Assembly: GCA_965277805.1 (NCBI GenBank)
Contig: OZ255842.1
Span: forward strand, 5,408,001-5,472,000
Direction: 5' to 3'
Origin: Candidatus Lustribacter sp.
Lineage (GTDB): Bacteria > Vulcanimicrobiota > Vulcanimicrobiia > Vulcanimicrobiales > Vulcanimicrobiaceae
DNA: 64,000 nucleotides
Part shown: one piece after another, positions 1-64,000 of the stretch
How the letters are laid out: every line of letters begins with the position of its first letter
Position numbering within the stretch: the stretch's first letter is position 1
Notes under the pieces: model-generated
The model's input: only the letters and a program-made list of their open reading frames with translations
Database searches by the model: none
What the model was told of the DNA's origin: nothing
Position numbers and translations under genes: made by a program

Positions 1-551
1 CGGAAGAGCGCGACCAGCGCGCGAACTCGCCGCTCTTCGATAGCGAAGCCGAGATCACGGCACGCGTCGGCGCGATGCGCACGCATTGGATGTTCGGCGT
101 GCGCAACCTGACGATCTTCCCGAATATGCAGCTCGCCGATAATGCAGCGGTGCAACTGCGCATCATCCGCCCGCTGGCTGCGAACAAAACCGAGATGCGA
201 ACGTTCTGCGTGGCGCCGGTCGGCGAGCCGGCTGACGCGCGCCGGCGGCGCATCCGGCAGTACGAAGATTTCTTCAACCCCAGCGGTCTCGCGACGCCCG
301 ACGACAACGTGTGCTATGAAGATTGTCAGACCGGACACGGGGGCGGCGAGTGGCTGCAGGGCTACATGCGCGGGCTCGACATCCTCACGCACGAACCGAA
401 CCGTTTCGCTGCCGAGCTCAACATCACGCCGGTGGCAAACGTGACGGCCAAGTGGGGCATGCACGACGAGACGCTCTTCCAGGCCAACTACCGCGAGTGG
501 GCGCGACTCTTGCGCAGCGGACTCGAGCGCGAACCGGCCGGCATCGCGTGA
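1..551 (+). CDS. Rieske aromatic ring-hydroxylating dioxygenase alpha subunit, C-terminal part (BenA/AntA-like; 5' truncated by window)
   Basis: Frame open from position 3; RNLTIFPN...IIRPLA...RRRIRQYEDFFNPSGLATPDD matches the benzoate/anthranilate dioxygenase alpha C-terminus. Confidence 0.9.
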   Translation, partial: EERDQRANSPLFDSEAEITARVGAMRTHWMFGVRNLTIFPNMQLADNAAVQLRIIRPLAANKTEMRTFCVAPVGEPADARRRRIRQYEDFFNPSGLATPDDNVCYEDCQTGHGGGEWLQGYMRGLDILTHEPNRFAAELNITPVANVTAKWGMHDETLFQANYREWARLLRSGLEREPAGIA

Positions 552-1045
552 TCGCGACCGAGCGGACCGGAGCGGCGGAACTCCTCTATCGCGAAGCGCT
601 CTGCCTCGACGAGCAACGCTGGGATGAGTGGCTTGCGCTCTACCTGGAAGATGCGGTGTTCTGGGTGCCGGCCTGGATCGGTGCGCACGAACTCACCTCA
701 TCGCCCGACACGCAACTTTCGCTGATCTACTGCGATTCGCGCAAACGGCTCGAAGACCGCGTATGGCGCGTGCGTTCGGAACTGTCGGTCGCCTCGCGGC
801 CGTTGCCGCGCACGGTCCACGCGGTGAACAACGTGCTCGTCGTCGACGAACGCGACGAGCGGCTCGACGTGCGCGCGAGCTGGTCAGTCCACAGCTACGA
901 CACCGCGCGCACGCGCCAAGACGTTACCTTCGGCCGCTACCAATACGAACTGCGCACCATCGAGGGCGCCCTGCGCATCGCGCGCAAAAAGATCATCCTC
1001 GCCGACGACCGCATCGCGACGATGCTGGATTTCTACTCGGTCTGA
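548..1045 (+). CDS. Aromatic ring-hydroxylating dioxygenase beta subunit (BenB-like)
   Basis: GTG at 548 overlaps the upstream stop (GTGA); LLYREALCLDEQRWDEWL..FWVP..SLIY..LEDRV..IARKKI. Confidence 0.9.
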   Translation: MIATERTGAAELLYREALCLDEQRWDEWLALYLEDAVFWVPAWIGAHELTSSPDTQLSLIYCDSRKRLEDRVWRVRSELSVASRPLPRTVHAVNNVLVVDERDERLDVRASWSVHSYDTARTRQDVTFGRYQYELRTIEGALRIARKKIILADDRIATMLDFYSV

Positions 1046-1059
1046 CGCTCGGGATGACA
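1046..1059. repeat. Isolated REP-like half site (CGCTCGGGATGACA)
   Basis: Exact reverse complement of TGTCATCCCGAGCG at 6207-6220; lies in the 17-bp gap between convergent genes. Confidence 0.6.
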
Positions 1060-1062
1060 GGG

Positions 1063-1575
1063 CTACCGCAGCGCGATCATTCCGATGATGGCGGCAGCGA
1101 GGATGACGAGTGAGGTGTTGATGCGCGTCCAGAGCATCGCTGCGGCGGCGCCCGCGGCGAGGACGTAACTGAGCGGAGTTTCCAGCGCACCGCGGCTGAG
1201 CAGCGTTACGCCGACCCATGTCAGGCCCAGGACCACGGGGATCATCGCGCGGGCGAAGATCTTGCGCCACGGATGATCGTGCACGCGATCGTAGAGCATC
1301 ACGATGATGTACACGATCAACGCGGCCGGGAGAAACATCGCGAACGCGCCGATCGCGGCGCCCGGAAAACCGCCGACTGCGTAGCCGATCAGCGCGGTGA
1401 TGGTGGTGCCTGGACCCGGTGCGAGCCGGGCGAGCGCGAAGTAGCGGGAGAACTCGGCGGCCGTCACCCAGTGGTAGACGTCGACCGACTCGGTGTAAAG
1501 CTGCGGGAACACGGCGTTCCCGCCGCCGAAACCGAGCATCGACAAAATCGCGATCACCCACGCCATGCGCGCCAC
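1063..1575 (-). CDS. Short-chain chromate ion transporter (CHR family), subunit 2
   Basis: GFGGG and LARLAPGPG CHR motifs; about 5 hydrophobic helices. Confidence 0.85.
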   Translation of the reverse strand: MARMAWVIAILSMLGFGGGNAVFPQLYTESVDVYHWVTAAEFSRYFALARLAPGPGTTITALIGYAVGGFPGAAIGAFAMFLPAALIVYIIVMLYDRVHDHPWRKIFARAMIPVVLGLTWVGVTLLSRGALETPLSYVLAAGAAAAMLWTRINTSLVILAAAIIGMIALR

Positions 1576-1576
1576 C

Positions 1577-2143
1577 TCAGACCTCCTTGCGCAGCACGAC
1601 GCTGGCGATCGAGATCGGGAGGAAGGCCAAGAAGACGAGTGCGAGGCTGAAGTGGAAGCGAATCACGCAGATCGCCACGGCCACGATAACGGCGAGATCC
1701 GAAATCTTGCTGCGAAACGGCCAATTGAGCTGGAGCGCATTGGCGAACAGCGTACCGAGTGCGGCAGCCGCTGCGCCACGTAGCGCCGCGCGCAAGAGCG
1801 CCATGTGCGGATCGAGCGAGAGTACCGCGAGCGCCATCAGGACGAAGAATCCGGGCACCGTTTCGGCAATCAGCGCGACGATGAAGCCCGGCGTTCCGGC
1901 GAGCCGTTTGCCTGCGATGCACGCAATCGATACAGGCAAGCCGCCCGGGCATACTTGCGCCAACGCATAGATGTCGAGAAACTCACGCTCATCGAACCAG
2001 CCGCGCTGCGCGCACTCCCGGCGCAGCATGGCGATGGCGGCCCCGCCGAACGCGGTCGCCGAAATGCGGCCGAAGACGATGGCAATATCCAGCAAGGAGG
2101 CGCGCGGAGGCGTCCCCGCTACTGTTGCGGCTTTAGTTGTCAT
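1577..2143 (-). CDS. Short-chain chromate ion transporter (CHR family), subunit 1
   Basis: AFGG...EFLDIYALAQVCPGG CHR motif; tandem with 1063-1575. Confidence 0.85.
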   Translation of the reverse strand: MTTKAATVAGTPPRASLLDIAIVFGRISATAFGGAAIAMLRRECAQRGWFDEREFLDIYALAQVCPGGLPVSIACIAGKRLAGTPGFIVALIAETVPGFFVLMALAVLSLDPHMALLRAALRGAAAAALGTLFANALQLNWPFRSKISDLAVIVAVAICVIRFHFSLALVFLAFLPISIASVVLRKEV

Positions 2144-3124
2144 CTACGATATCGCGTGCCAAATAATCTCCGGCGCTTGCACGGGTTGGGCCATGGCGCC
2201 CCATCGTAGGCCGGCGTCGAGGACCGGTTGTACGAGTTTCGCTTCGAGGGATGCCGGGAAGAGCGAGCGCGCCATGCCGTGGACGCGGTCGGCCGGGATC
2301 TTCGTAATCGTCGACACGATCGCGGCGGATTCATCGTGGTGCGCGTTCGCCCAGCGGCCCGCTTCGTAGAGCACGCCGGCAAATTTACGCGCGGTGTCGG
2401 GATTCGCGTCGAGCCAGTCTTTCTTCGCGAACCAGCAGTTGAAGTAGAACGAACGTCCGATCGCGGTGAAGGTCTGCGCGAGCCAGCGCACGTCGTTCTT
2501 CGCGCCGCTGAGAAACGGTTCGCCGACGACGCCGGCGGCGATCGTCCCGCGCGATAGCGCTGCCGGGACCGTGGCAAAACTCATCTCGACGAACTTCACG
2601 CTCGCGGGATCGCCGCCGTTCTGACGTAGCCATTCCTTGACGCTCACCGTCGGCAAACCGTCGAGCGAGACGACGCCGATCGATTGGCCGTTGAGATCGC
2701 GCGCGTTCTTCACGTTGCCGGCGGGCGCCACGCAGAGCACGATCGTCGGATGGTTCGCGTCGTAGAGTGCGCCGCCGGCGAAGATGCGGAACGCGATCCC
2801 GCGCCCGATCGCGTTGGCGATCTGGGTCGGATCGCTTGCGGTGACGTCGAGGCTGCCGCCGGCGATCGCGGGCAGTGCCGTCGAGAGCACCGGCAGCGCT
2901 TGGATGTCGACGTCGATGCCGGCGCGTGCGAACAAGCCCAGTTCGCGCGCGAAGAACGGCGCGAGAAACGACTCGGACGTTCCGGTTCCGAGCCGGAGCG
3001 TGCGCGATTGCGCCCGTATGATGGCCGGCAATCCGAACGGCACCACAGCGCCCAGCGCAGCAAGCGCGCCGCGGCGGGTGACAAGCGTTCGCGCGCGCGA
3101 TGTGCGAAGAGAGCGATGATGCAT
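2144..3124 (-). CDS. Solute-binding protein, SsuA/TauA/THI5 (NitT/TauT) family, Tat-like signal
   Basis: TRRGAL signal; ELGLFARAGIDV, DLNGQSIGV, EPF, WLDANPD...WANAH pattern. Confidence 0.85.
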   Translation of the reverse strand: MHHRSLRTSRARTLVTRRGALAALGAVVPFGLPAIIRAQSRTLRLGTGTSESFLAPFFARELGLFARAGIDVDIQALPVLSTALPAIAGGSLDVTASDPTQIANAIGRGIAFRIFAGGALYDANHPTIVLCVAPAGNVKNARDLNGQSIGVVSLDGLPTVSVKEWLRQNGGDPASVKFVEMSFATVPAALSRGTIAAGVVGEPFLSGAKNDVRWLAQTFTAIGRSFYFNCWFAKKDWLDANPDTARKFAGVLYEAGRWANAHHDESAAIVSTITKIPADRVHGMARSLFPASLEAKLVQPVLDAGLRWGAMAQPVQAPEIIWHAIS

Positions 3125-3171
3125 GAAGACTCCTCGCCCGCGTCTTGTACGGGCCCGCAGGGGCCCCCTGG

Positions 3172-3672
3172 ATGAACGGCTTCACGGAACGTCCCACCAC
3201 GGTGGATGACGCCGCGTGGATCGTCGCGCTCTACGCGGCACCGCACGCGCGTCCGTTCATGCAGCAGCCCACCGAGGACGCTGTGCGCTCCCAAGTTGGA
3301 CGCGACGGCCTGGCCGAGCGAATCGTGCTCGACGCGGCCGGCAAACGCATCGCGATCTGGCGCGCCAAAATCGAAGAGCCCTGGCTCGTGGAAATCCACA
3401 CTTTGGCCGTCGCCCGGCCGGGCGCCGGGGCCGGTTCGTGGTCGCTGCGGCGCGCCTTGGCTTGGGCATTCGAGGAACAGAGCGTGCACAAAGCCTTCTT
3501 GTACGTCACCGCAGCCAATGCGCGCGCGCGGGCGTTATACGAGCGGCACGGACTGCGCTGGGAGGGCACGCATCGCGACGGCTTCCGCGCTCCCGACGGC
3601 ACGTTCGAAGACCTCATGCACTACGGCATACTCGATCGCGAGTACGCAGCCTGGAGAACGACAGTTTTATGA
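3172..3672 (+). CDS. GNAT N-acetyltransferase (RimJ/RimL-like)
   Basis: GAGAGS..LAWAFEE..N.RARALYERHG..EG..R..DG.FED...YGILDREY. Confidence 0.85.
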   Translation: MNGFTERPTTVDDAAWIVALYAAPHARPFMQQPTEDAVRSQVGRDGLAERIVLDAAGKRIAIWRAKIEEPWLVEIHTLAVARPGAGAGSWSLRRALAWAFEEQSVHKAFLYVTAANARARALYERHGLRWEGTHRDGFRAPDGTFEDLMHYGILDREYAAWRTTVL

Positions 3673-4532
3673 CCGCATCATCCTCGACACCGGCAGCGGC
3701 AGCGGGCACGCTCACGATCGGCGGCGATCTCACCGTCAACCGGATGGGCTTCGGTGCGATGCGCATCGTCGGCAAGGGGATCTGGGGCTGGCCCGCGGAT
3801 CGCGAAGCGGCCAAGAACGTGTTGCGCCATGCGGTTGCGAGCGGCGTGAATTTCATCGACACCGCCGATTCGTATGGTCCGGATGTCAGCGAAGAATTGA
3901 TCGCCGAAGCGCTGGCGCCGTATCCGGCCGGCCTCGTCATTGCGACCAAGGGCGGCCTGACGCGCAGCGGTCCGGACGAGTGGGCCGCGGACGGGCGCCC
4001 GGAGCACTTGCGCGCCGCGCTCGAAGGAAGTCTGAAGAAACTGCGCGTCGACTGCATCGATGTCTATCAGTTTCACCGGCCCGATCCGAAGGTGAAGTAC
4101 GCCGAATCGATCGGGGCGCTAGCCGAGATGCAGCAGGCCGGAAAAATTCGTCATATCGGTGTCTCCAACGTCAGCGTCGCGCAATTGGCGCAGGCGCGCG
4201 CGATCGTGCGGATCGTCTCGGTGCAGAATCGCTACAATTTCGAGGACCGTTCGTCGGAAACGGTACTCGACGCGTGCACGAAAGACGGGCTCGCCTTTCT
4301 GCCGTGGGCGCCCGTCGGGGGCGCGTCGCCGATGCGCGAGAAGACGATCGCGCGGCTGGCCAAGGGACATCATGCGACGGGCTTGCAGATCGCGCTCGCG
4401 TGGCTGCTCAAGCGCTCTCCGGTGATGCTCCCGATTCCGGGTACGGGCTCCATCGCGCATCTCGATGAGAACATCGCCGCCGCCGCCATCCAACTGAGCG
4501 ACGAAGAGTTCCGCGCATTGGACAAGGGCTAA
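3669..4532 (+). CDS. Aldo/keto reductase
   Basis: RMGFGAM, FIDTADSYG, IATKGG, IDVYQFH, GVSN, PIPGT; ATGA overlap with GNAT. Confidence 0.95.
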   Translation: MTASSSTPAAAAGTLTIGGDLTVNRMGFGAMRIVGKGIWGWPADREAAKNVLRHAVASGVNFIDTADSYGPDVSEELIAEALAPYPAGLVIATKGGLTRSGPDEWAADGRPEHLRAALEGSLKKLRVDCIDVYQFHRPDPKVKYAESIGALAEMQQAGKIRHIGVSNVSVAQLAQARAIVRIVSVQNRYNFEDRSSETVLDACTKDGLAFLPWAPVGGASPMREKTIARLAKGHHATGLQIALAWLLKRSPVMLPIPGTGSIAHLDENIAAAAIQLSDEEFRALDKG

Positions 4533-4545
4533 TCTGAAAGAGCTC

Positions 4546-5112
4546 GTGCGCTGCGCGTGGGCGACCTCGTCGCCGCTGCTGCAGAGTTACCACGATCGGG
4601 AGTGGGGCGTTCCCGTGCACGACGACGCCGTGCTCTTCGAATTCATCACGCTCGAGGGCGCGCAGGCGGGCTTGAGCTGGGAAACCGTGTTGCGCAAACG
4701 CGAGCGGTATCGCGCGGTCTTCGCGAATTTCGATCTGGCGAAGGTCGCGCGGTTCACGCCCGCGCGCATCGAGAAGATCGTGCTCGATCCCGGCGTGATC
4801 CGCCATCGCGGAAAAATCGAATCGGTCGTATCGAACGCGCGCGCGATCCTTGCGATCGTCAAGGAGTTCGGCTCGTTCGATGCCTACCTCTGGGGCTTCA
4901 CCGGCGGCAAGCCGATCGTCGACCGGCCGAAGACGATGGCGCAGGTGCCGGCGATCACCCCGCTGGCCGAAGCCTTGAGTAAGGATTTGCGAAAGCGCGG
5001 CCTGCGCTTCGTCGGCCCGACGATCGTCTACGCGTTCATGCAGGCCGTCGGCATCGTCAACGATCACCTAGCGACCTGCGCGTTTCGCGACCCGGCACGC
5101 CGGCGTCGCTGA
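4546..5112 (+). CDS. tag: DNA-3-methyladenine glycosylase I
   Basis: RCAW..YHDREWGVP..LEGAQAGLSWETVL.KR..FVGPTIVYAFMQAVGIVNDH. Confidence 0.95.
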   Translation: MRCAWATSSPLLQSYHDREWGVPVHDDAVLFEFITLEGAQAGLSWETVLRKRERYRAVFANFDLAKVARFTPARIEKIVLDPGVIRHRGKIESVVSNARAILAIVKEFGSFDAYLWGFTGGKPIVDRPKTMAQVPAITPLAEALSKDLRKRGLRFVGPTIVYAFMQAVGIVNDHLATCAFRDPARRRR

Positions 5113-5153
5113 CGCGCCAGGAGTTCCGCCGCTCCCGGTCCTAAGTGCTCTCC

Positions 5154-6170
5154 ATGGCACGCGTTTGTTCCGTTATCGCTACGTCCCACTCACCGTTCTT
5201 GTACGCGCCGTCCGAGGAATGGGAGCCCGGTCGCGCCGAGCGTCTCAAGCGCGGGGGCTGGTCGACCGACACGCCCATCGATTCGGTTGAGGAGAACGCG
5301 CGCAAAGAAGCTCGCATCAAGGCCGCGTTCGGCGTACTGCGCGAACGTCTCAACGCGGCGAAGCCCGACGTGCTCTTGATTTTCGGCGACGATCAGCTCG
5401 AGCAGTTCAACTTCAAGAACTTCCCTGCGCTCTCGCTCTACGTTGGCGAGGCGTTCGAGGGCTACAAAATCTCGCGCATGATCGGTCTCCCGGTGATGCC
5501 GGGCCGCAAAGTGCGCGAGAAGACGCCCGATACGTGGGTGAAGGTGCAGAGCCATCCGGAATTTTCGCACGCGCTGATCCGCGAGCTGATGATCGACGGC
5601 TTTGACCTCGCCTTCAGCAACGAGCTCTCCGACACGGAAGAGGGCATGGGCCATGCGTTCATGCGGCCGCTGTACTATCTCGATCCCGAGTATAAGCTGC
5701 CGATGGTCCCGTTCTCGGTGAACTGCTACTTCGGCCCGCAGCCGACCGGAAAGCGCTGCTACCAGCTCGGACGCGCCGTGCGCGCGGCGATCGAACGGAT
5801 TCCGCTCGACCTCAACGTCGCGGTCATCGGATCGGGTGGGCTGTGGCACTTGCCGAATTACCCGAATTCGTGGATCGACGAATCGTTCGACCAGACGATT
5901 CTCGCCGGCATCAAGTCGGGCGAAGCGCAAAAGACGGCCGAGTATTTCGACACCGTGCAACTCCCCTACGATCCGGCGAAGAAAGACAGCGTGAAGCTTG
6001 CCAGCGGCGGCACCGGGATTCTGCTCGGCGTCGGCGGCGGGACCGGCGAAACGCGCAACTGGATTGTCGCAGCCGCCGTCGCCGACGGCCGACCCGGCAC
6101 AGTCGTCGACTACATCCCCGTCTACGCCTCACCAATCGGCGTAAGCTTCGCCTACTGGGACAATCCGTAG
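5154..6170 (+). CDS. Class III extradiol ring-cleavage dioxygenase catalytic subunit (LigB/MhpB-like)
   Basis: TSHSP, IFGDDQ.E.F, GHAF, GSGGLWH, GE.RNWI motifs. Confidence 0.85.
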   Translation: MARVCSVIATSHSPFLYAPSEEWEPGRAERLKRGGWSTDTPIDSVEENARKEARIKAAFGVLRERLNAAKPDVLLIFGDDQLEQFNFKNFPALSLYVGEAFEGYKISRMIGLPVMPGRKVREKTPDTWVKVQSHPEFSHALIRELMIDGFDLAFSNELSDTEEGMGHAFMRPLYYLDPEYKLPMVPFSVNCYFGPQPTGKRCYQLGRAVRAAIERIPLDLNVAVIGSGGLWHLPNYPNSWIDESFDQTILAGIKSGEAQKTAEYFDTVQLPYDPAKKDSVKLASGGTGILLGVGGGTGETRNWIVAAAVADGRPGTVVDYIPVYASPIGVSFAYWDNP

Positions 6171-6210
6171 CTTATATTTGTCAGCTTATATTTGTCAGGT
6201 TATATTTGTC
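6169..6210 (+). repeat. AT-rich 14-bp tandem repeat x3 (AG[C/G]TTATATTTGTC)
   Basis: Units at 6169-6182, 6183-6196 and 6197-6210, one mismatch. Confidence 0.9.
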
Positions 6211-6410
6211 ATCCCGAGCGAAGTGCCGAAGGCACGTAGACGAGGAATGCGAGAAAACCTTGGCGGTTAGCGTGCGACCGCGAAGGCGGGAGCAGTGGAA
6301 TCAGAAAAACGAATTCATGTAACCACTGCTCGCGCCTTCGCGCTCGCACTCGATAAGGAGATGGTGGCGTGTTCCTCGTCTACGCGCTGCGCGCTCCGCT
6401 CGGAATGACA
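6207..6410. repeat. Nested inverted-repeat element (REP/REPIN/MITE-like)
   Basis: Outer arms TGTCATCCCGAGCG...CGTAGACGAGGAA (6207-6247) and TTCCTCGTCTACG...CGCTCGGAATGACA (6372-6410); inner 27-bp arms 6272-6298 and 6323-6349 with 2 mismatches. Confidence 0.8.
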
Positions 6411-6433
6411 CGTGCGGGAAGCCGCGACTTTCT

Positions 6434-7288
6434 TCAGCCCAATAGGCGTTTTAGGAATGTGGCGTGGTTCCAGGAATTGGATTGGCCGTATTTTACGATG
6501 ACGGCGCGTTCGGTGGGGATGATGTACATGGCTTGGCCCCCGGAGCCGCTGGCGTGTACGATGCCGGGCGGTGTGGGGAGCGGGGCTAGCCACCAGCCGA
6601 GTCCGTAGCGCGGGTTGGCGGTCGAGCCCGTGAAGCAGGGCGCGAGCGACACTTCGCTCACGAGCGCCTGGCTGTTGTGGTGCGCGCGGTCGAGGATGAA
6701 GCGGCCGTATTTCGCCCATTCGCGCGCGGCCAGAAACGCGCCGGTCGGAAGCGGCTGCGTGCCGTCTTTCAGCGAGCGCCACGATCCGATGCGCACGCCG
6801 ATCGGGTCGAGGAGCCGCGTGCGCAGATACTCGTGTGGTGTGAGCTTACGCGCGGCGAGCTTGCGCGCGAGTACCGCGCCGAAGACTTGCAGCGGAATGC
6901 CGCCGTAGGTGAATTTTTCACCGGGCTCGTCTTTGATCGGCGTCTCGAGCGCGCGCTCGTATACCGGTACCGCCGCGCCCAAGCCGCCGAAGCCGATGCC
7001 GCTGGTGAGCGCCAGCAATTCGCGCAGCGTGACGCGCGCGCGGCGCGGGTCGACGGCCCATTCGGGGATCGTGTGCGCGACGGTCTCGTCGAAATCGAGC
7101 AGCCCGTCGTCGTGCGCGGCGGCCGCGGTGACGCCCCAGAAGCTCTTTGTGCCGCTGTAGAGCGCGTGCGGCTTGGCGGCATCGTAGCCGTTTGCGTACT
7201 GCTCGAGGACGACGGCGCCGTCGACTTCGATCAGCAGCGCGTGCAGGGTGTGCCGCTCGGCGTAGGCGAGCGCGGCTTCCGGATTCAT
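6434..7288 (-). CDS. Serine hydrolase, beta-lactamase-related family
   Basis: SxxK (YSGTKS), LLALTSG, PGEKFTYGG, ASGSGGQ. Confidence 0.85.
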   Translation of the reverse strand: MNPEAALAYAERHTLHALLIEVDGAVVLEQYANGYDAAKPHALYSGTKSFWGVTAAAAHDDGLLDFDETVAHTIPEWAVDPRRARVTLRELLALTSGIGFGGLGAAVPVYERALETPIKDEPGEKFTYGGIPLQVFGAVLARKLAARKLTPHEYLRTRLLDPIGVRIGSWRSLKDGTQPLPTGAFLAAREWAKYGRFILDRAHHNSQALVSEVSLAPCFTGSTANPRYGLGWWLAPLPTPPGIVHASGSGGQAMYIIPTERAVIVKYGQSNSWNHATFLKRLLG

Positions 7289-7297
7289 CGCGCGCGG

Positions 7298-8404
7298 CTA
7301 GGCGATGTGCGGGAGCACCGACACGTGGATCGCGCCGGGATCGCCCTGGCCGCCGACGGTTTGGATCGCTTCTTCGGTTGCATCGAGGGTGAACGTGTGT
7401 GTGGCGAGCTTGTGGAGCGGGTAGCGCCCGGATTCGAGCAGCGCGATGCCTTTCTTGATCTCGCGCGACGTTCGGCCGCGCACGCCGCGCACGGTCAGCT
7501 CTTTGAGAAAGAGCAAGTCCGGTTCGAAATTCGCGGCGAGCCCGTGCGCTTCACCGGCAACGACGATCGTGCCGCCCATCGTCGCGAGGTGCGCGCCTTG
7601 CTGCAGCGCGCCGGGGAAGTATGCCGTCACGTTGATCACGGTGTCGGCCATCCGTCCATCCGTCAACTCGCTCACGTGCGCGACGACGTCGTCCACCGCG
7701 TCGACGTCGATCGTGTGGTGGGCGCCGAATTCCCGCGCCAGCGCGAGCCGTTCGGCATCGCGGGCGCGGCCGGTCACGATGATGTTCGCGGCGCCGGCTT
7801 CTTTCGCCGCGATGGTGCAGGCCAAGCCCTGGCCGCCCGGGCCCTGAATGACGACGGTGCTGCCGATGCCCACACCGCCCTCGAGGTGGGTCCAGCGAAT
7901 ACCGTTCGCCAGCGGTACGAAGAACGGCGCGATGTTCGTCGGCACGTCCTCGGCAAGTTTGTGGATGATCGCCTGCGGATCGAGATAGACGTACTCGCTG
8001 TAGCCGCCCCACAGGCCGGGCGCCGTATCGAGGCTCGTGAAGCCGTACATCTTTTCCATCTTCATGCCGCTGCAGATGTAGTAGCGCCCCGAGAGGCAGT
8101 ACGCACAGTGTCCACACGGCGCGTACTCTTCCATCACGATGCGGTCGCCTTCGTTAACGCCCCAGCGCGCGGCCGCGCGTTTCCCGATGCGCTCGATGCG
8201 CGCGACGATCTCGTGACCCGGAATGAGCGGCGGCGGCGCAAACTTCGCGAGGTCGCCGGTGTAGATCGGCCAGTCGGCGCCGCAAACGCCGGTGATCTCG
8301 ATTTTCGCGAGGCCCGAGTTCTCGTCGATCTCCGGCAATGCGAACTCGCGCAGTTCGATCGTGCGCGGCGCGAGCAACAACGCCGCTAGCGTTTTTGCAG
8401 CCAT
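7298..8404 (-). CDS. Zinc-dependent medium-chain alcohol dehydrogenase
   Basis: GVCGAD, PGHE, CGHCAYC...C structural Zn site, GPGGQG. Confidence 0.92.
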   Translation of the reverse strand: MAAKTLAALLLAPRTIELREFALPEIDENSGLAKIEITGVCGADWPIYTGDLAKFAPPPLIPGHEIVARIERIGKRAAARWGVNEGDRIVMEEYAPCGHCAYCLSGRYYICSGMKMEKMYGFTSLDTAPGLWGGYSEYVYLDPQAIIHKLAEDVPTNIAPFFVPLANGIRWTHLEGGVGIGSTVVIQGPGGQGLACTIAAKEAGAANIIVTGRARDAERLALAREFGAHHTIDVDAVDDVVAHVSELTDGRMADTVINVTAYFPGALQQGAHLATMGGTIVVAGEAHGLAANFEPDLLFLKELTVRGVRGRTSREIKKGIALLESGRYPLHKLATHTFTLDATEEAIQTVGGQGDPGAIHVSVLPHIA

Positions 8405-8407
8405 CGG

Positions 8408-9496
8408 TTAGATCGGCTCGAAGTCGCGCAACTGCGGGATAACGTCGGTGCCGAAAAGGCGGATCGATCGCATCAGATCGTCCTCGGCCATCTCGCCGAA
8501 GTTGAACTCGCCGAAGAACGTATTGAACGAACCCTCGACCGCCCACTTGCGTAGTTGTGCGGCCACGGTATCTGGGGTGCCGAGCAAAATCAATTCGTGC
8601 TTCAAGAGATATTCCGGATCGAGGATGTTCATGGTGATTTCAGCGGAGTCGGGTTCGCCGCGCGCCAGGAAGTATTCGGCCGTCTCGACTTGCTTGCGGC
8701 GGATCTCATCCTTGTCGTCGGAGTAGGAGAAGAAGCCTTTGTAGGCGTTCGCCGCATCGTCGAGCGCGACGTCGAGCGCGCGCTGATACGTTTCATCGAC
8801 GTAGACGACCGTGCTGAAGGCGATGTTCGGCGTGCCGGGCCAGCCCGCGGCCTTCCAACCGGCGATGTAGGGCGCGTAGCGTTCCTTTGCTTTCGCGCGC
8901 GGAAACATCAAGAAGTAGCCGGTGTGCAAGCCTTCACGCGCGCAGAATTCGAGCGTCGGAATATCGCGCGTTTCCATCCACATCGGCGGATGCGGACGCT
9001 GAATGGGCATCACGCTGAGATCGAAGTCGGTATACGGAATACGCTGGCCGTCCCACGTGACGTGCCCGTCGCCGGCATATGCGGCTTTCATGAAGCGCGC
9101 GAACTCGAGCGTCACCTCGCGCCGGTCGGGAAAGCTCGCCTTATACGGTTCGAAGTAGGCCGGCAGAATGCCGGGCACCAAACCGACTTCGGTGCGTCCG
9201 CCGGTCAACTGATCGGTCAGCGCGATCTCCTCGAGCAACCGCACCGGATGATGCAAGGCAACGACATGTCCCATTGCGCCCACGCGCAAACGCTTCGTTC
9301 GCGCGGCCGCGGCGACAGCGTAGAGGTTGGGTGAGGACATCCAACTTTCTTTGGGCGTGAAATGATGTTCGACCGAAAATCCGTAGTCGAATCCGAGTTC
9401 ATCGGCCAGCACCAACTCGCGCCACAACTGTTCGTAGCGCTCGTGCGGCGACATGCCGCGCTTGCCCCAGACGTGCGCGAAATGCGCGAATCTCAT
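8408..9496 (-). CDS. Luciferase-like (LLM) flavin-dependent monooxygenase
   Basis: ADELGFD...EHHF, RTKRLRVG, HPVRLLEEIA.TD.LTGGR, PIQRPHPP. Confidence 0.92.
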   Translation of the reverse strand: MRFAHFAHVWGKRGMSPHERYEQLWRELVLADELGFDYGFSVEHHFTPKESWMSSPNLYAVAAAARTKRLRVGAMGHVVALHHPVRLLEEIALTDQLTGGRTEVGLVPGILPAYFEPYKASFPDRREVTLEFARFMKAAYAGDGHVTWDGQRIPYTDFDLSVMPIQRPHPPMWMETRDIPTLEFCAREGLHTGYFLMFPRAKAKERYAPYIAGWKAAGWPGTPNIAFSTVVYVDETYQRALDVALDDAANAYKGFFSYSDDKDEIRRKQVETAEYFLARGEPDSAEITMNILDPEYLLKHELILLGTPDTVAAQLRKWAVEGSFNTFFGEFNFGEMAEDDLMRSIRLFGTDVIPQLRDFEPI

Positions 9497-9546
9497 CGAC
9501 GGAAAACCTCCGCGGTGCAGGGCAACGCACACCGTCTAGCCAAAAG

Positions 9547-9554
9547 TGTATTCA
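9547..9554. promoter_or_regulatory. Putative GntR/FadR-type operator (TGTATTCA, 1 mismatch to TGTATACA)
   Basis: In the divergent promoter region, immediately before a TATAAC -10-like hexamer. Confidence 0.35.
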
Positions 9555-9607
9555 GTATAACCACGAGCTGAGTGAGGGTCAACCCTCCACTCCGAGGAGA
9601 ATCGCCC

Positions 9608-10546
9608 GTGATACGCCGACGCGCTCTGCAACTGCTCGCCGGCACCGGCGCGGCCCTCGCAGCGTCCCCCGTTGCTGCACAAAATCTCATTCCGATCCGG
9701 GTCGGAACGTTCGCGTCCGAATCCACCGGCGGCATTTTCTATGCGCAAGATCAAGGTTTTCTTGCCAAGCACGGATTGACGGCAGTTATTAACATGGCCA
9801 CCGGCGGAGCTGCCGTCGGCGCTGCGCTGCTCGGCGGCGATCTCGATCTGGGTGAAGCCGACGTCGTGACGGTGGCGATCGCCCATGACAAGGGTATCCC
9901 GTTTCAGTTCGTCGCTCCCGGCGAGCTGCACACCAACACGTATCCGACCTTGGCCGTTGTCGTCGGGTCAGCGGCGATTCAGAGCGGCAAAGATTTCAAC
10001 GGTAAGACGATGGCCTGCAACGTCGCGCGCGGTTTCGGCTCGCTGATCACGAACGCGTGGATCGACAACAACGGCGGCGACTCGAAGACCGTGAAGTGGG
10101 TGGAAATGCCCTTCGGTTCGCTCGTCGCGGCGACGCAAAAGGGCACGATCGACGGCTACTGCGCACCCGAACCGTTCGTCGATCTCGGCGGCGCGGCCGG
10201 CTTGCACGTGCTGCTGATGGACAAGAACCCGATTGCAACCAGTTACATCCAAGGCGGCTGGTTCGCGAGCAAAGACTGGATCAAAGCGCATCCGTCGATC
10301 GTCAATGCCTTTAGCCTGGCGATTCGCGAAGCGAACGAGTGGGCGAATGCCAATCCTGCTGCGACCGCCGCGATCATCTCGAAGTACAGCAAGGTTCCGG
10401 TCAACGTCATCAACAGCATGAAGATGCGCGGGCAATACGAAGCCGTGTTCCATAAACCGACGATGCAGCCGCTGATCGACACCGCCGCCAAGTACGGCTA
10501 CATCTCGAAGTCCTTTCCCGTTTCCGACATCATCGCCAACACGTGA
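9608..10546 (+). CDS. Solute-binding protein, SsuA/THI5 (NitT/TauT) family, Tat-like signal
   Basis: GAGGAG RBS before GTG 9608; RRRALQLL; QGFLAKHGL, DFNGKT, PEPF, WANANP. Confidence 0.85.
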   Translation: MIRRRALQLLAGTGAALAASPVAAQNLIPIRVGTFASESTGGIFYAQDQGFLAKHGLTAVINMATGGAAVGAALLGGDLDLGEADVVTVAIAHDKGIPFQFVAPGELHTNTYPTLAVVVGSAAIQSGKDFNGKTMACNVARGFGSLITNAWIDNNGGDSKTVKWVEMPFGSLVAATQKGTIDGYCAPEPFVDLGGAAGLHVLLMDKNPIATSYIQGGWFASKDWIKAHPSIVNAFSLAIREANEWANANPAATAAIISKYSKVPVNVINSMKMRGQYEAVFHKPTMQPLIDTAAKYGYISKSFPVSDIIANT

Positions 10547-11793
10547 TCGACGTCGGGAACCTGATCCAGGGCGCCCGCATTCACGGGAGCTTGTATCGCG
10601 ACCCGGAGGTCTTCGAGCGCGAACTAAACGAAATCTGGTACAAGGTCTGGGTGTACGTCGGCCACGAGAGCGAGATTCCCAAGCCCGGCGATTTCGTGCG
10701 GCGCGCGATCGGCCGCCAGCCGGTGATCGTCGTGCGGGGTTCGGACGGCAAGGTCAACGCGTTCTTCAACCGCTGCCGTCATCGCGGCAACATGGTTTGT
10801 CACGCCGAGCGCGGCAACGCCGCCGCGTTCACGTGTCCGTATCATGGCTGGAGCTATGCTAATACCGGCGAGCTGCTGCAGCCCACGTTTGAAGAAGGCT
10901 ACGATTCGAATCTGCAGCGCGAAGACTTCGCGCTGATTCCGCTGCCGCGCGTGGACGCGTATCGCGGTCTGATCTTCGCCAGCGTCCGTCCCGAGGGCAT
11001 CACGCTCGACGAACATCTCGGTGGCGCTAAAGAGTTCATCGATCTGTTCATGGACCTCTCGCCCACCGGCACGGTAAGTCTGCGCGCCGGTAATCAGAAA
11101 GTGCGCTACGGCGGCAACTGGAAGTTCATGCCCGAGAACTCGATGGAGGGCGATTATCACGGGCCCTTCATCCACAAAGTCGCCTTCGATCTGCACGCGA
11201 AGAAAACGGGGTTCGACGTCGCCTCGCTCTACGAGAACGAAATCCCCGACGTGATCCGCTCGCTCCCGGGCGGACACATGGTGGAAGATTATCGCGGCGC
11301 CACGATCGCGCCGCCGAAACGCCCGCCGAGTGCTGCACGTATCGCGTACGCCGATGCCATGAAGAAGGCATACGGCGAAGAGAAGGCCGGCCGGCTCTTG
11401 GGCACGATGGCGCCGCTGATCTACATCTTCCCGAACCTGATGTATTTGATGACGCACATCCGCGTCGTGCAACCGGTGAGCGTCGACGAAACCTACGTCT
11501 ACTACCAGCCGATGATGCTCGACGGCGCTCCCGACGAGATCAACGAAGAGCGCCTGCGGATGCACGAGTTCATGTTCGGTGCGGCCGGGTTCATCTCGCC
11601 CGACGACATCGAGATCATGGAACGCATTCAGTCGGCGGTCAACGCGGGCGGCAACGAATGGCTGTTCATCGGTCGCGGCGAGCATCGCGACACGATCTCT
11701 CCGGACGGCGGCTCGACCGGATACACGATGGATGAGAACCATATTCGCGGATTCTGGAAGCACTACTCGGGCGTGATGAACGCAGGTGCGTGA
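10543..11793 (+). CDS. Rieske aromatic ring-hydroxylating oxygenase alpha subunit
   Basis: NRCRHRG...CPYHGW Rieske motif; NWK..EN..DYH....H mononuclear Fe ligands; PDD.E. Confidence 0.95.
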   Translation: MIDVGNLIQGARIHGSLYRDPEVFERELNEIWYKVWVYVGHESEIPKPGDFVRRAIGRQPVIVVRGSDGKVNAFFNRCRHRGNMVCHAERGNAAAFTCPYHGWSYANTGELLQPTFEEGYDSNLQREDFALIPLPRVDAYRGLIFASVRPEGITLDEHLGGAKEFIDLFMDLSPTGTVSLRAGNQKVRYGGNWKFMPENSMEGDYHGPFIHKVAFDLHAKKTGFDVASLYENEIPDVIRSLPGGHMVEDYRGATIAPPKRPPSAARIAYADAMKKAYGEEKAGRLLGTMAPLIYIFPNLMYLMTHIRVVQPVSVDETYVYYQPMMLDGAPDEINEERLRMHEFMFGAAGFISPDDIEIMERIQSAVNAGGNEWLFIGRGEHRDTISPDGGSTGYTMDENHIRGFWKHYSGVMNAGA

Positions 11794-12253
11794 GACGCAA
11801 ATCCAAGCGTTCCTCACGCACGAAGCTCGGCTGATGGACGAGGGCCGCTACCGGGAATGGCTGGATCTCTGGACCGACGACGCGCAGTACTGGGTGCCGT
11901 GCAACGATGACGACATCGATCCGGTGCGCCAGGTCTCGATCATCTACGACGACCGCGACCGGCTCACGCAGCGGGTTGACCGGCTTCTGAGCGGCTCGGT
12001 GCTCTCGCAGCAGCCGCGGCCGCGCATGCGCCGCGTCATCTCGAATCTCGAAATCGGGCCGGACCTCGGTGCTGAGGTGACCGTCGAGTCGAACTTCATC
12101 CTCGGCATCGCGCGCAACGCGACGAAACAGCTCTGGATCGGGCGTTCGATCCACACGTTGCGCGAAGATGCCGGCGCGTTGAAGATCGTCCGAAAGAAAG
12201 TGCTGCTGATCGACAACGACCAGGAGATTCCGCTCTTGCAGTTCCTCATCTGA
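11786..12253 (+). CDS. Ring-hydroxylating oxygenase beta subunit
   Basis: FLTHEARLMDE..Y.EWL.LWTDD..YWVP..SIIYDD..KKVLL. Confidence 0.92.
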   Translation: MRETQIQAFLTHEARLMDEGRYREWLDLWTDDAQYWVPCNDDDIDPVRQVSIIYDDRDRLTQRVDRLLSGSVLSQQPRPRMRRVISNLEIGPDLGAEVTVESNFILGIARNATKQLWIGRSIHTLREDAGALKIVRKKVLLIDNDQEIPLLQFLI

Positions 12254-12477
12254 TGCGCATCGCGATCGACACCTCGAAGTGTCAAACCCACCAGCGCTGC
12301 ACGGTCGTCGCGCCGGCGGTGTTCGGCCTGAACGCCGCCTCGAAGGCCGAAGTGCTCGATTCGCACGGCGCGGACGACGCAACGGTGCTCAAGGCGGCGA
12401 AGTCGTGTCCCTACCGCGCGATCACCGTGACCGACGAAGCGACCAACGAACAACTCTGGCCCCGCATTGTGAAGTGA
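12253..12477 (+). CDS. 3Fe-4S-type ferredoxin (CxxHxxC...CP)
   Basis: IDTSKCQTHQRCTVVAP.VF...SCPYRAI. Confidence 0.88.
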   Translation: MRIAIDTSKCQTHQRCTVVAPAVFGLNAASKAEVLDSHGADDATVLKAAKSCPYRAITVTDEATNEQLWPRIVK

Positions 12478-13362
12478 GTGAACGTGATGATGGAACACAA
12501 CCGGTTTGCCTATTCGCCGATCAGCCGCCGCCCGAAGGTGGAACTGCCCAACGGTGCGCGCGTGGCCGTGTGGATCACGCCCAACGTCGAGCACTACCAC
12601 TACGACAAACCGGCGATGTCGCTCACACAGATGACGGCCTCGCTCAAGCCGGACGTGCTGAACTACGCCTGGCGCGACTACGGCGTCCGCGTCGGTATCT
12701 GGCGCATCATGGATATTCTCCAGCGCCAAGGCTTCGTCGCGACGACGGCCGTCAACGCCGAAGTGTGCGAGCACTATCCCGAGATCATCGAAGCGGGCAA
12801 TAGCCTCGGCTGGGAGTGGATGGCGCACGGGCCCAACAACTCGATGCTCTTCACCGGCATGCCCGAAGAGGTCGAGCGCCCGATCATCGCCGGCACGCTC
12901 GACGTGCTGGCAAAGTGCCTCGGCAAACGCGCGCGCGGCTGGCTGAGCCCGGCGCTTACGGAAACCGACGTCACGCTCGATTTGCTCGCGGAAGCCGGCA
13001 TCGAGTACGTCGCCGACTGGTGCAACGACGAGCAGCCCTACACGATGAAGACGCGCAAGGGCTCGATCGTGGCGCTGCCCTACACGCTCGAAGTCGGCGA
13101 CATCCCCGTATTTCTGTTCAACGGCGGCAGCGGACAAGATTTCGAGAACATGATCGTCGACCAGTTCGATCAGATGTACGAGGAAGGCGAAACGGTCCCG
13201 CGCTTCCTCTCGATCGCGCTACACCCGTTTCTCGTCGGCCATCCGTTTCGCGCCCGCCACCTCGAACGCGCGCTCGCGCACATCCGCAAGCGCCAAGACG
13301 TCTGGATCACGACCGGCAGCGAAATCCTCGACTGGTACAAGTCCTCGGGAACGCGCCCCTAG
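12478..13362 (+). CDS. PuuE-like CE4 (polysaccharide deacetylase-fold) hydrolase
   Basis: LPNGARVAVW..NVEH..YAWRDYGVRVGIWR..HG..GWLSP..LHPF..G.PFR. Confidence 0.85.
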   Translation: MNVMMEHNRFAYSPISRRPKVELPNGARVAVWITPNVEHYHYDKPAMSLTQMTASLKPDVLNYAWRDYGVRVGIWRIMDILQRQGFVATTAVNAEVCEHYPEIIEAGNSLGWEWMAHGPNNSMLFTGMPEEVERPIIAGTLDVLAKCLGKRARGWLSPALTETDVTLDLLAEAGIEYVADWCNDEQPYTMKTRKGSIVALPYTLEVGDIPVFLFNGGSGQDFENMIVDQFDQMYEEGETVPRFLSIALHPFLVGHPFRARHLERALAHIRKRQDVWITTGSEILDWYKSSGTRP

Positions 13363-14684
13363 CTCAGCAGCCAGCGAGCGATCGCGATCGCCTCGGTGTC
13401 GCGATGTTCGAAGCCCACGAGTTGCACGCCGAGCGGCAGCCCGTCGACGGCGAGCAACGGCAGATTGAGAGCGGGCGCGCCGATGGCGGAGGATGCGTCG
13501 TTGTACCACGGCGTTCCGGTCGGCGGTTGTCCGACTTGTCCCGGGCCGATGTGCGCGAGCGTGATGAAGCCGTCGACCTTGTGTTCAAGCGCACGGTGCA
13601 TCGCGCGCAAACGTGCGCGCGCCGCGCACGCGCGCTCGTAGTCGGCAGGCTGCAATTGCGATGCGCGATCGATGTAGCCGAGCATCGTCGCGCTGAAGGC
13701 GTCTGGCCGGCGTTCGCGCCACGCCAGCATCGGCCAGCGAATCTCCCACAACATCAGATCGAAGAACCACTCCGGCAAACTGGCCGTCGCCGCTTCGTAT
13801 TCGGCGAGTTCCGGCGACGCCGCCGGCTCGAGAATCTCGATGCCCGCCGCCGCAAGCCCGCGCAGATGCTCTTCGAACACCGCTTTCGACGCGTCGTCCG
13901 TGTGCTGCCAGCCGGCCGTGTATTGGCGCAGGAGCCGTTGTGGCTTGCGGGCCGCCGGCATGTTCGCATCGGGGCCGAAGTGCGGCACATAGCCGGGATC
14001 CCCGCCGGCCACCATCGCGATGTGACACGCCACGGTCCACACATCGGGCAGCGCGCCGCCGAGCAGGCCGAGATGGTTGATGCTCGGTGAAGGATCGACG
14101 CCGCCGAAACGATTCAGCGCGCCGAACGTCGGCTTGAATCCGATCACGCCGCAGATCGACGCCGGGCGGATCACCGAACCGCGCACCTGACTGCCGGTCG
14201 CGATCGGCAGCATTCCCGCCGCCACGGCCGCCGCCGATCCGGAAGACGAACCACCCGGCGTACGCGTGAGGTCCCACGGATTCCATGTTGGTCCGGGCGC
14301 GGCCATCGTCAATTCGGTCGTGACGGTCTTCCCCAAGATGACCGCACCGCCTCGGCGCAGCGCGTCGACGTGCGCAGCGTCGACCGCTGCATCGGGTGTA
14401 TCGTCGAAGTACGCGCAGTTCACGCGCGTCGGAAAACCGCGCACGTCGAAGCAGTCTTTGATCGCCACCGGCAAGCCGTCGATTGGGGAGAGCCGCGTCC
14501 CCGCGCGCCGTCGCGCGGTCGCAGCATCGGCCGCGCGGCGGGCGCCGTCGATATCGAGGCACACGAACGCGTGCACGTCGGGCTCCGAACGTTCCAGCGC
14601 TTCGAGGCAGCGTTCGAGAATGACACGCGGCGTGTCGTTGTTCTCGCTAAAGGACCGAAACCGTGCGGTCTTAGGGTCGTACAT
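13359..14684 (-). CDS. Amidase signature family protein
   Basis: GLPVAIKD, LGKT.T.E, TPGGSSSGSAAAVA, GS..RPA. Confidence 0.92.
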   Translation of the reverse strand: MYDPKTARFRSFSENNDTPRVILERCLEALERSEPDVHAFVCLDIDGARRAADAATARRRAGTRLSPIDGLPVAIKDCFDVRGFPTRVNCAYFDDTPDAAVDAAHVDALRRGGAVILGKTVTTELTMAAPGPTWNPWDLTRTPGGSSSGSAAAVAAGMLPIATGSQVRGSVIRPASICGVIGFKPTFGALNRFGGVDPSPSINHLGLLGGALPDVWTVACHIAMVAGGDPGYVPHFGPDANMPAARKPQRLLRQYTAGWQHTDDASKAVFEEHLRGLAAAGIEILEPAASPELAEYEAATASLPEWFFDLMLWEIRWPMLAWRERRPDAFSATMLGYIDRASQLQPADYERACAARARLRAMHRALEHKVDGFITLAHIGPGQVGQPPTGTPWYNDASSAIGAPALNLPLLAVDGLPLGVQLVGFEHRDTEAIAIARWLLS

Positions 14685-15981
14685 CGACGCGTTCCGCGGT
14701 TCCCAGCGCAAAAACGCGCGCTTCGAGATCGGCTGCAGCTTGCGCGCTCAGAAACGGCGCGGTCAAGGCCGCGAACTTTACGTGCGTCCGCGTGCGCCGC
14801 CGGCCGGGATCGCGATCCGCGAGACGTTCGTCGGAGACGTTTTCCAGCAGCCGGCCATCACGCAGTGCGATCGTCGCGCGCGATTCGGCGACGTCGAGAT
14901 TCGGGATCGCTTCGACCGAGATGCGTGCACGCAGCGCAGCGATATCATCCGCATTCGCAACGGCGGCGCTATAATTCTCGAGCACTGCCGTATCGTACCC
15001 CAAGAGTGCCATTGCCGCGACGGTGCGCACGCTGAACTTCATTTCCAGCGCGGTCTGCGGCGCAAGGATGTCGCAGACACGCGCGGAGCTGGGCGCTAGC
15101 TGCAAGCAAATCGCCTCGACATCGCTCGCTCCAAACGGCGTGCTGCGTTGTAGTGCGTGCATGTTTTCGATACTGCCGTGCGCCAGCGCGCAGGCCGCGT
15201 GTTCTTTCATCAGCGTTTCGAGCAGCAAGAAGCGGCCGTGACTGGCGGCGAGCGCACCGGCCTCGACGTGCGGCGTGTGGGCGGCAAGAAACCCGGCGCC
15301 GGGTTCGAGCGGCGACCGCGCTGCGGTAAAGCCGCGTGCCCCCAGACGCGCCGCTAAGGTGCCGGCGGCCGCTGCGGTGCCGGCGTGCAGCGGTTTCGAC
15401 ATCGTGCCGACCGCATCGGCTAAACCCGCGGATTGCGTTGCGGCCAGCGCGAGCGCCGTTGCGAACGCGGCCTCGTCGAGACCCAGCAGCACCGCCCCGC
15501 CGGCGGCGGCTCCGATCGGTCCCGCGATTGCAGTCGGATGGAACGCCGTTTCGAGATGCCGGGGCCCGAGCAAGAGTCCCACACGGCACGCCGCCTCAAC
15601 GCCCGCGATGAAGGCTCGCAGCGCAGCCTCGCCCGAAGCGCCGCCGGCTTCGGCCAGTGCCAAAACGCACGGAAAGACCGTCGCGGTCGCATGGCCGTTG
15701 AGGGTCCGATTGCAGTCGGAATAGTCGAGCGCATCGCCGGCCGCGCCGTTGAGCAACGCCGCGCTATGCGGCGCGGTGCGTTCGAGGCGTCCGATCAGGC
15801 CGGACGGGGCGCTGGGCGCCGTCAGAATCTCTGCCAGCAACATCGCCGCGATCGGTTCGTGCATCCCGGCCAGCGCCGTGCCGAGCCAGTCGAGGATGCA
15901 GCACTGCGCGGTCACGCGCACGTCGTCGGGAATCTCGCCGGCCGCGATCGACCGGATCTCGGCGACGAAGCGCGCCGTCAT
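14671..15981 (-). CDS. MmgE/PrpD family protein
   Basis: ILDW.G..LAG, ALLNG...ALDYSD..GH, FHPT..G, KPLHAG.AA..G, K.HA.C. Confidence 0.88.
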   Translation of the reverse strand: MTARFVAEIRSIAAGEIPDDVRVTAQCCILDWLGTALAGMHEPIAAMLLAEILTAPSAPSGLIGRLERTAPHSAALLNGAAGDALDYSDCNRTLNGHATATVFPCVLALAEAGGASGEAALRAFIAGVEAACRVGLLLGPRHLETAFHPTAIAGPIGAAAGGAVLLGLDEAAFATALALAATQSAGLADAVGTMSKPLHAGTAAAAGTLAARLGARGFTAARSPLEPGAGFLAAHTPHVEAGALAASHGRFLLLETLMKEHAACALAHGSIENMHALQRSTPFGASDVEAICLQLAPSSARVCDILAPQTALEMKFSVRTVAAMALLGYDTAVLENYSAAVANADDIAALRARISVEAIPNLDVAESRATIALRDGRLLENVSDERLADRDPGRRRTRTHVKFAALTAPFLSAQAAADLEARVFALGTAERVDVRP

Positions 15982-16004
15982 ATTCGGAGGTGATTCGGTA
16001 ACCG

Positions 16005-16015
16005 TAATGTATACA
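16005..16015. promoter_or_regulatory. Putative GntR/FadR-type operator TAATGTATACA
   Basis: Palindrome TGTATACA in the 41-bp divergent gap; identical 11-mer at 17849-17859. Confidence 0.5.
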
Positions 16016-16022
16016 CTATAGC

Positions 16023-16847
16023 ATGCTAGCGACCCGAAGAAGCATTTCGGTCAAACGCCTCTCGCCGCACATCGGCGGCGAGATCAGCGGCGTCGATCTC
16101 ACTAAGCCGGTCAGCGACGAGCAGATCGCCGAAATCAAGGACGCCTTGATCGAGAACGGCGTGATCTTTTTCCGCGATCAGCCGATGGATCTCGAAACCC
16201 AGGTGAAGTTCGGCCGCCGCTTCGGCGACCTGCATATTCACTCGGGGATGAAGGGGCTCGACGACAAGTATCCCGAGGTCCGGCCGATCCACGCCGACGC
16301 CGATTCCAAGCACATCGCGGGCGAAGACTGGCACACCGATCTCTCGTGCGATCCGATTCCGCCGATGGGCAGCATCCTGCACATCTGGGAGCTTCCGCCC
16401 CTCGGCGGCGATACGTGCTGGGCCAGCATGTACGCGGCCTACGATGCGCTCTCGCCGCGCATGAAGACGCATCTCGAAGGCATGACGGCGACGCACGACG
16501 GCCGCATCGCATTCGGCCGCTTCAATCCGTCCGGAACGTACCCGATCTCGGTGCATCCGGTCGTTGCAAAACATCCTGACACCGGCCGCAAGCTGCTCTA
16601 CGTCAACCGCGGCTTTACGTCGCACATCAACGACGTCTCACCCGAAGAGAGCGCCGCGCTGCTCAACTACCTCTACGCGCATCTGGAAAAACCGCACTTC
16701 CACGTGCGTTTCGTCTGGGCGAAACACACGGTGGCGTTCTGGGACAATCGCTGCACACAGCATCTCGCGGTGTGGGATTACTTTCCGCAAACGCGCAACG
16801 GCTATCGCGTACAGATCGAAGGCACCCAGCCCCCGATCCCCGCGTAA
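16023..16847 (+). CDS. TauD/TfdA family Fe(II)/2-oxoglutarate dioxygenase
   Basis: IGGEISGVDL, WHTD, GGDT, HPVV..HP.TGRK.LYVN, WDNRCTQH. Confidence 0.95.
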   Translation: MLATRRSISVKRLSPHIGGEISGVDLTKPVSDEQIAEIKDALIENGVIFFRDQPMDLETQVKFGRRFGDLHIHSGMKGLDDKYPEVRPIHADADSKHIAGEDWHTDLSCDPIPPMGSILHIWELPPLGGDTCWASMYAAYDALSPRMKTHLEGMTATHDGRIAFGRFNPSGTYPISVHPVVAKHPDTGRKLLYVNRGFTSHINDVSPEESAALLNYLYAHLEKPHFHVRFVWAKHTVAFWDNRCTQHLAVWDYFPQTRNGYRVQIEGTQPPIPA

Positions 16848-16850
16848 GCG

Positions 16851-17645
16851 CTATCTCTTCGCGATCCCGAAGGCGCGCGCGAACCAGCGTTTGAGCGTCT
16901 TCCGTGGCGGAGCCGCGGGCGTCGGCGCCGTCTCGGCAACGTAGATTTGCATTGATGCTGCTTCCAGCGCCGTGAACTGCGCGACGCTTCCGCCCGGCGG
17001 ACGCAAACGCGTTACGACGCTCACGGCTCGTGTTGCAGCGCGCGCCGTCGTGCGCGCGATCAACGTGAGCGTATCGCTGCTCTCCGGCAAGAGCGTTTCC
17101 AAACGGTGCCACAGCGCCATCACGTGCGCGACGTACGCTTGCGTTTCCGCAATCGGCGGAACGCCGCCGTAGCGCGCTACCGCGCCGGGACCGGCGTTAT
17201 AACTCGCGAGCGCCAGCGTGTAGCGGCGTTCGGTGCCGTCGGCGGCGTGCTGCGCGATCATGCGCCGCAGATAACGGGCGGTGCCGTCGAGGTTTTCGTA
17301 AGCGTCGAACGGCAGCACGCCGAGCGCGCCGGCAGTATCGGGCATGAGCTGGCCGAGTCCGCGCGCGCCCGCGTGCGAAACCGCCTGCGACTGCCAGCCC
17401 GATTCGACGCCGACGATCGCGACCAGCAGCCGCGGATCGAGACGATAGTACGACGACATCATCAGCACGTGCGCGGCCATGTCTTGCGACTGCGCGGCCG
17501 AGAGCGCGGGGTTGAACGAATGTAAGACGGCAGCGTAATGCGTGACGGCATCCGAGCTTGCCGCTACCGGCAAAGGCAGCGCGCAGACGACGAAAGCGGA
17601 GACGAGAACACCGGCTCGCCGTAGGGCCGCGGAGAGCACCGTCAT
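16851..17645 (-). CDS. Secreted lytic transglycosylase (SLT domain)
   Basis: Signal peptide; VES, GARGLGQLMP.TA, ALASYNAGPG, ETQAYV. Confidence 0.9.
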   Translation of the reverse strand: MTVLSAALRRAGVLVSAFVVCALPLPVAASSDAVTHYAAVLHSFNPALSAAQSQDMAAHVLMMSSYYRLDPRLLVAIVGVESGWQSQAVSHAGARGLGQLMPDTAGALGVLPFDAYENLDGTARYLRRMIAQHAADGTERRYTLALASYNAGPGAVARYGGVPPIAETQAYVAHVMALWHRLETLLPESSDTLTLIARTTARAATRAVSVVTRLRPPGGSVAQFTALEAASMQIYVAETAPTPAAPPRKTLKRWFARAFGIAKR

Positions 17646-17848
17646 TCTTGCCTGTTCGGACGGCGAGCGGCAAAACTGAGTCCGCTAACCTTTGTGCTCA
17701 GCCGAGCGAGCTTGCCTCAATCCGGGCCGGGCAGCGCGCGAGCACAAGGGATTGTGGCTACACCAAGAGCTGGAAGGCCACGACCGATGCAATAGTGATG
17801 GGCAGCACAGCCGCGACGGCCCGTTCGGTCGTCCTTCGGTCTGGTGCT

Positions 17849-17859
17849 TAATGTATACA
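17849..17859. promoter_or_regulatory. Putative GntR/FadR-type operator TAATGTATACA
   Basis: Identical to 16005-16015; 33 bp upstream of the dehalogenase start. Confidence 0.45.
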
Positions 17860-17892
17860 GCACGCGGATTTTAGCGAGGGGCCCTGCTTTTT

Positions 17893-18789
17893 ATGTTCGA
17901 TGGATTCACAGAACGGCGCATCGCAACCGGCGACGCGGAACTCTACGTACGCGCCGGCGGCTCGGGTCCGCCGCTGGTCTGTTTGCACGGCTACCCGCAA
18001 TCGCACATCACGTGGAGAAAAGTTGCGCCGCTGCTGGCCGAACGTTACACCGTGGTGCTGCCCGATCTGCGCGGTTACGGTGCGAGCGAGATCGTCGCGT
18101 CCGACGACGCGCACCTCGCATACAGCAAACGCACGATGGCGCGCGACATCGTCGCGCTGATGTCGGCACTCGGGTACGAGCGTTTTTTCCTGGCCGGTCA
18201 CGATCGCGGCGCCCGCGTTGCGTACCGGCTCGCGCTCGATGCGCCCGAACGCGTCGCCGCGCTGGCGACCCTCGACATCATCCCGACGCTCGAGAATTGG
18301 GAAGCGATGGATTTCCGGCGCGCGTACGGCGCGTATCACTGGCAATTTCTTGCGCAGCCCGAACCGCTGCCGGAACGGCTGATCGGTTACGACCCGCAGT
18401 GGTATTGCCGCCAGCAGATCGGCGCGTGGCTCGAAGACCGCAACGCGACCGATGAGGCGGCACTCGATGCGTACTGCGCGGCTTTCGCACGCCCGGGCGC
18501 GGTGCACGCGGCGTGCGAGGATTACCGTGCGGGCTACACCTGCGACCTCGACGCCGACCGCGCCGACCGCGATGCCGGCAAGAAGATCACGATGCCGATG
18601 CTGGCGCTCTGGGGCGCCGGCCACGACGGTAAGCGCTCCGCGCATTTCGCCGAGGTTTGGCAACGCTGGGCGCCCGACCTGACCGCGCAAGGATTACCGT
18701 GCGGGCACTTTATGATGGAAGAGCTGCCGGCGCAAACGGCGCGCGCGCTACGCGCGTTCTTCGACGCCCGCGCCGACGGCTGGAGCTAA
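17893..18789 (+). CDS. Haloacetate (fluoroacetate-type) dehalogenase, alpha/beta hydrolase
   Basis: HGYPQ, YSKR.MA.D, GHDRGARV, YHW.F, CEDYRA, CGHF. Confidence 0.85.
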   Translation: MFDGFTERRIATGDAELYVRAGGSGPPLVCLHGYPQSHITWRKVAPLLAERYTVVLPDLRGYGASEIVASDDAHLAYSKRTMARDIVALMSALGYERFFLAGHDRGARVAYRLALDAPERVAALATLDIIPTLENWEAMDFRRAYGAYHWQFLAQPEPLPERLIGYDPQWYCRQQIGAWLEDRNATDEAALDAYCAAFARPGAVHAACEDYRAGYTCDLDADRADRDAGKKITMPMLALWGAGHDGKRSAHFAEVWQRWAPDLTAQGLPCGHFMMEELPAQTARALRAFFDARADGWS

Positions 18790-21063
18790 CGCACGATTGG
18801 CCTGCAGTTCAACGCGCGTTCCGAACGGCGTGCGTTCGACTTCGACCGCATCGGCAAACGCGCGCATCAGCGGCAGCCCGAAGCCGCGCCCTTCCACTGC
18901 CGTGTCGCCGTACCAGGTGCCGAAGTCGCGGATCTCCACCGTTACCGCGTCGTTCGTCGCGCGGCCGCGCACGCGCAGCGCGCCGGAGCCGCCGCGATAC
19001 GCGTGTTCGATCGCGTTGCCGATGGCTTCGCCGGCGGCAACCAGCAGATCGCCGATGCGCTCGGCCATGCCGGCGCCGTTGAGAAAACGCGCGATCGCGG
19101 TTCGCGCTCGCACGGCATTTTCGGGCTGGGCGGGCAGCGTCAGATCGAGCCGGTCGAGCGTCGCCGAGGCCGTGATCGCGAGCAGGGCGACGTCGTCGCG
19201 CGGCGGCGCATCGCCGAGCAGCGTGCGGTAAATTGCGCCCGCCAGATCGTCGCCGGCGTTCGCGCACGCGCGGAGAGCGGCTTCCACGCGCGTTGCTGCA
19301 TCGGCGGCGCCGTGCATTTCCACGCCGTCCGTGTAGAACACCATCGACGAACCGGGCTCGAGCCGGAAATCGAACTCTTCGTATTGCGCGTCCGGTGTAA
19401 CGCCGAGCATAGGTCCGTTCACCTGCGCATGCGAGATTTCACCATCGGGGCTGGCGATGACCGGGGCGGCGTGACCGGCGGACGCCAGACTGAGATCGAG
19501 TGAGAGCGGTTCGAGAATCGCCACCAGCGCCGACGCACGTCGCGCGCCGGATTCGCGCAGCAAGGTGTTCGCGGCGGCCAGAATCGTGGCCGGACGCGGA
19601 TCTTCGTTCGCGGCCGTGCGGATCGCGTGGCGCAGCTGCGACATCGCGACCGCCGCTTCGAGCCCGGTTCCGTCAACGTCGCCGATCGAGAGCAACATGC
19701 GCCCATCGGGCAGCGACATTGCGTCGTACCAGTCGCCGCCGGCTCGATCTTCGCGCGCGGCCGGCGCGTAGGCGACCGATAGCGTCAGCCCTTCGACGGC
19801 CGGCAGCGTGCCCGGCAAAAGCGCGCGTTGCAGGCTGCTCGTCACGTTGGGTTCGCGTTCGGCCAGCACCGCGGCATGATACGCCGTCGCCGCGCGGCCG
19901 ACGATGCGTTCGAGCAACGCGACGTCATCGCGCCCCAACTGCGGGCGCGTTTCCGCACCGCGCACGACGATTGCGCCCCGCACATCGCCGGCAACGACAA
20001 ATGGAATCACCGCCAGGGACCGGATTTGCAGCGCGGCGAGAATCATGCCGTGGCGCGGCCCGCGCGCAAACGAGGCGACGAACTCCGGCGTAACCGCCGG
20101 TTCGTAGATCGTGCGTCCCGTTGCGATCGCGCGATCGATCGGAGAGCCGTCGCCGCTGACGTGCGGAAATTCGCGCTCGAGCATCCACGCGAAGTCGCGC
20201 TTCGCGGGTTGGCGGTGCACGACGCTCTTGAGTTGGATCGCATCGTCCGCGCGCAAATACGCGAGGTACCAGTCACCCAGCGCAGGGACGATGAGGTCGC
20301 CGAGCGCGTCCAGCGTGCGGCTCGAGCGCGCGATGCCTGAGAATCGTTCGGATGCCGCCGCGAGCAGACGCCACGCGCGAATGTCGGCGTTCGCGCCGGC
20401 GTCGGACTTCTCGCGAAACGCGGAACGCCGGCGTGCCAGCGCGTCGACGCGCGCGATCAGTTCGGCGACCGTGAACGGCTTGACGAGGTAGTCGTCCACG
20501 CCCGCGCCGATTGCGGCATCCGCGGATTCGGCGGCGCCGCTGCCCGAGAGCAGCACGATCGGAATGCCGGCGGTGAGCGGGTCTTCGCGCAGGATGCGTG
20601 CCGCTTCGAAGCCGTCGATGAACGGCATACGCGCATCGCTCACGATCACGTCGGGCAGCTGCGCGCGGGCGGCGGCCACGAGGGCCGCCCCGTCGCTGAC
20701 GGTGTCGACGGCGTACTTCCCGGCCAGCATCGTGGCGAGATACGCGCGCAGATCGGCGTTGTCGTCGGCGATCAGCACGCGCAGCCGGCCGCCCGCGGCC
20801 TCGGGGGCGGGCTGTTCGGACGCCGCAGCCGCCGCCGCGGGCAGCGCGCTGCCGGCAAGAAATGCTTGCGCGACTTGCTCCACGCGCGCGGCGCTGCGGC
20901 GTGCCAATTCGATCGCCGCACGTCCGTCGACGTCGGCAATCGTCCCGGCGAGATCCTCGAGGGCAGCGGTCAGGAGCGTCCAGGGCGTGCGAAGTTCGTC
21001 CTCGATGACCCGTAAGCGATCGCCGGACGCCGCGTTCGTGCCCTCGCCGGAATCAGCGGTCAT
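18748..21063 (-). CDS. Multidomain partner-switching regulator: degenerate HisKA, REC, GAF, SpoIIE/PP2C and RsbW-like HATPase
   Basis: EDELRTPWT; ADDN..SDARMP..KPF; GGDWYD, GDV.G.G, YTDGV, DDVA; EA.GNAIEHAY..D.G..GRGFGL. Confidence 0.88.
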   Translation of the reverse strand: MTADSGEGTNAASGDRLRVIEDELRTPWTLLTAALEDLAGTIADVDGRAAIELARRSAARVEQVAQAFLAGSALPAAAAAASEQPAPEAAGGRLRVLIADDNADLRAYLATMLAGKYAVDTVSDGAALVAAARAQLPDVIVSDARMPFIDGFEAARILREDPLTAGIPIVLLSGSGAAESADAAIGAGVDDYLVKPFTVAELIARVDALARRRSAFREKSDAGANADIRAWRLLAAASERFSGIARSSRTLDALGDLIVPALGDWYLAYLRADDAIQLKSVVHRQPAKRDFAWMLEREFPHVSGDGSPIDRAIATGRTIYEPAVTPEFVASFARGPRHGMILAALQIRSLAVIPFVVAGDVRGAIVVRGAETRPQLGRDDVALLERIVGRAATAYHAAVLAEREPNVTSSLQRALLPGTLPAVEGLTLSVAYAPAAREDRAGGDWYDAMSLPDGRMLLSIGDVDGTGLEAAVAMSQLRHAIRTAANEDPRPATILAAANTLLRESGARRASALVAILEPLSLDLSLASAGHAAPVIASPDGEISHAQVNGPMLGVTPDAQYEEFDFRLEPGSSMVFYTDGVEMHGAADAATRVEAALRACANAGDDLAGAIYRTLLGDAPPRDDVALLAITASATLDRLDLTLPAQPENAVRARTAIARFLNGAGMAERIGDLLVAAGEAIGNAIEHAYRGGSGALRVRGRATNDAVTVEIRDFGTWYGDTAVEGRGFGLPLMRAFADAVEVERTPFGTRVELQANRALAPAVGAGVEERA

Positions 21064-21125
21064 GCAAGACGGCAATCCCCCGAGCAACGGAAAAGCGAGC
21101 GGTCCGCGGGACCGCCGAGTGCGCC

Positions 21126-21151
21126 TTTCCCGCGCAGGCTAACCCCTAAAC
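21126..21151 (-). promoter_or_regulatory. SigB-type promoter candidate GTTTAG-N14-GGGAAA
   Basis: Matches the SigB consensus GTTTAA-N12-14-GGG(A/T)A(A/T), upstream of the PP2C/anti-sigma gene. Confidence 0.5.
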
Positions 21152-21589
21152 GTACGGCGGAGATTTCACCATGTGCTGGTCGCGGTGCTCGTAGCCGTTG
21201 CTCTCGTAGAATTGCGGCGCGGGTTCGTGCGTGCCGCCGCTGGTCACTTCGATTTGGCTCGCGCGGCGCTGCGCGGCGAACGATTCGGCGGTCGAGAGCA
21301 GCAATTTGCCGACGCCTTTGCGGCGATGGTGCGCGCCGACCACGAGCGAGGTGATCCGGCCGATCATCGCGTCGGCGTGAAAGAGCGGGAACACGTGGAC
21401 GCTGACCACGCCGATCACGCTCTCGGCCGACTCCGCCACGAATACCGCATCGTCGGCGCGATCGCCCACCAGCTGCAAGCGGCTGAGGATGAAGCTCGGG
21501 TGCGTGGAGTAGCCGAGTTCACCGAGCAAGTCGGCGATTTTGGGCGCATCGGAGTCAACGGCGCGGCGGACGGCGGGGACGCTAATCAC
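21146..21589 (-). CDS. GNAT N-acetyltransferase
   Basis: RRAVDSDA..I..LL.ELGY..ITSLVV...RRKGVGK.LL..FYESNGY; GTG start at 21589. Confidence 0.85.
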   Translation of the reverse strand: MISVPAVRRAVDSDAPKIADLLGELGYSTHPSFILSRLQLVGDRADDAVFVAESAESVIGVVSVHVFPLFHADAMIGRITSLVVGAHHRRKGVGKLLLSTAESFAAQRRASQIEVTSGGTHEPAPQFYESNGYEHRDQHMVKSPPYV

Positions 21590-21666
21590 GACGGACCACC
21601 TTCGCCCGCCACAATAGCGAGCCTGTCCCCGGGATCGGGGCGCGTTGTGGCAAACAGTGGACGCCG

Positions 21667-22068
21667 ATGGATCAGTCGCCGCGCCACTTTCACGCGAACG
21701 AACGTTTTTTTGTCGAGATCGCCTTCGAGGGCCCGTTGCCCGAGGGCGCCGAACCGGCAGCGGAATTCGCGGGTCCGCTCGGTCCCGGCGGACCGGCTCT
21801 GACGTTTTGGACGCACCAAGTCGGCCCGGCCGAAAACGCGGATGGCGACCGCAGCCGCGTGCGCGTGATCGGCAAGATCCCGGAAGAAGCTCCGCCCGGC
21901 ATGTACCGGATGACGCACCTCGAGATCCGCTGGGCCGCGGAGATGCCGCTCTCATGGGAGTCCGTGGGCGTCCCTCTCAAGGGCCTCGGCCGCGACGTGC
22001 TGATCTCTGTCGACGTCGCCGCGGCGCGTTCGCAGCCGCCGATCCCGCGGGTCGTTAACGCGGGGTGA
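21667..22068 (+). CDS. Hypothetical protein (beta-rich, possibly Ig-like)
   Basis: Fills the gap between neighbours with plausible codon usage; no recognisable motif. Confidence 0.55.
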   Translation: MDQSPRHFHANERFFVEIAFEGPLPEGAEPAAEFAGPLGPGGPALTFWTHQVGPAENADGDRSRVRVIGKIPEEAPPGMYRMTHLEIRWAAEMPLSWESVGVPLKGLGRDVLISVDVAAARSQPPIPRVVNAG

Positions 22069-22123
22069 ATTCTCAGCCGCTTTAGCAGCGTTCGCCCAGC
22101 CGGGCGTGCTATCTCGTCGTGGT

Positions 22124-22567
22124 ATGACGATCCAAGTTTCAATCCGGCGCACCATAGCGTGTGCCCTCATCCTCGGTGCCGCGCTCGCAACGGCACCACG
22201 TGCGGCGCGCGCGGACGTATCGATCGACGCCGGTGCGGCCGTCACGGGCAGTTCCGCGAATTTCGCGGGCGCGCTCTCACTCGGCGTCTTCAATGCGCCC
22301 CTGGTGCCGCTGGCCGCGGAACTGACCGCGATCGCCCCCGCGAACGGCGGCTTCGCCACGACCTTCGATGCCCGGTTCTCGGTCGCTGGAACGGCCATTG
22401 GCGCCGGTGCCGGCGTCGGCACCCTCGGCGCGCTGCATCAGACCGGCATGATCTACGACGGCATCTTGGCGCACCGGATCGCCCCGCACACCGCGTTGGA
22501 GGCGCGCCTATATTTCGGGCCGCAGCGGCCGTCGACGTTTTTCGGCGGCGTACGCTTCTCGCTGTGA
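22124..22567 (+). CDS. Secreted hypothetical protein, possible small outer-membrane beta-barrel
   Basis: Signal peptide ending ARA; alternating beta pattern; C-terminus GGVRFSL. Confidence 0.65.
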   Translation: MTIQVSIRRTIACALILGAALATAPRAARADVSIDAGAAVTGSSANFAGALSLGVFNAPLVPLAAELTAIAPANGGFATTFDARFSVAGTAIGAGAGVGTLGALHQTGMIYDGILAHRIAPHTALEARLYFGPQRPSTFFGGVRFSL

Positions 22568-22622
22568 GCCGATTCCAGGGGCCGGAAAAGGAACCGAGCC
22601 CCTAATCGCAGATTCTTGCTTG

Positions 22623-22814
22623 ATGTTCCCATACGAGTCGGGGAATTTGATCCGCTGCGAGTGCGGCCATCCGGTCGGCCAGCACACGGACGCGGGCTGC
22701 TCGGGCGGCCCGCAATCTTGCCGCTGTCAAAAGACGCCGTCCGCCATCGTGCTTGACGAGATCGCTCTCCTGCGCCCGGAGTGGCTCCAAACGAAGGTTA
22801 CCGCGCTCCCTTAG
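22623..22814 (+). CDS. Small Cys/His-rich putative metal-binding protein
   Basis: RCECGHPVGQH...GC......CRC pattern in 63 aa. Confidence 0.6.
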   Translation: MFPYESGNLIRCECGHPVGQHTDAGCSGGPQSCRCQKTPSAIVLDEIALLRPEWLQTKVTALP

Positions 22815-23272
22815 GTCGAGAAGCGGGCGTTCCCGGCGATTTTGGCGTACGGCGCGCAGCCGTTCTGGGCGAGGTCGTCCAGGGCGATCGTGTAGTGCCG
22901 TTTGGCGTGGAGATTCAAGGCCGGGGCGCGGTAGTACACGGGATTAGCCCAGGTGCTGGGCGCGGCGTGGATGGGCTTCGCAGTGCGTTCCAGCGGACTG
23001 CCCACGGTGGCCGTTCCCTTGGCGCTGACGGCCACGGCCGTCACGGTCTTGGGCAGGTCGCGCGAGGCGACCAGCACGATCGGCGCGGCGCCGGCTGCCA
23101 CGCCCGTGCTGCCGGGCGCCGGCGAGAGCAGCGCCACGTCCGTGCCGTAGGGCAGCGAGCACGGCAGGTTCGGGGTGGCCATCCCGGCGCTCGGAACGGG
23201 GGAGGCCTCAACCCTGCTGCAGCCGGCAAGGGCGAGCGCCGCCAGAACGAGCACGGCGATCGAGCGGAACAT
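22811..23272 (-). CDS. Hypothetical lipoprotein (Ig-like domain)
   Basis: MFRSIAVLVLAALALAGC lipobox; LLSPAPGSTGV resembles an Ig-like N-terminus. Confidence 0.7.
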   Translation of the reverse strand: MFRSIAVLVLAALALAGCSRVEASPVPSAGMATPNLPCSLPYGTDVALLSPAPGSTGVAAGAAPIVLVASRDLPKTVTAVAVSAKGTATVGSPLERTAKPIHAAPSTWANPVYYRAPALNLHAKRHYTIALDDLAQNGCAPYAKIAGNARFST

Positions 23273-23334
23273 AGTATCTAGGAAACGCCGTTTAGCTGGC
23301 AGGCGTGCCGGACTCAGCCAACTTTTAGGTTCTG

Positions 23335-24615
23335 TTAATCGGAACGGCCCAGATCGAAGAGCGACGGCATGCCGCCGCTGGCGATGATCGCCGCGCACAG
23401 CTTGCGCGCCTCGTCGAGCGGCACGCGGTCCTTGCGCACGAAAAGCTTGCGCCAGTAGGCCTTACCGCTGAGCTTTCCGATCAAATCGGAGGCTTGCCGG
23501 GCGTCGACGATGCGGCCGGTGACGTGCACCCGCACCGTGGGTTTGTCCTCATCGCCGCCGAGCGGCAAGCGGTGCAGCAGTTGCTCTTGGGAATCGCTCC
23601 ACACCGCATCGCCGTACGCCGAACGCAATTCGCGCTCGCACGCTTCGTACGTCACGAGATCGCGTTCGGCGTTGAACTCGGCGGCGAGGCCGTAGACGGT
23701 CACGCGCTCGCGCAATCCGTGAGCTGCTTCGGAATTCGACGTGCGCATCGCATCGACGACTCGAAAGTCGTCCCAGGCGAGAAACTCGTCGATCGGTTCC
23801 AGGGCCGTCGGATCGGGCCACAGTTCTTCGAGGCCCGCGCGCAGGACGCGCTCGAACGCGCGCGTTGTGTGGTGAAAATAGATCGTTGCGAACATCCAGT
23901 AGCGCGCCAGCACGAAGCTCTCCAGCGCCACCACGCCGCGTCCGTCGACGCCGAGCTCCTGACGTCCGTCGTGATCGAACACGCGCAGCGATGCGATCAG
24001 TTGCTCCGCGTCGTAGCGTCCGTTCACGACGCCGGTGAAGTAGGCATCGCGCAACAGATAGTCCATGCGGTCGGCATCGAGATTAGGTCCCGAGACGAGT
24101 TCGCGCAAGACCGGATAGCGCGTCGAGGTGCCGGTGATCAGCGCCAGCACCTCGTTTGCATCTACGTCGATCGCTGCCAGCGCGCCGGCGATTTCCTCGC
24201 GGGCGAGGATGCGTTCGGTGCGCGCTTCGTGGCGGATGCCGAGGACGGATTCGCAGGCGTGGCTGAACGGGCCGTGGCCGACGTCGTGCAGCAGCAGACT
24301 GGCGCGCAGCAAGCGCCGCTGATCGGCGTAATCGCGCTCGGAGGTGAAGGTGCCGGGAGAATAATCTTTGATCGCCTCAAGCGCGCGCGTCCCGATTGCC
24401 AGCGCGCCGAGAGCGTGCGTGAAGCGCGAGTGTTCGGCTGAGGGAAATGCCAGGTACGCGAGCCCGAGTTGCCGGAGCCGCCGCAAGCGCTGTACCGCCG
24501 GCGCCTCGAGCAGCGCGACTTCGCCGGCGTCGAGTTCGATGAACCGGTGGATCGGATCGAAAATCTGCTTGCCCTTGGCCACGGGTTGCACTTCGTCGCT
24601 AAGGGAGGGTCCCAT
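23335..24615 (-). CDS. HD-domain phosphohydrolase, YwfO/SAMHD1-like dNTPase family
   Basis: DPIH, QRLRRLRQLG, HSRFTH, LLHDVGHGPFSH, DADRMDYL.RD, IYFH; alternative start GTG 24582. Confidence 0.9.
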   Translation of the reverse strand: MGPSLSDEVQPVAKGKQIFDPIHRFIELDAGEVALLEAPAVQRLRRLRQLGLAYLAFPSAEHSRFTHALGALAIGTRALEAIKDYSPGTFTSERDYADQRRLLRASLLLHDVGHGPFSHACESVLGIRHEARTERILAREEIAGALAAIDVDANEVLALITGTSTRYPVLRELVSGPNLDADRMDYLLRDAYFTGVVNGRYDAEQLIASLRVFDHDGRQELGVDGRGVVALESFVLARYWMFATIYFHHTTRAFERVLRAGLEELWPDPTALEPIDEFLAWDDFRVVDAMRTSNSEAAHGLRERVTVYGLAAEFNAERDLVTYEACERELRSAYGDAVWSDSQEQLLHRLPLGGDEDKPTVRVHVTGRIVDARQASDLIGKLSGKAYWRKLFVRKDRVPLDEARKLCAAIIASGGMPSLFDLGRSD

Positions 24616-24638
24616 GCGGCGTGTCGAACTGGTGTACG

Positions 24639-26432
24639 GTGCGGATCGACGACGGCGTAAAGCGGGATATCCTCGCTCGCACCGACATCGGTGAGGTGAT
24701 CGGCGCGGTCGTATCCTTGCGAAAGCGCGGCAACGACCTGGTGGGGTTGTGCCCGTTTCACGGCGAGAAGACGCCGTCGTTTCACGTCCATCCGGATCGC
24801 GGCTTCTTCAAGTGTTTCGGCTGCGATGCGGCCGGTGACGTCATCCGTTTCGTGCAGCTGCACGACAACCTCAACTTCGTGGACGCGATGCGCGTGCTGG
24901 CGAAACGTGCCGGCATCCAGCTCGAAAACGAAGACCCGGCGACCGCGCGCGTGCGCAGCGAAAAAGAAGCGATCTATCACGCCAACGACGTCGCGGCGCG
25001 CTTTTTTCACCGCATGCTTACCTCGGAAGCGGAAGGAGAAAAAGGCCGCCGTTACTGCGCCGAACGCGGCATCAGCGCCGAATCGATCGCGCAGTTCAAA
25101 CTCGGCTTCGCACCCGAGCGCTGGGATGGACTCGTCTCGGAATTGCAGCGGGAAGGCGTCGACGGCGCGCTAGCGGCCGTCGCCGGGTTGGTGAAGCAAG
25201 GTCAGCGCGGCTACTACGATTTCTACCGCGACCGGCTGATGATTCCGACGCACGCCGTAACCGGCGAAACGATCGCATTCGGCGGCCGCTTGATCGGCCA
25301 AGGCGAACCGAAATATCTCAACACGACCACGACTCCGGTGTACACGAAGGGGCGGTTCCTGTTCGCGCTCGGCATCGCGCGGCGGTCGGCGCAGCGCGAG
25401 GGCAACATCGTGGTCGTCGAGGGCTACCTCGACTGCATCGCGCTGCACCAGGCCGGGATTACGAACGCCGTGGCCTCGCTCGGAACGGCGTTCGGCCCCG
25501 AGCAAGCGCGCGAGTTGCGCAAGGCCACGGAAAACGTGTTCATCTGCTTCGACGGCGACGCCGCGGGCCAGGCCGCCGCCGCCAAATCGATCGACACCCT
25601 CGTCAACGAGGGGCTGGCCGCGCGCATCGTGCAGTTGCCGGCGGGCGAGGATCCCGATAGCTACGTGCGGGCGCATGGCGCCGAGGGCTTCCGCGCACGC
25701 TTGAACGACGCGATCCCGTGGATTCAGTTTAAGATCGACCGCCGGATCGGCGAGATTCGCGCCGGCTTCAAGAGCCGCGCCCAAATCGCGCGCGAAGCGG
25801 AGATCCTCGTGCGGACGCTCCCGCGCGCCGAGTGGGACCACTGGCGCACCTACGCTGCACCGCAACTGGGGGTCGACGTCGAAGATCTACGCAAGGCGCG
25901 CCTCCAGATCACCGACGGCGCCCGGCTAGAATACGGCGAGGGGCAGATGATCGACGTCCGGCGCTCCGACAAGATCCGGCCCGGTTCGGTCGCGGCGCCC
26001 TCGTGGGAGACGTCGTGCCTGGCGATCTTTGTCTCAGAGCCGGGCTTGGTGGCCGAATACGCCGATCGCATCGCGCCCGAGCGCTTCGGCGAACCATCCT
26101 TAAGGCGGATTTATGCTCGCATGCGCGAGCAAGCGGACGCGCTTCTGCAACCAGCCGATGTCTTTGCGCTGTTTAGCGACGATGGTGACGTGTCTGCGGC
26201 TCTCGCATCAATTGCGGGTGCCGAGCGCTCGCGAATCATCCGTTTTGCCGACCCCGAGGCGCGCCGCGCGTATCTCGATCGGACGATCGAGCGTTTCGCT
26301 GCGGACGATCGGCACCGGCGCTTCCGCGAGCTCGACGCGCAGATGACGGCCCTGTTTGAATCCGGCCAGCCGGTGCCTCAGGAACTGCGGGAAGAGCACA
26401 GTGCGCTCCACACGGCCCGAACCAAAGGATGA
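24639..26432 (+). CDS. dnaG: DNA primase
   Basis: GLCPFHGEKTPSF..CFGC zinc finger, FGGR, PKYLN, VVEGYLD, FDGDAAG, DPD; directly upstream of rpoD. Confidence 0.97.
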   Translation: MRIDDGVKRDILARTDIGEVIGAVVSLRKRGNDLVGLCPFHGEKTPSFHVHPDRGFFKCFGCDAAGDVIRFVQLHDNLNFVDAMRVLAKRAGIQLENEDPATARVRSEKEAIYHANDVAARFFHRMLTSEAEGEKGRRYCAERGISAESIAQFKLGFAPERWDGLVSELQREGVDGALAAVAGLVKQGQRGYYDFYRDRLMIPTHAVTGETIAFGGRLIGQGEPKYLNTTTTPVYTKGRFLFALGIARRSAQREGNIVVVEGYLDCIALHQAGITNAVASLGTAFGPEQARELRKATENVFICFDGDAAGQAAAAKSIDTLVNEGLAARIVQLPAGEDPDSYVRAHGAEGFRARLNDAIPWIQFKIDRRIGEIRAGFKSRAQIAREAEILVRTLPRAEWDHWRTYAAPQLGVDVEDLRKARLQITDGARLEYGEGQMIDVRRSDKIRPGSVAAPSWETSCLAIFVSEPGLVAEYADRIAPERFGEPSLRRIYARMREQADALLQPADVFALFSDDGDVSAALASIAGAERSRIIRFADPEARRAYLDRTIERFAADDRHRRFRELDAQMTALFESGQPVPQELREEHSALHTARTKG

Positions 26433-26499
26433 CCCCGCCACCGGGCCACCGAAACGGCGAGGTCCAGCATTATATCAGGAAAGGGGGTGAGAGAAAAGT

Positions 26500-27660
26500 A
26501 TGGCACGCAAAAAAGCCGCAACCGCTACGGTTGACGCGCCGCAAGTTCCGCTAGAGGAACAGATCAAGAAACTGCTCGACCGCGGGAAGAAGCGCGGTTC
26601 GCTGACCTATGAGGAAGTGAACGCGGTTTTCGACAACGTCGAAGACGTCACGCCAGAACGCGTCGACGAACTGTTCGAAGAGATTTCGACGCTCGGTATC
26701 GAGGTCGTCGAGGAACTGGCCAAAGAAGAGAAGCCGGAAGCCGAGGCCGAGGAGGTCCCGATGCCGGCCGGGCTCGCGCTCGACGATCCGGTTCGGATGT
26801 ATCTCAAGGAGATCGGCCGCGTGCCGCTCTTGTCGATGGACGATGAGAAGCGCCTGGCAATGGCGATCGAGGCCGGCGAGAACGAAGCTCCCAAGAACGG
26901 CACGGCCAACAACGCGATCGTCTTTGCAGGCGAAGACGCGAAGCGCCGCCTGACCGAAGCCAATCTACGGCTCGTCGTATCGATTGCGAAGAAGTACGTT
27001 GGCCGCGGCATGCTTTTCCTCGACCTCATTCAGGAAGGTAACCTGGGGCTGATCCGCGCCGTCGAAAAATTCGACTACCGCAAGGGTTACAAATTCTCGA
27101 CCTACGCGACGTGGTGGATTCGTCAAGCGATCACCCGCGCGCTGGCCGATCAGGCACGCACGATCCGCATCCCGGTGCACATGGTCGAAACGATCAACCG
27201 GCTGATCAAGATTTCGCGCCAACTGCTGCAAGAATTGGGCCGCGACCCGACGGTCGAAGAGATCGCGGGCGAAATGGGCCTTACTCCGGAGAAGGTGCGC
27301 GAAGTCATCAAGATTTCGCAAGAACCGATCTCGCTCGAAACGCCGATCGGCGAAGAAGAAGATTCGCATCTCGGCGACTTCATCGAAGATCAGGAAGCGA
27401 TCGCGCCGGCCGAGGCCGCGAGCGTCATGCTGCTCAAAGAGAAGATGCAGGACGTGCTCAAGAACCTCACCGAGCGCGAACGCAAGGTCTTGGTCTTGCG
27501 CTTTGGTCTCGAAGACGGCCACCAGCGCACGCTCGAGGAAGTCGGCCAAGAATTCGGCGTCACGCGCGAACGCATCCGCCAAATCGAAGCCAAAGCACTG
27601 CGCAAACTGCGACATCCGAGCCGCGGTAAAGCCCTAAAAGACTACTGGTCCAACGAATAA
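26500..27660 (+). CDS. rpoD: Primary RNA polymerase sigma factor
   Basis: [61 protein letters not shown]. Confidence 0.98.
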
Positions 27661-27695
27661 AACGAGCCGCAATCAGAGCGGCTCGGTTTTTTTTT
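27661..27695 (+). terminator. Rho-independent terminator after rpoD (possibly bidirectional)
   Basis: Stem CGAGCCGC/GCGGCTCG with a 7-nt loop followed by a T run; A run upstream. Confidence 0.9.
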
Positions 27696-27705
27696 GACGA
27701 GGGCG

Positions 27706-29697
27706 TCATTCCATCCCTGAGTCGTAGAACCGGACGGTGCCGCGGGCGTGGGTTTTTACGGCGGAAACAGCAACGCTGGCGTGTGAGATGATTTCGTCGA
27801 CGGCCGTTCCGTGTTCGGGCACCATCGCGACGCCGACCGTTGCGCTGAGGGTGACGAAGTTTTTGCCTTCGCGGTCGCCGGTCGAGAACGGTCGCGCGAA
27901 GCGTTCCAGATAGCGCAACGCGCGCTCGTTGACGGCGTCGCGCGACGCCGGGTTGGGGATGAAGACCGCGAAAAGGTTGCCGCCGAGCCGCCCGGTGATT
28001 TCGCCGGGTTCGGAGCGCTCCACGAAGCCGGCGGCGACCTCGACCAGCAGCGCATCGCCCGTCATGTTGCCATAACGTTCGTTGACCTCGCCGAAGCCGT
28101 CGAGGTCGAGCGCGATCACGGCGTACTGGTCGATCTCGGTCGCGGCCATGCGTGCCTGCGAGCGGAATTGAGAACGGTTGAGCAAGCCCGTGAGGACGTC
28201 GTGGGTTTGGTGATAGAGCAGCCGGTCGGATTGCCAGCGTTCCTGGATGTGATTCTGAAAGAACGACGCCAGCACTTCGACATAGACGCGATCTTGTTCC
28301 GACCACGGGCCCGTTTGCGCCGGCGCAACGAACCAAAGCACGTACATGGACCCGCCCGCACGAAACGCCGTGAAGATTCCGGAGCGCGTTCCGGTACTAT
28401 CGAACGCCGACGCCGGAAAGGCTGCCCGCAGATCGTCCCACATGCGCGTCGTCTGACCCGAGGCGAGCAGCTCCGCGGCGGCAGAACCCGCGAGCGGAAC
28501 GCGCCGCTGCTCCTGAAAATCGTTTGCGTCACCCCGCAGCGCGTAGTACTCCGGTGTTGCTGCGATCGCTTCGTAGACGATGTCGTCATCGTCGATTCGC
28601 CCCAAACCGCCGACATACGGTTGTCCGGGCCGGATCGCCGCTGCGGCTTGTTCGAGCATCGCATGCAACAGTTCGTTGTCGGAGAGCCCCGGGTTGTTGG
28701 CGATGTGCCAGAACGCTTCCAGCCGTTCCGCTTGCCGCCGGGAACGCTCCTCCGTTTCGCGCAGTGCGATGCGATTGCGTAACGCCGCCACGCCGAACGA
28801 GATGTCGCTTCCGAGCCGCACCAGCAACTCGACCTCATCGTCGTCGAAGGCGTCCGTCTCTTTCGCATACAGTGAGAGCGCGCCGAAGGTGCCGCCGTCT
28901 TCGCCGGTGAGCGGAACGGAGAGGCTCGACTTGAATCCGAGGTTCGCGGTTTCGGCGCGCCAGGGTTGCACGTTGGGATCGGCTTCGTAGTCGTGGTTGA
29001 TCACCGGTGCACCGGTTCGAATGGCGGTGCCCGTCGGTCCCCGTCCGAGGGTCGAGTCGTCCCATTTTACCGTGACGCGGTCGAGGTACTCCGCGACTGC
29101 GCCCGCATGTGCGGCCACGCGCACGTTCTTTTCCGCATCGTGCTGGGCGAGCCCGATCCACGCCATGGCGAAGCCGCCGATGTCGACGGCGACCGCACAC
29201 ATCTCGCGTAAGAGCTCCGGCTCATCCTTGGCCCGGACGAGGGCGCCATTCGCCGCGTTCAAGGTCCGCAACGCGCGATTCACACGCTTCAACGTGCGTT
29301 CGTTCCGCAGTTGTTCGGTGATGTCGAAAGCGAGACCCACGATCGCGGGACGGCCCTCAAACGTGCCGAGCGTGCTCTGCGAGAGCAAATCCAGCTGGGT
29401 GCCGTCTTTGCGGCTGAATGCACCGATGACGTGCGTCGCCTTTACGTCGCCGCGGGCCATATTGCCGAACTTTTCGCGCCGGCGCGGCCGGTCGGACTCC
29501 ACGACAAAGTCCAGGAAGCTGCGCCCGATCATCTCCGCTTGGGTGTAGCCGAAGAGTTCGGCAAAGCGCGCGTTCACGTACGCGAACGTCGTATCGAGCG
29601 CGACCATATAGACGCCGGTAAACGACTGGTTGACGATGGTATCAAACGTCGCTTGCGTCTCGCGCAGGTTGCGGCCGGCGACCCGAATTGCCCCCAC
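27706..29697 (-). CDS. PAS-GAF-GAF-GGDEF protein with degenerate active site (GGNLF)
   Basis: PAS (YVN..F..LFGY), GAF (MAWIG..GPTG.AIRTG), HDVLTGLLNR, DLDGF..VN..YG...GD, RLGGNLF. Confidence 0.85.
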   Translation of the reverse strand: MGAIRVAGRNLRETQATFDTIVNQSFTGVYMVALDTTFAYVNARFAELFGYTQAEMIGRSFLDFVVESDRPRRREKFGNMARGDVKATHVIGAFSRKDGTQLDLLSQSTLGTFEGRPAIVGLAFDITEQLRNERTLKRVNRALRTLNAANGALVRAKDEPELLREMCAVAVDIGGFAMAWIGLAQHDAEKNVRVAAHAGAVAEYLDRVTVKWDDSTLGRGPTGTAIRTGAPVINHDYEADPNVQPWRAETANLGFKSSLSVPLTGEDGGTFGALSLYAKETDAFDDDEVELLVRLGSDISFGVAALRNRIALRETEERSRRQAERLEAFWHIANNPGLSDNELLHAMLEQAAAAIRPGQPYVGGLGRIDDDDIVYEAIAATPEYYALRGDANDFQEQRRVPLAGSAAAELLASGQTTRMWDDLRAAFPASAFDSTGTRSGIFTAFRAGGSMYVLWFVAPAQTGPWSEQDRVYVEVLASFFQNHIQERWQSDRLLYHQTHDVLTGLLNRSQFRSQARMAATEIDQYAVIALDLDGFGEVNERYGNMTGDALLVEVAAGFVERSEPGEITGRLGGNLFAVFIPNPASRDAVNERALRYLERFARPFSTGDREGKNFVTLSATVGVAMVPEHGTAVDEIISHASVAVSAVKTHARGTVRFYDSGME

Positions 29698-29727
29698 ACC
29701 CGCGGGGGTTCGACGGGCAGGGGAACT

Positions 29728-30465
29728 CTACATCGAGCCGGGGGCGGGTTTCTTCGGCGTTGGCGTGACGTTGGGGTTCATGTCGGCCCAGGCGCCGTTG
29801 GGGTTCGGCAGTACCCACGGAAAGAGATCCCACATCGCCGGATGCAAGAAGATGAATTTCACTTGCGACGGATCCGTCAATCCGGGCAGGCCGGTTTTGA
29901 CGAGCGCGACTTTGTTGGCCGGAATGTCGGGGACGTTTTCGCTCAGCGTGCCGCCCGCGTCGGTGAATTTTTGCACCGGCATCGCACCGAGATGCAGCGA
30001 ACCGTCGGCGGCGGTGAAGCCCCAGTGCATGTGCGCGGCGCGATGAACCCAGCGCGCGGGATCGATCGCGTAGCCGAACAGCGACGTCGGTGCGTTCGGC
30101 GATTTGTCTTGCAGAATCGTGTAGTCGACGCCGAGCAGCCGGCCGTTGGCGTCGTACCAGAGCTGGTTGGGAACGTCGAGATCGATCGAGTTCCACACTT
30201 TCAAGTTTACGTAGCTGATCGCGCCGGTATTATCTTCGCCCGTGTACTGGAAGTAGCCGGCTTTCTGCGCCGATGCGACCGTCGGGTAGAGTTTCGGAAT
30301 GTCGACCTGGATCTTCGCGATGAACGGCTGTTCCGCGGGCGTCGGCATCGGCGGCATCTTCGTAGGTGTGGGCGCCGCCATCGGCATCGGCATCGTTTGT
30401 GCGAATGTACGTGACGGCGCAAGCGTACACAAAGCGATGAACGAAAGAACGGTTTGTCGATTCAT
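29728..30465 (-). CDS. Secreted hypothetical protein
   Basis: Signal peptide, Met/Pro-rich linker, AQKAGY..P.QLWYD..WVHRAAHMH..PNPNG.W..NP. Confidence 0.75.
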   Translation of the reverse strand: MNRQTVLSFIALCTLAPSRTFAQTMPMPMAAPTPTKMPPMPTPAEQPFIAKIQVDIPKLYPTVASAQKAGYFQYTGEDNTGAISYVNLKVWNSIDLDVPNQLWYDANGRLLGVDYTILQDKSPNAPTSLFGYAIDPARWVHRAAHMHWGFTAADGSLHLGAMPVQKFTDAGGTLSENVPDIPANKVALVKTGLPGLTDPSQVKFIFLHPAMWDLFPWVLPNPNGAWADMNPNVTPTPKKPAPGSM

Positions 30466-30552
30466 GACTGCCTCCAGCAAGTGACCTCTGCGGCGGCCTT
30501 CGCGCGCTACGCGCGTAACGCCCGCAAGAAACTCTTAGCGAATGCTCAGGCT

Positions 30553-32031
30553 TTAGACGACTGCGTCGAGCGGCAGCGTTGCGGCGCGCGGTGCGTAGGC
30601 AGCCCAAGCCGCGGCGAGACGTTCGACCCCGGCGACCAGCACCTCGGGATCGAGCACGAACGGCAACCGCAAGCGCCGCGCATGGCGCTCCGCCGATGAG
30701 AAGACCGGCCCGGGTGCGATCGTGACGCCGAAGCGCGCAGCCTCCAGCGCGAAGCTGGCCGAATCGCCGTGCGGTAACTCGATCCAGAGCGACGAGCCGC
30801 CGCACGGTTCGTTGCGGTTCCACGACGGAAGTTCGGCTTCGAGTGCGCCGGTCAGCGTGCGATAGCGTTCGGCCAATTGCGCGCGGCGCTCGTCGCGCAC
30901 GCGATCGCGCAGCGGCAAGAGTTCCGCGCACAACGCTTGCCCAACCAGCGACGTGCCGAGATCCGCGACGATCTTGAGTGGTGCGATGCGGCTGATCATG
31001 TGCGCTTCGCCGCGCACCCAGCCGATGCGCAGCCCGCCCCAGAAAAGCTTGCACGCGGAGCCGATCGAGAGCACCGTCGCGCCGCCCGCGAGCGCTGCGA
31101 TCGGCGGCGGCGGCGCGACGTCGTAGATCGAGATATCGCAGAGCGTCTCGTCCTCGACGATCGTCCAGCCTTCGCGTTCGGCCATCGCCGCAAGCGCGAC
31201 GCGCCGTTCGGGCGCGAGCACGGTGCCGGTCGGGTTGTTGTAGGTCGTCGCAACGTACACGGCGGCCGGGATGCGCGCGGCGGGCAAGCGGTCGAGTTCT
31301 TCGACGTTGGCGCCGTCGCCGTCGACCGCGATCGCCACGATATCGGCGCCGGCGGCGCGAAACGCATCGAGCGAGGCCGGGTTCGTCGGGTCTTCCATCG
31401 CTACGCGGTCGCCGCGGAAGAGCTGCGCGACGAGCGCGATTGCCTGCTGCGCGCCGCTGGTCACGATGATCTGCTCGGGATCGGTTGGTAATCCGCGGGC
31501 CGTGTAGCCGCGCGCGATCTCGCGCCGCAGCGCGGGCAGTCCAAGCGGCAGATAGCCGGGCGTTTCGCGCGAGAGCTTCTGGAGCTGCTTAGCGAGCCGC
31601 TCGCCGGCCGGCCCAAGTTCGCGCGAGCCGGGCAGCGCCGCGATCGTGAACTCCACCATCGAGCGTGGACCGTCGCGGTTGTCGACGATCGAGACGAGGT
31701 GGCCCGGCGAGAAGCGCCCACCGCGCGTCAGCGGGCCGGGTGGTCCGGCGTAGGTGCCGCTGCCGCGCTGCGTGTGGGCCCGGCCTTCGGCCTTTAGCCG
31801 GTCGTACGCGGCGACCACCGTGCTGCGGCTGATCCCAAGCCGCTGGGCCAGGTCGCGCTCCGATGGCAGGCGGGTGCCGGCTGGGATCGTGCCACGGAGG
31901 ACGGCGGACTCGAGGGCGCTTGCCAGCCGAGCCAGCATTGGACCCGAGCCACGCGTCCAGTCAGCCAGCGCAGCCGCAACGTCGGCGACCTGGGCATGCG
32001 GGGTCGGGGCGGAATGGCGCTCGAGTGGCAT
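30553..32031 (-). CDS. MocR/GabR family regulator (GntR wHTH plus PLP aminotransferase domain)
   Basis: GTRLPSERDLA..LGISRSTV..AY; TSGAQQA, NNPTG, SACKLFWGGLRIGW. Confidence 0.93.
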   Translation of the reverse strand: MPLERHSAPTPHAQVADVAAALADWTRGSGPMLARLASALESAVLRGTIPAGTRLPSERDLAQRLGISRSTVVAAYDRLKAEGRAHTQRGSGTYAGPPGPLTRGGRFSPGHLVSIVDNRDGPRSMVEFTIAALPGSRELGPAGERLAKQLQKLSRETPGYLPLGLPALRREIARGYTARGLPTDPEQIIVTSGAQQAIALVAQLFRGDRVAMEDPTNPASLDAFRAAGADIVAIAVDGDGANVEELDRLPAARIPAAVYVATTYNNPTGTVLAPERRVALAAMAEREGWTIVEDETLCDISIYDVAPPPPIAALAGGATVLSIGSACKLFWGGLRIGWVRGEAHMISRIAPLKIVADLGTSLVGQALCAELLPLRDRVRDERRAQLAERYRTLTGALEAELPSWNRNEPCGGSSLWIELPHGDSASFALEAARFGVTIAPGPVFSSAERHARRLRLPFVLDPEVLVAGVERLAAAWAAYAPRAATLPLDAVV

Positions 32032-32035
32032 GGTG

Positions 32036-32065
32036 TGGACTGCTTTTGTCTGGCCTCCTCAACCA
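32036..32065. promoter_or_regulatory. Putative MocR operator (TGGACT/TGGCCT direct repeats plus inverted AACCA)
   Basis: In the 64-bp divergent gap; MocR proteins typically bind combined direct and inverted short repeats. Confidence 0.35.
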
Positions 32066-32095
32066 TTCCCTCGCGCCGGCAATTATGTGGGGCCG

Positions 32096-33778
32096 ATGCT
32101 GCTCGAGGCGGATGTGCTCGTGATCGGCGCCGGGGCCGCCGGTCTCATGGCAGCGCGCGCTGCCGCCGCGGCCGGCGCGTCGGTCGTGATCGCGGACAAG
32201 AGCATCATCGGCCGGGGCGGCGCCACCATCATGGCCCAGATGACCACCGCCGTGGCCCTCGGAGCTGCCGAGCCGGATTCGGTCGAGCTGCACGCGCTCG
32301 ACACGTGGGAGGGCAGCCGTGATCTCGGCGACCACGCGATTATCGACGTCATCTGCACGCGCGCGCCCGATGTGATTCGTGAAGTCGAAGGCTACGGTGC
32401 GAATTGGGCGCGCACGGCCGACGGCAGCTACAGCCAAGTGTTCGCACCCGGACACTCGCGCAAACGCTGCGTGTACGTCGACGTGCTGCGCACCGGCGAT
32501 GCGGTTTCGCAAGCGTTGCGCAGCGTCGTGCGCCGCGACGGCAACGTCGTGCGCCTCTCCAACGTGATGCTCACGAAGCTTGCGAAAGACGCCGATCGCG
32601 TTACCGGCGCGCTCGGCTTCGCGATCGAGCAACTCGAACCGGTGGGCATCGCGGCAAAGACCACGATCGTCGCGACCGGCGGGCTCACGTTCCTCTACGC
32701 GCGCAACAGCGCATCGGCGAATATGACCGGCGACGGTTTTCTGCTCGCCGCCGAAGCGGGTGCGACGCTGCGCGACATGGAGATGGTGCAGTTCTTTCCG
32801 ATCGCGCACCTGTATCCGCCGCTGGTGCAACTCGATCCGATCATGTGGGATCCGTTTCGCTACAAGCTCGGCGGCCGTTTGCTCAACGGCAACGGCGAAG
32901 AATTTCTCGGCGAGAGCGGTGATGCGTCGGGCGCGTACACGACGCCGCGCGATACCGCCACGTACAAGATCTTTCGCGAAGTCGAAGCGGGCCGCGGCTC
33001 GCCGCACGGCGGCGCGTATCTCGATTTCCGGATGATCGGCGCGGACGCACTCAAGGCCGGTTTCGGACCCGTCATCGACATCCTCGCGCGTCAGGGCATC
33101 GATCTTACGCGCGACATGGTCGAGGTGTCGCCGATGGCGCACTTCATGCTCGGGGGCATCGCGGTGGACGCGTCGATGCAGACCGGCGTCGAAGGACTGC
33201 TCGCCTGCGGTGAAGCGATCGCCGGCATGCACGGCGCCAATCGCCTCTCGGGCAATGCGATCACCGAGGCGCTCGTCACGGGCCGCATCGCGGGCGAAAT
33301 GGCCGCCGCACGCCAAGCAATCGCGCGCACCTCGATCGAAGCGGCGCTGGCGGAAGAGTGGGCGCAGCTGAAGGCGCTGTGGCATCCGCGCGCGGTTTCG
33401 CGCGACGATGGGCCGGTCGATGCGTTGAAGGCGCGCTTGCAGCAGACGATGTGGGACAACGCGGGACCGCTGCGTACCGGTCCGCAGCTCGAACGCGCGC
33501 TGGCCGACATCCGCGCGCTCGAAGCGGAGAGCGCCGGGCTCGCGCTGGCGCCGGTCGAGGCGTTCGCCTTGAATCTGCAAGAACGCGTGGAATTGCGGAT
33601 CATGCTGGCGGTGGCGGAGTCTATCGTGCTGCCGGCGCTCGAGCGGCGCGAATCGCGCGGCGCGCACGTGCGGCTCGACTTTCCCGAACAAGATGCCGCC
33701 ACGGTCGCGCACATCCTCGCGCGCAGCGACGAGCGCTGGACGATGACCTCGCGCGAAACCGCGGCGGCTTCGGCATGA
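32096..33778 (+). CDS. SdhA/FrdA/NadB-superfamily flavoprotein with atypical active site
   Basis: DVLVIGAGAAG, ATGG, TGDG, DMEMVQFFP, HFMLGG, ACGE..GMHGANRLSGNA, RRESRGAH.R.DFP. Confidence 0.9.
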   Translation: MLLEADVLVIGAGAAGLMAARAAAAAGASVVIADKSIIGRGGATIMAQMTTAVALGAAEPDSVELHALDTWEGSRDLGDHAIIDVICTRAPDVIREVEGYGANWARTADGSYSQVFAPGHSRKRCVYVDVLRTGDAVSQALRSVVRRDGNVVRLSNVMLTKLAKDADRVTGALGFAIEQLEPVGIAAKTTIVATGGLTFLYARNSASANMTGDGFLLAAEAGATLRDMEMVQFFPIAHLYPPLVQLDPIMWDPFRYKLGGRLLNGNGEEFLGESGDASGAYTTPRDTATYKIFREVEAGRGSPHGGAYLDFRMIGADALKAGFGPVIDILARQGIDLTRDMVEVSPMAHFMLGGIAVDASMQTGVEGLLACGEAIAGMHGANRLSGNAITEALVTGRIAGEMAAARQAIARTSIEAALAEEWAQLKALWHPRAVSRDDGPVDALKARLQQTMWDNAGPLRTGPQLERALADIRALEAESAGLALAPVEAFALNLQERVELRIMLAVAESIVLPALERRESRGAHVRLDFPEQDAATVAHILARSDERWTMTSRETAAASA

Positions 33779-34089
33779 GCGGAACGACGACGACGCTCGC
33801 GATCGCGCGCGCCGTTCCGGGCGGCGAGCCGTGCGTCGAAGAGTTCGTCGTGCCGTACGAAGACGGGCTCACGCTGCTCGACGCGATCATCTGGATCCGC
33901 CGTCATCACGATCCGTCGCTGGCGGTGCGTTTCTCGTGCAAGGCCAATGCCTGTAAGGAATGTTCCGCCCTCATCGACGGCAAGCCAGGCTTTTTGTGCG
34001 CTCAGCGCGCAGTGCCCGATGCAACAGCGCGAATCGGACCGCTGCCCAAACCGCGCTTGATCCGCGACCTCGTGACCGAACTGTACTGA
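33775..34089 (+). CDS. Stand-alone 2Fe-2S protein (SdhB/FrdB N-terminal domain only, 104 aa)
   Basis: TLLDA..I....DPSL..RFSCKANACKEC...IDG....LC..IGPL...IRDLV, then stop; ATGA overlap with the flavoprotein. Confidence 0.85.
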   Translation: MSGTTTTLAIARAVPGGEPCVEEFVVPYEDGLTLLDAIIWIRRHHDPSLAVRFSCKANACKECSALIDGKPGFLCAQRAVPDATARIGPLPKPRLIRDLVTELY

Positions 34090-34105
34090 TGGAGACGAGC
34101 GAGTA

Positions 34106-35557
34106 ATGCCGAAAAACCTGCGCACGTTCATGCGCGATGCCGTCGAGCGCTTTCCCGGTTCGATCAAAGTGATCGACGTGCCGGTCGAGCGGCGCTTCGG
34201 TATCACCGCGTATGCGGCGAAGCTCGCGCAGACCGGCGAGTACAAAGGTCTGCTCTTCAACAACGTGATCGGATCGCGGTTTCCGGTTGTGACCAACCTG
34301 ATGTCGAGCTACGACCGCATGGCGATGGCGATGAACTGCGGGATCGAAGAGCTGCCGCAAGTCTACGGCACCCGCGTGAAGAAACCGATCGCGCCGGTGA
34401 TCGTCGCGCGCGACGCCGCGCCGGTGAAAGACGTCGTGATGCGCGCCGACATCGACCTTGCGACCTTGCCGATCCCGGTGCACAACGCGCTCGACGGCGG
34501 GCCGTACCTCACCGCCGCCGCAACCGTCATGCGCGATCCCGAAACGGGCGCGCAGAACGTCGGCATCTACCGCCATCACGTGTTCAACAAGACCGAGATG
34601 GGCGTGTGGTTCTTCGGCAGCCATCACGGCAGCGACATCGTCGGGCGCTACGAGCGGCGGGGTGAGCGCACGCCGTTCGCGATCGCGATCGGCCACCATC
34701 CGGCGTTTTTGATGGGTGCGGCCGCGCGTTTGCCCGGCATCGGCGGCGAATACGATGCGGCCGGCGCGCTGCTCGGCGAGCCGGTCGAATTGGTCGAAGC
34801 CGAAACCTCCGATCTGATGGTGCCCGCGCAAGCGGAATTCATCATCGAAGGCTACATCGCGCCCGGGCAGCTCCGGCGCGAAGGGCCGTTCGGCGAGTGG
34901 CCCGGCCACTACCTGAACGAAGAAGACGTGCCGATCATGACCGTCACCGCGATCACGCACCGGCGCGATGCGATCTTTCAGGACATCATCGGCGCGGGCC
35001 GCGAGCATTTGCTCATGGGCGGCATTCCGCGTGCCGGCAGCATCTATCGCAGCGTGAAGGACGTCGTTCCCGACGTCGTCGCGGTCAACGTGCCGCCGCA
35101 TAGCCGGATGCACTGCTACGTATCGATCAAACGCCGGCACAACGTCGATGCGAAGCGCGCGGCGTTTGCGGCGCTGAATACCGAGCCCGAGAATTTGCGC
35201 GCCGTAATCGTCGTCGATGACGACATCAACGTCTACGACGACGGTGACGTGCTGTGGGCGGTGGGGACGCGTTTCGACGCCACGCGCGATCTCACGATCG
35301 TGCAGGGTTGGAGCGGGCCCGGCGGATTATTGCCGACCAACTGGGAGTACTTCGCTGACGGAACCAAGACGGCGCGGGCTTCGAGTGCGATCATCATCGA
35401 CGCTACGAAGCCGCCGCCACCGGTACCGTATCCCCCGCGCACGCAAGTTCCGGACGACGAAGTGAATCGTGTCGATCTCGGAACGATGAGCGATCTCACC
35501 GGGGCAAACCCATACCTGCGCGCCGCTGAGGAAGCGGCGCGCGTAGGTTTGGTTTAG
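34106..35557 (+). CDS. UbiD family prFMN-dependent (de)carboxylase
   Basis: DLATLPIP.H...DGGPY.T, NVGIYR, VPA.AE.IIEG, EGPFGEW.G.Y, VIVVDDDI, IIDATK. Confidence 0.93.
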   Translation: MPKNLRTFMRDAVERFPGSIKVIDVPVERRFGITAYAAKLAQTGEYKGLLFNNVIGSRFPVVTNLMSSYDRMAMAMNCGIEELPQVYGTRVKKPIAPVIVARDAAPVKDVVMRADIDLATLPIPVHNALDGGPYLTAAATVMRDPETGAQNVGIYRHHVFNKTEMGVWFFGSHHGSDIVGRYERRGERTPFAIAIGHHPAFLMGAAARLPGIGGEYDAAGALLGEPVELVEAETSDLMVPAQAEFIIEGYIAPGQLRREGPFGEWPGHYLNEEDVPIMTVTAITHRRDAIFQDIIGAGREHLLMGGIPRAGSIYRSVKDVVPDVVAVNVPPHSRMHCYVSIKRRHNVDAKRAAFAALNTEPENLRAVIVVDDDINVYDDGDVLWAVGTRFDATRDLTIVQGWSGPGGLLPTNWEYFADGTKTARASSAIIIDATKPPPPVPYPPRTQVPDDEVNRVDLGTMSDLTGANPYLRAAEEAARVGLV

Positions 35558-35889
35558 GAGGCCTTTTTCTCGGCGGCAGCCGCGTCGGCGGCAGCCTTCT
35601 TGCCTTGCTCGATCAGGGCTTTGACCTTCTGGCCGCCCTTTTGGCCGATCTCTTCGTAAAAAGCCGGGCCGTAACGGTCGCGAGTGGCCTCGCCGCCTTT
35701 TTTGCCGCCTTTTTTACCGATGGCCTCGTAGAAAGCGTGGCCGTGAGCCTTTTTCGTAGCCTGACCACCCTTGCGGCCGATCATCTCGTAAAATTCGGGG
35801 CCATACTTTTTCTTGACGGTCTCGCCGCCTTTTTGACCGGCTTCGCGGACGCTCATGCCGGGTTTACGCTCTGGAGTGGGGGTGGACAT
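35554..35889 (-). CDS. General stress protein with KGG repeats (GsiB/YciG-like)
   Basis: MSVREAGQKGG..FYEMIGRKGG..FYEAIGKKGG..FYEEIGQKGG. Confidence 0.9.
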   Translation of the reverse strand: MSTPTPERKPGMSVREAGQKGGETVKKKYGPEFYEMIGRKGGQATKKAHGHAFYEAIGKKGGKKGGEATRDRYGPAFYEEIGQKGGQKVKALIEQGKKAAADAAAAEKKAS

Positions 35890-36061
35890 GACGGGAACCT
35901 CGTTCGTTTCTAGATTTGGACCTATCGGAAGTAACGTAAGCGGTCACTCGAAAGTTGTGCCCAGGGCCCTCAAGTTTGCAAAGCTTCCGCTTGACTTGGC
36001 TGGCGGGGCGCTTCGAGGGGTGGGCCGCTCGGCTACCCTTCGGTTGGATAGCCGTACGACT

Positions 36062-36085
36062 GTACCCAATTATCGGCTCTTGAAC
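36062..36085 (-). promoter_or_regulatory. SigB-type promoter candidate GTTCAA-N12-GGGTAC
   Basis: Near-consensus SigB motif upstream of the KGG stress gene. Confidence 0.45.
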
Positions 36086-36130
36086 TACTGCTTTTCTATC
36101 CGCCTTACGGCAGATAGTCGCAGATCGAGC

Positions 36131-37234
36131 TCAATGACGGGCGAGCAGCGTCCAAATCCGCCGGCGGCCGGCGAACACGAGGGCTCCGGCGGCCAGCATG
36201 GCCCCCACGAGCGTGAGAAGCATGATGGGGGAGAACCCGCTGGCGAGCGCCGCGCCGCAGGTCCGCACCACCCCGCCGAAGAGCCGCAGGGCAAAGCGAG
36301 CCAGCGGATTGGCCGGCAGCGTGGCGATCGAGCGCGCCTCAGCCGCGACTTCGGCTGCGGTCCAATCGTTGCCGGCGAACGTATTCTCAAGGAAGCCGTC
36401 GCGAGCGATCAGGACCGCCTCGGTATGAAGGATGAGCCCGGGCCGCGGCCGGTCCACGTAGAGGCCCGACCGCTCGGCAAAGGCGGCGATCGAGGCCGGC
36501 GCACCCGTCGCCAAGGTCCAGCGGTCACCGTCGGCGCCCGCCGCCCGGCCGTAGGCGCGCAGGACGGCCGGCGTATCGTAGGCCGGGTCGAGGGTGATCT
36601 CGAGCAGCCGGACCGGGGTGTCGCGCAGCAGGGTCGCCATGCGCCCGAACTTCGCGGTCACGAGCGGGCACATCGACGGATCCGGACAGCGGGTGTAGAT
36701 GAACGATAGCACCGTCACGCCGTGCTGCAGATCCACGCCGGCGCCGTTCATGTCGACCAGCGGCGGTGCGGCGAGGGCATCGGTGCTGCGCGCGTCGGCA
36801 TTGAAGGCCGAGCCCGCAGTGCGGCCGCTGATCCGGAACGGCACGTCCACCTCGTTTTGATCGCCGGCGGTGTTACGCGCAATCACGTGCAGCGTGTAGG
36901 GCCGCACCATGAGCGCGGGCACGTCGATCACGTGGAAATGAAAGTGAAATCGGCCCGGCTGTGAGCGAGGGGCCGAAAAATCGAAGAGGTTGGTGCCGAT
37001 TTCGAGGCTCGCGGTATTGGTGGTGGTAACGACGTCGCCGTCCCAGTCCGTGCCGGCTCGCACGTCGAGACTCGAGAAACGCAGTGCCTGGATTGCGGGC
37101 CGCGCGGCCACGCTCGAGGGATGTGGAGCGGGCCAATTCTTGGGCGTGCCGGCCGCGACGAAGAGCGAGTTCGGCTTCGGCGGCAGGGCTTGAACGCATC
37201 CGGCGAGGACGACACTCGCAATGAGCGCGGTCAT
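36131..37234 (-). CDS. SCO/SenC copper-chaperone domain fused to an N-terminal lipoprotein beta-domain and a C-terminal TM anchor
   Basis: LAGC lipobox; SFIYTRCPDPSMCP, ITLDP.YDTP.VL..Y, W..ATG, ILHT; start uncertain. Confidence 0.8.
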   Translation of the reverse strand: MTALIASVVLAGCVQALPPKPNSLFVAAGTPKNWPAPHPSSVAARPAIQALRFSSLDVRAGTDWDGDVVTTTNTASLEIGTNLFDFSAPRSQPGRFHFHFHVIDVPALMVRPYTLHVIARNTAGDQNEVDVPFRISGRTAGSAFNADARSTDALAAPPLVDMNGAGVDLQHGVTVLSFIYTRCPDPSMCPLVTAKFGRMATLLRDTPVRLLEITLDPAYDTPAVLRAYGRAAGADGDRWTLATGAPASIAAFAERSGLYVDRPRPGLILHTEAVLIARDGFLENTFAGNDWTAAEVAAEARSIATLPANPLARFALRLFGGVVRTCGAALASGFSPIMLLTLVGAMLAAGALVFAGRRRIWTLLARH

Positions 37235-38366
37235 CAGCCGCCCGGAAGCACCGAGGACGGTTTCCCAGAATCGGGTCGGACCGGCACCGCCCAATGCGAC
37301 GGTCGACTTACTTGTCGGTGTCGTGGGCTTGTGGCTCGCAGCGGGATTTTTGCTGGACAGTTGGGCCCATCTCCACGTCCCCGTCGAAACGTTCTTCACC
37401 CCCTACCATGCAACGTTTTATAGTGCGATGGTCGCGGGCTCGATCATTGTGCTGGTCTTCGCGCGGCGGAATTTAGCCCTCGGATTCACCGGAATGAACG
37501 CGTTGCCTGCCGCGTACCAAACCGCCCTATGGGGCATTCCGATCTTTTTCCTGGGCGGCGTCGGCGATTTGATTTGGCACACGTTCTTCGGCGTCGAGGA
37601 TCGCGTCGAGGCGGTGACGAGTCCGACTCATCTGATCATCGGTCTCGGCGTGCTGCTGGTGGTCGGGGCGCCGATCCGTTCCGCGTTGGCACAGCGAACG
37701 ATGCTGGTCACGTTGCGTTCGCAGTTGCCGCTGCTGTTTGCGCTCGCGACGTGGCTCGAATTCATCCATCTGGGGACGGCTTACGCATTCGATCCCGGAG
37801 CGGCGCAGCTCTACGCGCCGCCCGACGGCGCCGCGTACAGTCCCGATTATTTCACCAACACGACTTTCGTCTTGTTCAAAACCGGTTCCGGAATCGCGAT
37901 CGTCATTTTGCAATCGCTGATCTTGATGGGCGTGTGCGTTTGGGCAGTGGCGCGTTTCCGTTTGCGTCCGGGTGCGCTGACGATCCTGTTCGTGCTGGCC
38001 AACGGCATGATCGCCGCCGCGCTGACCAACGACACAATGATCCTCGCGACGTACCTCGTGATGAGCGTCGCGGCCGGGGCTGCCGGCGATCTCATTATCG
38101 CGCGGCTGCATCCCTCGCGGTCGCGGCCCATCGCGTTCGGCTTGTTCGGAGCAGTTGTGCCCGGCGTCTATTATGGAACGTACTTTCTCTTCACGGCGCT
38201 GACCGGCGGCGTCTGGTGGAGTTGGACCCTCACGCTCGGTGCAATCGTCTGGGCGATGCTCTGCGGGCTGGCACTCACGCTACTTGCTGGCGGGCGTGAG
38301 GGGACCCCGGCGCTGCCCGTGCCCGAAGGTAACGCAGCCTTTACAACTCCTCCCGTCTCCTTGTAG
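37221..38366 (+). CDS. Polytopic membrane protein with two D-x3-H-xn-PxH motifs (PmoC/AmoC-like metal sites)
   Basis: DSWAHLHVPVETFFTPYH and DLIWHTFFGVEDRVEAVTSPTH; roughly 9-10 hydrophobic helices. Confidence 0.75.
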   Translation: MSAVISRPEAPRTVSQNRVGPAPPNATVDLLVGVVGLWLAAGFLLDSWAHLHVPVETFFTPYHATFYSAMVAGSIIVLVFARRNLALGFTGMNALPAAYQTALWGIPIFFLGGVGDLIWHTFFGVEDRVEAVTSPTHLIIGLGVLLVVGAPIRSALAQRTMLVTLRSQLPLLFALATWLEFIHLGTAYAFDPGAAQLYAPPDGAAYSPDYFTNTTFVLFKTGSGIAIVILQSLILMGVCVWAVARFRLRPGALTILFVLANGMIAAALTNDTMILATYLVMSVAAGAAGDLIIARLHPSRSRPIAFGLFGAVVPGVYYGTYFLFTALTGGVWWSWTLTLGAIVWAMLCGLALTLLAGGREGTPALPVPEGNAAFTTPPVSL

Positions 38367-38401
38367 GCCCCCATCGCCCGCACTCGAACGTGGGAGGGCG
38401 T

Positions 38402-38962
38402 ATGGCCTGGCGGGTGCTGGTCGCGGACGACGACCCTGAGATTTGCACGCTCATCAAAACGATCTTACGCAACGCGTCGTTCGAAGTCTCGGTTTGCCCT
38501 GACGCCGAAAGCGCGCTCGTTCATCTGCAGCGCGACAAGGCCTACGATATTCTGATCAGCGACTTCATGCTGCCGGGCATCTCGGGCATCGAGTTGATCA
38601 CGATGGTTCGCGCGAACCCGCAGACCGCGCGTTTGCCGATTTTGATGATCAGCGGTCACAGCAACTACGCCATGGACGCGCGCGCGAAGAGTGCCGGCGC
38701 CGATCATTTTCTCAACAAGCCGTTCACGCTCACGCAGTTGCGTTCGACCGTGACCGCGCTCGCATCGAAGTACCGTCCGTTGACGGAAGCGGAAGAAGCG
38801 AAGATCGCGGCCGGCAAAGCCCCCGGCGCCGCCCCGCCCGCTGCGCCGCAAGCGCAAGCGCCGACACGGGTCGTCGGTACTCCCGGCCGGCCCGACACGA
38901 TCAAGGTGACGTCGACTGCGCCGCTCACCGATGCGAAGAACAGCGGATCCGACTCGCACTGA
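38402..38962 (+). CDS. Single-domain response regulator with Pro/Ala-rich tail
   Basis: VLVADDD, ISDFMLPG.SG, ISG, FLNKPF. Confidence 0.9.
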   Translation: MAWRVLVADDDPEICTLIKTILRNASFEVSVCPDAESALVHLQRDKAYDILISDFMLPGISGIELITMVRANPQTARLPILMISGHSNYAMDARAKSAGADHFLNKPFTLTQLRSTVTALASKYRPLTEAEEAKIAAGKAPGAAPPAAPQAQAPTRVVGTPGRPDTIKVTSTAPLTDAKNSGSDSH

Positions 38963-38984
38963 TCGCTAGACGGCGCGGTATCGC

Positions 38985-39554
38985 ATGACCGCCGCCGCAC
39001 TCTTTAAAGTCGTGCTGGTGGCGATGTCGCTCGGGCTCGACGTTTTCGCCGTGTCGATCGGCGTCGGCATGCGCGGTTTGCCGCGCGGCGTGAAGTTCCG
39101 CATCGGCGCGGCGTTTGCGGCGGCCGAAGTTTCGATGACCGTCATCGGCGCCGGCATCGGGCAGGTCGCGGGCGCGTTGCTCGGCGACATCGCGGGCTAT
39201 ATCGGCTTTGCCGCCCTGATCGGCGTCGGCATCTACATGGTGATCGAATCGCTGCGCGAGAGCGAGGCGGGTGGATTCGATCTCTCACGCGGCTGGGGCT
39301 TGCTCTTGGGGGCGGTCTCGATCAGCCTCGACTCGCTCGGCATCGGCTTCTCGATCCTTTTCATCGGGGTCCCGCTCGCCGTTTCGCTCGTTTGTATCGC
39401 CGTCGTGGCGGTGACCTCCACGACCCTGGGCCTCACCCTCGGCCGGGCGCTCGGCGCGCGCGCGGAAGCGGCGGCTGCGACGTGGGGCGGCGTCATCCTC
39501 ATCGCGACCGGCGTCGCGTTTGCGGCGCTGAAGTTGTTCTCCGCCAAACTGTAG
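38985..39554 (+). CDS. mntP: Manganese efflux pump MntP family
   Basis: SLGLDVFAVSIG and SISLDSLGIG duplicated motifs; about 6 TM. Confidence 0.8.
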   Translation: MTAAALFKVVLVAMSLGLDVFAVSIGVGMRGLPRGVKFRIGAAFAAAEVSMTVIGAGIGQVAGALLGDIAGYIGFAALIGVGIYMVIESLRESEAGGFDLSRGWGLLLGAVSISLDSLGIGFSILFIGVPLAVSLVCIAVVAVTSTTLGLTLGRALGARAEAAAATWGGVILIATGVAFAALKLFSAKL

Positions 39555-39565
39555 AAGCGGCTCGC

Positions 39566-40537
39566 GTGCTCACGTTCGTGGTCCGGCGCATTTTGCAGAG
39601 CATTCCGCTGCTGTTGCTGATCTCGATGATCCTGTTCGGCATCATAAGTGAGGCCCCGGGCGGTCCGCTCACGCCGTACTTGCAGAATCCGCACATCACC
39701 GAAGCCGATATCATCCGGCTCAAGCACAACTTGGGCTTGGACCAGCCGGTGCCGATCCAGTACTTGCACTGGCTCGGGCAAGTGCTGCACGGCGACTTCG
39801 GTTACTCGATGTCCAACTCGGAACCCACCATCACGGCCGTCACCGAGCGCATTCCGATCTCGCTGCAGCTGATGGGCAGCGCGATCGGCGTCGCGCTGAT
39901 CCTGGGAGTCATCTTCGGCATCATTTCGGCCGTGAAGCAGTACACGTGGGTCGATTTTCTCATCACGACGCTCGCGTTTTTCGGCCAAGCGATGCCGGTG
40001 TTTTGGTTTGCGCTCATCCTGCAGCTGGTGTTTTCCGTCCAAGGGTTCACCGGTTTCGGATGGCATGTGGCGCTGCCGTCGGCGGGCATCAGTTCGAGCG
40101 ATACCTTCGATCTCGGCGACCGCATCCAGCACCTGATCTTGCCCGTCATCGTGCTGTCGCTGGCGTATCTCGCGCTCTTCAGCCGCTTCATGCGCTCGTC
40201 GATGCTCGAGGTCATTCATTCGGATTACGTGCGCACGGCATCGGCAAAAGGCCTGACTCGATTCGCCGTCATCATGCGGCACGCGTTCCGCAACGCCCTC
40301 ATTCCGATCGTCACGATTGCGGCCCTCACGGTGCCCGATCTCGTGGGCGGGGCGGTCATCACGGAGAAAATCTTCGCCATTCCCGGCATGGGCAATCTGT
40401 TCATCAACGCGCTCGGGCAGTTCGACTTCGCCGTTCTGATGGCGTTCATGTGCCTCACGGCCGTGTTCGTCGTGCTCGCGAACTTGCTCGCCGACGTGTG
40501 CTACGCGTGGCTCGATCCGCGGGTGAAGTACAGCTAG
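39566..40537 (+). CDS. Peptide/nickel ABC transporter permease (OppB/DppB-like)
   Basis: RRILQSIP, LGLDQP...QY..W, GDFG.S, R.SMLEV...DYVRTA.AKGL, RNAL, LDPRV. Confidence 0.93.
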   Translation: MLTFVVRRILQSIPLLLLISMILFGIISEAPGGPLTPYLQNPHITEADIIRLKHNLGLDQPVPIQYLHWLGQVLHGDFGYSMSNSEPTITAVTERIPISLQLMGSAIGVALILGVIFGIISAVKQYTWVDFLITTLAFFGQAMPVFWFALILQLVFSVQGFTGFGWHVALPSAGISSSDTFDLGDRIQHLILPVIVLSLAYLALFSRFMRSSMLEVIHSDYVRTASAKGLTRFAVIMRHAFRNALIPIVTIAALTVPDLVGGAVITEKIFAIPGMGNLFINALGQFDFAVLMAFMCLTAVFVVLANLLADVCYAWLDPRVKYS

Positions 40538-41466
40538 TGGCGGTGAATCTTCCGATCGTCGAGCCGCCGCCCGACGTGGCGGCCGACGCGGTGTTCGAAC
40601 TGTCGCGCAACACGGTGTGGAAGCGTTTCCGGCGACATCGCGTGGCGCTCATCGGCGCGATCGTGCTCGCGATCGTCGGAACGTTCGCCGCGCTCGGTCA
40701 CCTCATGTATCCGGTCGATCCGAACGCGATCGATCAGGTGAACTGGACCGGCTATCCGCTGGCGCCGGGCGTTGCGGGGCACGTTCTCGGCACCGACGAG
40801 AACGGACGCGATCTCCTCGCGCGGCTCATCGCCGGCTCGCAAATTTCGTTGACGGTCGCAATTGCCACCGTCGTGATGCAAGTGGTGGTGGGCTCCGTGC
40901 TCGGCGCGATCGCCGGCTACTACGGCGGCTGGGTCGACTTCTGGATCATGCGCTTCACGGACGTCGTGCTTTCGATCCCGCTCTTGCCGCTGCTGCTCGT
41001 GCTGACCGCGATCGTTTCGGCGACGTCCAACAAGGCATCGTTGAGTTTCATCGTGATCATCGTGCTGATCGGCGTGTTGACGTGGCCGGCGATCGCGCGG
41101 CTCGTGCGGGCTTCGTTTCTCAGTTTGCGCGAACGGGAGTTCACCGAAGCCGCGCGCGCGATCGGCAGCGGAGACGTGCGCATCATCTTCCGGCATCTGC
41201 TGCCAAACGCCGTTGCGCCGATCATCGTGCAGGCGACGCTGAATGTGGCGAACGTGATCCTGCTCGAATCCGCGCTATCGTTTCTCGGCTTCGGCATTCA
41301 ACCGCCGCAAGCGTCGTGGGGCAACATGCTTGCGAACGCGCAGTCGAACATCACGATCGCGCCGTGGGTCGCAATCTATCCCGGTCTCTGCATCCTGATC
41401 GTCTCCTTGTCGATCAACTATCTCGGCGACGGTCTTCGTGACGCTCTCGACCCCAACCAGCGCTGA
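40537..41466 (+). CDS. Peptide/nickel ABC transporter permease (OppC/DppC-like)
   Basis: W.RFRRHR.A, H.LGTD..GRD, EF.EAARAIG, RHLLPN, LSFLG.G, GDGLRDALDP. Confidence 0.93.
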   Translation: MAVNLPIVEPPPDVAADAVFELSRNTVWKRFRRHRVALIGAIVLAIVGTFAALGHLMYPVDPNAIDQVNWTGYPLAPGVAGHVLGTDENGRDLLARLIAGSQISLTVAIATVVMQVVVGSVLGAIAGYYGGWVDFWIMRFTDVVLSIPLLPLLLVLTAIVSATSNKASLSFIVIIVLIGVLTWPAIARLVRASFLSLREREFTEAARAIGSGDVRIIFRHLLPNAVAPIIVQATLNVANVILLESALSFLGFGIQPPQASWGNMLANAQSNITIAPWVAIYPGLCILIVSLSINYLGDGLRDALDPNQR

Positions 41467-42682
41467 GCCGCCGGCGGTCGTCGCGGGCGACCGCCGCGCG
41501 CTGTTGCTGCTGGCGGTCGGTCATCTCGCCGACGACGTAAACCAGAGCTTTCTGCCGGCGCTGTTGCCGCTGCTCGTCGTGCAGCGCCACCTCTCGTATC
41601 AGGCGGCCGCAACGCTCGTGCTCGCGCAAGCGATCAGCTCGTCCGTCGTCCAGCCCGCCATCGGTTTCATCGCCGACAAGTATCCGATGCCGTGGATCGC
41701 CGGGATCGGTTTGCTGCTGGCCGGTTTCGGCATCGCCGGCATTGGCTTCATGCCGAGCTATGCGCTGATCTTCGTGTGCGCGCTGATCAGCGGGCTCGGC
41801 GTTGCGATGTGGCATCCCGAAGCCGCGCGCTTCGCCAACCTCGCTTCGGGTTCGCGCAAGGCGTCGGGGATGCGCTGGTTTGCAGTCGGCGGAAACCTCG
41901 GCTTCGCGACAGGCCCGGTGTTTGCAACGTTCGCGCTGGCAACCTACGGCATTACCGGCACTTTCCTGGCCGCGATTCCGGTTGCGATCATGGCCACGCT
42001 GATGCTGCGCGAAACGGCGCGCTTCCGCACGTTCTTGCCGAAAGGCGGCAGCGCGCGCGGCCGCGTGCCGCTGCCCGATGACTGGTCGGCGTTCGGACGC
42101 CTGACCGCGTTCATCACCGTTCGCTCGACCGTCTACATCGGTATGGTCTCGTTCATTCCGTTGTATTTCACCGGCGTCGTGCACGCATCGCCGTGGATCG
42201 CAAACCTGATCCTGACCACGTTCTTGCTGGCCGGTATCGCCGGCACGATCGTCGGCGGATCGATGGCCGATACGTTCGGCCGCCGCCCCGTCATCATTGT
42301 CGCGATTGCCGCGGCGCTGGTCTTCATCATTCTCTTCGCGGAGATCACGAACGCGCCGACGATGTTCTCGATCGTCGCTGGTTTCGTCGTAGCGATTCCG
42401 CTGGGCTTCATGGCGTTGGGCTCGCAAGCCGCATCGATCGTCCTCGGTCAAGAATATCTGCCCAACCGTCTGGGTGTTGCATCGGGCGTAACGCTCGGGC
42501 TCGGTGTCTCGATCGGCGGCATGTTCACGCCGGTGCTCGGCCACATCGCCGACGTGTGGGGCTTACACGCCTCGCTGCTGACGATCGCCGGCATCACCGC
42601 GCTTACGCTCGCGATCGCCTGCACGCTGCCCGATCCCGAAGCGCGCCGCGCCAAGATCCTCGCCCGAGGTACGCATGCCTAA
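41438..42682 (+). CDS. MFS transporter (Fsr-like)
   Basis: GHL.DD....LPALLP, SSVVQP..G..AD, HPEA, F.VGGNLG.A.GP, D.FGRR. Confidence 0.9.
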   Translation: MTLSTPTSAEPPAVVAGDRRALLLLAVGHLADDVNQSFLPALLPLLVVQRHLSYQAAATLVLAQAISSSVVQPAIGFIADKYPMPWIAGIGLLLAGFGIAGIGFMPSYALIFVCALISGLGVAMWHPEAARFANLASGSRKASGMRWFAVGGNLGFATGPVFATFALATYGITGTFLAAIPVAIMATLMLRETARFRTFLPKGGSARGRVPLPDDWSAFGRLTAFITVRSTVYIGMVSFIPLYFTGVVHASPWIANLILTTFLLAGIAGTIVGGSMADTFGRRPVIIVAIAAALVFIILFAEITNAPTMFSIVAGFVVAIPLGFMALGSQAASIVLGQEYLPNRLGVASGVTLGLGVSIGGMFTPVLGHIADVWGLHASLLTIAGITALTLAIACTLPDPEARRAKILARGTHA

Positions 42683-42842
42683 AGCTACCGTGCAACGCAT
42701 CGCCATCGTCTGTCTCGTCCTCGCCGGCGTCGACATCGTCATGGGACAGAAGACGCTCGCGATGATCTTCGCCGGCGTCGCGATCGCGATCAGCCTCGGG
42801 GCGGGCCTGCTCGCCGGCCGCAAGAGCGGCAAAGGCCGCTGA
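42675..42842 (+). CDS. Small two-helix membrane protein (55 aa, below the ORF-track cutoff)
   Basis: GAGGT RBS; MPKATVQRIAIVCLVLAGVDIVMGQKTLAMIFAGVAIAISLGAGLLAGRKSGKGR; start overlaps the MFS stop. Confidence 0.6.
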   Translation: MPKATVQRIAIVCLVLAGVDIVMGQKTLAMIFAGVAIAISLGAGLLAGRKSGKGR

Positions 42843-43209
42843 ACGTGATCGACTCGTGGCTGATGGCCAGGCCGTGGCGGGACTCGAGTTGCGCGCGCGT
42901 CGCGTCGTCGAGCGCGTAGTCGACATCTTCGACGGCGCCGCAGGCGGTGCAGCGGAAGTGGGCGTGGTCGCTGGTGGCCGGCTCGTACATCGCCGAACCT
43001 TCACCCGGGATGTCGAGTTTGAGGACATGCCCGAGCTCCTGGAGCCGGGCCAGACCGCGATGAACCGTCGTAAACCCGATGCGCGGCTGCCGCTCGCGGG
43101 CGCGCATAAAAACGTCCTGCGCCGTCGCATGACGACCCGACCCGAATTCGTTGACGACGTCGAGGATCACGCGATAGTTGGCCGGGAGTTTGGGGGTTGA
43201 CGGGTTCAT
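42790..43209 (-). CDS. Fur family regulator, PerR-like
   Basis: HATAQDV, TVHRGL, HAHFRCTACGAVED, GLCRSC; Asp at the position equivalent to PerR D104. Confidence 0.88.
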   Translation of the reverse strand: MNPSTPKLPANYRVILDVVNEFGSGRHATAQDVFMRARERQPRIGFTTVHRGLARLQELGHVLKLDIPGEGSAMYEPATSDHAHFRCTACGAVEDVDYALDDATRAQLESRHGLAISHESITFSGLCRSCGRRAGPPRG

Positions 43210-43240
43210 CCGATCGGAGTAACCTCATACAGCGACGTGG

Positions 43241-43255
43241 AAGTGAATTTCACTT
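43241..43255. promoter_or_regulatory. 7-1-7 inverted repeat AAGTGAA-T-TTCACTT, putative Fur/PerR box
   Basis: Perfect palindrome in the gap between the Fur-family gene and the peroxiredoxin. Confidence 0.6.
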
Positions 43256-43291
43256 TCAGTCTACACGAAAAGTTACTGGAGGACAAGCACT

Positions 43292-43846
43292 GTGCTAGCG
43301 AAGGTCGGACAGCCCGCACCCGCGTTCAAACTCAAGAGCACCAAGGGCGCGACGAGCGCCAAGAACCTTGGCGCCGAGATCAGCCTGTCGGATTACAAGG
43401 GCAAATGGCTGATTTTCTTCTTCTACCCGCTCGATTTCACGTTCGTCTGCCCGACGGAGATCCGCGCCCTCTCGGATCGCCTCGACGAACTCAAGGCCCT
43501 CGACACCGAAGTTCTCGGTTGCTCGACGGACTCGGTCCACAGCCACTGGGCTTGGCTGAACACCCCGGTTGCCAAGAACGGCATCGAGGGCGTGAAGTAC
43601 CCGCTCGTGTCGGACTTCACAAAGGAAGTCTCCCGCGCATACGGCGTGCTCGATGAATCATCGGGCGTCTCGGGCCGCGGCCTCTTCATCATCGACCCCG
43701 AAGGCGTGCTCAAGTACGCCGTCGTCACCGCGGATAATGTCGGCCGCGGCGTCGACGAAACGGTCCGCGTGCTCCAGGCTCTCCAAACCGGCGGTCTCTG
43801 CCCGGCCGAGTGGGAACCCGGCAAGGCTCTGCTCACGGTCGGTTAG
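43292..43846 (+). CDS. 2-Cys peroxiredoxin (AhpC/YkuU-like)
   Basis: FFYPLDFTFVCPTE, RGLFIIDP, VGR.VDE, GLCPAEW; GGAGG RBS. Confidence 0.95.
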   Translation: MLAKVGQPAPAFKLKSTKGATSAKNLGAEISLSDYKGKWLIFFFYPLDFTFVCPTEIRALSDRLDELKALDTEVLGCSTDSVHSHWAWLNTPVAKNGIEGVKYPLVSDFTKEVSRAYGVLDESSGVSGRGLFIIDPEGVLKYAVVTADNVGRGVDETVRVLQALQTGGLCPAEWEPGKALLTVG

Positions 43847-43854
43847 GTTCGCAC

Positions 43855-44319
43855 ATGCCACTTCGTTTGAAAACGCCGATGCCGTCGCTGGACGGCATCG
43901 CCGACTGGGAGAACGGCGGCAAGCCCTCGGATGAGGCGCTTGCCGGCCACCCTGTACTGGTCCACTTTTGGTCGGTGAGCTGCTATATCTGCCACAACGT
44001 GGCCGATGTGGTCGCGGGCTGGCGCGATAAATACGAGCCTCGCGGGCTCAAGGTCATCGCGATCCACCAGCCGCGCGGACCCGAGGAACTAGACGTCGCC
44101 AAGGTGACCGAGGATGCCCGTGGCGAGATGGGGATCACCCAGCCGCTGGGGATCGACAACACGCACGCGGTCGTGAAGGCGTTCGAAAACGAGTTCGTGC
44201 CGGCTTACTACCTCTTTGATGCCAATCACGAGCTCGTGCACCGCCAGGCGGGCGACCGCGGCTTCGAGCGGCTCGAGACCAAGATCGAAGAGGTCCTCTC
44301 GGGCGTTCCAGCTACCTAA
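43855..44319 (+). CDS. Thiol-disulfide oxidoreductase (YkuV/TlpA-like redoxin)
   Basis: L...MP.L.G..W.NG, HFWSVSCYIC, IHQPR, FENEFVPAYYLFD. Confidence 0.88.
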   Translation: MPLRLKTPMPSLDGIADWENGGKPSDEALAGHPVLVHFWSVSCYICHNVADVVAGWRDKYEPRGLKVIAIHQPRGPEELDVAKVTEDARGEMGITQPLGIDNTHAVVKAFENEFVPAYYLFDANHELVHRQAGDRGFERLETKIEEVLSGVPAT

Positions 44320-44389
44320 GAACGCATTTGAGGGCGGCCTGGGCGAAGCCCAAACGCGACGGATTCGGCCGCAAGGCCGAATCCTGGAC

Positions 44390-44418
44390 TTGCGGGGGTG
44401 CGCGTGGCAGTGTATGCT
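44390..44418 (+). promoter_or_regulatory. Sigma-A-type promoter for the tRNA (TTGCGG-N17-TATGCT)
   Basis: Correct 17-bp spacing, 16 bp upstream of the tRNA. Confidence 0.6.
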
Positions 44419-44434
44419 TACGCGCGGTCCCCGT

Positions 44435-44521
44435 GCGCGAGTGGCGGAATTGGTAGACGCACTAGCTTGAGGGGCTAGCGGGAGCAATCTCGTGCTGGTT
44501 CGAGTCCAGTCTCGCGCACCA
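44435..44521 (+). tRNA. tRNA-Leu (anticodon GAG)
   Basis: Acceptor stem GCGCGAG/CTCGCGC-A-CCA; D-loop GGAATTGGTAGAC; anticodon stem CTAGC-TTGAGGG-GCTAG; long variable arm; GGTTCGAGTCC. Confidence 0.97.
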
Positions 44522-44525
44522 GAAG

Positions 44526-44555
44526 AAAAAGACCACGCTTCCGTTGGTCTTTTTT
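44526..44555 (+). terminator. Rho-independent terminator after the tRNA
   Basis: AAAAAGACCA...TGGTCTTTTTT hairpin. Confidence 0.8.
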
Positions 44556-44608
44556 ACTTGCGGTGGCCCGCTGAGCCATATGGGCCAAATGGACCAAGCG
44601 ATGGTCTG

Positions 44609-44637
44609 TTGCTTACCCATTAGGCCCACTGTATAGT
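44609..44637 (+). promoter_or_regulatory. Sigma-A-type promoter (TTGCTT-N17-TATAGT) for the Crp/Fnr gene
   Basis: Near-consensus hexamers with a 17-bp spacer. Confidence 0.55.
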
Positions 44638-44652
44638 ACAAAAATCAGTACT

Positions 44653-45453
44653 ATGGTTTTGCGGCAGAATTTTATTCTGAACGCTGTATCTGAAGATGTC
44701 CGCAATCGCGCGCTTCATAAGAGCGCGCTGGTTTCACTTGCGTTCCGTGAAGTCGTCCACGAGCCCGACGAACCGATCCGGCACGTGTATTTCCCGATCG
44801 ACGGGGTCCTGACGGTCGTGGTGCAGATGGGCGATGGGCTCGAACTCGAAATCGCGACCATCGGGCGCGAAGGCATGTCGCCGCTGCCGCTGCTGATGGG
44901 TGGAACGAAGGCGGCGAACCTCTGTTTTTGCGAAGTTCGCGGCACCGCGATTCGCGTACCCGTGTCCGATTTTCGTGCCCTCGTTGCCGCCGATCCGGCG
45001 TTGACCTACGTACTCGAACGATACGTGCAAACGCGCCTCAACGTACTCGGACAACTTGCCGCATGCAATCGGCTCCACAACGTCTACCAGCGTTGCGCGC
45101 GCTGGCTGCTGCTGACGTGCGATCGCGTCAACGCGAATGAGTTTCCGGTGACGCACGAGTTTTTAGCGTCGATGCTCGGCACGCGGCGCTCGGGCGTGAG
45201 CGATGCTGCCTCGGCTTTGCAGGCCGCCGGCTGCATACGATATGCGCGTGGTATCGTACGGATCACCGACCGCAGCGGCCTCGAAAGCGCAGCTTGTGAG
45301 TGTTACGCGCTCATACGCGCGCAATTCCTCAAACTGCAGCAAGACGCGCCGAGTGCCGGCAACGCAAGATTGTACGGGCAATTGCGTACTTTCCGTCTGA
45401 ATCAGACAGACGAGCAAAATGGTATGGGCAATAATAGCCCGGAACTGAATTAA
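44653..45453 (+). CDS. Crp/Fnr family transcriptional regulator
   Basis: VYFP..G, IGREG, ACNRLH...QR.ARWLL, THEFLA.MLG.RR.GVS, ACECY. Confidence 0.92.
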   Translation: MVLRQNFILNAVSEDVRNRALHKSALVSLAFREVVHEPDEPIRHVYFPIDGVLTVVVQMGDGLELEIATIGREGMSPLPLLMGGTKAANLCFCEVRGTAIRVPVSDFRALVAADPALTYVLERYVQTRLNVLGQLAACNRLHNVYQRCARWLLLTCDRVNANEFPVTHEFLASMLGTRRSGVSDAASALQAAGCIRYARGIVRITDRSGLESAACECYALIRAQFLKLQQDAPSAGNARLYGQLRTFRLNQTDEQNGMGNNSPELN

Positions 45454-45624
45454 CCGTTCAGTTTTACCTCGCGCCGTCGTTAAAAGCGATGCGTGTTTTG
45501 GTTAGACTCCGCGGCTGCTCACGCTGAGAACAGCCTTCACTTAATAGTCGCCCTGCGGTTTTGAAACGCCGGTTGCACGGCGTTTTCTAAGCCCTTAATT
45601 TCGCATGCCCCGACGGAGCTCTCG

Positions 45625-47478
45625 ATGATTCGAACGAGTCTTAGTTTCGCATTGCCTCTGCTGCTCGCAATCACGCTTAGTGCCTGCGGAGGATCAGGAT
45701 CACAATCGCTCACGCCGTCCGGAGGCGCGGCGCCGCCCGGCGCGCTCGCAGCGGCGCGCGCAACGGCAGCGCCGACGCCCGCACCCGCACCGTTATTTTC
45801 GGGGTACGTTACCGAACTCGCGGCGTACGGATTTAACGCGTGCCCGCCGAGCGGGACGGCGTACATTGCAGGCTACGGGTGTATTCCCGTTACCACGACG
45901 AGCGCGAAGATCGTCGGAACGCAGGCGGCGGGAATGTATTTTCGCGTGTGGGGGACGGTTTCCGGACCGAACGTCACCGCAACGGAAGTCGATTTCTCGA
46001 CGTCTCCTCCGACGCCGTCACCTTTACCGTCACCGTCTTCCGTGCCGACGGCGCCGCCCGTGCTGGCCGGTTACGTCACCGAACTCGCTGCGTACGGATT
46101 CAACGCGTGTCCGCCGAGCGGGAGCACATACATTGCAGGTTACGGATGCATTCCCGTAACGACCACGAGCGCGAAGATCGTGGGAACGCCGGCCGCCGGT
46201 ATGTATTTCCAAGTGTGGGGCACGATCTCGGGACCGAACGTCACGGCAACGGAAGTCGACTTCTCGAAGTCGCCGCCGACGCCGGCTCCGAGCGCAGGAC
46301 CGACAGCGACTCCCACGCCGCGGCCGACCGTTACTCCGACCGTCGCCCCGACCGTTGCACCGGTCTTGCCGTCGACGCTCGTGAACGGACAACCGCTGCC
46401 GGCGGGATTCGCGCCCTATGCTCCTACGTCGGTTTGGAACAAACCGCTCCCGCCGATCACATCGAATTCCTACACCGCGGATTCCGCTAAAATCATTGCG
46501 GAGCAATTCGGCGGCAATCCCGGCAACATGGGCGAACCGTTGCGCGATAACGAGCCCGGTATGTACGACGGCGGACGCGCGATCTATTACGCGAAGACGA
46601 GCGATCCGCTCGTTACAATTCCGTGTTCGACGTTCTACACCGGCTGTTTCAGCGGTCCGGGCGCGCTGCCCGCCTCGATCAACATCCCCGCGCTGGCGCG
46701 CGGATCGCAAGAACCCGGCAACGACAACCGCCTCGACGTCATCGGACCCGACGGCACCGAGCGCGACTTCTATAACGGCGGTTCCACGGTCTTCAACCCG
46801 CCCGGCGGCGGAAACTGGACGAACGGTTCGGTGCTCCCCGGAGGCGGCACCGGAAATTCGTGCGGCAATTACCTCACGGGCACCGGATTGACGACGCCAG
46901 ATGTAACCTACGGCGTCACCGCCGGCGATCAATGTGCCGAAGCCGGTCTCGTCACGATCAACGATCTGCTGACGGGGACGATCAACCATGCGCTGATCGT
47001 CGTGACCAATTGCACGAATCCGGGCGGCGTGTATCCGGCGCGAAATCAAAACACGAACAACTGCACCGACGGCGTCGGTCCGATGCTCGGGTACTGGCTC
47101 TGGTACGACGTCCCGTGTTCGACGACGCGTGCATCGGGCCTCAAACTCTACGCACAGGCCATCCTCTGTGCCCTGAACGTCCACGGCGGCGCCGTCATGG
47201 ATGACTACGGCGGCGGCACGATCGCCGGCGGCATGGGTCTTGCGACCGAGGGCTCGGAGCCGTTCTACGCCTTTTGCGCCAGCGGCCAGGTCTGCGACTA
47301 TTGGAGTAAACTGGCCGCGCAGGGCTGGGTCGGGCTCACGATTCCCGGAACCCCGGCCGGCTATCAGCGATGGTTTGCCGGGGACATGGACGCGAACGGC
47401 AACTGGACCCCGCCGGGAGTGAACTTCGCCGCCCACCTTCATTACCTCAAATCGTGCGTGATCCAGGGGACCTGTTGA
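45625..47478 (+). CDS. Large secreted lipoprotein with duplicated N-terminal domain and uncharacterised Cys-rich C-terminal domain
   Basis: LSACGG lipobox; two 72-aa repeats; Pro/Thr linker; GTINHAL...VYPA...ALNVHGG.VMD. Confidence 0.8.
   Translation: MIRTSLSFALPLLLAITLSACGGSGSQSLTPSGGAAPPGALAAARATAAPTPAPAPLFSGYVTELAAYGFNACPPSGTAYIAGYGCIPVTTTSAKIVGTQAAGMYFRVWGTVSGPNVTATEVDFSTSPPTPSPLPSPSSVPTAPPVLAGYVTELAAYGFNACPPSGSTYIAGYGCIPVTTTSAKIVGTPAAGMYFQVWGTISGPNVTATEVDFSKSPPTPAPSAGPTATPTPRPTVTPTVAPTVAPVLPSTLVNGQPLPAGFAPYAPTSVWNKPLPPITSNSYTADSAKIIAEQFGGNPGNMGEPLRDNEPGMYDGGRAIYYAKTSDPLVTIPCSTFYTGCFSGPGALPASINIPALARGSQEPGNDNRLDVIGPDGTERDFYNGGSTVFNPPGGGNWTNGSVLPGGGTGNSCGNYLTGTGLTTPDVTYGVTAGDQCAEAGLVTINDLLTGTINHALIVVTNCTNPGGVYPARNQNTNNCTDGVGPMLGYWLWYDVPCSTTRASGLKLYAQAILCALNVHGGAVMDDYGGGTIAGGMGLATEGSEPFYAFCASGQVCDYWSKLAAQGWVGLTIPGTPAGYQRWFAGDMDANGNWTPPGVNFAAHLHYLKSCVIQGTC
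45802..46284 (+). repeat. Intragenic direct repeat: 216-bp units at 45802-46017 and 46069-46284
   Basis: 66 of 72 aa identical (GYVTELAAYGFNACPPSG...TEVDFS.SPPTP) with many synonymous changes. Confidence 0.95.
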
Positions 47479-47520
47479 CCGCTTCGGCCCGCCTTCACCG
47501 GCGGGCCGTTTCTTTTGTCC

Positions 47521-47545
47521 GAAACAAGCGTGACGGGGGCGCGTA
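47521..47545 (+). promoter_or_regulatory. ECF sigma-type promoter candidate GAAAC-N16-CGTA
   Basis: Matches the SigW/X/M-like consensus, upstream of the RND gene. Confidence 0.4.
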
Positions 47546-47582
47546 TATCGAATGACCTCGCTTAGGGAGTCCTCATTCCGTT

Positions 47583-50500
47583 ATGTGGTTGACCCGGTTT
47601 TCTATCCAGCGGCCGATCATCGTGGCTATGCTGTTCATCGCTCTGGCGGTCTACGGCATCTTTTCGTTTTTCCAGATCGGGCGCAGCCTCAACCCCAACG
47701 TGACGTTCCCGATCGTGGTGGTGTCGGCGACGTATCCGGGCGCCTCGCCGGCCGAGATGGAACGGCTGGTCATCAAGCCGATCGAAGATCAGATCGACGG
47801 CATCGACAATCTCGACCAGATGTCGGCGACGGCGGAAGAAGGCCTGGCCGCCGTCATCGTGCAGTTCAAGCTCGACACGAACCTCGATTACGCCGCGATT
47901 GACGTGCAGCGCCGCGTCGATACCGCGCGTGTCTACATGCCGACCGATCTCGATCCGCCGCTGGTCGACAAGAGCCAGGGTTCGTCGCAATCGCCGATCC
48001 TTACATTGGCGCTCAGTTCGCGTTCGATGTCGGCGACGGCGCTCTCGGATCTCGTCGCAAACCGCATCGTGTCGGACATCCGGCACGTGCCCAACGTTCA
48101 GAGCGTGGACGTCAGCGGCGAGAGCAAACGTGAATTTCACGTGCTGCCCGATCCGCTGCGGTTGATGGGCACGGGCGCCACGATCGCCGATATCTATCAG
48201 GCGATCAACGCGAATAACGCGAACGTGCCGGGCGGACGGCTCGAAGATTCCAATGCCGAGACCGACGTCTCGATTCATTCCGACGTCGTGCGCGCGAGCG
48301 ATATGCTTGCGATCCCGCTCAATATCCCGGCCGCACTCCTCGCTTCCGGTTTCTCGCCGTCAGCGGCGAACGGGCTGCGCGTGGGCGACGTAGCGACGAC
48401 GGACGACGGCTACGTCGAGCAGCGCATCATCTCGAAGTTCGACGGTGCGCCCACCATCGTCCTCAACGTCAACCGCATCATCACCGCCGATGAGATCAAC
48501 TCGACCAAGGTGCTGCGCGATCAGCTCAAGACGATCGAAGCGCGCTACCCGACGGTCCACTTCGAAGAAGTTGGTGCGCCGGCGGACTACACGCAGAAGT
48601 CGCTCGACGGCGTGCTCCAGAGTTTGGTCGAGGGCATCGTGCTGACCGCGGTCGTGCTGATGCTCTTCCTGCACGCCTGGCGCAACGCGCTGGTCGTCAT
48701 GATCGCGATCCCGGTTTCGCTGCTCACCACGTTCATCGTGATGAAGCAGATGCACTTCACGCTCGACATCGTCTCGCTGATGGGCGTGTCGCTGATCATC
48801 GGCATCTTGGTCGACGACTCCATCGTGGTGCTGGAGAACATCACCCGGCATCGAGACCTCGGGCAAACGCCGTTCGACGCGGCAATTACCGGCCGGGGCG
48901 AAATCGGCGGTGCGGCAGTGGCCATCACGCTCGTCGACGTCGTCGTCTTTCTGCCGATCGCGTTTCTCTCGGGTATCGTCGGCAAGTATATGGTTGAGTT
49001 CGGCGTCGTCGTCGTCGTTGCGACCCTAGTGTCGCTGCTCGTTTCATTCACGCTCACGCCGATGCTGGCCGCGCGCTGGTCAGTCGTCAAACGCAGCGCC
49101 GCTCCGCCGAAGTCGCTAGAGTGGTTTCAGAACGCGTTCGATCGCTTTAACGCTTGGTATCGCGACCGCGCGCTGCCGTATGCGCTCCTGCATCGCTGGC
49201 AGACCGTCGGCGTCTGCGTCGCGCTGCTCGTCAGCGCGCTCGCGCTGCCGGCCCTCGGGCTCGTGTCTTCGGAATTCATACCGAATTCGCAAACGGGATC
49301 GATCGAGACGACCTTGACCTATCGGGCCGGGACGCCGATTACCCAAACGTCGGCCGCGGTCGATCGTCTGGCGAACGGCATCATGCAACTGCAGTACGTG
49401 CACGCCACGCTGAGCACCGTCGGCGTGAAGCCGGCCGGCTACGGTGAGACGACCGGCGGCTACGTGGCGAAGATGACGGTCGAACTCGACAAGAATCACC
49501 GCAACGCGACGAACGATGTGATCAAGAAGATCCGCACGCTCGGCTCGCTGGTTCCCGGCGGCATCCTCACCGTTGCGGGCGAGGGTAATTCCGAGCCGAT
49601 CTTTTACACGCTCTCCGGCCCCGAGGACCAGCTTCAGGCCGGCGCCGACAAGCTCGCGGCTCTGATTCGCTCGATCCCGGGCACCGTCGACGTGCACACC
49701 GGCACCGAGAGCGAGACCAATCGGCTCGACATCAACATCGACCGTGCGAAGTGCGCGCTGCTCGGGGTGAATCCGGGCACGGCGGCGACTGCGGCCCGCA
49801 TCGCGATCGGCGGCGCCGTGGCGACGCGCGTTCGCACCGAGACGGGCCTGGTCGACGTGCGCGTTCAATTGCCGGCCGCCTACCGCAACCGGCTCGCCGA
49901 CGTGCAAAAGATCCAGGTTCGCGCAAACGACGGCGTCAGTCTCTACCGCTTAAGCGATCTCGCCTCGTTCAGCTTCGCGCCGGCGCCCACAAAGATCGAA
50001 CGCCTCGACAAGCAGCGCATCGTCCGCGTGAGCGGCGGCTTCGACGCCGGCGCGACGACGCTCGGCGCCGTGACGCAAAAGATCGACGCCGCCGTCAAGG
50101 CGCCCGATTTCTTTCCCGAAGGCGTCGCGTTGCGGGCTGACGGCGACAGCCAGTTCTTCGCCGAGACCTTCAGCAGCATGGGCCTCGCGATGCTGACGTC
50201 GTTCGCGCTCGTGTACGTGCTGATGGTGATCCTCTACAGTTCGTTCCTGACGCCGTTCGTGATTATGTTCTCGGTGCCGCTGGCGCTCGTGGGCGCGCTC
50301 TACGGTCTCGCGCTGACGCATCAAACGCTGAACCTGTTCTCGATGATCGGCATCATTATGCTCTTCGGCCTCGTCGCGAAGAACGGCATCCTGCTCGTCG
50401 ACTACGCCAACACCCAGCGCCACCGCGGGCTGCGCGTGCTCGAGGCGATGCGCACGGCGGCGGGCATTCGCTTGCGTCCGATCGTGATGACGACCGCATC

Positions 50501-50744
50501 GATGGTGTTCGGTATGTTGCCCCTCTCGCTCGGTTTGGCCGAGGGCGCCGAGTTCCGTCAGTCGATGGGCACGGTATTGATCGGCGGCTTGCTCAGCTCG
50601 CTCATTCTTACGCTGTTCCTCGTACCGGTCGTGTACGCGTGGGTAGCGGGCGGGATCGAGAAGCGCGCAGACAAACGCGCGCTTGCTGCCGAGCATCGCG
50701 CCGGTGAGGAGCGCCTACTCGTGCCGCACACGAGTGGTGATTAA
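47583..50744 (+). CDS. RND efflux transporter (AcrB/SwrC family)
   Basis: YPGASP.EME, ILVDDSIVVLENI, SFTLTP.L, KNGILLVD, RLRPI.MT. Confidence 0.95.
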   Translation: MWLTRFSIQRPIIVAMLFIALAVYGIFSFFQIGRSLNPNVTFPIVVVSATYPGASPAEMERLVIKPIEDQIDGIDNLDQMSATAEEGLAAVIVQFKLDTNLDYAAIDVQRRVDTARVYMPTDLDPPLVDKSQGSSQSPILTLALSSRSMSATALSDLVANRIVSDIRHVPNVQSVDVSGESKREFHVLPDPLRLMGTGATIADIYQAINANNANVPGGRLEDSNAETDVSIHSDVVRASDMLAIPLNIPAALLASGFSPSAANGLRVGDVATTDDGYVEQRIISKFDGAPTIVLNVNRIITADEINSTKVLRDQLKTIEARYPTVHFEEVGAPADYTQKSLDGVLQSLVEGIVLTAVVLMLFLHAWRNALVVMIAIPVSLLTTFIVMKQMHFTLDIVSLMGVSLIIGILVDDSIVVLENITRHRDLGQTPFDAAITGRGEIGGAAVAITLVDVVVFLPIAFLSGIVGKYMVEFGVVVVVATLVSLLVSFTLTPMLAARWSVVKRSAAPPKSLEWFQNAFDRFNAWYRDRALPYALLHRWQTVGVCVALLVSALALPALGLVSSEFIPNSQTGSIETTLTYRAGTPITQTSAAVDRLANGIMQLQYVHATLSTVGVKPAGYGETTGGYVAKMTVELDKNHRNATNDVIKKIRTLGSLVPGGILTVAGEGNSEPIFYTLSGPEDQLQAGADKLAALIRSIPGTVDVHTGTESETNRLDINIDRAKCALLGVNPGTAATAARIAIGGAVATRVRTETGLVDVRVQLPAAYRNRLADVQKIQVRANDGVSLYRLSDLASFSFAPAPTKIERLDKQRIVRVSGGFDAGATTLGAVTQKIDAAVKAPDFFPEGVALRADGDSQFFAETFSSMGLAMLTSFALVYVLMVILYSSFLTPFVIMFSVPLALVGALYGLALTHQTLNLFSMIGIIMLFGLVAKNGILLVDYANTQRHRGLRVLEAMRTAAGIRLRPIVMTTASMVFGMLPLSLGLAEGAEFRQSMGTVLIGGLLSSLILTLFLVPVVYAWVAGGIEKRADKRALAAEHRAGEERLLVPHTSGD

Positions 50745-50787
50745 CGTAACTTTCATCATATTCGGCGCTTGTCTAGCGACAAAGGTC

Positions 50788-50812
50788 GTCTAAGTCTGGG
50801 AAATTCGGGTAC
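50788..50812 (+). promoter_or_regulatory. SigB-type promoter candidate GTCTAA-N13-GGGTAC
   Basis: Near-consensus SigB motif upstream of the 50848 gene. Confidence 0.4.
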
Positions 50813-50847
50813 AGAGCCCTCCGTACTTATCACCCGGAGGTCGCCCT

Positions 50848-51999
50848 GTGTTCTACCTTACCGAGTCCGCGCGAGCGGTGGCTGCGGCTGCCGGAGCGAT
50901 CGCCCTCTGCACGAGCATCGCGCTCGCGCAGAGCGACGTCTCCGTAACCCTCAACGGTTCACCGCTCAACCTTAGTCCCGCACCGCAGGAACGGGCCGGG
51001 CGGGTCTTCGTTCCGTTACGCGGTGTGTTCGAGCAACTCGGCGCCTCCGTCGTCTATCAAGACGGCACGATCAATGCGCAAGGCCGCGGCAACCGCTCGG
51101 TCAGCTTGCACATTGGTTCCACCCAGGCAATGGTCAACGGACAACCGCAGACGATGGACGTCGCACCATTCATCATCGGCGCGAGCACCTACGTTCCGCT
51201 GCGCTTCGTTTCGCAAGCGCTGGGCGCGAGCGTAAATTACGACGCGAGCAACCGGATCGTGGCACTGGCCAATGGCGGCCCGCAACAAGGTCCGCCGCAG
51301 GGCGCACCGCCGCCGCAAGCGATGCAGCCCCCGCCGCCGCAGGCGATGCAGCCCCCGCCGCCGCCGCAGCACAGCACCGTGGCTCTCGCCGCCGTTTTTC
51401 CGGGCCGCGGTGAATCCGTTCCCGCACGCCGTCCCACGATCGAGGCCAACTTCAACGAGCCGCGCGCGAACCCGAACTCGATCCGCATCGACATCGACGG
51501 GCTGAACGTCACCGACCAGTCGTCACGTTCGCCGCGCGGCGTCGTCTTCTCGCCGCCATCGGATCTGCAATCGGGCCCGCATCAGGTCCGCGTTTCCGGC
51601 ACCGACATGACGGGGGCGCCCTTCGAGGGCCGCTGGACGTTCAACTCGGGCACGAGCACCGTCGTGAACTCGATCACCGACGTACACCCGGGTGCCGACG
51701 CGAATGTGAAGGGTCAGTTCACGGTCTCGGGCCACACGCTGCCGGGCGCGCGCGTCGTCGTGCAAGTCGCGACGGTCAATCGCCCGTCGCCTGCCAACGT
51801 CCTCGGGCAACTCCTCGGTACCGGCACCGCCAGCGACAACGTGCGCAGTGAAGTGATCGCCGACGGTAACGGCAACTTTGCTGCCCCGATCACGATCCAA
51901 GCGCATCCCGGCCAGCCCATCACGCTCGTCGTCGATTCAACCGACGCGCAAACCAAATCGGCTGCTCCCCGCATCGTCCGTAACTTGACGGTCGAGTAG
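50848..51999 (+). CDS. Secreted protein with copper amine oxidase N-terminal (stalk) domain and Ig-like domains
   Basis: GRVFVPLRGVFEQLGASV.Y, TYVPLRFVSQALGA.V.YD; GGAGG RBS. Confidence 0.85.
   Translation: MFYLTESARAVAAAAGAIALCTSIALAQSDVSVTLNGSPLNLSPAPQERAGRVFVPLRGVFEQLGASVVYQDGTINAQGRGNRSVSLHIGSTQAMVNGQPQTMDVAPFIIGASTYVPLRFVSQALGASVNYDASNRIVALANGGPQQGPPQGAPPPQAMQPPPPQAMQPPPPPQHSTVALAAVFPGRGESVPARRPTIEANFNEPRANPNSIRIDIDGLNVTDQSSRSPRGVVFSPPSDLQSGPHQVRVSGTDMTGAPFEGRWTFNSGTSTVVNSITDVHPGADANVKGQFTVSGHTLPGARVVVQVATVNRPSPANVLGQLLGTGTASDNVRSEVIADGNGNFAAPITIQAHPGQPITLVVDSTDAQTKSAAPRIVRNLTVE
51307..51369 (+). repeat. 24-bp tandem repeat encoding PPPQAMQP linker
   Basis: CCGCCGCCGCARGCGATGCAGCCC twice plus a partial third copy. 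Confidence 0.85.
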
Positions 52000-52024
52000 C
52001 AGCGGAATCTTCGGAGGACTCATC

Positions 52025-52840
52025 TTGCCATACTTTACATCATACGCCCGCGCGCTGGGCGGGGCCATCGCGGCGTTCGCGCTGTGCAGCAGCATCGCAC
52101 TTGCGCAAAGCGACGTCTCGGTGACGCTCAACGGCGCGCCGCTCAATCTCAATCCCCCGCCGCAAGAACGTGCCGGACGCGTCTTCGTACCGCTGCGCGG
52201 CGTGTTCGAGCAACTCGGCGCATCAGTCGTGTACGATAACGGCACGATCAACGCGCAGAAGGGCCGCGAACGCTCGGTCAGCCTCCACGTCGGCTCGACG
52301 GCAGCAACGGTCGACGGTCAACCGCAAACGCTGGACGTCGCACCGTTCATCATCGGCGCCAGCACATACGTTCCGTTGCGCTTTGTCTCGCAAGCGCTCG
52401 GCGCGACCGTGAATTACGATGCGACCAATCGCGTCGTTGCGCTCGGCGAAGGCGGCCGGCCGATGGGCGGCCCGCCGATGGGAGGCCCGCCGCCGCGTTC
52501 GGAGCCGCCGCAAGCATTGCAGCCCCCGCCGCCCGATCACACCTCGCTCATCCTAAGCGCCGTGCGTCCGGGTCGTAATGAAGTCGTCGCCGCGCGCCGT
52601 CCGACGATCGAAGCCGACTTCGCCGACGGCCGCGTAAACCCGGACTCGCTGCGCATCACGCTCGACGGCGTGAACGTTACCGGTCAGTCGACGCGTTCGC
52701 CGCGCGGCATTGTCTACTCGCCGCCGTCCGATCTGCAGACCGGCCGGCATGAAGTCCACGTCAACGGAACCGACACCAACGGCACGCCGTTCGACGCGAA
52801 CTGGAGCTTTACGTCCGGCCGTACGGTCGGCGACCGCTAG
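52025..52840 (+). CDS. Paralog of 50848-51999 lacking the last domain
   Basis: Near-identical stalk and Ig-like domains; TTG start with GGAGG RBS. Confidence 0.85.
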   Translation: MPYFTSYARALGGAIAAFALCSSIALAQSDVSVTLNGAPLNLNPPPQERAGRVFVPLRGVFEQLGASVVYDNGTINAQKGRERSVSLHVGSTAATVDGQPQTLDVAPFIIGASTYVPLRFVSQALGATVNYDATNRVVALGEGGRPMGGPPMGGPPPRSEPPQALQPPPPDHTSLILSAVRPGRNEVVAARRPTIEADFADGRVNPDSLRITLDGVNVTGQSTRSPRGIVYSPPSDLQTGRHEVHVNGTDTNGTPFDANWSFTSGRTVGDR

Positions 52841-52847
52841 GGCTCAA

Positions 52848-53546
52848 TCAAATCGTCCGCTCGATCCAGGCGATCGAGCGGGCGATGATCTCCGGCTGGC
52901 GTTCATCCCATAGTTGAAGGCCGGTCAGCGCCGTCCCGGGATAGGCCTCGCACTCGGCGGGGAAGACGGCCGTCGCCGCGAGGCTCATCGCGGCGGCGTT
53001 TCCGTTTGGATCGAGCGCTCCGTAGACCAAGTAGATCCCGCGCGGTGCGAACGCGCCCGGACCGGCAAAGCCGCGCGCCCGGTTTTCATCCGGGCTCACG
53101 CACACCACGCTCGCCGCACCCCAACCACGGGCAGCCGCCGCGTAGGCAAGATCGCCGCCGAGGCCGAGCCCGACGATCGCGCGTTTCGCGGGGTCGGCTT
53201 TGGGCTGACGCGCGGCAAATGCGAGCGCGGCCTTGAGGTCGAGCGGCCAACCGGCTTCCCAGGGAGTCTCCGGAGTGCCGGCCGGTTGCAGGGTGGTGCG
53301 CGCTTCTTGCCTTACGGATTCGCCGTGGCCCCGCAGATCGAACGACAGCACATTCCACCCGCGCGAGAGATAGAAGCGAACGTACTGATCCCACACACTG
53401 CGATCGGCGCTGCGATCGTGCACCAGCAGCAAGGAGACGGCTTCATCGTTGCGCGCTTCCCAGTAGGAACCGCGCAATTGGAAAGCGTCCTCGGCCAAAA
53501 ACATGACCGGTCGCATGCGCGAGCTCGCGTTCATAGGAGCCGCCAT
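52848..53546 (-). CDS. Alpha/beta hydrolase-fold protein, apparently lacking the catalytic Ser
   Basis: LLVH, FDLRGHGES, D..AAL.F; nucleophile elbow reads IVGLGLGG. Confidence 0.75.
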   Translation of the reverse strand: MAAPMNASSRMRPVMFLAEDAFQLRGSYWEARNDEAVSLLLVHDRSADRSVWDQYVRFYLSRGWNVLSFDLRGHGESVRQEARTTLQPAGTPETPWEAGWPLDLKAALAFAARQPKADPAKRAIVGLGLGGDLAYAAAARGWGAASVVCVSPDENRARGFAGPGAFAPRGIYLVYGALDPNGNAAAMSLAATAVFPAECEAYPGTALTGLQLWDERQPEIIARSIAWIERTI

Positions 53547-53566
53547 TCCGTCGCATTTACAAAGGC

Positions 53567-54322
53567 GTGCGGCGCTTGTCCTCTCGCGTAGCACTAGTGA
53601 CCGGTGCAGCGTCCGGTCTCGGCGCGGGCGTCGCTCGCGCGCTGGCAGCGGCGGGCTATCGGATTGCATTTACTTTTCGTCCGGACGGCACGCCGCCGGA
53701 TGAGACTTCCAGAGCGATTGCCGAATACGATCCCGATGTGCTGGCCATCGCAAACGATCTCGGCAGCTTCGAGGCCGGCGCGGAATTGGTCGCTGCGGTG
53801 GAAACGCAACGCGGTCCGCTCGACATCGTCGTGCACTGCGTCGGACCGATCGTCGTGCGCTCGTTCGCGGCGTCGTCCGTCGCCGCCGACTACCGCGCAA
53901 TGATCGACGGCAACTTCGGTTCGGCCGTGTCGATCGCGGCGGCGGCGTTGCCGGGGATGCGCGCGCGGATGTTCGGCCGCCTCGTGTTCTTCGGCATGAA
54001 CGGCTCGCACGTGACGCAACCTGCGAAGCTGATGGCGCTCTACGGTGCGGCCAAGGCAGCCGTCGTCGCGTTCGCCCGCACGCTGGCGCTCGAAGAAGCG
54101 AAGAACGGGATCACCGTCAACGTGATCGAGCCCGGCGACATTCGCAACAAGACGGCCACGCGCGCGGAATCGCGCGCGATCGTGGCCGGTAATCCGACCG
54201 GTCACGCCGGCAGCTGGGAAGACGTCGCGGATGCGGTCTGTTTTGCCGTCGCCGACGAGGCCGGGTTTCTCAATGGCATGGTGCTGGGCGTAAACGGCGG
54301 CCTCGCGGATCCGCATGAGTAG
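53567..54322 (+). CDS. SDR family oxidoreductase
   Basis: VALVTGAASGLG, YGAAK, GITVNVIEPG, FLNG..L.VNGG. Confidence 0.9.
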   Translation: MRRLSSRVALVTGAASGLGAGVARALAAAGYRIAFTFRPDGTPPDETSRAIAEYDPDVLAIANDLGSFEAGAELVAAVETQRGPLDIVVHCVGPIVVRSFAASSVAADYRAMIDGNFGSAVSIAAAALPGMRARMFGRLVFFGMNGSHVTQPAKLMALYGAAKAAVVAFARTLALEEAKNGITVNVIEPGDIRNKTATRAESRAIVAGNPTGHAGSWEDVADAVCFAVADEAGFLNGMVLGVNGGLADPHE

Positions 54323-55892
54323 CGCGGTCGAATCCGCGCCGCGGGCGCACGTGCGCACCTGGGATCGCCTCGGCATCATCGCGTGGTCGATCGTCGCGAT
54401 CGTCACCGGAATGCGCGCCGCGGCGGCCTTCAGCGTGCCGATCACGGGCGACGAAGCCTATTACTGGGAGTGGTCGCGCCATCTCGCGCTCGGCTACAGC
54501 GATCATCCGCCCGGCGTTGCCTATACGATCTTCGCGTTCAGCTGGCTCGGGACGAACCCGTTCGCGGTGCGGATCGGCTTCATCGTTTGCGGCGTGATCG
54601 CGACGATCTTCGCCGCCAAGACCGCCACGCGGCTGGCGGGCGGCAATCCGCGCGCGGGCGTCGTCACCGCGCTCGCGATCACGTTGACGCCGTTGACGTC
54701 GGTCGCCTTCGGGTCGGCGTCGCCCGACGGTCCGTATCTGGCGGCGTGGGCCGCGACCTTGTATTGCGCCGTGCGCGCGTTCGGCTCGCACCTGCGGCGC
54801 GACTATATCTGGCTCGGGATTGCGCTCGGCGCCGTGCTGCTGACGCGCGCGCTCGCGGTGGCAATGGTCTTCGGCATCGTGATGTACGCGCTTACGCCGC
54901 GCCGGCGCCAGTACTGGCGCGAAGGTCTCTGGCTCTCGCTGCTCGTGGCGGGCGTGATGTGCGTGCCGTTCCTCGTGTGGAACTCCACTCACGGCTGGGC
55001 GACGATCGCGTTTGCGCTGGTGAGCCGGCACGCGCAGGCCTGGAAGTGGGACCGCCCGCTCGCGCTCTTCGCCGTGCAAACTGCCGCGTACTCGCCGGGC
55101 TTGTGGTTCGGTGCGCTACTGAGCATTTTCTACGTGCGCAACGCTTTCCTCAATTGGACGGCGGTACCGCTGTTCGTGTTGCTCACGCTGGTCGACTTTC
55201 ACGAACCGGTCGAGATCCATTGGGTGTTCGGCGCGTACCTCTCGCTCTGCGTCGCGCTCGGGATCGTATTCGTGCGGCTCGGCGCGCGTGCGCGCGTGAT
55301 CTGGGCCAGCATCGCGGCCGTGCCGGCGCTCATTCTCTTCCCGCTGATCTTCGTAGCCGCAATCGAACCGGGTTTCGTCTACAGCCAGTTCCTCCGCACG
55401 GGTTCGACGTTGCGCAACACCGGCGGCTTCGAAATCTTCACGGTGCCGTCGCTCGCGATCGACGTGCGCAACATCATGGAAGCGAATGACGCGACCGTCG
55501 TCACCGACGGTTACGGACTTTCATCGGCACTGGATTTCTACGGCGGCGTTCCGCCGGTGCTGATCGGCTACAATGCGGAAGGTCAGGAGGCGCTGCGGTG
55601 GTACGACGCCGACGCGCAGCCGCACCGCATCCTGTTCGTCGATAAGGAAGCGTTGTATCCGCGAGCCGGTCACCCCGAAGACAGAGGGCGGCCGGAGTTC
55701 GTGAAACAACTCGGACGGGCATGTACGCGCATCACGGCGGGGCCAACTCTCGGCTATGAGTTTCACGATTCGTCGGGACACACGGTGCCCGCGCGGCTGT
55801 ACTTCACGACGTGGTGCGAAGGACCGCGCCCGCATGCGTTGCGCATCTTGCAGTGGGACCCGCGTTACTCGCCGCCCGCCGGCCAATCGTAG
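54315..55892 (+). CDS. GT-C glycosyltransferase (ArnT/PMT, family 39/83-like)
   Basis: DEAYYWEWSRHLA.GY.DHPP; multiple TM helices; P.L.WN..HGW. Confidence 0.88.
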   Translation: MSSAVESAPRAHVRTWDRLGIIAWSIVAIVTGMRAAAAFSVPITGDEAYYWEWSRHLALGYSDHPPGVAYTIFAFSWLGTNPFAVRIGFIVCGVIATIFAAKTATRLAGGNPRAGVVTALAITLTPLTSVAFGSASPDGPYLAAWAATLYCAVRAFGSHLRRDYIWLGIALGAVLLTRALAVAMVFGIVMYALTPRRRQYWREGLWLSLLVAGVMCVPFLVWNSTHGWATIAFALVSRHAQAWKWDRPLALFAVQTAAYSPGLWFGALLSIFYVRNAFLNWTAVPLFVLLTLVDFHEPVEIHWVFGAYLSLCVALGIVFVRLGARARVIWASIAAVPALILFPLIFVAAIEPGFVYSQFLRTGSTLRNTGGFEIFTVPSLAIDVRNIMEANDATVVTDGYGLSSALDFYGGVPPVLIGYNAEGQEALRWYDADAQPHRILFVDKEALYPRAGHPEDRGRPEFVKQLGRACTRITAGPTLGYEFHDSSGHTVPARLYFTTWCEGPRPHALRILQWDPRYSPPAGQS

Positions 55893-55901
55893 GCTAGGAA
55901 T

Positions 55902-58418
55902 TTGACCGAGCGCTTGCCCTTTGCGTTGCCGGGTGCGCGGCCGCATTACGGCCCCGATCGCACCGTGCGCGTGGAACATCTCGATCTGCACCTGCGGCCG
56001 GACTTGGCGGCGAAGACCCTGTACGGCGAAGTCACGACGCGCGTGCGCGCGATCGAAACGGGCGTGCGAACGCTGCGCTTGGACGCGGTCGACCTCACGA
56101 TCGACGCGGTGCGCGACGTGAACGGCGCGCCGCTCGCATTCACCGCAACGTCAAAAGATCTCACGATCGAACTGCCCTCGGCGCTTGCGGCGGATGAAGT
56201 CTTCTCGTTTGCGGTCGCTTATCGCGCGATCGAGCCGCGCCGCGGCTTATACTTTATCGACCGGCCGCGCCAGGCGTGGACGCAGAGCCAGGATACCGAT
56301 GCGCGCGCGTGGGTGCCGTGCTTCGATCACCCCTCGGAAAAGGCGACGACCGGCACGACGATCGTCGTCGAGCCGGGCCTCTTCGCGCTCGGCAACGGCG
56401 CGCTCGTTTCGCGCACGGAGACGGCGGACGGCGTGACGTTCCGTTACGAGCAGGCGATCCCGCACGCGTCGTATTTGCTCACGATGGTGGCGGGCAAGTT
56501 CAGCGAGATCGAACAGGCGCGCGCGCCGCTGCCGATCGCGTACTACGTGGAACCGGGCCGCGAAGCGGACGGCGAACGCTCGTTCGGCCGCACGCCCGAC
56601 ATGATCGATACCTTCGGATCGACGCTCGGCGTTCCGTATCCGTACGCGCGCTACTCGCAGATCGCCGTGGCCGATTTCATCTTCGGCGGCATGGAGAATA
56701 CCAGCGCCACGACCCAGACCGATCGCACGCTGCACGACGAACGGGCGCACTTGGATTTCTCGAGCGAGCCGCTAGTGGCGCACGAACTCGCGCACCAGTG
56801 GTTCGGCGATCTCGTTACGTGTCGCGACTGGTCGCAGGCGTGGCTCAACGAAGGCTTCGCGACGTATTTCGAAACGGTGTGGATGGAAGCGAGCCGCGGC
56901 TGGGATGAATACCAGCGCGACGTGTTCGAGATCGTCGGCCGCTATCTCGACGAAGACGGCGAACGCTACAGCCGCCCGATCGTCTGCAACGTTTACCGCG
57001 ATCCGATCGAACTGTTCGATCGGCATCTCTACGAAAAGGGCGCAGCCGTGCTGCACATGCTGCGCGGCGAGCTCGGCTGGGATCGCATGAAGCGCGCGCT
57101 GCGCACGTACATCGAGGAGAATGCGACGCGCAGCGTCGAGACGATCGATCTCGTGCGCGCGATCGAGCACAGCACCGGCCGTAACGTACGCGAGTTCTTC
57201 GCCCAATGGATCGATCGGGCCGGTCATCCCGAGCTGGAGATTCGCGCGTCGTGGGATAGCGAACGTGCGGCGCTGACGCTCGAGATCGAACAGAAACAGA
57301 CAATCGGCGAGCATCATCCGCCGTACGTGTTCGATTTGGATATCGGCCTGCTCGCGGCGCAGCCGGACGTCATCGCGCGCGATGCCGGCGACGGCCCGGC
57401 GGCCGGCGAGCAGCGGGTGCGCGTGCACGTCGAACGCGCGCTCGAGTCGTTCGTGATCCCCCTCGCTGCCAAGCCCGCGCTGATCCGCATCGATCCCGGC
57501 GCCTATCTGCTGTGCACGATGACCTATGCGCTCGGAACCGAGTGGAACGCGGCCGTGCTGCGCGGCGATCCGAGTCCGGTCGCGCGGATCCGCGCCGCCC
57601 GCGCGCTCGGAAAAGACGATGCGCGCAGCGCACAGACTGCGCTTGGCGCGGCGCTGCGCGACGAACCGTTCTGGGGCGTTGCGGTCGAAATCGCTGCAGT
57701 GCTCGGCCCCGTGCGTTCCGCGTCCGCGCGCGACGCGCTGCTCGCGGCGCTCGCGCACCCGCATCCGAAAGTCAGGCGCGCGGTTGCCGATGCGCTTGGA
57801 ACCTATCGCGAGGCCGAGGTTGCGACCGCGCTGTTGAACGTGCGTTCGGATGCGTCGTACTTCGTCATTGCCTCCGCGCTGACCGCGCTCGGGAAGACGC
57901 GCGATCCGCGCGCGTTCGATGCGCTCCTCGCTGCGCTTGGAGAGCCGTCGTGGAACGAAACGATCGCGGCCGGCGCCGTGCGCGGGCTAGCCGAGCTCGC
58001 CGATGCGCGCGCGCTCGAACCGCTGGTAGCCGCAACGCGCACCGATCGTCCCGAGCCGCTGCGCCGCGCCGCGGTCGGCGCGCTCGCGCGTTTGGGAACG
58101 CTGGTGGATCCGGTTCGCACCGCGGCGGCCGATGCGCTGGAGCGCGCGCTCGACGATCCGTCCTACCTCGTGCGGCTCTCCACCTATGCGGCGACCGAAA
58201 CGCTAGCCGATGCGCGTCTGCTTCCGGCGCTCGATCGCCTCGCAACGGCGGAAAGCGACGGGCGCTTGCGGCGCGACGCGGCCGAAGCGGCGATGCGCAT
58301 TCGCAGTGCCGCCAAAAAGCCGCCCGAGCTCGTGCGTTTGCGCGAGGAAGTCGATCGTTTGCGCGACGATCTCAACCGGTTGCGCGATCGCGACCAGCCC
58401 GCGACGCTGACGAAGTAG
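55902..58418 (+). CDS. pepN: M1 aminopeptidase N with C-terminal HEAT repeats
   Basis: GGMEN, HELAHQWFGDLVT..W...WLNEGFA, YEKG; HEAT repeats and coiled-coil tail. Confidence 0.93.
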   Translation: MTERLPFALPGARPHYGPDRTVRVEHLDLHLRPDLAAKTLYGEVTTRVRAIETGVRTLRLDAVDLTIDAVRDVNGAPLAFTATSKDLTIELPSALAADEVFSFAVAYRAIEPRRGLYFIDRPRQAWTQSQDTDARAWVPCFDHPSEKATTGTTIVVEPGLFALGNGALVSRTETADGVTFRYEQAIPHASYLLTMVAGKFSEIEQARAPLPIAYYVEPGREADGERSFGRTPDMIDTFGSTLGVPYPYARYSQIAVADFIFGGMENTSATTQTDRTLHDERAHLDFSSEPLVAHELAHQWFGDLVTCRDWSQAWLNEGFATYFETVWMEASRGWDEYQRDVFEIVGRYLDEDGERYSRPIVCNVYRDPIELFDRHLYEKGAAVLHMLRGELGWDRMKRALRTYIEENATRSVETIDLVRAIEHSTGRNVREFFAQWIDRAGHPELEIRASWDSERAALTLEIEQKQTIGEHHPPYVFDLDIGLLAAQPDVIARDAGDGPAAGEQRVRVHVERALESFVIPLAAKPALIRIDPGAYLLCTMTYALGTEWNAAVLRGDPSPVARIRAARALGKDDARSAQTALGAALRDEPFWGVAVEIAAVLGPVRSASARDALLAALAHPHPKVRRAVADALGTYREAEVATALLNVRSDASYFVIASALTALGKTRDPRAFDALLAALGEPSWNETIAAGAVRGLAELADARALEPLVAATRTDRPEPLRRAAVGALARLGTLVDPVRTAAADALERALDDPSYLVRLSTYAATETLADARLLPALDRLATAESDGRLRRDAAEAAMRIRSAAKKPPELVRLREEVDRLRDDLNRLRDRDQPATLTK

Positions 58419-58419
58419 C

Positions 58420-59874
58420 ATGCGGACTGCGCGCGTTCTCATCGCGCTCGTGCTCGCACTCGCCACCGGCTGTGCGCGGCAATCGTCGGCCGCCGTGCCG
58501 CGTCCGGTGCAGTTTGTTGCCGCACCGAAAGCCCCGGCATGGAGCGCGGCTGCGTTGGCCCGCCTGCGGTCGCGACTGGCCGGTCCTCTCGGGCTCTCGG
58601 CGTTGGCGACGAGCGGCATCGCCATTCTCGATGCGCAAGGCCGCCCGCTGTTTCTGCGGCGCGAACGCACGGCCGCGATACCGGCATCGACGTTCAAATT
58701 GCTCGTTGCCGTCACCGCGCTGCTCACGCTCGGGCCCGACTACCGTTTCGAAACGAAACTCGAGGCGCTGGACGAACCGCACAGCGGCACGCTCGACGGC
58801 GACCTCTATCTCGTGGGCAGCGGCGATCCGTCGCTGACGTCGGATACGCTGCGCGGCGGCGTCGGGGTACTCGCCCGCGCCGGTCTCACCGACATCACCG
58901 GCGGCATCGTGGCCGACGCATCGCTCTTCGGCGGTCGCGAGATCAACCCGGCGTGGGATCCCGACGACCTGCAGTACGACTACGCGGCCGGCACGAGCGC
59001 GCTCTCGCTCGATGAGGGAACGGTCGAATTTCATCTCGTGCCGACGACCTCCGGCGCGCCCGCGCGCATCGAAGTCCGGCCGCCGAGCGACGCGGTGCAA
59101 GTTCGCGGCGGCGTGCTGACGGGCTATTCGAGTTCGCTTTCGATCGATCGCGCGCCCGACCGCAACGCCTTCACCTTTGACGGCAGTATCGCCGTGAACG
59201 CCGAGCAGTCGTTCTATCGCCCGGTGATCGATCAGCCGCATTACGTCGCCGGCGTCGCGCGCTCGATGTTGCGCGCGCGCAACATCACGGTCGAGGGCGG
59301 CTCGCACACTGGCGTCGCGCCGTCCGTCGCAACGGTCTTGTGGAAGCACGAGTCGGCGCCGCTGAAGACGCTGCTCAACCATATGCTCTTTGAATCGGAC
59401 AACCACTACGCCGAGCAGCTTTTGCGGGCCGTCGGTGCGCACGGCGGAACGGTCGGCACCGAGCACTCCGGGGCCATCGTCGAACGTGCGGTGTTCCAGC
59501 AGCTGGGTGCTCCGACCGAGGGCCTGCGGGTGGTGGACGGGAGCGGCCTCGCGCCGACGGACCGCGTCGCGCCGATCGATCTGGCGACGCTGCTCGCGCG
59601 TGCCACGCTCGTCGCGCCGGGTGAGGTCCTCTTCACCGATCTCCCCCGGGTGGGAATCGAGGGGACGGTCCGGCGGCACGACGTAACGACCGCGCTCGGC
59701 CGCGCGCGGGCCAAGAGCGGGCATATTAACGATGTCGACGCGCTCGCCGGGTACGTCGACACGCGCCACCACGGTCGCGTGGCTTTCGCCATCCTGGTCA
59801 ACGACCCGCGAGCCGACGACGACGGGGTCTACGACGGCATGGACGCCACATTGGACATCCTGGCGGGTTCGTAA
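58420..59874 (+). CDS. dacB: D-Ala-D-Ala carboxypeptidase/endopeptidase (PBP4, S13), lipoprotein
   Basis: PASTFK, GSGDP, SDN, DGSGL, AKSG; lipobox ATGC. Confidence 0.93.
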   Translation: MRTARVLIALVLALATGCARQSSAAVPRPVQFVAAPKAPAWSAAALARLRSRLAGPLGLSALATSGIAILDAQGRPLFLRRERTAAIPASTFKLLVAVTALLTLGPDYRFETKLEALDEPHSGTLDGDLYLVGSGDPSLTSDTLRGGVGVLARAGLTDITGGIVADASLFGGREINPAWDPDDLQYDYAAGTSALSLDEGTVEFHLVPTTSGAPARIEVRPPSDAVQVRGGVLTGYSSSLSIDRAPDRNAFTFDGSIAVNAEQSFYRPVIDQPHYVAGVARSMLRARNITVEGGSHTGVAPSVATVLWKHESAPLKTLLNHMLFESDNHYAEQLLRAVGAHGGTVGTEHSGAIVERAVFQQLGAPTEGLRVVDGSGLAPTDRVAPIDLATLLARATLVAPGEVLFTDLPRVGIEGTVRRHDVTTALGRARAKSGHINDVDALAGYVDTRHHGRVAFAILVNDPRADDDGVYDGMDATLDILAGS

Positions 59875-59924
59875 TCGGCCGAATCCAAAGAGGGCGGCCC
59901 CGTAGGGATCGGAAAACGGGTCTC

Positions 59925-61370
59925 ATGGAAGCACCGGCAGTCGGGACCTCGCTGATCATCCGCGTCGAAACCCGGAATTCTCCCAACGCGTTCGCGAACT
60001 TGGCCGCGGCCATCGGGGAAGCGGGCGGCGCCGTGAACGCCGTCGACACGCACACGGTCGGACGCACGACGACCGTGCGCGACGTAACGATCTCCATCGC
60101 GAGCGACGAGGTGGGCCTCGCGGTGCAAGCCGCGATCAAGGCGCAAGAGGGCGCGCGCCTGATCAGCGTCTCCGATTCGATCTTCCTGGCCCACCTCGGC
60201 GGCAAGATTCACATGGAACCGAACATTCCGGTTCGCACGCGTGCCGATCTCGCTATCGTCTATACGCCGGGCGTCGCCCGCGTGTCGATGGCGGTGGCCG
60301 AAGATCCCGCCAAAGCTTTTCAGCTCACGATCAAGCGCAACACGGTCGCGGTCATCTCCGACGGCACGGCAGTCCTCGGTCTCGGCGACATCGGACCGCT
60401 CGGGGCGTTGCCGGTGATGGAGGGCAAGTGCATGCTCTTCAAACAGTTCGGCGGCGTCGACGCGTTTCCGATTACGCTCGACACGAAGGACGTCGATGAA
60501 ATCGTTGAGACGTGCATTCGCATTGCGCCGGTGTTCGGCGGTTACAGCCTCGAGGATATTTCCTCACCGCGCTGCTTCGAAGTCGAAGAGCGATTGATTG
60601 AAGCGCTGGATATTCCGGTGATGCACGACGATCAGCACGGCACGGCGGTCGTGATCTTGGCCGCGATCATCAACGCCGCCGCGGTCGTCGGCAAACGTCT
60701 CGAAGAGATGACGATCGTGCTCAACGGCAGCGGTGCCGCCGGCACCGCAACGATCAAGCTGCTGCTGCTGGCGGGCGTGGGCGACGTGATCGCGGTCGAT
60801 CGCGACGGCGCGATCTCCGGCGACCAGCAATACGGCGCGCCGCACTGGACGTGGCTGGCGAAAAATACCAACAATCACCGTAAGCGCGGTTTGCTGCGCG
60901 ACGTGCTCAAGGGCGCCGATGCGTTCATCGGCCTCAGCGCTCCCAACATCCTCAACAGCGAAGATATCAAGAACATGGCGCGCGATCCGATCGTGTTCGC
61001 GATGGCCAACCCGAGCCCGGAGATCATGCCCGAGGCCGCCGCGCCGTACGTAGCCGTGATGGGCACCGGCCGCAGCGATTTCCCCAACCAGGTGAACAAC
61101 GTGCTGGCGTTCCCCGGCATCTTCCGCGGTGCGCTCGACGTGCGCGCGCGCAAGATCAGCGACGGGATGAAGCTCGCGGCCGCGCGGGCCATCGCCGACA
61201 TCGTCGGTGCCGAGCGCAATGCCGAGTACGTGATCCCGAGCGTGTTCGACCCGCGCGTCGCCGACGGCGTCGCCGAAGCGGTTGAGAAGGCCGCCATCGA
61301 GGAAGGCCTGGCGCGGCGCACGCTGCTGGCCGCCGATGACGACAACGCCGCGACGTCGATGGTTCGCTGA
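59925..61370 (+). CDS. NAD(P)-dependent malic enzyme with N-terminal ACT domain
   Basis: YTPGVA, DGTAVLGLGDIG, PVMEGK, LEDI..P.CF, HDDQHGT, GRSDFPNQVNN. Confidence 0.95.
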   Translation: MEAPAVGTSLIIRVETRNSPNAFANLAAAIGEAGGAVNAVDTHTVGRTTTVRDVTISIASDEVGLAVQAAIKAQEGARLISVSDSIFLAHLGGKIHMEPNIPVRTRADLAIVYTPGVARVSMAVAEDPAKAFQLTIKRNTVAVISDGTAVLGLGDIGPLGALPVMEGKCMLFKQFGGVDAFPITLDTKDVDEIVETCIRIAPVFGGYSLEDISSPRCFEVEERLIEALDIPVMHDDQHGTAVVILAAIINAAAVVGKRLEEMTIVLNGSGAAGTATIKLLLLAGVGDVIAVDRDGAISGDQQYGAPHWTWLAKNTNNHRKRGLLRDVLKGADAFIGLSAPNILNSEDIKNMARDPIVFAMANPSPEIMPEAAAPYVAVMGTGRSDFPNQVNNVLAFPGIFRGALDVRARKISDGMKLAAARAIADIVGAERNAEYVIPSVFDPRVADGVAEAVEKAAIEEGLARRTLLAADDDNAATSMVR

Positions 61371-62056
61371 TGAGTGAAAAGGTTCTCATCATTGAGGACG
61401 ATCCGGAGATCGCATTTTTTGAACGCACGATTCTGGAGCGGGCCGGCTACGAGGTGAAGGTCGCAACGACCGGCGCCGCCGGGCTCGAGGCGGAGCCCGC
61501 ATTCAAGCCGGCCGTGATCTTGCTCGACGTCGAATTGCCGGATATCAGCGGCCTCGACGTGTGCACCTCGCTCGCGAACTCGAGCGATGCATTCATCTTG
61601 ATGGTGAGCGCGCACTCAACCGAAAACGACGTGCTCAAAGGCCTCGGTCTCGGAGCGGACGACTACGTGCGCAAGCCGTTCTCGGGCAACGAACTCGTGG
61701 CGCGCGTGCAATCGTTTCTGCGGCGCCGCGAACGTTCGCGCCGCAGCGACGGTGACGGGCGTTTGCAAGCCGGCACGACCGAACTCGTGCGCGACTTTCA
61801 CACGCTCGAGAACGCCGGCAAGAACGTCAGCCTCACGGCGCTCGAGTTTCGTCTGTTGTGGTATCTTGCGGAGAACACCGGCAAGCTGTTGACGCGTGCG
61901 CAGATTCTCGAACGCGTGTGGAACGACGTCTCCGGCGTTCCGACGCGGGTCGTCGATGTGCACGTTGCAGCCTTACGTAAGAAGTTGAACGAAGTCGAGG
62001 CACAGCTGCAGATTTCCAGCGTGCGCGGCATCGGTTATCGTCTCGACGAACGATAG
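61370..62056 (+). CDS. OmpR/PhoB family response regulator (no adjacent kinase)
   Basis: IIEDD, LLDV.LP, GADDY.RKPF, LT.LEF.LL, R.VDVHV..LR.K, VRGIGY. Confidence 0.95.
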   Translation: MSEKVLIIEDDPEIAFFERTILERAGYEVKVATTGAAGLEAEPAFKPAVILLDVELPDISGLDVCTSLANSSDAFILMVSAHSTENDVLKGLGLGADDYVRKPFSGNELVARVQSFLRRRERSRRSDGDGRLQAGTTELVRDFHTLENAGKNVSLTALEFRLLWYLAENTGKLLTRAQILERVWNDVSGVPTRVVDVHVAALRKKLNEVEAQLQISSVRGIGYRLDER

Positions 62057-62098
62057 GAGCAAGCGGGACCACTCACCGGCACGCGAATCCCAAGGCAC

Positions 62099-64000
62099 GT
62101 GAAGTCTTTCGTTCTGCGTATCGCGTGCATGGCGCTCTCGCTTGTGGTGTTGCCGCTCGGCGTTCGTTCGGCGACCGTGAGTTACGCGCCGCCGGCGGGC
62201 AGCTTACCGGCCGGACGCTATCACGGGTTGCCGTATAGCGCGGTTCTGCCCTCGGGACGGCTGGTAACGCCGGCCGGGACCAGCATCGTCACCGGCATGA
62301 ACAGCCTCGGCCTCGTTCTCTCGCCCGACGGACGATACGCGATCACGAGCAACGACGACGAAAGTCAGGGCGGCGTGCGCAGCGCGCTCGATCCCGATGC
62401 GAGCGGCGGCTATTCGCTGACCGTGATCGATACGACGCGAATGGTTGCGGTGATGCATTACCGCGCGCCGGAGGAGACGTTCTACAGCGGTCTCGCCGCC
62501 GTGCGCGATGCGAGCAATCCCGGGCAGACACTGGTGTTTGCCGCCGGCGGCGCGTCGAATGCCGTCTACGTGTTCGATCTCGATGCGGCCGGACGACTCG
62601 TGCCGGACGCGCATCATACGATCGCCGTTGCCGGACCTACCGATGCGGCGTTCGCGGATCGCGGTATCAGTTTTCCCTCCGCGCTGCTGGCATCGGCCGA
62701 CGGCCGGCGCATCTACGTGGTTTCGGCCGCCGGGCAGTCGGTCGCGGCGATCGACGTTGCGTCGCGGCGCTTGTTAGCGGCGCCGCAGCGGGTCGGATTT
62801 TCGCCGAGCAGCGTTGCCGTTGCCGCAGCGCGGTTGCTGGTCACGAACGAAGGGCTGATGCGTTACGGCCGCTTAGCGCAGCCAGCGACGAGTCCGGCCT
62901 TCGACGTTCCGCCGGCGGATGCGTCCGATGCATCATCGCTTTCGGCAATCGCGCTCGATGCGGGCGGCGGCATCGCCGGACCCGCCGGTGCATTGCCGAT
63001 GGATACGCCGCTCGATGGGTTGCGGCTGGTTGGCGGAGCGCATCCGACCGCGATCGTCACGACCGCCGATGCGAACTACGCGTTCGTTGCGATGACCAAC
63101 GTCGACCGCATCGCCACCGTCGCGCTCGGAGCGACGCCGCACGTGGCAGGCGGCACCGAACTGCGCTTGTTCGATCGTGGTCCGTACGGCACGCAGCCGA
63201 CGGCGCTCGCGCTCAGTCGCGATGCGTCGCGTTTGTACGTCGCGTTGACCGGACTCGATGCGATCGCGGTGATCGATGCGCGCGATCCGCTGCACTTGCA
63301 CCGCCTCGGTTTGATTCCCACCGGCTGGGCGCCGAGTGCGCTCGCACTGAGCGCCGACGATCGCACGCTCTACGTCGCGAATCAAAACGGCTTCGGCTAC
63401 GACGCAAACTTCACCGGTAATCCGGATACGGGCGCGGATGCGCGCGCGATCTGGTCGACGCTCGAGCGCATCGACTTGGCGGAAGTGAAGCTGGCGGATA
63501 CGACGCGCGCGGCGCTAGGCGCGGCGCGGAACGTCGTGGCGATGCCGGTGCCGCTGCCGTCCGTCATCCACAATGTCGTGCTGGTGGTCGAGGGCGACAA
63601 GAATTACGATGAGGTGCTGGGCGATCTCGGCGTCGGCCCGGGCGCACCAAGCTTTTCGCTTTACGGTGCTGCCGACACGCCGAACTTGCACGCGCTTGCG
63701 CGACGCTTCGGTCTCGCGGGCAACTTCTTCGCCGAACCCGGCGGCGATGCGCAGGAAGCCGTTGCGGGCGGCATTGCAAGCGCATTCACCGCGCGCACGA
63801 ATCCGGTGCAGGTCGCGCGGCGTCCGCTCGGTTTCGTCAACCAAGACCCCGAAGATATGCTGCGCTTGGGAACGGTGTTTCACGAACTGGCGCGGCACAA
63901 TCTCAGCTTCCGCGATTACGGCGGTTTTCTCGACGTTTCCGGCTCGACGCCGGCAGGCTACACGCAGAACGTTCCGGCGCCGGCCATTCTCGCCGATCAT
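62099..64000 (+). CDS. Secreted YncE/YVTN beta-propeller plus phosphoesterase-like protein (3' truncated; absent from the ORF track)
   Basis: GTG 62099 MKSFVLRIACMALSLVVLPLG...LPSGRLVTPAG...LSPDG...IPTGWAP...IHNVVLVVEGDKNYDEVLGD...TPNLHALARRF; same frame at both ends. Confidence 0.85.
   Translation, partial: MKSFVLRIACMALSLVVLPLGVRSATVSYAPPAGSLPAGRYHGLPYSAVLPSGRLVTPAGTSIVTGMNSLGLVLSPDGRYAITSNDDESQGGVRSALDPDASGGYSLTVIDTTRMVAVMHYRAPEETFYSGLAAVRDASNPGQTLVFAAGGASNAVYVFDLDAAGRLVPDAHHTIAVAGPTDAAFADRGISFPSALLASADGRRIYVVSAAGQSVAAIDVASRRLLAAPQRVGFSPSSVAVAAARLLVTNEGLMRYGRLAQPATSPAFDVPPADASDASSLSAIALDAGGGIAGPAGALPMDTPLDGLRLVGGAHPTAIVTTADANYAFVAMTNVDRIATVALGATPHVAGGTELRLFDRGPYGTQPTALALSRDASRLYVALTGLDAIAVIDARDPLHLHRLGLIPTGWAPSALALSADDRTLYVANQNGFGYDANFTGNPDTGADARAIWSTLERIDLAEVKLADTTRAALGAARNVVAMPVPLPSVIHNVVLVVEGDKNYDEVLGDLGVGPGAPSFSLYGAADTPNLHALARRFGLAGNFFAEPGGDAQEAVAGGIASAFTARTNPVQVARRPLGFVNQDPEDMLRLGTVFHELARHNLSFRDYGGFLDVSGSTPAGYTQNVPAPAILADH

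Follow-up and report, generated by a model that had tools for sequence, protein, structure and literature searches.

A trimmed copy of a flavoprotein, mini [2Fe-2S] protein, and UbiD gene set in a soil bacterium

The locus analyzed here is a trimmed copy, in a soil bacterium (Candidatus Lustribacter sp.), of a gene set that is widespread yet undescribed and that comprises a flavoprotein of the SdhA/FrdA superfamily, a mini Fe-S protein, and a UbiD-family decarboxylase (Table 1). It lies in a window of 64,000 nucleotides, which is the whole stretch of DNA that was analyzed. Literature searches on the flavoprotein/mini Fe-S/UbiD gene set found no description, in line with the preliminary description of this DNA, which had recognized no described pathway. 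What that description observed is confirmed, and its interpretation is partly supported. We propose that the three co-oriented genes encode part of a pathway that breaks down a heterocycle bearing a carboxylate, the likeliest candidates being five-membered rings of the furan or pyrrole type and related lactams. We give this proposal an even chance of being right.

Table 1. Features of the locus (positions in the window)
Feature	Length	Positions	Strand	Basis or remark
MocR-subfamily regulator	492 aa	30553-32031	-	GntR wHTH and aminotransferase-like domain (Pfam)
MocR-flavoprotein intergenic region	64 nt	32032-32095	.	Divergent; holds invariant block
SdhA/FrdA-superfamily flavoprotein	560 aa	32096-33778	+	Pfam, residue mapping, alignment, tree
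Stand-alone [2Fe-2S] protein	104 aa	33775-34089	+	Pfam Fer2_3, SdhB/FrdB alignments
UbiD-family (prFMN) decarboxylase	483 aa	34106-35557	+	Pfam, TIGR00148

The reading frames of the flavoprotein, Fe-S protein, and UbiD genes are all intact. The ATG of the Fe-S gene shares bases with the TGA of the flavoprotein gene (ATGA overlap), and 16 nt separate the Fe-S stop codon from the UbiD gene, the same spacing as reported before. No SdhC/D-like gene was found among the neighboring genes inspected, and none of the three locus proteins has a long hydrophobic run, which bears out the earlier statement that no membrane anchor is present.

Flavoprotein and iron-sulfur partner

The flavoprotein has the Pfam domains FAD_binding_2 (5.8e-56) and Succ_DH_flav_C (3.8e-21). 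Its top NCBIfam model was TfrA (355.8 versus a cutoff of 718), and it scored 334.9 against TIGR01812 (cutoff, 567.3) and 281.6 against the NadB model TIGR00551 (cutoff, 452.75); the score against every Sdh/Frd equivalog model was below the cutoff, at about half of it. Residues were mapped onto the annotated Escherichia coli K-12 SdhA, FrdA, and NadB. Gly42 occupies the column of the covalent-FAD His (SdhA H45, FrdA H44), Phe234 that of SdhA H242, FrdA H232, and NadB H244, Trp251 that of SdhA T254 (FrdA T244, NadB Thr259), and Asp252 that of SdhA E255, while Arg285 (SdhA R286), His349 (H354), and Arg383 (R399) are retained. These residues (G42, F234, W251, D252, R285, H349, and R383) are invariant in 17/17 members of a family alignment (A1) that spans at least four phyla. 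Gln48 pairs with SdhA Q50 and not with FrdA E49, a position that we take to be linked to reaction directionality, and the hinge carries a 5- to 6-residue insertion relative to the E. coli proteins. The motifs quoted in the preliminary description (RGGATIMAQM, QFFP, TPRD, HFMLGG, and GANRL) were all found in the protein, and its reading of them, with the covalent-FAD His and the dicarboxylate-binding His missing and the Arg of TPRD kept, agrees with the alignment; the Trp251 and Asp252 replacements and the hinge insertion are additional to it.

From these residues, the flavoprotein is predicted to bind FAD noncovalently and to have a remodeled substrate pocket. Noncovalent FAD is typical of reductase and oxidase members of the SdhA/FrdA superfamily, and succinate-type C-C oxidation requires covalent FAD. 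The loss of the distal-carboxylate ligands would suit a monocarboxylate substrate, as had been suggested. It is scarcely credible that the enzyme is a true soluble succinate dehydrogenase, fumarate reductase, or L-aspartate oxidase. In favor of this reading, TfrA, SdhA/FrdA, and NadB are the top profile matches, and among solved structures Sdh/Frd flavoproteins come closest. Against it, the scores with these models are about half the respective cutoffs, Phe and Trp stand in place of the dicarboxylate-site His and Thr, and the window genome encodes elsewhere a canonical SdhA/SdhB pair that has every motif. In addition, a small tree of 23 rows sets the family apart as a separate clade (100/100) with a branch length of 2.62. 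This placement outside Sdh, Frd, and NadB was one outcome that the preliminary description had left to phylogeny, and it supports the view that the flavoprotein is not a true member of any of the three.

The Fe-S protein has Fer2_3 as its sole Pfam domain (9.4e-17), with Cys55, Cys60, Cys63, and Cys75 as predicted cluster ligands, all four invariant in the Fe-S alignment (A3). Residues 19 to 103 match residues 18 to 107 of 238 in E. coli SdhB and 27 to 107 of 244 in E. coli FrdB; therefore, the C terminus falls where domain II, with its 4Fe-4S and 3Fe-4S clusters, would start, just as first described. The end of the protein aligns with SdhB residue 107-108. Against the TfrB model it scored 51.3 (cutoff, 385), covering positions 6 to 97 of 488. 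Such a partner adjoins the flavoprotein in 79/80 related loci. The 79 partners are 104 to 128 aa long with four Cys each, and the 4Fe-4S motif CxxCxxCxxxC is absent from every one of them; in one case (P0070) flavoprotein and Fe-S protein form a natural fusion. Recent truncation of the Fe-S gene, which had been named as a possible objection, is thereby ruled out. Domains, residues, and the absent anchor together agree with the earlier picture of a soluble SdhA-like, 2Fe-2S-only enzyme.

The locus shares with complex II the two flavoprotein domains, the catalytic Arg, and the proximal His/Arg, and the Fe-S partner corresponds by homology to the N-terminal 2Fe-2S domain, the part of complex II that contacts the flavoprotein. 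It differs in lacking the covalent-FAD His, the 4Fe-4S/3Fe-4S domain, and the membrane anchor, in having Phe and Trp in place of the distal ligands, and in the hinge insertion. The thiol:fumarate reductase of methanogens (TfrAB) is likewise soluble and anchorless, and TfrA is the best NCBIfam match; however, the TfrA and TfrB cutoffs are not reached, the extra clusters of TfrB are missing from the locus Fe-S protein, and the gene context is catabolic rather than methanogenic. NadB, flavocytochrome c3 (Fcc3), and urocanate reductase (UrdA) resemble the flavoprotein in being soluble with noncovalent FAD (PDB matches 1chu and 6t85), and the distal pocket of UrdA is adapted to a heterocycle-bearing acrylate. 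In contrast to the locus enzyme, NadB has kept His244 as well as Thr259 and lacks any Fe-S partner, and UrdA and Fcc3 receive electrons from FMN or heme domains rather than from a 2Fe-2S protein; the similarity of UrdA to the flavoprotein is weak (E = 5e-17).

UbiD and its linkage to the flavoprotein

UbiD enzymes require an alpha,beta-unsaturated or aromatic acid. The UbiD protein of the locus has the Pfam domains UbiD_N, UbiD, and UbiD_C and scored 317 against TIGR00148 (cutoff, 244.85). Its closest solved structures were 6h6v and 6h6x, which we take to be HmfF of P. thermopropionicum, with 279 bits (next best, 175 bits); the similarity is at the paralog level only. HmfF is the 2,5-furandicarboxylate decarboxylase of the HMF/furoate pathway, and its specificity His is conserved in the locus protein, where His301, within the motif REHLLMGG, falls on the His of the 6h6v motif REHLLLGG. 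This specificity His, numbered H297 in the paper, is reported to favor furan over pyrrole substrates (PMC7976604), a preference that sits uneasily with a lactam product. The window genome encodes UbiX elsewhere, unlinked to the locus (G000:C1:498818-499333; 241.8 against NF004685, cutoff 188), and 13 other UbiD paralogs, none with a flavoprotein/Fe-S-type partner.

Across the 80 related loci, the invariant core is the flavoprotein plus the mini Fe-S protein. Of these loci, 23, belonging to Eremiobacterota, Bacillota, and Acidobacteriota, carry a UbiD ortholog (identity of 52% or more), 8 others have a more distant UbiD next to the core, and 49 lack any UbiD within 7 kb. Among 251 Paenibacillaceae genomes, the flavoprotein occurs in 22 and the UbiD ortholog in 21, all of them flavoprotein carriers in which the two genes share a contig and lie no more than about 3.4 kb apart; the 229 genomes without the flavoprotein all lack the UbiD ortholog. 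Linkage to ubiD is thus conserved but facultative, and the idea of a conserved four-gene unit does not hold, since MocR adjoins the flavoprotein in just 4/80 loci.

The tight co-occurrence in Paenibacillaceae could also mean that the flavoprotein and its Fe-S partner serve UbiD as a redox helper, for example in oxidative maturation or reactivation of prFMN, and convert no substrate themselves. Some UbiD enzymes are reported to need helper proteins for activation (PMC10865409). We regard a helper role as highly improbable, given the 49 loci that hold the pair with no UbiD nearby, the fumarate-reductase catalytic Arg/His/Arg triad that is invariant in the 17 aligned members, and the absence of such a partner from the other 13 UbiD paralogs of the genome.

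MocR regulator

The regulator combines a GntR domain (5.7e-15) with an Aminotran_1_2 domain (2.2e-25), and its Lys328 sits in SACK-LFWGGLRIGW, presumably the expected PLP-lysine motif. It scored below the cutoff of every named MocR model in NCBIfam, including MocR_like_YczR (435.1 versus 487.4) and PdxR (210 versus 320). Like MocR/GabR-type regulators, it joins a wHTH to an aminotransferase-like domain and is divergent from its presumed target genes. It differs from the YczR group in its score and in its divergent partner, which is the flavoprotein gene, with no yczE-type membrane gene adjoining; the minus-strand gene downstream of MocR (29728-30480) matched no Pfam family, and its product does not resemble a membrane protein. 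The divergent MocR-flavoprotein arrangement recurs in the related loci L011 to L014 and G145. Besides the 4/80 loci, MocR adjoins the flavoprotein in one additional genome from the same genus and is confined to the closest relatives of the window locus. An alignment of the intergenic regions of the window and L011 to L014 holds the invariant block CTCAACCATTCC (32058-32069), a putative operator or promoter, and a promoter scan of the 64-nt region gave nothing above chance. The earlier label "MocR-controlled" is not supported as stated; judging from the divergent arrangement, MocR probably controls the operon and may respond to an amino compound.

Fuller clusters in relatives and the trimmed form

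In fuller clusters the set also includes an NMT1-type ABC importer, a molybdenum hydroxylase, and a dihydroxyphthalate-decarboxylase-like protein, a second decarboxylase type that is homologous to 4,5-dihydroxyphthalate decarboxylase (PDB 9jp7; E = 8.7e-56). Immediately upstream of the flavoprotein gene, they also carry a ring-opening amidohydrolase of either the PxpABC or the creatininase family. Among the 76 loci with enough upstream DNA, PxpA lies on the same strand at most 400 nt upstream in 21 and a creatininase family gene in 7; a dienelactone hydrolase takes this place in G283, and G201 has Hydantoinase_B 1.1 kb after UbiD. The cluster PxpB exceeds the 5-oxoprolinase equivalog cutoff, and in 5/5 Bacillota genomes checked the cluster copy is the sole LamB_YcsF (PxpA) gene. 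The clusters showed no CoA ligase. The importer, Mo hydroxylase, second decarboxylase type, and lactam hydrolase suggest that a heterocycle or lactam is broken down, rather than the aryl-propionate/acrylate chemistry put forward earlier.

Orthologs of the NMT1-type ABC genes, with 45 to 63% identity to those of Bacillota, occur in the operons of L013, L014, G145, and G201, and G201 also has the orthologous Mo hydroxylase (large subunit, 59% identity). The gene order is flavoprotein-FeS-Mo hydroxylase-ABC(3)-UbiD in G201 and flavoprotein-FeS-ABC(3)-UbiD in L013 and L014; G145 is missing the ABC binding protein, and the window and L011 have no ABC genes. The window genome has no orthologs of the cluster-type importer or Mo hydroxylase (best matches, 29% identity for the ABC binding protein and 31% for the Mo large subunit), and neither a PxpA nor a creatininase family gene was found in it; therefore, the proposed pathway is incomplete at this locus.

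This graded loss, from G201 through L013/L014 and G145 to the window and L011, might be read as decay, with importer and hydroxylase gone and the three remaining genes serving no pathway in their host. The flavoprotein was detected in only 4/301 genomes searched of the host phylum, which would suit such a remnant. We nonetheless find decay very unlikely: all three frames are intact, translational coupling is retained, and dN/dS between the window and L011, the two genomes with the trimmed form, is 0.02 to 0.08. Across the locus genes dN/dS was 0.02 to 0.17, with 0.07 to 0.16 for the flavoprotein and 0.02 to 0.07 for UbiD.

Proposed role

In the proposed heterocycle pathway, UbiD, with prFMN from the unlinked UbiX, would by homology strip a ring carboxylate. 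The flavoprotein and the 104-aa [2Fe-2S] protein would form a soluble heterodimer with an SdhA/SdhB-N-domain-like interface, in which Arg285 would be the catalytic acid and His349 and Arg383 the proximal-carboxylate ligands. For this second step we draw on residue pattern and gene context: the retention of R285, H349, and R383 and the loss of the distal ligands (Phe234, Trp251) would imply action on the C-alpha/C-beta bond beside a single carboxylate, the remainder of the substrate being a neutral ring. The likely direction would be reduction of the C=C bond of an unsaturated lactam (or lactone) acid, with electron entry via the exposed 2Fe-2S cluster, to a saturated lactam acid, e.g., 5-oxoproline. 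In the relatives only, a PxpABC, creatininase-family, or hydantoinase-type enzyme would then open the ring. We infer substrate, ring size, heteroatom, and redox direction alike. Reportedly, the HMF/furoate pathway of Cupriavidus basilensis (hmfABC and hmfFG) also pairs a UbiD enzyme with a Mo hydroxylase, and HmfF, the closest solved UbiD, shares the specificity His; the clusters differ from that pathway in their lactam hydrolases and SdhA-like enzyme and in having no CoA ligase seen. In Eubacterium barkeri, a Mo hydroxylase yields a lactam tautomer, 6-hydroxynicotinate reductase saturates the ring, and enamidase, an amidohydrolase, opens it. Our proposal follows the same hydroxylase-reductase-amidohydrolase logic, but the E. 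barkeri reductase is from another protein family and the route has no UbiD step.

The order could be reversed, with the flavoenzyme dehydrogenating a ring or chain carboxylate, fully or partly saturated, to an alpha,beta-unsaturated or heteroaromatic acid that UbiD then decarboxylates. This order, close to the view taken in the preliminary description, would provide the type of acid that UbiD needs. It also suits the match of Gln48 to SdhA Q50 and not FrdA E49, and in the window the two enzymes are by themselves, with no intervening hydroxylase, as would suit consecutive steps. We consider it rather unlikely, because Gly42 implies the noncovalent FAD typical of reductases and oxidases and because the sole genomic 5-oxoprolinase genes beside the flavoprotein in Bacillota suit a lactam as product, not substrate.

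Six-membered N-heterocycles (pyridine or pyridone carboxylates, e.g., dipicolinate, picolinate, or quinolinate) are distinctly unlikely substrates. Here, UbiD would remove the alpha-carboxylate, the Mo hydroxylase would make a pyridone, and the flavoenzyme would reduce the ring before lactam hydrolysis. The Mo hydroxylases and the 4,5-dihydroxyphthalate decarboxylase homolog of the fuller clusters fit this route, and many carriers are dipicolinate-releasing spore formers (Bacillus, Paenibacillus, Cohnella, and Alicyclobacillus). What is reported to be the sole described dipicolinate route, the dip cluster of Alcaligenes (PMC11472048), is monooxygenase-based and so leaves room for a second route. 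However, the clusters showed no downstream genes that would handle a C6 amino-dicarboxylate, and the closest solved UbiD works on a five-membered ring. Characterized PxpABC and creatininase members also act on five-membered lactams.

Within the heterocycle pathway that we favor, the window would hold a trimmed version, in which the importer and Mo hydroxylase of relatives are absent and the regulator, reductase, and decarboxylase are kept. Elsewhere in the family the setting changes. An SthA-like flavoprotein follows the Fe-S gene in the Binatia/Thermodesulfobacteriota clade only (4/4 loci examined there). The neighbors in Pseudomonadota are different again (aconitase-like LeuCD, HpcH aldolase, and Rieske oxygenases), and the flavoenzyme family is thus not bound to one pathway.

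Organization of the locus

Within genome G000, the window spans C1:5408001-5472000. The locus comprises a MocR-type regulator gene and, divergent from it and 64 nt away, genes for an SdhA/FrdA-like flavoprotein, a mini Fe-S protein and a UbiD decarboxylase. The flavoprotein stop and the Fe-S start codon overlap as ATGA, and 16 nt separate the Fe-S stop from ubiD. Flanking genes are unrelated, with DnaG, RpoD, and a PAS-GAF-GGDEF protein encoded upstream and a KGG-repeat stress protein and an SCO1/SenC protein downstream; the KGG-repeat gene and ubiD share 4 nt at their stop ends. No SdhC/D-like anchor gene was found near the locus, and no long hydrophobic stretch occurs in the flavoprotein, the Fe-S protein, or UbiD, in agreement with the preliminary description, which had noted no membrane anchor.

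Features of the locus, its surroundings, and a second cluster in the source genome (G000)
Feature	Sequence	Position	Strand	Remarks
TauD/TfdA-family dioxygenase	window	16023-16847	+	Pfam 4.4e-65; 14 kb upstream; unrelated to module
ORF downstream of MocR	window	29728-30480	-	250 aa; signal-peptide-like start, Pro/Thr/Met-rich linker; no match in Pfam or NCBIfam
MocR-type regulator	window	30553-32031	-	492 aa; Pfam GntR + Aminotran_1_2
Invariant intergenic block	window	32058-32069		CTCAACCATTCC
Flavoprotein	window	32096-33778	+	560 aa; Pfam FAD_binding_2 + Succ_DH_flav_C
Mini Fe-S protein	window	33775-34089	+	104 aa; Pfam Fer2_3 alone
UbiD decarboxylase	window	34106-35557	+	483 aa; Pfam, three UbiD domains
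KGG-repeat/LEA_5-like stress protein	window	35554-35889	-	111 aa; convergent with ubiD
Second cluster, extent	G000:C1	~484,500-502,000
Mo hydroxylase, FAD subunit	G000:C1	~484574
Mo hydroxylase, large subunit	G000:C1	485494-487734
UbiD paralog	G000:C1	488279-489565
NMT1-type binding protein	G000:C1	493335-494132
UbiX	G000:C1	498818-499333		the genome's UbiX
ABC permease	G000:C1	501052-501786

A flavoprotein distinct from Sdh, Frd, and NadB

All NCBIfam Sdh, Frd, and NadB models matched the flavoprotein, each at about half its cut-off (TfrA, 355.8 versus 718; sdhA_frdA_Gneg, 334.9 versus 567.3; nadB, 281.6 versus 452.75). Residues were mapped against annotated E. coli K-12 SdhA, FrdA, and NadB, the canonical SdhA of the same genome, and PDB alignments. 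Gly42 occupies the position of the covalent-FAD His (SdhA H45) and Phe234 that of the distal-carboxylate His (SdhA H242, FrdA H232, NadB H244), so that both losses first read from motifs were borne out by alignment. Trp251 stands at the hinge Thr position (T254, T244, T259), the next Glu is replaced by Asp252, and 5 to 6 residues are inserted between the Phe234 and Trp251 sites. The catalytic Arg (Arg285; R286) and the proximal His and Arg (His349 and Arg383; H354 and R399) are kept. All these mapped residues are invariant in 17 family members of 58 to 86% identity.

Phylogenetic analysis of 23 rows placed the 19 family rows in a single clade (100/100), divided from E. coli SdhA, FrdA, and NadB and the genome's own SdhA by a branch of length 2.62, which is to be read with an outgroup of four rows only and a long-branch warning from the tree program. 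A canonical SdhA/SdhB pair is encoded separately in G000. On the model scores, the separate clade, and the remodelled pocket, the flavoprotein is not an Sdh, Frd, or NadB. Existing annotations of its homologs are generic ("FAD-binding protein" and [quoted passage not shown]).

A conserved 2Fe-2S-only partner

A search with the flavoprotein gave 600 matched stretches, of which 597 were confirmed as relatives; these represent at least 597 species-level genomes in at least six phyla, and the best 80 loci were used for comparison. Neighbors were counted by tblastn with defined queries rather than from ORF calls, because length-based ORF calling misassigned several genes in loci from high-GC MAGs. 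Of these loci (best 80 of at least 597), 79 encode a mini Fe-S homolog right after the flavoprotein; in the exception, L074, the sequence stops 2 nt past the flavoprotein match. The 79 partners have estimated lengths of 104 to 128 aa (median, 112), and every one has four Cys, spaced C-x5-C-x2-C-x11-C in 75 and with a first pair C-x4-C, like canonical SdhB, in four loci (L011 to L014) of Eremiobacterota, the window's own phylum. None of the 79 contains a 4Fe-4S motif, and the Fe-S protein alignment (A3) agrees.

The window protein aligns to residues 18 to 107 of E. coli SdhB (238 aa) and 27 to 107 of FrdB (244 aa), and has PDB matches as well. A short gene of this kind might have arisen by recent truncation; the conserved short partners, the lack of a 4Fe-4S motif, and a natural flavoprotein-Fe-S fusion of 675 aa (P0070) show that it did not, and the mini Fe-S protein is a real family. 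Homology, adjacency, and the fusion suggest that the two proteins form a heterodimer.

UbiD and its linkage to the pair

The window UbiD scored 317 against TIGR00148 (cut-off, 244.85) and passed no specific UbiD equivalog in NCBIfam. Its nearest solved structures were 6h6v and 6h6x (279 bits), followed by E. coli UbiD (175); despite a generic PDB title, we take both to be the furandicarboxylate decarboxylase HmfF of P. thermopropionicum. According to the available text of PMC7976604, H297 of HmfF is key to furan specificity and is Asn in the pyrrole-2-carboxylate enzyme. His301 of the window UbiD aligns with this specificity His. UbiX is encoded elsewhere in G000.

Orthologs of the window UbiD (52 to 100% identity) lie within 7 kb of the flavoprotein in 23 of the best 80 of at least 597 loci: 16 from Bacillota, three from Eremiobacterota, three from Acidobacteriota (L053, L075, and L081), and L043, an unclassified spore-former-like MAG. 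A distant UbiD (26 to 35%) is nearby in eight further loci, and 49 of the 80 have no UbiD within 7 kb. Among 251 Paenibacillaceae genomes, 22 carry the flavoprotein; the UbiD ortholog was present in 21 genomes, every one a flavoprotein carrier with the two genes on the same contig and at most ~3.4 kb apart; the sole carrier without the ortholog is G490. The 229 flavoprotein-negative genomes had no UbiD ortholog at an E value of ≤1e-120. Since these genomes are kin, the co-occurrence is not a statistical test, yet the coupling within Paenibacillaceae is clear. The proposed conservation of the ubiD linkage thus held for part of the family, including 21 of 22 Paenibacillaceae carriers, and failed for the 49 loci.

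In L014, the UbiD ortholog matched as two tblastn segments (L014:11535-12952), with a 142-aa frame from its start, reflecting either a frameshift or an assembly error.

Fuller clusters in related bacteria

In Bacillota, the pair lies inside one-directional clusters with an NMT1/SsuA-type ABC importer, UbiD, PxpB, PxpC, and PxpA (5-oxoprolinase family), a three-subunit xanthine dehydrogenase-type Mo hydroxylase with XdhC and MobA, and a 319-aa protein that has no Pfam match and is a homolog of 4,5-dihydroxyphthalate decarboxylase (PDB 9jp7; E value, 8.7e-56). In 28 of 76 loci (those of the best 80 with enough upstream DNA), a ring-opening amidohydrolase gene on the flavoprotein strand ends no more than 400 nt upstream of the flavoprotein gene. 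It encodes PxpA in 21 loci and a creatininase-family protein in 7, placing two unrelated hydrolase families in the same position. The cluster copy of PxpA (LamB_YcsF) is the sole copy in all five Bacillota genomes checked; it scored above the subfamily cut-off, and the cluster PxpB scored above the 5-oxoprolinase equivalog cut-off. The PDB search matched the creatininase-like protein to creatininases and gave no ligand clue, the cluster binding protein matching only 3qsl, a "putative exported protein."

Four loci from Binatia/Thermodesulfobacteriota (L045, L046, L047, and L068) all carry an SthA-like NAD(P) flavoprotein gene directly after the Fe-S gene (~9050-10510 in each), and the L047 copy scored 595 bits against a transhydrogenase equivalog cut-off of 465. 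The SthA-like protein may be an electron partner or a chance neighbor; it hints at an NAD(P)H link of the pair in this clade. Upstream, divergent Amidohydro_3 and TENA/THI-4 genes are present in L045 and L046 and an Amidohydro_3 gene only in L068; neither was identified in L047.

Pseudomonadota neighbors differ and include LeuCD-like aconitases, an HpcH aldolase, and Rieske and flavin ring hydroxylases. In the Nitrobacteraceae loci L067 and L083 (3600-6970), the pair follows LeuC/LeuD-like aconitase subunits, with an HpcH/HpaI aldolase nearby, and this branch may act on acyclic polycarboxylates.

The module in its own phylum and genome

The flavoprotein was found in 4 of 301 genomes of the window's phylum, its own included, and the tree groups the window and L013 with Bacillota (100/99). 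The window and L011 have flavoprotein, Fe-S, and UbiD genes alone; L013 and L014 have three ABC genes between the pair and ubiD, and genome G145 has the same arrangement minus the binding protein. G201 has the order flavoprotein, Fe-S, Mo hydroxylase, ABC ATPase, permease, binding protein, UbiD; its Mo hydroxylase large subunit shares 59% identity with the Bacillota counterpart, and a hydantoinase-B gene lies 1.1 kb past ubiD. G283 lacks UbiD and has a dienelactone hydrolase gene directly upstream.

MocR had been taken as part of the conserved unit, and this did not hold: among the best 80 of at least 597 loci it adjoins the flavoprotein only in L011 to L014, as it does in G145, of the same genus, and it was not found in G201 or G283, the remaining Eremiobacterota loci. 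The 64-nt intergenic region yielded no definable MocR operator; its repeats are short and not conserved outside one invariant block. An AATTATG box lies 9 nt 5' of the flavoprotein ATG in a region (32080-32095) without a Shine-Dalgarno-like run, and the transcript may have little or no leader. Scans returned no promoter-like sites (0.7 expected) and eight terminator-like sites (4.6 ± 2.4 expected), none of them informative. The possibility that MocR belongs to the YczR type and regulates a membrane protein was dismissed on NCBIfam scores and neighboring genes. The MocR ortholog at L012:5580-6939 matches in two pieces, with residues 221 to 259 missing, which may reflect gene disruption or misassembly.

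The flavoprotein, Fe-S, and UbiD genes are under purifying selection (dN/dS, 0.02 to 0.17; 0.02 to 0.08 against L011, which has the same trimmed form). G000 contains no ortholog of the cluster ABC or Mo hydroxylase genes, no PxpA, and no creatininase. It has 15 hydantoinase-B genes, one of them 73% identical to the G201 gene and 1.5 Mb from the locus. Other paralog expansions include 14 UbiD genes (27 to 36% identity to the window UbiD), ~18 matches to the Mo hydroxylase large subunit, and ~30 to the 4,5-dihydroxyphthalate decarboxylase-like protein, which suggests an organism specialised in (hetero)aromatic carboxylic acids.

Proposed function

The pair is conserved in association with UbiD, lactam hydrolases, Mo hydroxylases, and an importer. 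It would act as a heterodimer of the SdhA/SdhB type, with its one cluster open to an external redox partner. The reaction would take place at a Cα-Cβ bond beside one carboxylate; His349 and Arg383 would bind this carboxylate, Arg285 would serve as the acid, and the remaining substrate would sit in an aromatic pocket of Phe234 and Trp251. Non-covalent FAD favors the reductive direction in this family, and the flavoprotein would presumably work in that direction. Its substrate may be an unsaturated acid of the lactam or lactone type, formed from a heteroaromatic acid after decarboxylation by UbiD and, in the fuller clusters, hydroxylation by the Mo hydroxylase; the product would be a saturated lactam acid opened by the adjacent hydrolase. 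Because of the PxpABC evidence, our best single guess for the product is 5-oxoproline. Several observations weigh against this reading: the window locus has no importer, hydroxylase, or hydrolase, UbiD is missing from most related loci, the Pseudomonadota neighbors differ, and the conserved UbiD His is the "furan" rather than the "pyrrole" residue.

A more specific scheme, which we consider improbable, gives the pair the reductive step in a redox-neutral route of hydroxylation followed by reduction, leading from pyrrole carboxylates through 5-oxoproline to glutamate, a nitrogen counterpart of the furandicarboxylate/furoate pathway. Substrates might be pyrrole-2,5-dicarboxylate or pyrrole di- and tricarboxylates from melanin and tetrapyrrole oxidation. 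UbiD and the dihydroxyphthalate decarboxylase-like enzyme would take off extra carboxylates, the Mo hydroxylase would add the 5-oxo group, and its two electrons would be relayed by the separate 2Fe-2S protein to the flavoprotein, which would saturate the ring. If so, the window organism would hold a minimal form of the route and, considering its UbiD, Mo hydroxylase, decarboxylase-like, and hydantoinase-B genes, would be specialised in the oxidised heteroaromatic polycarboxylates present in soil organic matter.

Significance

In the literature searched, which covered few subscription journals, no description of a module of SdhA-like, 2Fe-2S-only, and UbiD proteins was found, consistent with the initial impression that the pathway is not a described one. 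Judging from the available text of each paper, the dipicolinate dip cluster (PMC11472048) and a Cupriavidus lumazine cluster with a UbiD xanthine-8-carboxylate decarboxylase (PMC12391406) are different systems. The parts are all from known superfamilies; unmatched in that literature is their combination, namely a flavoprotein with a remodelled pocket and no anchor, a partner with a 2Fe-2S cluster only, and a steady link both to a UbiD whose nearest solved relative is HmfF and to lactam hydrolases.

Within the fumarate reductase superfamily, itself textbook material, the proteins described here would form a large branch not yet characterised, new in its anchor-less subunit make-up and its substrate pocket. 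The recurring prFMN decarboxylases, Mo hydroxylases, lactam hydrolases, and NMT1-type importers point to an undescribed degradation of heterocyclic carboxylic acids. The function is open to direct test, since the carriers include type strains in culture; Paenibacillus barengoltzii NBRC 101215, Neobacillus muris DSM 110989, and Halalkalibacter oceani are among the cultured carriers. Once confirmed, the function would offer a new type of ene-reductase for biocatalysis on lactam or lactone acids, would give a function to many proteins annotated as "FAD-binding protein" or "succinate dehydrogenase," and would throw light on the use of oxidised N-heterocycles by soil bacteria.

Follow-up and report, generated by a model that had tools for sequence, protein, structure and literature searches.

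The described proteins that come closest to the locus presented here are the C subunits of copper membrane monooxygenases, PmoC and AmoC. In PmoC, Asp156, His160, and His173 are given as the ligands of the CuC site and Asn227, His231, and His245 as those of the CuD site (PMC12576850), and the active site of pMMO has been placed in this CuC/CuD pocket in an account that also describes pMMO and AMO as difficult to handle outside their native membranes (PMC11725843). The same pattern recurs in the 21 metagenomic PmoC/AmoC sequences of our comparison set, all of which are positive for PF04896 and 250–278 aa long: a first motif, DG(T/A/S)WHQ...RDT.FTP.H, is followed 71 residues later by a second, NEW(G/A)H...E(E/D).F.(A/V)P.H, so that the ligand string and spacing that the original prediction had given for PmoC are real. 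The membrane protein described below may bear on the origin of these monooxygenases and on the chemistry of their copper pocket. A second point of reference is the SCO1/SenC family of copper chaperones and thiol-disulfide oxidoreductases, in which the copper ligands are a CxxxC motif plus a distal His.

The window, by which we mean the whole stretch of 64,000 nucleotides, comes from a genome represented by one contig of 5.53 Mb (95% complete). At 37221..38366 on the plus strand it carries an ATG-started open reading frame, present as a single copy in this genome, for a membrane protein of 381 aa that is predicted to contain ten helices. The AlphaFold2 model (pLDDT 78.5, 10 long helices) divides into an N-terminal four-helix bundle (aa 22–163; 37284..37709, plus strand), which holds all conserved polar residues, and a C-terminal six-helix domain (aa 164–360; 37710..38300, plus strand), which has a conserved D290 in helix 8 and an outer loop, 190–222, that is poorly modelled; the roughly 240 additional hydrophobic residues noticed at the outset correspond to the six further helices modelled at residues 165–356. 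The first conserved motif, D46-x3-H50-x12-H63 (DSWAHLHVPVETFFTPYH; 37356..37409, plus strand), extends from where helix 1 ends to where helix 2 begins, and the second, D116-x3-H120-x5-E126-x10-H137 (37566..37631, plus strand; D116, H120, and H137 lie in DLIWHTFFGVEDRVEAVTSPTH), likewise from the close of helix 3 into the first part of helix 4. A hand count on the translation reproduced both motifs and the distance of 70 residues between D46 and D116, and the model agrees that each follows a transmembrane helix (26–52 and 102–123), with H63 and H137 in the first turns of helices 61–86 and 135–157. Lysine and arginine are distributed 15 to 2 between the inner and the outer loops predicted from the translation and the modelled helices, and 6 of the 15 relatives scanned have a PD40 or PDZ domain inserted behind the N-terminal bundle, which fits an outer (periplasmic) loop at that point. 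The seven conserved residues are predicted to sit on a single side of the bundle, where its helices end at the outer face of the membrane, a clustering judged from helix positions rather than from inter-residue distances.

The conservation of these residues, which had been set as a check on the prediction, is close to complete. Among 113 diverse relatives with 26–40% identity, D46, H63, and H137 are retained in all 113 and H50, D116, H120, and E126 in 112 each, position 290 in helix 8 is acidic throughout (Asp in 106, Glu in 7), and all seven motif columns are invariant in an alignment of 81 sequences (A2). The Asp-to-Asp spacing is 59–72 in the 218 proteins in which both motif patterns were matched at separate places, with 70 residues in 112 of them and 71 in 61; as judged from these alignments, the Asp/His pattern is not a product of chance. 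Variants that have lost the ligands do occur, namely P0058, P0089, and a Chlorohelix histidine kinase of 1373 aa that carries the N-terminal bundle and PD40 at its front, as is compatible with a working site that some copies have given up.

The family to which the protein belongs is large, unnamed, and undescribed, as had been anticipated. It comprises 2238 related clusters at E ≤ 1e-3 (clusters at 50% identity) and extends over Chloroflexota, Actinomycetota, Eremiobacterota, Methylomirabilota/Rokubacteria, Deinococcota, and even Peribacteria, with cultured hosts in Rhodococcus, Deinococcus, Paenibacillus, and Arthrobacter. The protein matched no Pfam family at E ≤ 0.1 and nothing among NCBIfam models or PDB sequences; NCBIfam searches with 81 family members returned two stray single matches and nothing else, the family profile (A1) found no PDB chain at E ≤ 10 with PmoC entries among those searched, and Foldseek gave no match for the whole model at E ≤ 1e-3. 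An Atlas search with the protein retrieved 'hypothetical protein' clusters only, and a search for fused family forms of 705–2010 aa found none, which is weak evidence.

Divergently to this gene, at 36131..37234 on the minus strand, lies a reading frame of 367 aa (from the ATG at 37234) that combines a lipoprotein domain, here called X, with an SCO1/SenC domain and a C-terminal membrane anchor. Domain X (36803..37234, minus strand) consists of a signal peptide with a lipobox, read from the sequence as LAGC, a Pro-rich linker, and a domain of about 90 aa that belongs to no known family, matches nothing in Pfam or PDB, and contains no conserved His, Cys, or Met in its alignment (A6). The thioredoxin-like SCO1/SenC domain (36455..36733, minus strand) scores 44.5 bits against PF02630 (cut-off 22.8; E 1.9e-11), which upholds the earlier identification of the neighbour as an SCO fusion, and retains the conserved His (ILHTE); in place of CxxxC it has a C-x5-C motif (CPDPSMCP), which suggests that the domain may be a thiol oxidoreductase. 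All 43 of the longer X-containing clusters, which are close metagenomic homologs, show the same collinear fusion and carry PF02630, and C-x5-C-P is kept in 42 of them, so the fusion, to go by its homologs, is maintained in evolution; their identities of 66–93% to each other point to one inherited event. A full-length match occurs in 1 of 151 species genomes, and one paralog does have CxxxC (L037, in G128, a genome flagged as unpublished).

Gene neighbourhoods were sampled at 80 diverse loci (collected by way of an eight-sequence alignment, A3) and at about 60 loci within the phylum. Domain X adjoins a homolog of the membrane protein in 56 of 56 phylum loci, comprising 29 of 29 ortholog loci and 27 further ones (7 ortholog, 20 paralog), and a search of the 80 diverse loci with an X profile gave no match. 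Throughout the phylum it is X, and not SCO, that accompanies the protein, and the commonest operon partner is a PMT_2 glycosyltransferase. The loading of the protein by the SCO fusion, put forward in the original prediction, stays an inference. The proposed link to copper genes fared unevenly. Several copper proteins do stand beside family members: around two tandem paralogs in one genome (G024) there are two SCO-X fusions, two more SCO genes, a CopC-CopD fusion, and DUF1775/YcnI; a multicopper oxidase adjoins X or a paralog in 4 of 20 paralog loci and lies directly downstream of a family member at L070; a CopCD-like gene lies two genes away at L058; two Rhodococcus plasmids have a multicopper oxidase and a two-component system upstream of a family member, with ctaD nearby; and in Deinococcus aetherius a heavy-metal P-type ATPase is found at 2.6 kb. 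Against this, copper proteins make up 1 of the 122 immediate neighbours in other phyla, and 829 kb of flanks outside the phylum hold one multicopper oxidase, one CopCD-like gene, and no more, a count that by a rough estimate is about what chance would give. Beyond the X-SCO fusion the copper links are scattered, and most neighbours in other phyla have nothing to do with copper; the most widespread neighbour cluster reaches at most 7 of the 80 diverse loci, and these clusters are generic families. The genes next to the protein in the window, a response regulator (receiver) gene that follows it, MntP two genes downstream, and KGG, were considered as parts of the system and set aside, as tblastn found none of them in the 1.5-kb flanks of the 29 ortholog loci.

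Our preferred reading, to which we give a probability of roughly 45%, is that the protein forms an outward-facing His/Asp metal centre, probably linked to copper, of an undescribed family. It is an inner-membrane protein of ten helices with both termini in the cytoplasm, and its N-terminal bundle is an internal duplication of one helical hairpin, each copy presenting a D-x3-H where the outgoing helix reaches the outer face and a (T/S)P-x-H where the returning one begins. Four His, two Asp, and one Glu would in this way come together where the bundle meets the periplasm, most likely as ligands of one or two metal ions, in an arrangement working like the CuC/CuD pocket of PmoC, whether related to it or not. 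Within the phylum the protein would work with the divergently encoded lipoprotein domain X, presumably in contact with it, and in the lineage of the window the fusion of X to a membrane-anchored SCO1/SenC protein would hold a copper or thiol-redox domain near the metal site. Since an SCO domain would be held there, copper would be the likeliest metal, passed to or from the site, which may play a catalytic or a relay role; on this basis the protein may be a new copper-handling protein. His, Asp, and Glu in a ligand set with neither Met nor Cys are no less suited to Zn, Mn, and Fe than to Cu(II), and the Nramp gene that is operonic with the adjoining tandem paralogs of G024, together with MntP in the window, makes manganese or iron possible.

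The persistence of the PMT_2 glycosyltransferase gene bears on another reading, in which the protein is a membrane-embedded binuclear Zn or Mn metallohydrolase at the outer leaflet, acting on an envelope substrate (for example a peptide, or a glycan or phosphate linked to lipid), with this downstream GT-C enzyme as its partner and the nearby copper proteins incidental. The PMT_2 gene immediately follows that of the membrane protein, in the same orientation, in 33 of 36 ortholog loci and in 16 of 20 paralog loci (at least 10 genera in all), and the resulting three-gene unit is preserved in both paralog classes; PMT_2 glycosyltransferases are not known to be linked to copper. Four His, two Asp, and one Glu are a usual ligand set of two-metal hydrolases, which the seven residues of the protein fit, the PD40 propeller and PDZ inserts of its relatives are typical of peptide- or polymer-handling enzymes, and the existence of ligand-less copies, one of them serving a histidine kinase as its input module, is also in keeping with such an enzyme. 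PMT_2 is, however, missing from the window and from the three nearest species (G137, G039, and G018) as well as from the 122 immediate neighbours in other phyla, neither Pfam nor Foldseek with the whole model found a hydrolase fold or motif in the protein, and the X-SCO fusion and the multicopper oxidase and CopCD neighbours would be left unexplained; we consider a hydrolase unlikely.

Doubtful, too, is a role other than that of an enzyme, in which the protein would be a metal-sensing or metal-conducting module, a transporter or else a sensor scaffold, with the His/Asp cluster as its entry or sensing site. Such a role would account for the N-terminal bundle and PD40 at the front of the 1373-aa histidine kinase and for the weak HisKA_3 tail of the family member P0176, and it is in line with the frequency of regulators among the 122 neighbours (5 TetR, 3 ECF sigma, 4 histidine kinases, and 3 LuxR/MalT), the receiver gene that follows the protein in the window, the acidic residue at position 290, the operonic Nramp gene of G024, and a weak resemblance of the C-terminal domain to S-components of ECF transporters (for example 5edl_A and 3rlb_A, by Foldseek with the whole model). 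The kinase-fused copy has nevertheless lost the ligands, so that sensing there bypasses the site, the family matches no transporter family in Pfam or NCBIfam, and the receiver gene stands beside none of the 29 ortholog loci.

The resemblance to PmoC itself was what the original prediction had stressed, and the motif order, the spacing, and the topology stood up better than the homology. D46, H50, and H63 have exactly the D-x3-H-x12-H spacing of the CuC triad at the same position in the hairpin, and D116, H120, and H137 start 70 residues after D46, as against about 71 for CuD, with Asp in place of the CuD Asn and a spacing of x16 instead of x13 in the second motif. In the comparison of the family with PmoC by hhalign, the only match (Prob 9.95%, score 29.7, pairwise P/E 0.0032) places D46, H50, and H63 in register on the invariant D, H, and H of PmoC, and an extended (greedy) alignment of low confidence continues it collinearly, with H120 and H137 opposite the second PmoC His pair; the first hairpins compared by themselves give P 0.005. 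Controls come close behind, with a maximum of 28.4 (median 16.0) over 40 local shuffles, 22.9 and 16.7 for reversed profiles, and 23.5 for the unrelated PmoA, and alignment A1 against the PmoC alignment A4 reaches a Prob of 0.2%. The structural check that had been proposed against pMMO came out similarly divided: with the N-terminal domain as query, three C subunits rank 6, 18, and 19 among 350,542 chains in Foldseek (9pxf_G, E 0.79 and TM 0.46; 9leg_C, TM 0.52 and rmsd 5.1; 7s4l_C, TM 0.52) at E 0.79–1.2 and 17–19% identity, other bundles equal or exceed them in TM (5xsj_L 0.57, 6wti_C 0.56), VIA-align returned 50 four-helix bundles, all generic, and PmoC chains are absent from the matches listed for the whole model.

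At the level of profile models nothing joins the two families. The Pfam AmoC model (PF04896) does not match the protein, and the A4 PmoC profile found nothing at E ≤ 1 in the source genome, the gene in question included. As to the claim that pmoA and pmoB are lacking, neither was seen in the annotated part of the window (about 29.7–45.5 kb), and in the genome AmoC, AMO (PF02461), and Monooxygenase_B (PF04744) gave no match in searches run without a positive control. The C-terminal domain was considered as a replacement for PmoA and rejected, as hhalign against 20 PmoA sequences gave a Prob of 1.8% and placed the match in the N-terminus instead. Kinship with PmoC is at most suggestive, and it appears quite improbable that the N-terminal bundle truly shares ancient descent with the catalytic core of PmoC/AmoC and defines a stand-alone copper oxidase family across soil phyla. 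That the protein is, as such a homolog, a single-chain copper monooxygenase acting on a membrane-soluble substrate without PmoA or PmoB would suit the position of the pMMO active site, but its neighbours offer neither a reductant nor a substrate pathway, and we hold it to be very improbable.

If the bundle were truly related to PmoC, it would show the ancestor of the copper membrane monooxygenases and would mean that some new reaction, dependent on copper and oxygen, takes place at the membrane surface. A single chain that rebuilds a PmoC-like Asp/His pattern within one four-helix bundle would be far more tractable than pMMO or AMO for spectroscopy and mutagenesis. Even if it is unrelated, the very large size of the family, its invariant polar site of seven residues, its dedicated lipoprotein partner, and its recurrent ties to SCO, multicopper oxidase, and GT-C glycosyltransferase proteins point to a side of the metal biology of the envelope that is unstudied, in soil phyla of which little is known.

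Set against known systems, the divergent partner resembles SCO1/SenC proteins in its C-terminal half, which lies above the PF02630 cut-off and keeps the conserved His, and departs from them in its C-x5-C motif, its N-terminal X domain, and its C-terminal membrane anchor. Neither the membrane protein nor X matches the Pfam families CopD or CopC, and X is without conserved metal ligands; in architecture, the pair of a polytopic membrane protein and a small extracytoplasmic beta-rich partner nevertheless resembles CopD with CopC, or YcnJ with YcnI, in which copper is handled by an inner-membrane protein and a beta-domain partner in the periplasm, and paralogs of the protein share an island with a CopC-CopD fusion and DUF1775/YcnI. 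From PmoC and AmoC the protein differs in its length and its unrelated six-helix C-terminal domain (381 aa as against about 250–278 aa), in its second motif relative to CuD, in an additional invariant Glu126, and in having no PmoA or PmoB partner that we could find. What it shares with them is a core in the form of a four-helix bundle, built from two tandem hairpins about 70 residues apart that are joined through a positively charged inner loop, each carrying a (D/N)-x3-H where one helix ends on the outer side and a (T/A/S)P-x-H where the next begins.

The window encodes a 381-aa protein with an ATG start at positions 37221-38366 of the forward strand (ORF listing), and counting residues on its translation bore out both motifs of the original prediction, D46-x3-H50-x12-H63 and D116-x3-H120-x16-H137. 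Its AlphaFold2 model, with 24 homologs as input (pLDDT 78.5, pTM 0.78), consists of ten long helices, with D46 and H50 at the end of helix 1 (residues 26-52), H63 at the start of helix 2 (61-86), D116 and H120 at the end of helix 3 (102-123), and H137 at the start of helix 4 (135-157); the N-terminal four-helix bundle (residues 22-163), modeled separately with 58 diverse sequences as input, is confident (pLDDT 89.7). The loops between the model helices hold 15 Lys and Arg residues on the predicted inside versus 2 on the predicted outside, and therefore both termini are predicted to be cytoplasmic and both motifs to lie at the outer face.

The ten-helix protein matches no Pfam family at E<=0.1, has no meaningful NCBIfam match and, profile search included, no PDB sequence match, and the named ones among its 184 word-indexed matches are all annotated "hypothetical protein". 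Source names among these matches indicate Eremiobacterota. Its family comprises 2238 clusters (50% identity, E<=1e-3), 584 of them at E<=1e-30, and by record titles occurs in Chloroflexota, Rokubacteria/Methylomirabilota, Armatimonadota, Dormibacterota, Nitrospirota, and Peribacteria, with plasmid-borne members in Deinococcus, Rhodococcus, Arthrobacter, Nonomuraea, and Paenibacillus; in the window's phylum it is present in 62 of 151 species genomes, often in at least two copies. Across a set of 113 full-length relatives (26-40% identity), all conserve D46, H63, and H137, 112 conserve each of H50, D116, H120, and E126, and an acidic residue occupies position 290 (Asp in 106, Glu in 7); conservation of H52, E56, E180, and H183 is limited to close kin. 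All 18 family proteins of at least 560 aa retain the motifs, and 15 relatives scanned for inserts after the N-terminal bundle included five with a PD40 beta-propeller and one with a PDZ domain.

The best-supported mechanism, to which we assign a probability of about 0.45, is an outward-facing putative metal centre of His4/Asp2/Glu1 composition in a duplicated four-helix bundle, which would act together with a divergently encoded lipoprotein domain, X, and in the window's lineage would be coupled to an SCO domain, copper being the likeliest, albeit unproven, metal. X lies divergent from and adjacent to the ten-helix homolog in 29/29 ortholog loci, lies there too in 7 more ortholog loci and 20 paralog loci, and is the conserved partner. 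In the window, X belongs to no known family, has no conserved His, Cys, or Met, and forms the first 144 residues of a fusion, X-SCO (36131-37234, reverse strand), whose likeliest start, the ATG at 37234, gives MTALIASVVLAGC with a lipobox; the remainder is an SCO1/SenC domain with C-x5-C, a conserved His, and a C-terminal anchor. A canonical CxxxC was seen in one SCO paralog only, from a genome flagged as unpublished (G128). With that start, X-SCO (reverse, from 37234) and the ten-helix gene (forward, from 37221) share 14 nt at their 5' ends, head to head, so that each promoter would have to sit within the other gene. Very short divergent spacers also occur in relatives, for example at locus L003. 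The full fusion was found only in the window's genome among the 151 species genomes; all 43 longer X-bearing protein clusters contain the SCO1-SenC family (PF02630) and are collinear with X-SCO at 66-93% identity, and the fusion is therefore a single event, retained in the window's lineage. In 7 of these 43 clusters, the longest contig is the same size as that of close homologs of the ten-helix protein, which suggests the same adjacency.

Evidence for copper comes from several neighborhoods, the richest being an island in genome G024 (L240; G024:C38:25000-43000) with four SCO1/SenC genes, one bearing a CusF-like domain and two fused to a C-terminal X, the reverse of the window's order, as well as a CopC-CopD-peptidase S26 fusion, DUF1775/YcnI, a secreted protein rich in His, and Nramp; two tandem ten-helix paralogs come next. 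The His-rich protein (L240 11322-12215, between YcnI and Nramp, no Pfam match) also adjoins a family member in two Peribacteria genomes (L090 7164-7601 and L091 1827-2384; 29-30% identity), and may be a further metal-binding partner. A multicopper oxidase adjoins X or the paralog in 4/20 paralog loci, all of a single genus; outside the phylum, one lies immediately downstream of a family member (L070) and a CopCD-like gene lies two genes from another (L058). On two related Rhodococcus plasmids, the surroundings of the family gene include ctaD, a multicopper oxidase, and a two-component system, and in Deinococcus aetherius a heavy-metal P-type ATPase lies 2.6 kb away. The broader context argues against copper: 121 of 122 immediate neighbors at 80 diverse loci are non-copper genes, the widest neighbor family spans at most 7 of those 80 loci, two Deinococcus plasmids have nothing relevant around the family gene, the one or two copper genes in 829 kb of flanks are, as a rough estimate, near chance expectation, and the window contains no other copper genes near the locus.

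A receiver-only response regulator whose tail is rich in Ala and Pro starts 24 nt after the ten-helix gene, and an MntP manganese exporter comes next (38390-39554); they are conserved beside 0/29 ortholog loci. Elsewhere in the window, an apparent oxidative-stress unit (42790-44319) comprises a Fur-family regulator and, divergent from it, an AhpC/Prx gene overlapped by one for a thioredoxin-like redoxin; three consecutive genes encode a fumarate-reductase-like flavoprotein, a small 2Fe-2S protein, and a UbiD-family decarboxylase, with a KGG-repeat stress protein next on the opposite strand (32096-35889); and no Pfam family matches a 250-aa protein whose N-terminus resembles a signal peptide (29728-30480, reverse). 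At the Anaerolineae-type loci L092, L098, and L100, a 328-aa protein without a Pfam match is encoded divergently upstream of the family member; L098 also has a separate PD40-repeat protein nearby, echoing the PD40 inserts of other members, and the neighbor cluster of that protein spans 5/80 loci.

A binuclear hydrolase tied to a glycosyltransferase would fit the PMT_2 (GT-C) gene that lies downstream on the same strand in 33/36 ortholog and 16/20 paralog loci of the window's phylum; PMT_2 is absent at the window locus and in the three nearest species (G137, G039, G018), and we consider this reading unlikely. The unit of X, ten-helix protein, and PMT_2 has been duplicated whole in the phylum (L003-L031, L243-L280), and both paralog classes retain all three. 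A sensor or transport module, which we also regard as improbable, would agree with regulators as the commonest neighbor theme (5 TetR, 3 ECF sigma, 4 histidine kinases, and 3 LuxR/MalT among the 122) and with a weak resemblance of the C-terminal domain to ECF S-components; the ligand residues are lost in a few copies (P0058, P0089, and the N-terminal module of a Chlorohelix histidine kinase). That 1373-aa kinase, on a plasmid of Candidatus Chlorohelix allophototropha (L238 4860-8981), opens with the ligand-less bundle, followed by a PD40 propeller, HisKA_3, and HATPase_c, and would represent the co-option of an enzyme-like fold for sensor input.

The metal centre proposed here was compared with PmoC/AmoC using 21 reference sequences, taken as ORFs upstream of matches to the pmoA primer A189f in metagenome contigs. 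All 21 match PF04896 (AmoC/PmoC), and all carry an invariant D-x3-H-x12-H and, 71 residues on, N-x3-H-x13-H, given in passages of PMC12576850 as the CuC and CuD ligands. With hhalign, the 81-sequence family profile produced one match to their alignment (Prob 9.95%, E 0.0032, score 29.7), which sets D46/H50/H63 exactly on the PmoC triad; greedy alignment extends it collinearly, with H120 and H137 opposite the second His pair. The controls approach this score: reversed profiles scored 22.9 and 16.7, 40 local column shuffles reached 28.4 (median 16.0), and the family against the unrelated PmoA profile scored 23.5. A shallower family profile gave Prob 0.2%, and hairpin-by-hairpin comparisons were all weak (P 0.005 to 0.5). 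Foldseek with the N-terminal bundle placed the AmoC/PmoC chains 9pxf_G, 9leg_C, and 7s4l_C at ranks 6, 18, and 19 of 350,542 (TM 0.46-0.52, 17-19% identity, E 0.79-1.2), level with unrelated bundles; VIA-align returned generic four-helix bundles only, and Foldseek with the whole model gave no match. The protein is not a PF04896 member, and searches of the genome, run without a positive control, found no canonical PmoA, PmoB, or PmoC. A true single-chain oxygenase of the copper membrane monooxygenase type is the least credible reading, and a very improbable one.

The original prediction of a copper membrane enzyme or copper-handling protein distantly related to these monooxygenases is partly supported. 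In our reading the construction of the site resembles that of the PmoC pocket; common descent with PmoC is not demonstrated and is possible, if doubtful. The two differ in the second motif, which in PmoC is N-x3-H-x13-H, 71 residues after the first, and in the ten-helix protein is D116-x3-H120-x16-H137.
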